This document shows positions 1-26,636 of a DNA stretch of 26,636 nucleotides, piece by piece (the first letter of the stretch is position 1; each line of letters begins with the position of its first letter). Both the position numbers and the translations under genes were made by a program. Origin of the DNA: a virus. Lineage: Duplodnaviria > Caudoviricetes. Where the stretch lies: positions 1 through 26,636 of IMG/VR virus record IMGVR_UViG_3300046008_001149; one strand, given 5' to 3'. The notes beneath the pieces were generated by a model. It saw nothing but the letters and a program-made list of their open reading frames with translations, was not told where the DNA came from and ran no database searches.

Positions 1-92
1 ATTTCGTTCCTCAAAATACGGATTTTAATACAAAGAAAAATTGATGATAAATCTGACCGACTGAAGTCGGTGGCTTTAACCTTCAAGTGGAA
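1..92 (-). mobile_element. Left end of an IS200/IS605-family (IS608-like) insertion sequence, truncated by the window edge
   Basis: The minus strand reads TTAC (93-96) | 15 nt | AAAG (77-74) | CC-ACCGAC-TTCA-GTCGGT hairpin (71-56). This matches the IS608 left-end layout of TTAC target, AAAG guide and subterminal hairpin. The sheath reading frame stops 3 codons after the junction. Confidence 0.75.
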
Positions 93-448
93 GTAAATGG
101 CGTTGTAGATAAGCCGTCAACCGCACCATAAACAGCCCATTTTACTTTTGCATTTTCTGTGACAAGGCGTTGCACGATTGCTTGATACGCACCTTGATTT
201 AAGGCTTCAACAACGTGAACCCATGCTTCGTTTAGCATTGATGCACGCATTGATTCACCGCGCCCCAATCTTTTGAGTACATTACCTCTATCAACTGCAA
301 ACGGCTTGTCAATTCGACCGCGTGTCGCACGCATTAAAATCCCGAATATCTGGTCAGAATTATCTGCTACAGGAATTTCGGAATTGTCACGCAATGGATT
401 GAGCTGTACACCCGATTCCGCACCTAATTGTCTTGTAAATGCTTGCAT
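83..448 (-). pseudogene. Tail sheath protein (P1 gp22-like), N-terminal ~118 aa only, interrupted by the IS
   Basis: RQLGAESGVQLNP...RGRIDKPFAV...EAWVHVVEALNQ resembles the P1 gp22 N-terminus as recalled (QSLGNASGVAVSP...ARGKPFTVLAV...EPIRHVYEAIQQ). It follows the capsid gene as in P1. Full sheaths are ~500 aa. Confidence 0.75.
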
Positions 449-450
449 GA

Positions 451-840
451 TTAACCTCCAGTTACAGCGGTTTCAGTCACAGGTGCAGCAGGTGCAACAG
501 GTGCAGCAGGTGTTGATTTTGAAGGTTTTGATGTTTCAGGTTTTGTTGCAAGTGACAATTCCTCAACAGTGATTGCCGCTTCATGCAAATTCAATTCTGC
601 GATTTGCTCAATTGACGAAACAAGGCGATGCAAGTCATCAAATGTTTTGATTTTTGCTTCTTCTTTACCTGTCAATGCTTTCAAAAACACGCTTGCTTCT
701 GGTAACGCAACATTGCGCGGCAAGTGATTATGCAATCGAATTGAAATAGGGAATTTTACATCGCTGAAAAAATCATTTACCAAGTCATTTGCGTCAACGC
801 CCGTAATTGATGGTGCGCCGATAATAAATTTAGCTGCCAT
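451..840 (-). CDS. Hypothetical virion-associated protein with a Pro/Ala-rich C-terminal tail
   Basis: Tightly packed between capsid and sheath, GGAG RBS upstream, PAAPVAPAAP low-complexity tail. Confidence 0.75.
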   Translation of the reverse strand: MAAKFIIGAPSITGVDANDLVNDFFSDVKFPISIRLHNHLPRNVALPEASVFLKALTGKEEAKIKTFDDLHRLVSSIEQIAELNLHEAAITVEELSLATKPETSKPSKSTPAAPVAPAAPVTETAVTGG

Positions 841-854
841 TTTTAACTCCAGTT

Positions 855-2528
855 TTAGGTCAAGTTAGTAATGTTAATCATCGCGCAACCCAAAGAGCTT
901 GGAATGTGCGGATTAACCGCTGTAAAGTTACGCGCGTAGAAACCCGCACCCGTTTTCAAATCAACATTTGTTGCAATTGGAATGACAGATGGCGCGACAG
1001 CATCACCCAAAATAAACGGGTTACGAGTTACATCAGTTGCACGACCAACACACAAAACGCTTGCCGCTTGATGTCCGCTAACAACTGATTCAGGAATCAA
1101 TTTGGGCGCGTAATACACTTCAAATCTTCCGAACAAGCGACCGATTCTATAAATAGATGGACGCGCTGCAATGCCAGACGGTGTAAATAAAGTTGATGGC
1201 AAAGACAAAAGCATTGCCGCCATGAATTTACCAACATACAAATGCGTAATGCCGTGATTCATGGTGTCATTTGCCATTTGTTGGTCTAAAGCACCTAATG
1301 GCGTTGCAAAATCTTGGAAAACTTCTGCGCGTGATTTTGTCGCCATCGAGCCGCTTGTCCAGCCAAAATCAAAATCAATTGAATTGTTTGCTGCTAGGCG
1401 CATTGCCATACCCAATACTTTGTAATGACGTTCATTTGCAAATTGCTGTTGAATGCCGATTACCGATTCACTGTAAGGGTCTAAACCTAACTCGTTTGCC
1501 ATTTGTGTACGGCTATCGATGGTTTGTTGTGTGAATACGCGCCACGAATTAGCGTAAAGTTTGAACGTATCAACACGAGTAATGATTTTCGGCGTTAAAG
1601 ACGGGTCGCGCTCATAATCAATAAAGCCTTCTACTACAACAGGCACGCTAGTTGGCATTGCAGGTGTCGTAGTTAAAGCAATAACGCCTGTGTCCGTATT
1701 GACGTAACCTGCGATTGCGTAATTCACGCCTGCGATTTTAATTCCACCGCTAACCGCTGAATTGCCCGAACCCGCATTATCCACTTCACGCGCTGCAACT
1801 TGACCGTTCACATAAACGATTGTGCGACCGCGTAATAAAACCGTTGTCACGCCCGCTGGGTCGCAAGTTTCATGCGTTAATTGAATGCCCGTGATTTTGC
1901 CTGTGACGTTACCGCTCGCATCAATCGAGCATTTGTGAATGCGTGAACTTGAAATATAAGCATCGCCGCTGCTAACACCATCAAGAATCGCACCCGCGCC
2001 ATAAGCACCAAAAGCACTATCGGCTTGATGTTGCAAGATAGCGAGTTTTGCTTCATTGCTTGAAATATCCGCAGGTAAATAATGAGCAAAAGGGATTGCT
2101 TCGGACATCATCGACAAAATAGCAACAACTGCGCGATTAGGCTGCAAGCTCAAAGAATCAGCGTGATTGCTGGTTGCGCTATCGAGTGTTGGTAATTGGT
2201 GTTTTTGACGCGCTTCATTGGTTGTGCCGTAAGCCGCGTGAATCGCTTGCTCTACTACGTCAGCAGGGACGCTACAGCCATGCGCGTTTTCGTAAGTTGA
2301 AATGCCGTCTAAAATTGCTTTTGTGACAATGCCACTTTTATCGCCACACTCATCAAGTAAAACCTGTAGGTTTTCAGGAATTTTCGCGCCTGTTGAAGAA
2401 ATAAAATCCTCGGCGGCAATTGAATCAAACGTGCCTGTGTTTGAAATCGCGTTTGATTGTAAGTCGCTAACAAAATCAGCTACTTCAAGCGTTGATTTTT
2501 TCGCGTAGTTATATTCAGTTTTTTGCAT
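855..2528 (-). CDS. Major capsid protein precursor (P1 gp23-like)
   Basis: Motifs SAFGAYGAGAILD, LLRGRTIVYVNG, NELGLD and GDAVAP align with recalled P1 gp23 motifs. The likely start is ATG at 2528 (GAGG RBS 8 nt upstream) rather than 2591, giving 557 aa. Confidence 0.9.
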   Translation of the reverse strand: MQKTEYNYAKKSTLEVADFVSDLQSNAISNTGTFDSIAAEDFISSTGAKIPENLQVLLDECGDKSGIVTKAILDGISTYENAHGCSVPADVVEQAIHAAYGTTNEARQKHQLPTLDSATSNHADSLSLQPNRAVVAILSMMSEAIPFAHYLPADISSNEAKLAILQHQADSAFGAYGAGAILDGVSSGDAYISSSRIHKCSIDASGNVTGKITGIQLTHETCDPAGVTTVLLRGRTIVYVNGQVAAREVDNAGSGNSAVSGGIKIAGVNYAIAGYVNTDTGVIALTTTPAMPTSVPVVVEGFIDYERDPSLTPKIITRVDTFKLYANSWRVFTQQTIDSRTQMANELGLDPYSESVIGIQQQFANERHYKVLGMAMRLAANNSIDFDFGWTSGSMATKSRAEVFQDFATPLGALDQQMANDTMNHGITHLYVGKFMAAMLLSLPSTLFTPSGIAARPSIYRIGRLFGRFEVYYAPKLIPESVVSGHQAASVLCVGRATDVTRNPFILGDAVAPSVIPIATNVDLKTGAGFYARNFTAVNPHIPSSLGCAMINITNLT

Positions 2529-2573
2529 CGGTAATGCCTCGAAGTAAAATAAAAAGTAAATTATTGCGAGGCT

Positions 2574-2613
2574 ATTATTAGTGGCAATCACGCCTGTTTT
2601 TTGCTGGTTTTCC
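2574..2613 (-). promoter_or_regulatory. Putative late promoter for the capsid operon (GGAAAAC-N27-AATAAT)
   Basis: One of six copies with identical 27-nt spacing, each upstream of a transcription unit. Confidence 0.65.
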
Positions 2614-2651
2614 TATTTTGAGCATGACCGTTAATGCCGTTTTTTAAACAC

Positions 2652-2688
2652 AAAAAAAACCACCGTTGAAATTATCGCGGATGGTTTT
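2652..2688 (-). terminator. Rho-independent terminator after the PmgG-like gene
   Basis: Imperfect hairpin ACCATCCG...CGGTGGT followed by a T run on the minus strand. Confidence 0.6.
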
Positions 2689-2721
2689 GATAATTGGCGG
2701 TATCGCCAAATTTGAAGTTTT

Positions 2722-3510
2722 CTACGGACGCATAAACGTATCAAGTTGTGAAAACGTCATCGTTAATTCCTGCATTGCATCTTCTTTTCTCGAAAGACTA
2801 ATTGCCATGCTTTGTGGTCTAAATAAGCCAATATCTTCATAATCACCAAATGGATAACCATGCACGACTTTGATGCTAACTGCATAATCCGCTGGATAGC
2901 CAATTGTGCCATCAGTGTGAACTGCCTCGTGTGCGTGTGCGTTAAACCAATTTTTCAAAAAACCTGCATCGTTATCAAGCGTGGTAATGGTCAGCTCAAC
3001 GGGTTCACTCGATTGCACGCTGTCAACGGTTGTACCGCCTAACTTTCTTTTTTCAGCGGTTACGGTTGTTGGGCTGTATTCAACATCGCTCGCAAACAAA
3101 TTAAAACGCTGTGAAATGTCGCCATACAACGGACTTGAAACCTCCAAAACAAACCAATTCTTTTGTGCGAAAGTGGTATTTACGGATTCTTTGAAAATGG
3201 CTTTTGCTTGCGCGGGTGAAACATTGGCAAACATTGGCGTGTCACCACCCCAAAATGCCGCCTGTTTTGCAATGCCCGCAAATCCGCCTAAATCACCCAA
3301 AACACCCGAATTTAAAACCCCCATTCCCGCGCCAATCAAATCGCCGCTTAATAATTTGCCGCCGATATTTCCCGCTGCATTAACCGCTCGCGTCACAGAA
3401 CTAGGAACGTATTTACTCGCCGCCTGTCCCATAATGCTACCTGCCATCGCGCCCAAATTGCCGCCGATAGATTGACCGATACTGCTCGCAACCGAATCAA
3501 AAAGGCTCAC
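2722..3510 (-). CDS. Tail tube initiator/baseplate tube-like protein (PmgG-like)
   Basis: Gly-rich N-terminus, then a tube-fold-like C-half (FNLFASDVEYSP...EPVELTITTLDN...WF...ELTMTFSQ). GTG start overlaps the upstream TGA. Confidence 0.6.
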   Translation of the reverse strand: MSLFDSVASSIGQSIGGNLGAMAGSIMGQAASKYVPSSVTRAVNAAGNIGGKLLSGDLIGAGMGVLNSGVLGDLGGFAGIAKQAAFWGGDTPMFANVSPAQAKAIFKESVNTTFAQKNWFVLEVSSPLYGDISQRFNLFASDVEYSPTTVTAEKRKLGGTTVDSVQSSEPVELTITTLDNDAGFLKNWFNAHAHEAVHTDGTIGYPADYAVSIKVVHGYPFGDYEDIGLFRPQSMAISLSRKEDAMQELTMTFSQLDTFMRP

Positions 3511-3767
3511 CCTCTTACGTCCCCGTGCGTCAAATAATGGCGGATTTGTACAAATTCATTCGTATCAGGGACTTTGAATTTATCCACGCCGTTTTCGACA
3601 ACCAATGTCACACCATCCAGTTCTAACGCGCCCTCAATGAAAATGCGGTAAACATCGCTGTCCGACATCGTGATTTGAAATTCCTGCTCCGAAATAAACG
3701 CCACTTTTTTCACATAGCGCATATTCAGCATTAAATTGATGCTTCTCAGTCTTAAAAATTTAGTCAT
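3507..3767 (-). CDS. Hypothetical protein
   Basis: Strong AAGGAG RBS, translationally coupled (GTGA) to the next gene, preceded by the late-promoter motif. Confidence 0.7.
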   Translation of the reverse strand: MTKFLRLRSINLMLNMRYVKKVAFISEQEFQITMSDSDVYRIFIEGALELDGVTLVVENGVDKFKVPDTNEFVQIRHYLTHGDVRG

Positions 3768-3797
3768 TTTTACCGCTCCTTTAAGTTGTTTAGGTGC

Positions 3798-3837
3798 ATT
3801 ATAAAAATGATATTTGTTTGATTACGCTTGATTTTCT
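3798..3837 (-). promoter_or_regulatory. Putative late promoter (AGAAAAT-N27-TATAAT)
   Basis: Same motif and spacing as the other five copies, perfect -10. Confidence 0.65.
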
Positions 3838-4073
3838 TGCTCGCTCTTTTTTAAAAATTCAAGTGCTTCAATCAAATCGTGATACGGCATTGTTAATCTT
3901 GGCTCAATGGCGTTTCTTGCGTCGAATTTTAAGCTGCGCTCCAGCCTGTAAATAATTTCAGATGTTAATGTCCGAGCATTGGCTTTTGCCTCGATGGTTA
4001 GCGTTTCTTTTAGGTCTTCGGGCATTCTGACATGAACATACGGCATATCATGTTTTTTTGTTTTTATATTCAT
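3822..4073 (-). CDS. Arc/Mnt-family ribbon-helix-helix repressor
   Basis: VHVRMPEDLKETLTIEAKANARTLTSEIIYRLERSL is a typical Arc-domain sequence. AAGGA RBS. Divergent from an antirepressor. Confidence 0.9.
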   Translation of the reverse strand: MNIKTKKHDMPYVHVRMPEDLKETLTIEAKANARTLTSEIIYRLERSLKFDARNAIEPRLTMPYHDLIEALEFLKKSEQENQA

Positions 4074-4151
4074 TTTTACATCCTTAAAAAATAAGTTGCA
4101 AAAATTATACCCCGCGAGTATATTTTAATCCAGCAGTTAGCCTGCTAAAAC

Positions 4152-4270
4152 AAAAAAAGCCCCGAGTGATTCCAACACTCAAGGCTTTTATATTTTCATG
4201 CCGTCATTGCCCGATTCTTATTTTTGCAATGACGGTTTAACTTTAATTTTTTATAGGGACAGTTATGTCT
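4152..4270 (-). ncRNA. sar-like antisense RNA covering the antirepressor translation start
   Basis: Extended -10 TGCTATAAT on the minus strand at 4277-4285 inside the 5' end of the antirepressor. 10-bp hairpin CCGTCATTGC/GCAATGACGG from ~4201. Terminator hairpin with G-U pairs that only form on the minus strand, plus T7 (4152-4186). Layout as in P22 immI. Confidence 0.55.
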
Positions 4271-5143
4271 AGCGAAATTATAGCAGTAACACCAGAAACA
4301 TTGCCAGCAATCATGTGGCAAAATCAACCTGTTATCACAACCGAATTGCTTGCTGAAATTTACGGCACAGCAATGGACAACATCAACAAAAACTTTGAAC
4401 GAAACAAATCACGTTTCATTGAAGGCGTGCATTATTTTTTATTGAAAGGCGCGGATTTAAAGGCGTTCAAGAACTGCCCGACTATAAGTCGGTTAGTTCA
4501 AATCGGTAAAAGGTCTGCTAGTTTGTATCTTTGGACAGAGCGCGGCACAGTTCGCCATGCAAAGATTTTAGACACGGATAACGCTTGGGCAGTTCAAGAC
4601 CGATTGGAAGATTTCTATTTCACTAAGAACCAGCCAAAACCCTACGGCTTAATCGAACTCGAAAGCATCAACAAAACGCAATGGGGAATTTTGAGCGCGA
4701 TGGTTTCAGAGATTTCAATCGCCAGCGGCAAAGAAGGTACGACGAAAACAGCGTTGTGGTCACGCTTCAATAATCACTTCAAAATCGGCGGTTACAAAGA
4801 ATTACCTGCGATTAAGTTTGATGATGCCGTGACGTATCTTGAGGCGAAACGCGATGAATACAACAGAGGTTTTACGCTTGCAGTGGTGAAAAAAGATGAT
4901 TTGCTTGCATTAGGTTATGACAGTGAAACTAAGATGTTCGCAGTACAGGCATTACCCGCACCACAAGCACCCCAAAAACAAGCAGAGCAAGAATTTACGC
5001 CCTGCCGCGTGTCGGATTACTCACTGACACATTTGACGATAGAAATTCCCATGCAAAACGTAGAGTTTATTTTAAAGAAATTTGGCGGCATGGTTTTGTA
5101 TCAGGAAGACATGGCGCGAATTAAAGGCGTTTTGAAAGCGTAA
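4265..5143 (+). CDS. ORF6N-domain phage antirepressor with an ORF6C-like C-terminal domain
   Basis: QPVITTELLAEIYGT...NFERNKSRFIEGVHYFLL...LYLWTERG...HAKILDTDNAW (ORF6N), then LWSRFNNHFKIGGYKELPAIKFDDAVTYL. Confidence 0.9.
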   Translation: MSSEIIAVTPETLPAIMWQNQPVITTELLAEIYGTAMDNINKNFERNKSRFIEGVHYFLLKGADLKAFKNCPTISRLVQIGKRSASLYLWTERGTVRHAKILDTDNAWAVQDRLEDFYFTKNQPKPYGLIELESINKTQWGILSAMVSEISIASGKEGTTKTALWSRFNNHFKIGGYKELPAIKFDDAVTYLEAKRDEYNRGFTLAVVKKDDLLALGYDSETKMFAVQALPAPQAPQKQAEQEFTPCRVSDYSLTHLTIEIPMQNVEFILKKFGGMVLYQEDMARIKGVLKA

Positions 5144-5157
5144 TTTTTAATCGCATT

Positions 5158-5195
5158 AAAAAAGCCCTGTAGGTTACTGACTTACGGGGCTTTTT
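5158..5195. terminator. Probably bidirectional intrinsic terminator
   Basis: A6-GCCCTGTAGGT-loop-ACTTACGGGGC-T5 between convergent genes. Confidence 0.75.
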
Positions 5196-5240
5196 CGCAC
5201 TTATCAGCTTTCCATATCTACGCACTACAAGGCTTAAATT

Positions 5241-8200
5241 TTAGCGCAAGCCGCGCAAATAGGATTGCAATGTCCACGTTTCGCGGGGCTTTGATTCTTT
5301 AGATGGAATAGCAACGGAATCTAAAACAATCTCTTTTTCAATAGTTGTGAATTGTCTTTTTTCTGGCTCAACACTATCCATTACCGAATTTTCAGCTTCC
5401 ACTTTTGGCAAAACCGTAAAGCGTTGTGTTTGCAAGTGCTGCATTTGTGCAAACAATTCTTTGATGTCGGTAACTTGTCTAAAATCGTGTGACGTTTCGT
5501 AGAGGCTTTCACGGGTTTCTTTGTCATCAATTCTATCGAGAATCACAATTTTAGTATTCACCGACGTACCAGCACGCTCAAACGCAATCGACGGTAAATG
5601 AATGGTTTTTGTGAGAATGATATTGTCTTTTTCAGCACGTTCTAAAAATTGATTAAAGCGTTTTTCTGCCATGCCGCCATCGGGAATTAAAGCCACTACG
5701 CGACCTAAATCACGCAAGTGTTTTGTCGCTTTTTCAACGTGTTCAATCGCCATTTTTCCGCCTTTGCCAAACGGTGGATTCATTACTACGGCGCTGAATT
5801 TGTTGTAAGTGCTTAAATCCTCGAATGCGCCGCCTTTAATGTCGCCATTACCCGCTGTACGCAATGCTAAATCACCTTGCAAATCAAGCGATGGTTCAAT
5901 GTAAGTGTTTTTGGTGTTTTCTGGCATATAACGCGCAATTGCACCATGCCCCGCGCTAGGTTCTAATGCGCTTTCACCTGCTTTTAAATTGGCGAATTCC
6001 ACCATTTTCATACCAATAGGCTCAGGCGTTGGGAAATAATCAATACCTTTGCTTTTAGTATTTTTATTGGCTTTTTGCGTAGCGAAATAATCAGAAATAG
6101 CCTTGTCAAACGGTGATATTTCTTCGAGTTTGTTTATTTCTTTGCCGCCACGTCCTTGTTCTGTGCTGGGTTCGTCACTATTCGCATTTAGATAACCGTT
6201 TTTAAATGCGTCTAACAAGTTTCGCGCATCGTTGCCCATTGCTAAGTTTTCGGCTTCACTTGAGCGCGTGGCGATTACATCTGCGAAAATGCGTTTTTCG
6301 TACTTTGTGCCTGTTGAAATATATTCAAAAATAGCATCCGTTACCTGTCCAGTGCGATAAATCCGCCCTTCAATTTGTATCGTATCAGTGGGTTTTGTTG
6401 GTAATCCTAAGTTAATCAAAACCCGTGTTTTTTTGCCCGTAGTATCGTGCAAACTTACACCCTCTTTGCCCTTGTCGGTTTGCATTAAGATGATGTTTTT
6501 TTCTAACGAATCGTTATTAAAATCCTTTGCCGATTGCAGAATTTGTTTTTTCGCTACCGTGCCGTTGTAAATCATCACATCACCGCCAAATGCGCTTTTT
6601 AGCGTTTCAATCGGGCTTTGCAAATCATCTAATTTCATGTTGGCATATTTAGGGAAATTCTTTGAAAAATCGGCGTACTGACTTTGAATTTTACTTTTTT
6701 CACGGTCATCCTTTTTCGCCCAAACATTGCCCGTTGTCATGAGTTTAAATGGATTTGTCGCGCCACCTACGTTATAGCCGTGAAAAACTACGACTTTACG
6801 ATTCAACGCAAGGTGCAAGTGAATTCGCTTAACGATTGATTTCGCCTTGATTGCTTCGAGTAACTTTAACCGTGACAAATAATCAAAGCTGGAAGCGTGA
6901 ATGTAACTGTTTAGCTCGCGGTATTTTGAATCATTTAATGCCGATAATGCCGCGTCAATTTGTTCGCCTAATTTGTCTTTTAGGATAATGAACTCACGCG
7001 AATAATCCGCATCAACTTTAAGACTGCGACCACTTAACGCGCCGCTTGTTTTCAGCATTTCATTGAATTGGCGTTGCATTGCGCCGCCATTAACACCTGC
7101 ATCGGGTCTGGTTAATTTGTTGGTACGCATCGAATAACCAAAATGCGTCATCATGAAATTTTGTTGACCGTCGCCTGAGTTATAGCCGCCATCTTCTGAT
7201 TTTGGATAATCAAACAAATAACCTTCAGCGTAATCAATAGATTTTTCATAAGCAAACGGCGTGGCGGACAAAAACAAAACCTTAGCGCGTTTCTTTTCTA
7301 ATTCGGCGCGGATTTCATCCTTTGCTTCCTCTAGCTCTTGCTTTAATTCTGCTTCCTTATCTTCCAGTGCTTTTAGATTTTCTTTTTTAGAATCCGTCCA
7401 GCCCGTCATATTCGTCCAGCCACCACCGCCACCAGCCTCACGAATCTTAATCTTAACGGCATCAAGCTGTTGCTTTACGGCATCAAGCTGTTGCTTTACG
7501 GGGTGATTGTTCAGTTTTTCACTAACTAACCCCGCTGTTTTGCTTGGATGCCCTGTAATTTTACGCATCATTTCCTGTGCGCCTGTTGAATCACCCGCCG
7601 CGTTAGAATTGATTTTGTGCGCTTCGTCAAAAATCACTAAATCCCAATCACGGCGCATTAAACTTTCGTTTTGGTAAAAATTGGCATAACTGGTGATTGC
7701 TATGCCTTCGCCGCCATTATCGGTAATGTCTTCAAGAGCCTTGATTTTTAGATGTAGATTTTCAGCCGATTCAATGAAATCAGCGGCGATTTTGTCACCT
7801 GGTACAACAATCAAAATGCTTTGCTTGCCTTGTTTTGCAAAACGTTTAATTGCGCCTAATGCGGTATAGGTGTTATGGGTAACAACGTAATCGTCAGTTA
7901 CATAAAGGTGTGACGGATGCTCGATAGCGATACATTGAGCTTGTTTTTTCCCAACTAAAGTAACCGATACAATTTTTCTTCTTGGTGCATGAACTTTTGG
8001 AGTAATCAAATCGAGCTTTCTTGTTAATCCAAAATACTGAACAGAATTAGGCAAATGCAAGCAGGCTGTATAAGCTAATTTACCTGTTTTGCGCTCTCCA
8101 TTGTGTGTGTACGTTGGAATTTTTTTAGAAACCGTTGCTATACCGCCAAGCGAACGAGTTAATTCTATAATGCCATCTATAAGCATTTTAGATACGCTTG

Positions 8201-11200
8201 TGAAATAAACAGAACCTGTTTTTTTGTCAACATATCCGTCGGTGTCAAGCAACCCTCTCAACAGATTCAGTCGTGAATTTGTATCCGTCATAAGGTAATC
8301 AGTCGGAATAAACTTGCTTACAGAATCAGCACCCCATAAACCATACTCTTTTAAAGCGTTGATTAGTTGACTGGATTTAAAGCCACCGTTTTCATTTTGA
8401 GATTTAAAGTCGTTTTCTCCAATCCTATATGTTGGACATCTATCATCACTAACATTAACAGCACTTACTGAATATCCGTCTTTCAAATGAAGCTGCACTA
8501 AATCAGCTATTTGTTTGTCGCCTGTTGAAAAGGTTATTGAGCCTCCTCGAAAACAACCATCGCCCAATAAAACCCCCATCACATAACCATGAATCAAAAA
8601 ATCTTTTTTATTGAATTCTATCGAATTTACAACGGGGATAAAATGCTGTTTATCGATTGTTTCTCTAATTTCTTTTAGAGTTCTAACTTCTGGCTGGGCG
8701 CAATTCCAGTTAGGATTGCCGCGCATTTTTCGCCTCTCATACAGCGTTTGAGTAAGCCACAAATGCTCATCGCAACACTCAGTAACTGCGCCATCCGAAA
8801 ATTCAACGCGATAAATTTCTTTTTCGCCTTGAGGATGAACAGATAAGACTTTAGTGGTTGTGCCGTCGGCAGTAATAACGGAATCGTTAGGTTTAATATC
8901 ACCCATTAGCACCCAGCCATTAGGCGTTAATACTTTTGCGTCTAATGGCTGTGCCTTGCCAGTACCAGTTCCATTAGTAATCATCATGCCGTGTGCAGTT
9001 TCAAAACGCTCCTCTATTTTGATAATGTCGTCTTGTTGTTCTGGTAACAAAAACGGCAATGTTTCACGGATATTCCACGCACCTTTTTTGTAGGCGATAT
9101 TTTCAGCATCATCTTGTAATTGCTTTTTTTGTTCGCGGCTTAGTTTTTCAGTCTCTCTAACAGCCCCGTCAAGCTCGCTATTTCGCTGTCTGTCATCAGG
9201 TATTCCTTGTCCGCCATCGTCACTGCTTCCTGCACCGTCTGAATGTCGGGAATCATCCCCAAGTTCTCCGTTTCCGCCATCCACGCTTGAATCGCTCGGT
9301 ATTCCAGCAGAATCGGGGCGAATCTCTGATAAGCCAATATCACCTTGTTGGGGAAGTTCCGCGCCGCTAGTTGGTTCGCCTGTAATTCCTGATTCTGTTC
9401 CATTTGTTCCTCGGTCATTGAGAACAGTTCCGTCACTTGGCGAGTTCTCATTTCGGGGCGTTTCGCTATCTGATTCCAAATCGACATTGGTAGTTCGTGC
9501 ATTTTCTGATTCCTGTGTAGTTTGAGTTTGTTCTTCTAACCATTTTTCACGCAATTCTTTTTTGCCGCGTGTTTCGGTAAATAGGTCAATGAATCCGCCT
9601 TTTCTTACCGCGCCTTTTAATTCCTGTTGTTCGCCATATTGACGTTGCAATGCGTCATTAGCCGCTTTCAATACATCATTTAGGCTAATCGGTTCACTAT
9701 CACCAAACAAACTTAAACTTTGTTTGCTTTCAAGTTCCTTATTAACAAACGATGCCATTTCTTTAAAGGCTACGCTTAATCGTCCGCTGGAACGGTTATT
9801 TTCTTTGATGAATAACGCCATTGCGCCTGTTACTGCATCAATGCCGTTGCCGAATAAATCTGTTTGTGCGAGATATTCTTCAATGGTTAAGCCTTTATCT
9901 TTTGCCGCCATAATCGCATTAGTGGCTTTGATAATGGTATCAATCGCTTCTTGGTCAAGTGATAACTCGATGCTATCCGTGAGTTTTGCACTGATATAGT
10001 CGGCTTGTTTTTCGCTTAAACCTTTCGCTTTGACAAAATCAGGTGCGGCAGAATTGAGCGCGGCAATGATGTTTTTGATTTCAGGTTTTGAATCATCCGC
10101 CATCATTTCAAGCAATCGGTCATCACTGTAAGCACGGGCAAAAATAGCGGCTTGCAAACGGTCAAAAAGTTGTTTGGTCGGTTCGCCACTGGTGGTTGAG
10201 TATTGCGCGGCTTCGGCATCGCCTAACGATTGCAAAAAGCCTAAAACAAACGGACGGTTTTGTACTGAATTCAAATCGCCGTCAATCAACTTGCTAATCA
10301 GTGCATCATCTAAGCGGTTGGCATCACTACGCGCTTTTTCGGTTGCGGTCATCGCTAATTTGTCATCGGCGTTAGCATCTGAGGCAAAAGCAACGCGGTC
10401 TAATTTGCTTTTGCGAACTCGCACTAAAACAGGTTTTTTCATAGCTTCAACTTTGCTTTGACTAATTCCAAAACTTGCCGCTTCGTCAATTAACCATTCA
10501 CGGTATTCTTCCGCCGCGCCAATGCGATAGGCTTCAATAATTGCCATTGTGCGACCATTACCCGATTCAACAACGCGGTCTTTACCGACAATTGGTGCGC
10601 CACTATCTGCTCGACGGGTTTTGCCTAAGCTGTCAACATCAAGGTCTTTTGCTGTTTTCAGTACCCACGCAACCGATTCGGCGCGTTTTCTATCGCGTGG
10701 TTGTAATTCGTAAGGGTATTCGGGGTTTTCGTTACCTTGATTGTCGTGACTGACAATTAAGTTTTTCGCTTCAACGACTGCAAAACCTGTTGTGACTTTC
10801 AAGCCCTTTGCTGTTTTAACGACGTTATCATCACCTTCTGGTTTTAGGTCGGAATCTGTAAATGTTTCGAGGTCTGGGTTTTGGGTTAAAGGTCTTTCTT
10901 CGCTTCGTGTTGCTACAAACTGCTTCAACAATGCCAACTTATCTGCGCCCGTATTTGCTGAAAGTATCTTAATTCTAATGTTTTCAATTTCACTAAATTC
11001 TACCTTGTCAAAAACAGGCGCGACAGGTGTTTCACAATCAAAATTTCTAAGGGTTTGCGCTAACATTTCGCTTCCTGTTTGTAGGTTTAGGCTATCTAAA
11101 ATTGAATTCGCTTGCATTGAAAAGCTCCCTTTGTTGCCTGTGGCGGATTTGATTTGACTGGAATTAAAAGCGATAAAAACTAAATCATCATTACTCGCGC

Positions 11201-12983
11201 TTTGTTTATCGCCCTTTAAAATAACACCGTCATAACCCATTTTTATTAGTGTTTTTTGTATTTGAGAATTTTTAACACTGAAATAATCGGGTTTTGATGG
11301 ATTGCCAAAAATGGCGTAAATATCGTTTGTTTTTTCGTTATCACTTTCATTTTCCGAATTTTCTAATTCTTCAAGTGTTTTTCCGTATTTGGCGTTAGAT
11401 TCATAATCAAAAGCGATATTGGTTATTTTGTCGATACCGTAATAATCATCAATCATAAGTGGATTTTTTAGCGACAAAATCACTGGAATAACATTACCGC
11501 CTAATTTTTCTGCATACTCACTGGCATAATCTGCATTATCGGTAAAAAACGAACCTAAACCCGCTCCAATACCATTTTCACCTGCTTTTTCTGTAGCGAA
11601 TTCGGCTATATCGGCATCCGTTCCGTGATAAACAACAAGTGGTTCGCCGTTGGAATCAATGACTTTTGAATAATCTATATTTTGATTTATAAATTTTGTA
11701 TAATAATCATTAAGGCGCGGCGATGCAGGTGCGGGATGTCGAGGCATTTGCCCTTCACTCGATTGTGATAAAAGCCCTTCGACACGCCTTATATCTAGCA
11801 TTTCATGGTCATAAAATAACCTTCCGTTTGCATCCTCTCTAAATCCAGCAGTAACAACATATTGTTTGCTTGCAATATCAACGTGCTTTGAAATAACGAC
11901 CAATTTACCTTTATTGTTTTTTGGGTTTTCACCGTTATAAACAACAAATCCATTTTTAACCACTTCTTTAATTGCAGCAAAAGCCTTTAGCTTATCTGGT
12001 GCGCTACCGTGCTGAATTGCTTGGTCAATGCCGTTATTTCTTATTTCTAATTTAATTCCGCTACGTTGATTCACATAATCACCGACCAAATTATCAACGC
12101 CATACTGATAAACTTTTTTTCTAAGTTGCTTCATATCGAGTGGCTCAACAAAATCATCAATTTCAGTACCGCTTATTTTAACGGGGCTTTCAGTTGCCAA
12201 CTCTTTAATTGTTGCCGCCGCCTCAAAATCTCCAAACCACGCTTTAAATTCTGGCGTTCTAACCTGTGTGTGTTGCATGGCATTGAGTTTTGACGGTTTG
12301 CCATTGGGTGCAAGGCGTGGTTTTAACGCCACAAACTGTTTGAGCAAGTCCAGTTTTTCACGCCCTGTTTGAGCGGTACTTATGGCACTGCGTAAATTGT
12401 CAATTTCCGTTCTGGCATCATCAAAAACTGCCTTGTGAGCAACTTTTGTTGCATCGCCTTTTTTAAGCCATCGCTTAAAATCAATCATGCTCATTTCAGT
12501 AATTTCGCCCAAGCCCTGCCAATCTTTAGCGTAATTTGATAGATAGGATTTTATTGCATTATCTTTGCTGTCATAACCAAAAATAACTTTGTGTTCGTCA
12601 AACTTTCCGCTTTGTGGGTTGATTTGGTCAATTACAAAAACGCTTTCAAGGCTATCAGCTTGTTGCTGCGTTAAATGTGGCTTGACAAAAACATCTATTG
12701 GGTCGCCATCTGCGCCTTCGGTGCTTGATATTTCGCCATAACTGTCTTTAAGCTCGCACTCCCATTTATTGCCGTCTTTATCAACGCCTTTTCTAACTGA
12801 ACCGTAAGGGTTTTCGATTTCGATTTTTAAGCCGCTGATTTTAATTTTGGCTTTTTCGTAATCCCCCTTTTTCGCCTCACTAATCGTAGGCGTTTTAATA
12901 TCGCTTAGCGGTGATGTTGCGCTGTTTTGGTGGATTTTTTCATCAAGCTTGGTTTTGATTTTGATTGCATCCATCACATTCAC
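5241..12983 (-). CDS. Giant polyvalent DdrB/DarB-like antirestriction protein: InPase, ART-PolyVal (LPD3-like insert), DdrB-like ParB, SF2 helicase with intein, N6-adenine DNA methyltransferase
   Basis: IENPYGSVR...GADGDPIDVF...FDEHKV (InPase); VRTPEFKAWFGD...GEPLVVYHGT...GYDGV...QIKSATGN (ART); LQPRDR...GAPIV...VESGNGRTMA (DdrB-ParB); GTGTGK/T, DEAH, SAT, GVSLHD...QIEGRIYR (strawberry-notch-like SF2); YFPTP, LEPSAGHG, MNPPF (MTase). Lies after darA and ddrA. Confidence 0.9.
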   Translation of the reverse strand: MNVMDAIKIKTKLDEKIHQNSATSPLSDIKTPTISEAKKGDYEKAKIKISGLKIEIENPYGSVRKGVDKDGNKWECELKDSYGEISSTEGADGDPIDVFVKPHLTQQQADSLESVFVIDQINPQSGKFDEHKVIFGYDSKDNAIKSYLSNYAKDWQGLGEITEMSMIDFKRWLKKGDATKVAHKAVFDDARTEIDNLRSAISTAQTGREKLDLLKQFVALKPRLAPNGKPSKLNAMQHTQVRTPEFKAWFGDFEAAATIKELATESPVKISGTEIDDFVEPLDMKQLRKKVYQYGVDNLVGDYVNQRSGIKLEIRNNGIDQAIQHGSAPDKLKAFAAIKEVVKNGFVVYNGENPKNNKGKLVVISKHVDIASKQYVVTAGFREDANGRLFYDHEMLDIRRVEGLLSQSSEGQMPRHPAPASPRLNDYYTKFINQNIDYSKVIDSNGEPLVVYHGTDADIAEFATEKAGENGIGAGLGSFFTDNADYASEYAEKLGGNVIPVILSLKNPLMIDDYYGIDKITNIAFDYESNAKYGKTLEELENSENESDNEKTNDIYAIFGNPSKPDYFSVKNSQIQKTLIKMGYDGVILKGDKQSASNDDLVFIAFNSSQIKSATGNKGSFSMQANSILDSLNLQTGSEMLAQTLRNFDCETPVAPVFDKVEFSEIENIRIKILSANTGADKLALLKQFVATRSEERPLTQNPDLETFTDSDLKPEGDDNVVKTAKGLKVTTGFAVVEAKNLIVSHDNQGNENPEYPYELQPRDRKRAESVAWVLKTAKDLDVDSLGKTRRADSGAPIVGKDRVVESGNGRTMAIIEAYRIGAAEEYREWLIDEAASFGISQSKVEAMKKPVLVRVRKSKLDRVAFASDANADDKLAMTATEKARSDANRLDDALISKLIDGDLNSVQNRPFVLGFLQSLGDAEAAQYSTTSGEPTKQLFDRLQAAIFARAYSDDRLLEMMADDSKPEIKNIIAALNSAAPDFVKAKGLSEKQADYISAKLTDSIELSLDQEAIDTIIKATNAIMAAKDKGLTIEEYLAQTDLFGNGIDAVTGAMALFIKENNRSSGRLSVAFKEMASFVNKELESKQSLSLFGDSEPISLNDVLKAANDALQRQYGEQQELKGAVRKGGFIDLFTETRGKKELREKWLEEQTQTTQESENARTTNVDLESDSETPRNENSPSDGTVLNDRGTNGTESGITGEPTSGAELPQQGDIGLSEIRPDSAGIPSDSSVDGGNGELGDDSRHSDGAGSSDDGGQGIPDDRQRNSELDGAVRETEKLSREQKKQLQDDAENIAYKKGAWNIRETLPFLLPEQQDDIIKIEERFETAHGMMITNGTGTGKAQPLDAKVLTPNGWVLMGDIKPNDSVITADGTTTKVLSVHPQGEKEIYRVEFSDGAVTECCDEHLWLTQTLYERRKMRGNPNWNCAQPEVRTLKEIRETIDKQHFIPVVNSIEFNKKDFLIHGYVMGVLLGDGCFRGGSITFSTGDKQIADLVQLHLKDGYSVSAVNVSDDRCPTYRIGENDFKSQNENGGFKSSQLINALKEYGLWGADSVSKFIPTDYLMTDTNSRLNLLRGLLDTDGYVDKKTGSVYFTSVSKMLIDGIIELTRSLGGIATVSKKIPTYTHNGERKTGKLAYTACLHLPNSVQYFGLTRKLDLITPKVHAPRRKIVSVTLVGKKQAQCIAIEHPSHLYVTDDYVVTHNTYTALGAIKRFAKQGKQSILIVVPGDKIAADFIESAENLHLKIKALEDITDNGGEGIAITSYANFYQNESLMRRDWDLVIFDEAHKINSNAAGDSTGAQEMMRKITGHPSKTAGLVSEKLNNHPVKQQLDAVKQQLDAVKIKIREAGGGGGWTNMTGWTDSKKENLKALEDKEAELKQELEEAKDEIRAELEKKRAKVLFLSATPFAYEKSIDYAEGYLFDYPKSEDGGYNSGDGQQNFMMTHFGYSMRTNKLTRPDAGVNGGAMQRQFNEMLKTSGALSGRSLKVDADYSREFIILKDKLGEQIDAALSALNDSKYRELNSYIHASSFDYLSRLKLLEAIKAKSIVKRIHLHLALNRKVVVFHGYNVGGATNPFKLMTTGNVWAKKDDREKSKIQSQYADFSKNFPKYANMKLDDLQSPIETLKSAFGGDVMIYNGTVAKKQILQSAKDFNNDSLEKNIILMQTDKGKEGVSLHDTTGKKTRVLINLGLPTKPTDTIQIEGRIYRTGQVTDAIFEYISTGTKYEKRIFADVIATRSSEAENLAMGNDARNLLDAFKNGYLNANSDEPSTEQGRGGKEINKLEEISPFDKAISDYFATQKANKNTKSKGIDYFPTPEPIGMKMVEFANLKAGESALEPSAGHGAIARYMPENTKNTYIEPSLDLQGDLALRTAGNGDIKGGAFEDLSTYNKFSAVVMNPPFGKGGKMAIEHVEKATKHLRDLGRVVALIPDGGMAEKRFNQFLERAEKDNIILTKTIHLPSIAFERAGTSVNTKIVILDRIDDKETRESLYETSHDFRQVTDIKELFAQMQHLQTQRFTVLPKVEAENSVMDSVEPEKRQFTTIEKEIVLDSVAIPSKESKPRETWTLQSYLRGLR
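7456..7500. repeat. Exact 21-bp tandem duplication (VKQQLDA x2)
   Basis: acggcatcaagctgttgcttt at 7456-7476 and 7477-7497. Confidence 0.9.
7872..8954 (-). mobile_element. Class 3 intein (361 aa) with LAGLIDADG homing endonuclease, inserted in helicase Walker A
   Basis: GTGTGK|AQPLDAKVLTP...EHLW...MGVLLGDG...LRGLLDTDG...AQCIAI...VVTHN|T. Ala1 plus the W-C-T triad. Confidence 0.92.
9140..9502 (-). CDS. Nested (overprinted) 120-aa protein inside the giant gene
   Basis: ATG with AGGA RBS 8 nt upstream, helical protein-like composition, and it coincides exactly with a G/D/S/R-rich disordered linker of the host frame. Confidence 0.6.
   Translation of the reverse strand: MHELPMSIWNQIAKRPEMRTRQVTELFSMTEEQMEQNQELQANQLAARNFPNKVILAYQRFAPILLEYRAIQAWMAETENLGMIPDIQTVQEAVTMADKEYLMTDSEIASLTGLLERLKN
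11711..11791 (+). ncRNA. Candidate structured antisense sRNA after the LPD3-like module
   Basis: TATAAT at 11699-11704, terminal stem TAAGGCG/CGCCTTA, short internal hairpins (GGC/GCC, TCAC/GTGA). Confidence 0.4.
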
Positions 12984-13309
12984 CCAAACACAGACAAATC
13001 AAGGCTTACAAACTTATCAATCGCACTCGCTACCAGTAAGTCATCGGTTGCAACAACAATCTCACTTGAATCAATCACCTTTTGCGCTAAATCGTTGACG
13101 TTTTCGCTATCGTGTTTCCCTGCAATGACCTCCTGCAAAAATACGATGTTTGTATCTGTGGCGGGGGCAGATTCACCTAATTTTTCAAGCGCGTTTGAAA
13201 TGTCTTTTTGCGTTTTGCGCTTTTCTGAAAATGATGGGCTTGTTGCCAAAAAATCTAAACCGTTGTTGACAATTCCTTGATATTGACGCTTTTCTTTAAA
13301 TCCCAACAT
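12980..13309 (-). CDS. DdrA-like small Dar-system protein
   Basis: Size and position between darA and the ddrB-like gene match P1. ATGA overlap with the giant gene. Sequence similarity is weak. Confidence 0.6.
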   Translation of the reverse strand: MLGFKEKRQYQGIVNNGLDFLATSPSFSEKRKTQKDISNALEKLGESAPATDTNIVFLQEVIAGKHDSENVNDLAQKVIDSSEIVVATDDLLVASAIDKFVSLDLSVFG

Positions 13310-13311
13310 GA

Positions 13312-16300
13312 TTACATTACCCCCGCTGCTGCTTTTTTCAGAATTTCAGTCAAAATGTCCGCGAGTTCATTTAGTTGCGGGTCGTACTGCTCCATTAAGT
13401 CGCGCTCTTCAATCATTGCAGCTAAATCATCAAGGCGTTTGTCAAATACTTTACGGTCGGTTTCGCTTTTCAATGATTCAATTTCAGTATCGATTTCGGT
13501 GATTGTGTTTTGGGGCGGTTGTGGTATATTTTCGTCGGAGCTTTGCTTTTCGCCCGTGACTGCGCTAGGGGGATTGTTATCAATCTGATTGGACTGCGCC
13601 CTTTCCCAAAGCAAGGCTTTGTTTTTCAAGTAATCCGCCCTAGAAATCAAGCCACTTCCAACGCTGTAAAAAACTCCCCCGTCACCTTGCTTTACTTGCA
13701 CAAAAGCAATTTTGGCTTTGCCGTTATTTTTAGCCAAAATAAAGGTATTTCCTTTCCCCTGAAAAATAGCATTTTTATTTTGAGCGACATCAAAAATTAA
13801 ATCCTCTGTTGAGTCATACCCATTCGCTTTTAATTGTTCTGCTCTAATATCTCTATCGATATGTATTTTTCCAAAGCCGCGACCAGTTTTATCATCATGA
13901 AATCCTAGTTGTAGCTTTATCTTCCCAGCACTGCCACCCATTAAATCGGCTTGCTCAGGCGTAATTTCACCAAAATCATCTGAACCATTCGGCGCAGTGA
14001 TTAGTGTTTCAGGGGCGTTGTCGCTTGTTTCCAAATCTATCTCACTTAATTCTGTTCCAGTTGATTGATTTAGTAAATCTAAGGCTTTATTAAACACATA
14101 CTCTGGCTCTGAAAAGCCATTTCTCTTAATTCCCATGTAGCCATCATATACACGCTTACCATCAACAAAAATTGCATAAGCCCCATCACTAATACCCGCA
14201 TCATTAGTTGCTTGATAATTTACCTTAACAAGCCCCTTTGTGTACTCAACGCTTCCAGTAGCGGAATCACTTTTTATTTCAAATCCTTTTAATGATGCAA
14301 CTGCATCAATTTCGGCAGTTGAGTTTTCAGGCGGTTGTGGTATATTTTCACTGGACGCTGTGAGTTGGTCTGAACTGTCCCCCTCTTCGGAGCGTTGGGA
14401 ATAAGCCTGAGAAAGCGATGATTCGTCATTGAAAAAAAGGGCATTCAAGACGCTTTCTGCGTCCTGTTGTTTAACTCCGTTTTTCTTCAAATTTTCAATT
14501 AGCGTTTTTGGCTTGTCTTTGAAATAAGTTACTACATTCAGTCTATCGCCTTGACGCTTTCCAGTCGCCAAATCTGCAACATAAACATACGCCAATCCGT
14601 CACGATTTTTAATGAATACCAATCTAGGCATTTTCTGTTCGCCAACTGTTTCAGATTCCACAACTGCATCAAATTTTTCTGCAAATTCTGGCAAATAAAG
14701 CCAATCAGAAACATCCATATCTGGATGCCTGTTTTTAACATGAATTGCCGCGCTTGGAATCAATAACTCACGCGCTACGCCAATATCAATGCTTGTCATA
14801 TTCTTAACTTTTGTGTTTTTGTCGTGACTAGCAACATTAACAACAAGACGGCTTGCTTTGGGTTGCTTACCTTCTGCTATATCCGTGACAAATTCGGTAA
14901 TTTCTTCAGGTGTTGCTGTTTTAGTTTTCAAATCCTGCAAATCCTCATTTGATTCTGTTTCGGGTGTTCTAAGCCCATAACCATCTGTTTTTAAACTAGC
15001 CGCTTTTACAAGCTGTGGTGATACAAAATCCATGACTTCCTTAATTGTTTTAGAGCCAGAAATAGAAAATCCAGTTTCTAGCAGCAATTGAACTAAATCC
15101 TGTTTATTCAGGGGCTTTAAAAACGAAAGTACCGCACTAAGATTGCCCGTCGTTAAAAACCCTTTTAGTATTTCTTTATTTGAGAATTCGGGCTGTTCAA
15201 CCACTTCATTCTGTCCGACATTTTCAGTTTCATCGGGCGCAATTGTGTTTTCAGCGGGTTGTGGTATAGTTTCGTCAGGGTTGGAAGTGAAGCGAGCTGT
15301 GCCATCTTCATTACTAACATCAGCAATGTCTGCCCTCGTGCTGTCTCCAACCTTGACTTTCTCAAACGCTGTTAATAACCACGCTTTTTGCTCTCCATTC
15401 CATTCAAGCCTAACCGCTGCTTTATGGTCTTTTGATTCAAGTTGAATTCTTTTGTTTGAACTTGTTTCCGATACTTTGCTCAAACTAGAAATAACGCCTT
15501 GCAAATCAGATATTACCTCAGGGTGAAATTTGATAAGTTTTGATAATCCATATCCATCACTAGCCCCCGTGCCTTCTTTCCCCCAAACCAAATCAATATC
15601 ACCAACATCTGGATGATGCAACGCTGCAACCGCTTCACCTGTTTGCATTTCAGTTAATTTTGCAATTGCGCCTTGTGCATCGTGATAAAACTCTCTAAAA
15701 ATCTGACCAAATGCACCTGTTTCTATTTCAATCGGCGGGGTTTCATCACCAGTTGGTTCAGTTAATTCGGGTGTGGATTCAGGGTTTTCTAAACGATTAA
15801 TATTACGCTCTAGCTCATCCGCTGATTCATTTCTGCTGTCACCGCCAACCTCCCTTAGCATAGTGACGAAATCACGCCCTTTTTTAATTCCTTCTTTTCC
15901 TTCGATAGCATATTCTAAAGCCATTCGCTTAAATGAATTTTCTGGTGAAATAGAGCTTGTTTTTTCATGGTCATCAAGTACATCTTGGGCGATTTCAATT
16001 AGCTTTTCTTTGCCGCTTCTTTTGGCTTTTAGTAGTACACCATTACTGTTGTAATTAGCATTTTTAAGCGCATCAATTAAATCTTGATAGTCGCTTTCAC
16101 TCAATGCTTGAACTTCGGCAACACTGGCATTCCAAACGGCGTTATTTGTGCCATATTCGGTATTTAGCTCGTTGATTGTTTCACTTACTGAAAATCCGTT
16201 TAGGGTTGGCGTTGCAACTTCAGGCGCAACAGGCGCAACAGGCGGATTTGTCAACGCCGCAATCTCTCTATCGTCCTTTTCAACTCTGGCTACCTCTAAG

Positions 16301-16926
16301 CGATTTTGAGCGTCTTTTAATTCAGCTTCTAAATCGGTAATTTCAGTTTTTAGCCCGTCGATAACTGCTTTGCGCTCTGCGCTTTTGGTATTTGCGCGTA
16401 AAAATGCCGCGCTGTTTTTCTGTGCTAATTTCATAATTCGCACAGCAACTTGACGCACGTTTAAATCAACCCCTTTTTCGGGGGCAACTACAATCGTGAT
16501 GTCTTTTTTGTTGAGCAACCATTTCCACGAAATCAAATCATCGGTGGATTGAATTTTTTTAGGATTAACGTCTGGATTATGGAAGAAAATCGTCACGGCT
16601 TGACCGTCCGAAAGCTCGATTGTTGCCGATACATTTGCAACGCCGCGTGCCATGAATGGACTGCTGATTGTGGTGTTAATTGGTGTAACTTCAGTACCTG
16701 TGCGTTTCATAACAGCAACTAACGCATTGGTTTTGGATTCGAGCTTTTGAAAAGGAACAATTAACGCATCCAAGGTGATTACGCCGTCACTGTCTTCGTA
16801 AATGTCATCAAATGTCGGAACATCGAGTAGCAGTCCGTCTGCGTCATCTTTGCGAATGTCGTATAAAACGCGGTCTAGCGTGGTTTCGATGGGTAGGTTT
16901 TCAGCGTTCCAGAGTGTTTTTTTCAT
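13312..16926 (-). CDS. darA: Defence against restriction protein DarA, extended with three BECR-fold nuclease-like modules
   Basis: DarA_N (ELSDGQAVTIFFHNP...DDLISWKWLLNKKDITIVVAP...KNSAAF), coiled coil, PBECR1-like (GDIDLVWG...GYGL...WLLTAF), PBECR3-like (HVKNRH...LNVVTYF), a third BECR-like module (GFGKIHI...FYSVGSG), and a helical DarA_C-like end. Confidence 0.85.
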   Translation of the reverse strand: MKKTLWNAENLPIETTLDRVLYDIRKDDADGLLLDVPTFDDIYEDSDGVITLDALIVPFQKLESKTNALVAVMKRTGTEVTPINTTISSPFMARGVANVSATIELSDGQAVTIFFHNPDVNPKKIQSTDDLISWKWLLNKKDITIVVAPEKGVDLNVRQVAVRIMKLAQKNSAAFLRANTKSAERKAVIDGLKTEITDLEAELKDAQNRLEVARVEKDDREIAALTNPPVAPVAPEVATPTLNGFSVSETINELNTEYGTNNAVWNASVAEVQALSESDYQDLIDALKNANYNSNGVLLKAKRSGKEKLIEIAQDVLDDHEKTSSISPENSFKRMALEYAIEGKEGIKKGRDFVTMLREVGGDSRNESADELERNINRLENPESTPELTEPTGDETPPIEIETGAFGQIFREFYHDAQGAIAKLTEMQTGEAVAALHHPDVGDIDLVWGKEGTGASDGYGLSKLIKFHPEVISDLQGVISSLSKVSETSSNKRIQLESKDHKAAVRLEWNGEQKAWLLTAFEKVKVGDSTRADIADVSNEDGTARFTSNPDETIPQPAENTIAPDETENVGQNEVVEQPEFSNKEILKGFLTTGNLSAVLSFLKPLNKQDLVQLLLETGFSISGSKTIKEVMDFVSPQLVKAASLKTDGYGLRTPETESNEDLQDLKTKTATPEEITEFVTDIAEGKQPKASRLVVNVASHDKNTKVKNMTSIDIGVARELLIPSAAIHVKNRHPDMDVSDWLYLPEFAEKFDAVVESETVGEQKMPRLVFIKNRDGLAYVYVADLATGKRQGDRLNVVTYFKDKPKTLIENLKKNGVKQQDAESVLNALFFNDESSLSQAYSQRSEEGDSSDQLTASSENIPQPPENSTAEIDAVASLKGFEIKSDSATGSVEYTKGLVKVNYQATNDAGISDGAYAIFVDGKRVYDGYMGIKRNGFSEPEYVFNKALDLLNQSTGTELSEIDLETSDNAPETLITAPNGSDDFGEITPEQADLMGGSAGKIKLQLGFHDDKTGRGFGKIHIDRDIRAEQLKANGYDSTEDLIFDVAQNKNAIFQGKGNTFILAKNNGKAKIAFVQVKQGDGGVFYSVGSGLISRADYLKNKALLWERAQSNQIDNNPPSAVTGEKQSSDENIPQPPQNTITEIDTEIESLKSETDRKVFDKRLDDLAAMIEERDLMEQYDPQLNELADILTEILKKAAAGVM
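13503..13536 (+). repeat. 34-bp dispersed repeat, copy 1; antisense extended -10 promoter (TTG..N16..TGgTATATT)
   Basis: ttgtgttttggggcggttgtggtatattttcgtc; encodes ENIPQPPQN in DarA. Confidence 0.75.
13538..13619 (+). ncRNA. Candidate structured antisense sRNA after the third nuclease module
   Basis: 11-bp stem 13539-13549/13608-13618 with one G-U pair, internal GATTG/CAATC hairpin, GACTGCGC present twice. Confidence 0.45.
14319..14352 (+). repeat. 34-bp dispersed repeat, copy 2; antisense promoter (TTGAGT-N16-TATATT with TG extension)
   Basis: ttgagttttcaggcggttgtggtatattttcact; encodes ENIPQPPEN. Confidence 0.75.
14347..14433 (+). ncRNA. Candidate structured antisense sRNA after the second nuclease module
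   Basis: AGTT-GGTCTG-AACT arm, CTC-TTCG-GAG and ATGA-TTCG-TCAT hairpins with UUCG loops. Confidence 0.45.
15243..15276 (+). repeat. 34-bp dispersed repeat, copy 3; antisense extended -10 promoter (TGgTATAGT)
   Basis: ttgtgttttcagcgggttgtggtatagtttcgtc; encodes ETIPQPAEN. Confidence 0.75.
15274..15357 (+). ncRNA. Candidate structured antisense sRNA after the first nuclease module
   Basis: 12-bp stem GTCAGGGTTGGA/TCCAACCTTGAC with one G-U pair, inner CGAG/CTCG and ACAT/ATGT pairings. Confidence 0.45.
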
Positions 16927-16962
16927 GGTTTAAAAGTCCGAAATGGATTGAATTTTTAAACC

Positions 16963-17002
16963 ATGATAGAAGTTTTAAATCGGGTTTTTTTGCGGGTTTT
17001 CC
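16963..17002 (-). promoter_or_regulatory. Putative late promoter for the darA operon (GGAAAAC-N27-TATCAT)
   Basis: Motif and spacing shared with five other sites. Confidence 0.65.
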
Positions 17003-17010
17003 TTTTGCGC

Positions 17011-17262
17011 CTAATCACTTTCGAGATGCAAAAGAATTGAAACATTCACGTCCGAATCGTCTAATTGGCGTTGCAGGCATTGTAATTGACGCATCAATTC
17101 TTTAACTTCTTTTGCGGGAAAATCCTTGCTGCAATTAACGCATCGATACGGCGTACCAATTGCATCTAGCGGCAAAATTAACGCTGCCTTGCAATGCTTG
17201 CAGGTTATTCTCACGCTTTTAATGTCGGTAACATTTACCTTGAATTTTTCACTCATAATCAC
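17011..17262 (-). CDS. Small zinc-ribbon protein
   Basis: CKHC...CVNC pairs; overlaps the hdf stop codon. Confidence 0.65.
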   Translation of the reverse strand: MIMSEKFKVNVTDIKSVRITCKHCKAALILPLDAIGTPYRCVNCSKDFPAKEVKELMRQLQCLQRQLDDSDVNVSILLHLESD

Positions 17263-17735
17263 ACCGCTATTGCTAAAATTTCATCATTAACTGCTTGAAT
17301 CTGTGTTTTTAATTCGTCGCGCCGAGCTGTTAATTGCACAATCATAGTAGGCGCGGCAGTTTTCATGCCTTTAGGCATTGGGATATTTACTTTTGCTAAA
17401 CTCGCTTGGAATTTGGAGCGATTTTTAGTAAGTAGCCCAACGATTTCAGATACTGCTTTTGCGTGGTCATCTTGGTTTTTTATGGGCGTTAATTTGCCAT
17501 TTAAAAGCACCTGAAAAATATCACCCGTTTCTTTGATTCTCAATGTGACCGTTTGCCCGTCTGCCATTGTGATAAGCATTTGACGTGAAGCAATGCCGCT
17601 TGATTTGGTAATTTTTGAATCAACGGATGATGTAACTGTCGCTGCACTGGCTTTAGCAAAGGCTTTTTCAACTGCTTTTGATGCCTTATCACCGCTGGCT
17701 AAATCTTGAAATGAAAAAAGTTGTTTTGGGTTCAT
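17259..17735 (-). CDS. hdf: Hdf (homolog of DarA fragment)
   Basis: ITMADGQTVTLRIKETGDIFQVLLNGK...KNRSKFQ is a DarA_N-like fold with a C-terminal coiled coil, upstream of darA as in P1. AAGGA RBS. Confidence 0.8.
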   Translation of the reverse strand: MNPKQLFSFQDLASGDKASKAVEKAFAKASAATVTSSVDSKITKSSGIASRQMLITMADGQTVTLRIKETGDIFQVLLNGKLTPIKNQDDHAKAVSEIVGLLTKNRSKFQASLAKVNIPMPKGMKTAAPTMIVQLTARRDELKTQIQAVNDEILAIAV

Positions 17736-17753
17736 GTTGTTATCCTTTTTTGG

Positions 17754-18023
17754 TTAATTGTCGTTTGCAAAAACATTCTGAGAGCCTGTTGCGACGTGAC
17801 CGCAACTAGCAGAATCACCACGCCTACACACGCCAATTCCGTGAGCGTAAATGTTACGGCTTGATTGCGCCATTACTGGAGCTGAATGCTCGTTTAATCC
17901 ATGTGATGCAACGGATGCGCCTAAGACACAGATATTCGAGCCATTTACAAATACGGTAGTGGCTCTGTTACCAGTAATCATCCCGCCCGCATTATCTACA
18001 CCTACTCTTGATACGCCTGACAT
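17754..18023 (-). CDS. PAAR-like spike tip protein
   Basis: VFVNG...SHG..H....S..IYAHGIGVCRRGD...CGH..TGS.NVF, directly after the spike gene. Confidence 0.88.
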   Translation of the reverse strand: MSGVSRVGVDNAGGMITGNRATTVFVNGSNICVLGASVASHGLNEHSAPVMAQSSRNIYAHGIGVCRRGDSASCGHVATGSQNVFANDN

Positions 18024-19474
18024 CAGTTTAAGTCTATTCTTGGTGATTTGAGAGCGATACCACTGTTAGTAATTTCAATCGTGCTTACGCCTACTTTTAT
18101 CGTTATTTTACTGCTTGATTCAATGGTTATTTCGCCATTTGCCGCAACCCTTGCGCTACCCATTATCAATGATGCTAAATCACCAGATATGCGGCTATTG
18201 CTATCGCCGCCTAAAGTTAATTCACTATTTCCATCAATTGAAACGGTTGAATTTTTTGATACCTTCTCATCGTAGAATCCTAAAATATCAACCTTTCTAT
18301 CGTTGCTTACTGTTAATGAACTGTTGTTTTCAACAATTACACTTTCATCGTTTTTGATGTTTGTAATTGAGTTGTGATTGATTGTAATGCTGGAATCACG
18401 CCCTACGAGCCTATTGCTATCACGCCCAATTGCTATGCTTGAATCGTTACCGATTATCGTCTTTGTATCGTGACCAATATCTACGCTGTAATCATTCCCA
18501 ATTGTTAAAAAGCTATCCACACCAACGCGCTCAGTGCTGTCTCTGCCAATGTTAATACTCGAATCACGCAGTATTTTTAGGCGACTATCAATCCCAATAG
18601 TTACATCAGAATCTTTGCCAACTGTTTTTGTAAAAAAACCCGCAACATCAATAAATCTATCGTTATCAACGGTTGTTCTTGAATCATTACCGATAGTTTC
18701 AGTTTCATTATGCCCAATATCAACACTCAAATCGTGACCAATTTTTACCGTTGAATCATGCCCAATGGTTAGGCGCGAATCACGCCCTACGGTTTCTGTG
18801 GAATCATTGCCAATATCAGTTGTTGAATCATGCCCAATGGTTAGTAGGCTATCTACGCCAACGTCTGTAGACCTATCGTTCTCAATTCTAATCGTTGAAT
18901 CGTGACCAATGGTTAGCAGACTATCCACACCAACAGCAGTAGACCTATCATTCTCGATTCTAATTGTTGAATCATGCCCAATGGTTAGTAAGCTATCCAC
19001 ACCAACAGCAGTAGAGCGGTTATTGCCGATTTTAATATCAGAATCGTGACCAATTTTTAAGTTTCCATCTACACCAATATCTTCACTTTTGTTGTTGCCG
19101 ATTTTCGTTGTTGAATCAATGTTAATCGTCTTTTCAAAGTAATTAGAAAAAACCTCTAAAAGTGTTTTTGTTCTAATTTCAAAGTTGCCAGCAGCAATAA
19201 AGCGAATTAAATTCTCGGAAAAAAAACGAATCCAATTGCCGTGACCGCCAACGCACTCTTTGACACGAATAACAAATCCTTTTGACCAGCTTTCATGGCA
19301 TCCATCACCATCACTAATTCCGCCAATATCACCACCATCAGGAATAATAAAATCATCACTTCCAATTTCATTTAGTTGAAAATCACCGCCATTTACCAGT
19401 GTTCGCTCGTCTAAATCAAACTCGCTTAGATTAAATTTTCCTAAACCAAAACCATCATCCGCAATACTTTTCAA
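18023..19474 (-). CDS. Long gp5/VgrG-type C-terminal beta-helix spike protein, lacking an OB-fold
   Basis: About 40 octapeptide repeats of the form [IV]GxDSxxx and a VgrG-like end (ITIKVGVSTIEITNSGIALKSPRIDLN). TTG start with AGGTGGAG RBS. Confidence 0.85.
   Translation of the reverse strand: MKSIADDGFGLGKFNLSEFDLDERTLVNGGDFQLNEIGSDDFIIPDGGDIGGISDGDGCHESWSKGFVIRVKECVGGHGNWIRFFSENLIRFIAAGNFEIRTKTLLEVFSNYFEKTINIDSTTKIGNNKSEDIGVDGNLKIGHDSDIKIGNNRSTAVGVDSLLTIGHDSTIRIENDRSTAVGVDSLLTIGHDSTIRIENDRSTDVGVDSLLTIGHDSTTDIGNDSTETVGRDSRLTIGHDSTVKIGHDLSVDIGHNETETIGNDSRTTVDNDRFIDVAGFFTKTVGKDSDVTIGIDSRLKILRDSSINIGRDSTERVGVDSFLTIGNDYSVDIGHDTKTIIGNDSSIAIGRDSNRLVGRDSSITINHNSITNIKNDESVIVENNSSLTVSNDRKVDILGFYDEKVSKNSTVSIDGNSELTLGGDSNSRISGDLASLIMGSARVAANGEITIESSSKITIKVGVSTIEITNSGIALKSPRIDLN
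18822..19015. repeat. 72-bp (24-aa) tandem repeats in the spike beta-helix
   Basis: VGVDSLLTIGHDSTIRIENDRST[AD] about 3 times, differing mostly at synonymous positions. Confidence 0.85.
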
Positions 19475-19489
19475 GATACTCCACCTTTT

Positions 19490-19981
19490 TTAGAAAACAC
19501 GAGTGCCGTTTGCCGACTTGATTATTACCGAGCCACCAGCCTGAATCATTACCGAATCATTAGAGCGAAGTAATAACCGACCACCCGATATAACCTGCCC
19601 TCTGTTTTTTGCTCCTACACGATAATCAGTACCAGCCTTCGTTTGGAACAACTCATCGGATTCAAAATCTATATTTTTATGATGCCACCGCCGCCAATCA
19701 ATTGAGTTCCCAGCCTGCGGATTTCTAAATCCCGTAATAACAGGGTAACGCGGGTCTCCGCCGATAAAATCTACCCACACGCTATCCCCTTCTAAAAACT
19801 CAATTTCAGACCCCCACTTTCCAGCTCTTGATTTATCGCCAATTGGGTACTCAATTTCTGCCTCACTTAAAACATCGCCACCCGTGTTAATGGCTGGAAT
19901 ATCAACGCGGCAAGTGCGTTTTTTTGGGTCGTAACTCTTAATAATGGCAGGAAATCTGCCAACCATATTCCCGTCATCCAT
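19490..19981 (-). CDS. Baseplate spike N-terminal OB-fold protein (gp5/gpV-like)
   Basis: GRFPAIIKSYDP...CRVDIP...GDSVWVDFIGGDPRYPVITG, followed by a short beta-rich tail. Confidence 0.88.
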   Translation of the reverse strand: MDDGNMVGRFPAIIKSYDPKKRTCRVDIPAINTGGDVLSEAEIEYPIGDKSRAGKWGSEIEFLEGDSVWVDFIGGDPRYPVITGFRNPQAGNSIDWRRWHHKNIDFESDELFQTKAGTDYRVGAKNRGQVISGGRLLLRSNDSVMIQAGGSVIIKSANGTRVF

Positions 19982-19984
19982 TTT

Positions 19985-20899
19985 TCACTCCGATAATTCA
20001 GAAAGCCATAATTTTGTATATTGAGAGCTTTCGCCTCCGTCTGTACCTGACGTATAAACGTGAGCGGCAGTAAGCACAACCAATGGGTCATGCCCTTCAA
20101 ATTCAACCAAGTCCCCCGCGCAAATATCTTCACTGTAATAAATCTTTGATATTTTTTTGTGGATTAAACAGCGTGTTAAATTCTGTAATTGCTGCTCATT
20201 CATGTGCGGCATAAATCTAGCTGAACGCGCTTTTTTCTTATTGCCGTAAATAAATTTACCGTTTTCATCAAGCGAATAAAAAGACTGCACTGAATGGCGT
20301 TCTAAAAAACCGCTTTGATGGTCTTGGATATTGTCATTAGGCAGCTTAATAACAGGCTCTTGCTTGAATAAATCCGCTAATTTAAAGTATTTCATCGCCT
20401 CTTTTTTCCAGCGAATAATGCCGCCGTTTTCTTGGAGAGCGCGTGCAATGTGGAAGCTGGGCGTTTCTCCCACGCAACATGAAAATCTATCAATTGGGAA
20501 ATCCGCGTCGATATACTTAACCTCAGCACCCGATGCCCTGTAACATTCGGAAAGCGTTGATTTTTCTTTGAGAATTGGCTTGCTACGCACAAAAGATACC
20601 TCAACACATTTATCTAGCGCGGCAAAAATCTTGACGCTTTTTAAATCGTGCGTACCTTGAGAGCCTCTCGTGTCACCATGAACCACTTTTAGAATGTAAA
20701 AATCTTCTTCGTTAATGCCCGCTTTAATGATTGAGCTTTCGCGCAAACTATCCGCAATGCTTTCATCAACGCGAATATCCGCCTCAAGCGTCACGGGAAT
20801 GGGTACTGCATCGTTGCGCATAACAGCAAAGCGAATTAAGTCACCGCGTAATTCTTCGCCATCAACAATTATTTTCATACCGTCACAATTCCACGACAA
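19985..20899 (-). CDS. Baseplate hub protein (P1 gp6-like)
   Basis: Size ~300 aa and position immediately before the spike gene; ETPSFHIARALQENG motif. Confidence 0.6.
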   Translation of the reverse strand: MSWNCDGMKIIVDGEELRGDLIRFAVMRNDAVPIPVTLEADIRVDESIADSLRESSIIKAGINEEDFYILKVVHGDTRGSQGTHDLKSVKIFAALDKCVEVSFVRSKPILKEKSTLSECYRASGAEVKYIDADFPIDRFSCCVGETPSFHIARALQENGGIIRWKKEAMKYFKLADLFKQEPVIKLPNDNIQDHQSGFLERHSVQSFYSLDENGKFIYGNKKKARSARFMPHMNEQQLQNLTRCLIHKKISKIYYSEDICAGDLVEFEGHDPLVVLTAAHVYTSGTDGGESSQYTKLWLSELSE

Positions 20900-21282
20900 A
20901 ATGCCAATTTAGGAAGCTCCATTTCAAAGTTAGTAATATCTCCCGTGATTTCAGCCACGCTACGACCATAAACATCTAAGCCCATTCCGCGTGATGCCTC
21001 TAAATACACGGCATTTTCGCGCTCAACATAAAGCATAAACAACGGGCGAATAATTGCCCATTCACTGTCTGTTAATTCGCACGTTTCATCAAGCGGTAAG
21101 TTTGGAATAGACAAAAGCGTAAAAACATCAATCTGTTCTGCACGCGATAAAATCACACCGTAGCCGCTATATTTGAGTGTTGCCGCCACAGCTTGCGACA
21201 GCAACACATCATCAGACAAAACCGTACCAATTGGGCGTTCATGCTCTGAAAAGCGCAAAACCAAATCAGTAATGGAAGTCAT
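20875..21282 (-). CDS. Hypothetical morphogenesis protein
   Basis: Packed within the tail operon; LTDSEWAIIRPLF...EASRG motif; no confident family assignment. Confidence 0.7.
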   Translation of the reverse strand: MTSITDLVLRFSEHERPIGTVLSDDVLLSQAVAATLKYSGYGVILSRAEQIDVFTLLSIPNLPLDETCELTDSEWAIIRPLFMLYVERENAVYLEASRGMGLDVYGRSVAEITGDITNFEMELPKLAFCRGIVTV

Positions 21283-21286
21283 TTAA

Positions 21287-21901
21287 CTAAACCGCAATGT
21301 ATTGATTTGGGTGTGGTGGTGCAACCAACTCGCTAGGAGATTGATAATTACTTGCAGGAGTAGCACCGCCGTTACCAACAGCACGCGAACTGGTGTTGCC
21401 AGAGCGGTAATCTTTTGAATTCCCATCAAAAACTTCACCAAAATAATGATAGAAAATCGTGCCGCTAAATTTAAGAATTTGTGAGCGGTCTTCCCAATTT
21501 CTATCAGGATTATCGAGTTGCAAGAAGCAATCCCAAATTTGTTTTTTGCGTAAATAGTTTTGCGGTGTTCCTGCGTAAATAGTTGCGTCGAATGTTCCGC
21601 CATCCAAAATAAGAGAGAGTAATGTGTCGCTGACGTGACCGACCATTGTTTCCATAAAGGTGATAGAGCCTTGTTGTGCAACTTTAACTTGTTGTGGTTG
21701 CCAGCGTGACGCGCCGAGCGGCATCGGTATTTCGATTTCGCCCTGTGGTGTTAATTCTGGCTCTGGTGCTTGGCTACATAACATCCACATAGATTCATAA
21801 CCAACGATTTCAAGCGCAAAATCACTTGAAACTTCTTTGTAACCTAAGTTTTGAGCGGCTGTGTAGTGCGTCTTCAAATAACGAGATTTGCTAACGGTCA
21901 T
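21287..21901 (-). CDS. Tail tube protein (P1 BplB-like) with a C-terminal extension
   Basis: KTHYTAAQNLGYKEVSSDFALEIVGYE resembles recalled BplB KGRYTANAAKGERLVSSEFLLTFAGHE; GSITFMETMVG and DCFLQLD also align. Confidence 0.75.
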   Translation of the reverse strand: MTVSKSRYLKTHYTAAQNLGYKEVSSDFALEIVGYESMWMLCSQAPEPELTPQGEIEIPMPLGASRWQPQQVKVAQQGSITFMETMVGHVSDTLLSLILDGGTFDATIYAGTPQNYLRKKQIWDCFLQLDNPDRNWEDRSQILKFSGTIFYHYFGEVFDGNSKDYRSGNTSSRAVGNGGATPASNYQSPSELVAPPHPNQYIAV

Positions 21902-21939
21902 TTTGATTTACCTACTGATTTTAAATTAAAGGAGCAGGT

Positions 21940-21979
21940 AATTTAGGGCTTATTTTGCAGGTATTTGCGTTAGTTTTCC
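21940..21979 (-). promoter_or_regulatory. Putative late promoter for the tail operon (GGAAAAC-N27-TAAATT)
   Basis: Shared motif, back-to-back with the plus-strand copy. Confidence 0.6.
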
Positions 21980-21999
21980 TATGTAAGCAAAGGGTAAAA

Positions 22000-22039
22000 A
22001 GAAAACCACAAAAATCAATCCAAAGCAGCCGCCTATAAT
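22000..22039 (+). promoter_or_regulatory. Putative late promoter for the tape measure gene (AGAAAAC-N27-TATAAT)
   Basis: Shared motif, perfect -10. Confidence 0.65.
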
Positions 22040-22073
22040 TTCAGATAAAACAAATACTATCGGGTTTTTATTC

Positions 22074-25000
22074 ATGGCACAGCTACAGCACGACAATGAC
22101 GGATTTTTACAAGGCGAGCGCGTTAATTTAGATACGCAGACTGAATTTTTGGAATCAATCAGCAAGGATATTTCAGCAATCAAAACGGCATTGACCGAAA
22201 ACAAAACTATCACGCCTGTTCAGCCTGTAGAGCGCACAGAAAGCGAAGCACCGCAAGTTGCCGAGCCGCGCGTTACGCACATAGCCGAAGCCACAACGCA
22301 AAATCCAGTCACACAACAAGCGCAATCACAATCGCCTGAAATAAGCTCAGAACGCGCCGTGCTTGCAAGCCTTGAATCCGCCGCGCAATCACTCAACGGA
22401 ATTCAAATTGATTTGTCATCAACAGCAAATTCACTCAAAACAATTTCAACTACACAACAAGAAAGTAAGACGGTAAAAAATGAAACAGCAAAAAATGAAA
22501 AAAGACCACAACAAACAGGTTTTACGCCTAATGTCGGAACAAATAACAATTCTGTTGGTGATGGCAATAGCGATAACAGCACTCCACAAATCAAGCTCAG
22601 GGATGACAAGGGGCGATTTATTGCAGGAACTCAAGGTGGACGTAAACACACCGATATTGCAGAACCGCAAAAGCAGAAAAATAGAGATGCCAATGGGAGA
22701 TTTTCAAGTGGTGAAAATGGCGGCTTAGGCAAGGGTAGAGGTGGTGAAGCAGGTTTTATATCGCGTTTAGCGTCAGGGATTGGTAGCGCGGTTGGAGCTG
22801 GTAACGATGTTGTAGATGAAAAAATTGACCCAGCTATTGCAGTATTTAAAGAGGTTGCCGAGCCGATTGCAAGGGTTGGTGGCGCGGCGTTAAATGTCGG
22901 AAAGACACTATTTTCAGGTGCAAAATCCGTTGTTAATTTCCTGCCAAAATTCAAAGGCAAGGACAGCGAAAGCGAATCAAAAGAAAAGACCGCAACACCT
23001 ACAGCAAACGTAAGCCCTGCAACTCAAGAAGTCAGAACGCCCCCAGCGAGAATTAGCGAAACAACAACAGTAAATCCGCAACTCAGAACCCGTGATAGTC
23101 GTGGTCGTTTTGTGTCGGCAAATCAACCTGTTTCACAGCCATCAAGCCGACAAACTGGTAGCAATTTAGTTCAAAATAATCCACCACAAAGCGGCGTTGT
23201 CGAGCCATCGCGCAATACGATTTTTGGCACAAATGCCGCCAATCCGCCAACTGAAACTAACGCAACACAAACAGCACAGCCAGAGCCGCATATTGCTGAA
23301 ACAAGTCAGCGCGGCTTTTTCAGTCGCAGCAACAGCTCAAGCCAAAAAGAAAAAGGCGGTAAGTTGTCGTTACGGGGCGTTATCAAAGAACTGCTTGTTT
23401 CTCGAAAAGAGCAAACCGCTTACAACAAAGCATCAAAAAAACTGTTACAGCAAATTGCAAACAAAGAAACGGTTGCAGGTGGCGATTCAGGCGGCGGTTT
23501 TTTTGCAGGATTACTAGGCGGCTTAATTCCTACGGTTGTTGCTGGTTTAGGCGCATTGGTCGCTGGTGTTGTTGCTGTTTTCACTGGTATCGGTGGAATG
23601 TTGCTTGCGGGTGTGACTGGCGTTTTAGGCGTTATTTTCTCCCCGATTGGATTGGCGATTGCAGCGGCTGGAGCTTTAGCATGGGGGTTATTTACCGAGG
23701 ACGGGCAGAAATTCTTTGCGTCAATTGGTGAGTATATTTCAAAAGGATGGGATGCGTCGGTTGGGTTCATCACTGAAAACTTTAGCGGCGTTGTCGATAC
23801 GGCTAACGCCTTTTGGAATTGGCTAACTGAAGAATTTTCGCCAATTACCAAAGTTGCGGGCGATTTATTCGACGGCTTAACTAAAACATGGAAAGGCATT
23901 ACCGACACAATCAGCGGTATTTTTGATTCATTCTCAACATTCTTAAAAGACAAATTCGGTATTGATATTCCTGCCATTGTGCAAACGGTTGTACAGCCCG
24001 TTGCGGATGCCGCGAATGCCGCTGTGGATTCAGTCAAAGAAACCGCTAACAATGTTGCTGATTCTGCGAAAAATGCCGCAACAAATTTATGGGAAGGCGC
24101 GAAAAAAGTTGCTGGTGAAGCCGTTGAAGCCACAAAAGACGTTGTTAATCCTGCATACGAAGGCGTTAAAAAATCGGTTAAAGATGGTGCGGTTTTAAAA
24201 GATACCGCAACAGGCGTTAAGGATGTTGCGGGTGGAATTGGCGACTTTGTAACCAAGAAATACAACCAAGCTAAGTTTAACGAAGTGGATGCTGCGTTGG
24301 CATTTCAAGGTGGCGGAAATATAACGGGACTTAGTGATATTCAAACTCGTGCTTTAGCGGCAAACACAGCAAAAACAGAAAGTGGCGGCAAAGTAAATGC
24401 CGATAATAAACAGGGGTATTTTGGTCAATATCAATTCGGTGCTGAGGCTTTAGTTGAAAGTGGACTTGTTAATCAAGATAAATTGGCAGCGGCAAAAAAA
24501 GCGTCTGGTAAAAATTGGTATAAAAAACGCTCGTCAGACGGAACAATGGGCGGTCACGAAGCGTTTTTACGCGATAAGTCAAACTGGAAAACAGAAGGCG
24601 GTCTTGATGAATTTTTACAAAATAAAGAACTTCAAGATAAGGCATTTGTTGCCTACACCAATAAAAATGTAGCTGGAGGTTTGCGTAGCGGTGCAATTTC
24701 TAAAAATGATGACGCTGGAAAAATTGCTGGTTATTCAAAAGCGGCGCACTTAAAAGGTGTTGGTGGAGCTAATAAATTATTCAAAAGCGGCATTGCAAGT
24801 ACAGACGGAAACGGTACATCTACAGCGACTTATGCAAAGCAAGCATCTAACGCAATGAATGAAACAGTTGCAGCTATCAATGCAAAGGTAGCCAAAGGCG
24901 AAAAACCAACTGAAACACAAACTGCCAGCGCAAAACCGATTGAAGCAGAAAGCACATTAGAAAAGCTATCGCCAATCAGCACTGCGTCCGCAAGTGAAAT

Positions 25001-26378
25001 ACCTGCAAATACAGGCGCGGTTGCGCCCGAAATCGCGGCTCAAATGCACGCTAATGAATCCGTTAAAAACGTCAATTCTGCCCTGATAGATGGCACGCAA
25101 AAGGCTATGGATAAAGGCGTTAAATATAATTATGGCTCAAAAAATTCATCAAACGGAACAATTGATTGCAGTGGCTGGGTAACAGAATTAAACAATCAAG
25201 TATTTAACGATATGGGCAAGCCAGAGGTTCTAAAAAAATCAATGGCGGCGGTTAATTCTGGACAATCGGCGGCTGGGATTATCAAGTCGGTTGGTGATTT
25301 AACTGGTAAGGAATTAAGCGGTAAAGATGTCAATATCGACAATCTAAAAGAAGGAATGATGATTGGTATTGACCACTCGCAAGGTGGCGAAAAAAGTGGT
25401 GAAGGGCGATACAAGGGTATTGACCACATTACACAGGTTGTAAAAGACCAAGTTACAGGTGCGTTGCAAATTTCAGAATCCAGCTCTAAAAAAGGCGTTC
25501 ACTTAACGGACGCGAAAGAATGGCTTGATAGAAATAAAGATAAAGAAAAATACGCCGTTGACCCTTACGCGGCGGTGCGCGATGTAAATGGCACAGATTC
25601 AACGATTGCCACGACAAAACACACTGAAAACGCGGCTCAAATGAAAGGCACACGTCAAGCCGATGCACTTTCTCAATACGCAAAAACAGGTAAATTCACG
25701 CCCGTTCGCAATGATTACGGCGACGGCTCGGATTTAACGCCTGAACAAATGGCAAGCGTTCAAAAATATAACGGCGGCGATACAGCTCAAGTTGGCGTTC
25801 CAACTGGTCTGTCAGTTGATGAATCAGGTGTTTATTCTGATATTCCGACTGATAATTCACCTGAATCCATTGCTGCTAGAAAATTACAAGGCGAAAAAGC
25901 GCGTGAAACTTCCGCCAATATGTACAAGCCAAAAGATTCAACTGCAACCGTGACAGCAAGCGCGGTAAATCCTGCTGAAAAAGTAATTGAAAACACAAAA
26001 CCTGATTCGCCAATTATTGCCGATATTAAGCAACGCCTAACGCCTCAAGCTGACATTGCCGCGCAATTAGCCAAAAATACCGCACCTGCCACAAATTCAA
26101 TAAAAGGCATTGGTGATATTGGTGGCGCGATAACAAATCAATTGCCGTCATTTTTAAGCAATCCAATTTCGGCAATTACAAAATCTATTTCAATGCCGTC
26201 CGCACCAAAAATGCCGTCAATGCCCGTAATCGCAGAAGCACCGCCCGTTAAAGAGCCTTTGAATTCAAATGAACCACGACAAACAGCGGCGGTATCTCAA
26301 CAAACGCAAGACGTAGGGCAGGATATGTCGGATAAACGTCTTTCGCATATCGTAAGTGGCGGTTATGCACGCGGCTAA
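22074..26378 (+). CDS. Tape measure / Sit-like protein with lysozyme-like and NlpC/P60-like domains
   Basis: Long A/G-rich protein, three RDxxGRF motifs, a hydrophobic TM stretch, W/F-periodic repeats, TESGG...GYFGQYQFG (lytic transglycosylase-like) and YNYG...IDCSGWV...IDHI (NlpC/P60). Confidence 0.85.
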   Translation: MAQLQHDNDGFLQGERVNLDTQTEFLESISKDISAIKTALTENKTITPVQPVERTESEAPQVAEPRVTHIAEATTQNPVTQQAQSQSPEISSERAVLASLESAAQSLNGIQIDLSSTANSLKTISTTQQESKTVKNETAKNEKRPQQTGFTPNVGTNNNSVGDGNSDNSTPQIKLRDDKGRFIAGTQGGRKHTDIAEPQKQKNRDANGRFSSGENGGLGKGRGGEAGFISRLASGIGSAVGAGNDVVDEKIDPAIAVFKEVAEPIARVGGAALNVGKTLFSGAKSVVNFLPKFKGKDSESESKEKTATPTANVSPATQEVRTPPARISETTTVNPQLRTRDSRGRFVSANQPVSQPSSRQTGSNLVQNNPPQSGVVEPSRNTIFGTNAANPPTETNATQTAQPEPHIAETSQRGFFSRSNSSSQKEKGGKLSLRGVIKELLVSRKEQTAYNKASKKLLQQIANKETVAGGDSGGGFFAGLLGGLIPTVVAGLGALVAGVVAVFTGIGGMLLAGVTGVLGVIFSPIGLAIAAAGALAWGLFTEDGQKFFASIGEYISKGWDASVGFITENFSGVVDTANAFWNWLTEEFSPITKVAGDLFDGLTKTWKGITDTISGIFDSFSTFLKDKFGIDIPAIVQTVVQPVADAANAAVDSVKETANNVADSAKNAATNLWEGAKKVAGEAVEATKDVVNPAYEGVKKSVKDGAVLKDTATGVKDVAGGIGDFVTKKYNQAKFNEVDAALAFQGGGNITGLSDIQTRALAANTAKTESGGKVNADNKQGYFGQYQFGAEALVESGLVNQDKLAAAKKASGKNWYKKRSSDGTMGGHEAFLRDKSNWKTEGGLDEFLQNKELQDKAFVAYTNKNVAGGLRSGAISKNDDAGKIAGYSKAAHLKGVGGANKLFKSGIASTDGNGTSTATYAKQASNAMNETVAAINAKVAKGEKPTETQTASAKPIEAESTLEKLSPISTASASEIPANTGAVAPEIAAQMHANESVKNVNSALIDGTQKAMDKGVKYNYGSKNSSNGTIDCSGWVTELNNQVFNDMGKPEVLKKSMAAVNSGQSAAGIIKSVGDLTGKELSGKDVNIDNLKEGMMIGIDHSQGGEKSGEGRYKGIDHITQVVKDQVTGALQISESSSKKGVHLTDAKEWLDRNKDKEKYAVDPYAAVRDVNGTDSTIATTKHTENAAQMKGTRQADALSQYAKTGKFTPVRNDYGDGSDLTPEQMASVQKYNGGDTAQVGVPTGLSVDESGVYSDIPTDNSPESIAARKLQGEKARETSANMYKPKDSTATVTASAVNPAEKVIENTKPDSPIIADIKQRLTPQADIAAQLAKNTAPATNSIKGIGDIGGAITNQLPSFLSNPISAITKSISMPSAPKMPSMPVIAEAPPVKEPLNSNEPRQTAAVSQQTQDVGQDMSDKRLSHIVSGGYARG

Positions 26379-26383
26379 GTAAA

Positions 26384-26423
26384 AGAAAATGCCGCCAAAT
26401 TTCAAAAAGTTGAAATCTATAAT
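26384..26423 (+). promoter_or_regulatory. Putative late promoter (AGAAAAT-N27-TATAAT)
   Basis: Shared motif, perfect -10, upstream of a small gene. Confidence 0.6.
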
Positions 26424-26457
26424 CAAGGCTAAATTAACAACTGGCTAGGTATCAAAA

Positions 26458-26553
26458 ATGGAATATATCAAAAATCTTTTAACTGCATTAGACCAATTAG
26501 GGAATTCCATTGCTGGTGGGAATCCAGACACAACTATAGCTAACGCACCATAA
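26458..26553 (+). pseudogene. Small phage protein (LDQLGN...GGNPD.TI motif) truncated by the IS630
   Basis: MEYIKNLLTALDQLGNSIAGGNPDTTI|ANAP*. Family members as recalled continue TIS[AS]R; the break falls at a TATA site. Confidence 0.6.
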
Positions 26554-26636
26554 TAAGAGTCACAAAAGCAGGTGAGACAAAAAGGTCATCAACGGAATAT
26601 CCAAATTTTTTACGAATAGATTTTATTTGCGCCCAA
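26537..26636 (-). mobile_element. End of an IS630-family element with the transposase C-terminus (26540-26635)
   Basis: The minus frame WAQIKSIRKKFGYSVDDLF...* resembles IS630 transposase tails after LNPIE. Inserted at a TA dinucleotide (TATA 26535-26538). Confidence 0.7.

Follow-up and report, generated by a model that had tools for sequence, protein, structure and literature searches.

In type III toxin-antitoxin systems a toxin of the ToxN family is accompanied by an upstream array of RNA repeats that the toxin cuts, and in type I systems a small RNA encoded in cis overlaps the mRNA of a toxin, a small stand-alone membrane peptide, whose translation it blocks. PBECR domains, together with LPD3 and MuF-C, are known from the polyvalent proteins, up to 26% of which contain a PBECR domain according to the accessible part of Iyer et al. 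(2017; PMC5512222). The Dar proteins of phage P1 belong to the internal part of the head and are co-ejected with the DNA (PMC12810830, in the part available).

The locus described here lies in a virus record of 26,636 nt, the whole of which is referred to as the window, and the sequencing runs that best match it are lake-water metagenomes. The window contains a P1-like gene block formed from an hdf-like DarA_N gene, a DarA-like gene and a gene for a DdrB-like polyprotein of 2580 aa, in which Pfam recognizes InPase, LPD3, ART-PolyVal and ParB domains. Co-ejection with the DNA, as for the P1 Dar proteins, is assumed by analogy for the polyproteins of the window. At residues ~1350-1700 the DdrB-like protein (window 5241-12983) carries an intein-like insert, with LAGLIDADG/Hom_end matches, which splits a helicase motif. 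Strong divergent promoter-like sites are located between an Arc-like gene and an ORF6N gene (4100-4290), one site on the minus strand falling within the ORF6N start, and the 72-nt/24-nt direct repeats at 18023-19474 are ordinary, being the Gp5 C-terminal repeats of a spike protein. The DarA-like gene carries three cassettes, each consisting of a domain on the minus strand and a promoter sequence and predicted RNA on the plus strand:

13312..16926, minus strand: DarA-like polyvalent protein of 1204 aa with DarA_N at aa 51-172, carrying cassettes A, B and C (ORF and Pfam)
17259-17735: hdf-like DarA_N gene
13503..13530, plus strand: promoter A sequence, TTGTGT-N16-TATATT with TG (promoter matrix)
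13536..13626, plus strand: RNA A, multibranched, with a covarying closing stem and hairpin, a near-invariant 22-nt segment and a U-run (covariation)
13612..13989, minus strand: domain of cassette A, unnamed family, BECR-like solely by a weak Atlas lead
14319..14346, plus strand: promoter B sequence, TTGAGT-N16-TATATT with TG (promoter matrix, generic scanner)
14353..14472, plus strand: RNA B, ~112 nt, predicted closing stem 14353-14358/14459-14464 (predicted fold)
14480..14898, minus strand: domain of cassette B, PBECR3-like (sub-threshold Pfam match; 15 aligned homologues share two invariant His)
15243..15270, plus strand: promoter C sequence, -35 TTGTGT 15243-15248, TG, -10 TATAGT 15265-15270 (promoter matrix)
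15275..15363, plus strand: RNA C, P1 15275-15285/15346-15356, P2 15286-15292/15306-15312, P3 15321-15325/15339-15343, pyrimidine tail (covariation)
15293-15295 with 15336-15338, plus strand: loop-loop pseudoknot of RNA C, CGA with UCG (covariation)
15352..15726, minus strand: domain of cassette C, PBECR1 (Pfam aa 436-525), His of KLIKFH and Thr of WLLTAF retained (Pfam, alignment)

The three 34-bp repeat copies on which the original prediction was built (13503, 14319 and 15243) were confirmed by a repeat search, which describes a 45-nt family (D3) whose second and third copies share 84% and 67% identity with the first. The repeat, with its core GGTTGTGGTATA at 13517, 14333 and 15257, is the reverse complement of [NT]IPQP codons in the 1204-aa DarA-like ORF. 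Its plus-strand reading as TTG-N16-TATA(T/G)T with a TG holds for all three copies, and judged by its letters it is an antisense sigma70-type promoter sequence. A strict promoter regular expression matched 44/99 PBECR1 loci antisense vs 3/99 sense, and 10/23 held-out BECR-like domains; it under-called and was replaced by a matrix trained on PBECR1 loci. With this matrix the three copies rank 1st, 2nd and 4th on the plus strand of the window, and a generic promoter scanner detects copy B alone.

The promoter sequences of homologous loci differ with the host. The Bacteroidota box has the consensus TAnnTT[TC]G, and among the genome loci 22 of the 25 Bacteroidota records have it where it is expected, compared with 5 of the 37 others (p 5e-9; the background is 4% per window scanned; two records titled 'bacterium' alone left out), with four of the five exceptions being MAG contigs that may be mis-binned. 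The remaining, non-Bacteroidota loci have TTGAC-N17-TAnnnT. The type of promoter sequence behind PBECR1 follows the type of host, a switch that constraint on the encoded peptide could not produce. In L010 and L249 near-identical promoter and linker sequences are followed, as in the window, by RNAs of unlike type, that of PBECR1 and that of module A. A prophage polyprotein of Helicobacter himalayensis (L008:656-6112) has eight extended -10 motifs antisense and none sense.

The description of all three modules as BECR-like has profile support in module C, which passes the PBECR1 (PF18809) cut-off with 35.6 bits vs 27.6; module B gives a sub-threshold match to the PBECR3 profile (20.4 bits, cut-off 30, E 5e-4), and module A has no significant Pfam match. 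The first Atlas hit of module A (0.92) falls in a cluster that is 14% PBECR1, with recognition below threshold, and is a weak lead; hhalign of A against B gives a probability of 5.5%, and the single-sequence structure model of A (pLDDT 40) is too low in confidence to use. In a PBECR1 alignment of 27 rows the His of the N-terminal helix is invariant and the Thr of the last strand is conserved in at least 90%, and a catalytic-type His motif is present in 93 of 99 PBECR1 domains. The domain is predicted to be a BECR-fold RNase. In the model it weakly resembles BECR RNases, the fold neighbours of module C all being weak: CdiA-CT NC101 is the best (Z 4.3, rmsd 3.9, 80 aligned), and BrnT, RelE and colicin D are among them. 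Foldseek gave no match in the PDB at E<=0.001.

Each domain had also been predicted to be followed by a structured RNA of ~80 nt. Closing stems are present in A (13536-13621) and C (15275-15356), and RNA B is more likely ~112 nt. The single-sequence folding z-scores are modest (A -1.2 and C -2.4 for 90 nt; B -0.7/-2.7 for 90/120 nt), other windows of the DarA-like gene reaching -4.0, and the proof of RNA structure therefore rests on the comparison of homologues. Three scans gave 239 loci with PBECR1 homologues. A motif anchor located 231 PBECR1 domains in 225 of 249 sequences, 99 of which were left after 85% dereplication; 62 of these 99 entered a MAFFT alignment, 50 (of 53) being chosen by their loop motif and 12 added by eye, so the loop invariance within it is partly selected.

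Across the 62 homologues P1, P2, P3 and the 3-bp loop-loop pairing are paired in 92.0% of cells, compared with 61.8% in a shuffle control that leaves kinship uncorrected and at most 53% in slid controls that retain it. Double changes occur at 22 of the 23 pairs, RNAalifold recovers P1, P2 and P3, and the pseudoknot pairs are counted as CG38/GU10/AU8/GC6 and GC40/UA21/UG1. A covariance model built without the pseudoknot gave 94 hits in 89 of 98 PBECR1 sources (638 kb), every one antisense and downstream of the domain; the pseudoknot, though absent from the model, is 97.5% paired in these hits vs 66.6% shuffled. The nine sources with no hit mostly have, by eye and unscored, a closing stem and a -10-like box. 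At paired positions G-U/U-G outnumber A-C/C-A by 132 to 25, which identifies the antisense strand as the folded strand. Covariance modelling on that strand, which the original prediction had put forward, thus finds pairing that covaries in PBECR1 homologues, pseudoknot included, and the partner of the PBECR1 domain is a predicted antisense three-way-junction RNA of ~82 nt.

The PBECR1 RNA has conserved loops and variable stems, with just one short variable junction, and its loop sequences are conserved at synonymous positions, partly through alignment selection. The loop motif lies in other reading frames in 3 of 68 cases, persisting through frameshifts. RNA-like elements are kept behind stop codons in L009, L341 and L342, and in a Campylobacter phage the RNA element lies past the stop codon. 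The P1 stem and U-run are reminiscent of a terminator, the U-run being strong in 73/93, which FEKK codons partly account for. The peptide tail encoded over the RNA is disordered in the model (pLDDT <50) and carries the conserved motifs TD..DDTA..IPQ. Likeness to a D-arm or tRNA, which had been suggested for one RNA, is not supported: ARAGORN and Rfam gave no hits in the window, nor did Rfam at E<=1 in eight loci. A tRNA mimic was rejected on these grounds, and a guide RNA because the loops are conserved and there is no variable target-matching segment in a constant scaffold; the decoy and guide roles of the original prediction are consequently unsupported.

RNA A is kept in seven distinct relatives (30-62% protein identity), with double changes at 12 of 25 predicted pairs, a possible pseudoknot being left out of the pair counts. 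Its exact 22-nt motif occurs in nine viral contigs, the identical set to the nine with the module A domain. On a 3-kb contig (P0119) the module A domain and tail are fused ahead of a dihydrofolate reductase, either a real fusion or an assembly chimera. Module B has three viral relatives; in two the domain ends at a stop and the non-coding DNA beyond it contains TTGACT-N16/17-TA(C/T)A(A/C)T, then a closing stem and also a U-run, and the RNAs of this pair are unlike RNA B of the window. RNA B and a PBECR3-linked RNA have in common a UUCG-hairpin-GCGUUGG motif. Phage records gave no homologues of modules A and B; plasmids and single-protein viral scans gave no homologues either.

A Pfam scan of 73 neighbouring ORFs was combined with the promoter matrix, trained on PBECR1 alone. 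Top-tenth promoter scores were found behind 18 of 23 PBECR2, PBECR3, LPD3 and MuF-C domains vs 11 of 63 other domains (p 3e-7), one negative PBECR5 being excluded from both groups and domains with <210 nt downstream dropped; genome-sample loci for LPD3 (3/350) and PBECR3 (4/351) were sparse and left out. The segments after the domain fold better than shuffles for MuF-C (6/6) and LPD3 (5/7), and those linked to PBECR2 and PBECR3 do not (z<-2 in 0/10). In L104, L103, L015, L110, L112 and L225 a long antisense hairpin comes after MuF-C (z -2.9 to -8.3), in many cases capped by an AAUUG loop, and these hairpins are a separate RNA family. The degenerate MuF-C of phage Mu, termed inactive in the available part of PMC5512222, has by eye no cassette-like RNA tail. 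In these comparisons one predicted RNA type is found per domain type, modules A and B carrying different RNAs. The LPD3 domain of the window forms a candidate fourth cassette, with an antisense TATAAT and a multibranch fold of ~81 nt, just ahead of the ART-PolyVal match:

11811..12137, minus strand: LPD3 domain in the DdrB-like 2580-aa gene (Pfam)
11699..11791, plus strand: TATAAT 11699-11704 (weak -35, outside the matrix top 12) and predicted multibranch RNA 11711-11791 (predicted fold)

The proposal that each domain forms a portable unit with an antisense promoter and a structured RNA of its own is supported by the covariation, the host-matched promoters and the module-specific RNAs, as well as by a lone module B and in-frame insertions. 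A freshwater-run contig matches the window at 14303-14966 only, which comprises the promoter, RNA and domain of cassette B, and its flanks are unlike; a second freshwater run with a module B contig is probably the same data set. In two further runs the promoter side is kept and divergence starts 3 nt past the -10 box (15273, 13533), and additional loose contig ends cluster at 15225-15259; the diverging contigs are metagenomic and may derive from other organisms. The role of the repeat as a shuffling junction thus has suggestive support, in that contigs of relatives diverge at or beside it. On two MAG contigs a PBECR1 cassette, complete with RNA and promoter-like sequence, is inserted in frame in a chromosomal gene: MurC in one (L127:2053-4053) and, in the other, MutS beside rpsB, where the contig stops after the insert (L153:1742-3499). 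Of the 59 loci returned by a motif scan that started from DNA, 43 carry PBECR1 (42 identified by script and L322 from its ORF), seven are chance matches and nine are RNAs without the PBECR1 domain (9/52 true RNA hits), eight of which have the pseudoknot intact. Extra domain-less copies occur in three loci only (L022, L136 and L209). Orphan RNAs may be deletion remnants, L302/L304 being near-identical to the domain-linked L033. L334 and L340 contain genes for PBECR1-type RNAs that have promoter-like sequence and are overlapped by no long ORF, and a small stand-alone ORF lies near that of L334.

The cassette anatomy, the PBECR1-family RNA structure with its pseudoknot, the strand, the host-matched promoter, the match of RNA type to domain type, the orphans and the in-frame insertion are established at the level of sequence. 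As to function, we consider it about an even chance (probability near 0.5) that the RNA is a protein-binding antidote to a virion-delivered BECR-fold RNase domain. This fits best because the domain nearly always occurs with the RNA, the RNA can stand alone, its type follows the domain type and its tertiary structure is conserved; among the RNA functions originally listed, antitoxin is favoured only indirectly. The RNA would be transcribed by host RNA polymerase, with neither phage proteins nor translation needed, would be terminated by the closing stem and U-run, and would bind and neutralise its own domain, so that the RNase stays silent in lysogens and producer cells. The polyprotein would be ejected with the DNA, and since only surviving DNA could give rise to the antidote, a cell that degrades the incoming DNA would be poisoned, and an element with a matching or orphan RNA would have immunity. 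Cassettes would be swapped by recombination at the common promoter repeat. No published toxicity, RNase activity or binding was found for any PBECR domain in the literature covered. Against the antidote model, poisoning its own host is a costly strategy for a phage, and the cassettes inside MurC and MutS suit a harmless or regulatory unit equally well. The orphans that may be deletion remnants, the PBECR2- and PBECR3-linked segments with their shuffle-like folding and the U-run that FEKK codons partly account for also weigh against it. A tentative extension, which we consider possible but less likely than not, is that domain-sized poison-antidote cassettes form a widespread class, pairing virion-injected BECR RNases with family-specific pseudoknotted antisense RNAs in the linker codons, punishing immune hosts, recognising kin and invading any gene, housekeeping genes included.

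It is unlikely that the RNA is instead the effector, acting on a host defence protein as decoy or inhibitor, with the domain maturing the RNA, stabilising it or carrying it into the virion. The DarA anti-restriction context would suit such a role, as would stand-alone orphans with their own promoter (L334, L340), promoters requiring host polymerase only and loops conserved at synonymous positions, the last being partly alignment selection. However, an RNA with its own promoter and predicted terminator needs no processing, its type follows the domain and not the host, and likeness to tRNA, CRISPR repeats or Rfam families is absent. The strict cis antisense geometry (94/94 hits), the terminator-like P1 stem and U-run (73/93) and the in-frame copies within MurC and MutS also point to a portable autoregulator, in which the domain binds its antisense RNA as this is being made and switches between termination and read-through, or the RNA base-pairs with the mRNA, and expression of the gene that contains the cassette is thereby limited. 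We regard this as distinctly unlikely, since base pairing alone requires neither a conserved pseudoknot nor family-specific loops, three cassettes per gene are redundant for feedback, and orphan RNAs would be left without a sensor.

That the cassette is a selfish mobile unit whose RNA serves its own movement, as a recombination or mobilisation signal, is improbable, although compatible with the other readings. Housekeeping-gene insertions, tandem copies and contig ends that diverge at the repeat are consistent with it; the cassette, however, holds no recombinase or reverse-transcriptase domain and no variable target-matching segment, and terminal repeats were not found by eye. Scarcely credible is a by-product of a conserved peptide linker with no RNA at all. 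The tail motifs and the modest single-sequence z-scores could be so explained, but the tail is disordered, the RNA is kept outside coding sequence and across frames, and compensatory pairing, strand asymmetry and host-specific promoters have no place in it; covariation, host-matched promoters and the pseudoknot largely refute a pure linker.

Among the runs listed for the window there is no RNA run, which weighs neither for nor against transcription. Possible evidence of expression comes from Helicobacter pylori. According to the accessible part of a review (PMC8322730), four of its small RNAs are Northern-validated, two antisense to HP1116 (HPnc5970, HPnc6000) and two to HP0488 (HPnc2240, HPnc2250). 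HP1116 is the counterpart of JHP1044 (PMC549213), and jhp1044 encodes a polyprotein with four PBECR domains and extreme domain shuffling (PMC5512222), as stated in the available parts of these papers. The cassette layout recurs in the JHP1044-type gene of phage phiHP33, where PBECR1 is followed by an extended -10, a three-way fold and U6; the promoter regular expression finds 0 sites in it, and inspection shows TG-N-TAGGAT ahead of the RNA. By analogy, we infer that the HPnc RNAs in HP0488 and HP1116 are cassette RNAs.

In agreement with the claim that the arrangement was undescribed, there is no Rfam match, and the literature covered, with subscription journals and preprint supplements outside it and PBECR named in just eight of its papers, contains no description of RNAs partnered with PBECR-type domains. 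A term search of the accessible text of Feussner 2026 (PMC13551039), the Minerva preprint (10.64898/2026.09.22.753630) and the BECR classification preprint (10.64898/2026.08.28.747851) found no link of such domains to an RNA partner. The cassette of domain, antisense promoter and RNA is thus new as an arrangement and reveals several new ncRNA families; lying inside coding sequence, these RNAs would be missed by intergenic screens. A cognate RNA per domain family makes PBECR function directly testable, may account for PBECR mosaicism and for the uncharacterised H. pylori antisense RNAs, and would provide orthogonal small protein-RNA pairs and a new phage route to counter-defence or kin recognition.

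The domain families, the His and Ser/Thr site, the virion polyprotein and the shuffling are shared with the PBECR, LPD3 and MuF-C domains of polyvalent proteins (Iyer et al., 2017; PMC5512222), for which the available text proposes mRNA or crRNA targets and no partner RNA, the words 'promoter', 'noncoding' and 'antisense' being absent from it. The HPnc2240/2250/5970/6000 RNAs are likewise antisense small RNAs within genes, two per gene; in the accessible part of PMC8322730 they are uncharacterised and are linked neither to PBECR domains nor to a structure. MuF and polymorphic toxins (PMC5576092; 10.64898/2026.08.28.747851, parts available) have phage BECR toxins, cassette swapping and an orphan immunity logic in common with the cassettes, but their immunity factor is a downstream protein, and in the cassettes its position is taken by an RNA gene on the opposite strand. 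The cis-antisense geometry of the small RNA is that of type I toxin-antitoxin systems; unlike these, the overlap is an internal linker, the RNA is partnered with a folded domain, predicted to be an enzyme, inside a 1204-aa protein, and the RNA tertiary structure is conserved. Type III systems (ToxIN, TenpIN and CptIN; PMC13682666, part available) combine an RNase with a small pseudoknotted cognate RNA, as is predicted for the cassettes. Their toxins are ToxN, TenpN or CptN, whereas the cassettes match PBECR families only by Pfam and have a predicted BECR fold; their RNAs are tandem repeats upstream on the strand of the toxin, whereas the cassette RNA is antisense, downstream and nested in coding sequence, is mostly single copy with its own promoter, and belongs to a unit built around one domain of a polyprotein. 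Should the antidote reading be right, the cassettes would work in the manner of type III systems.
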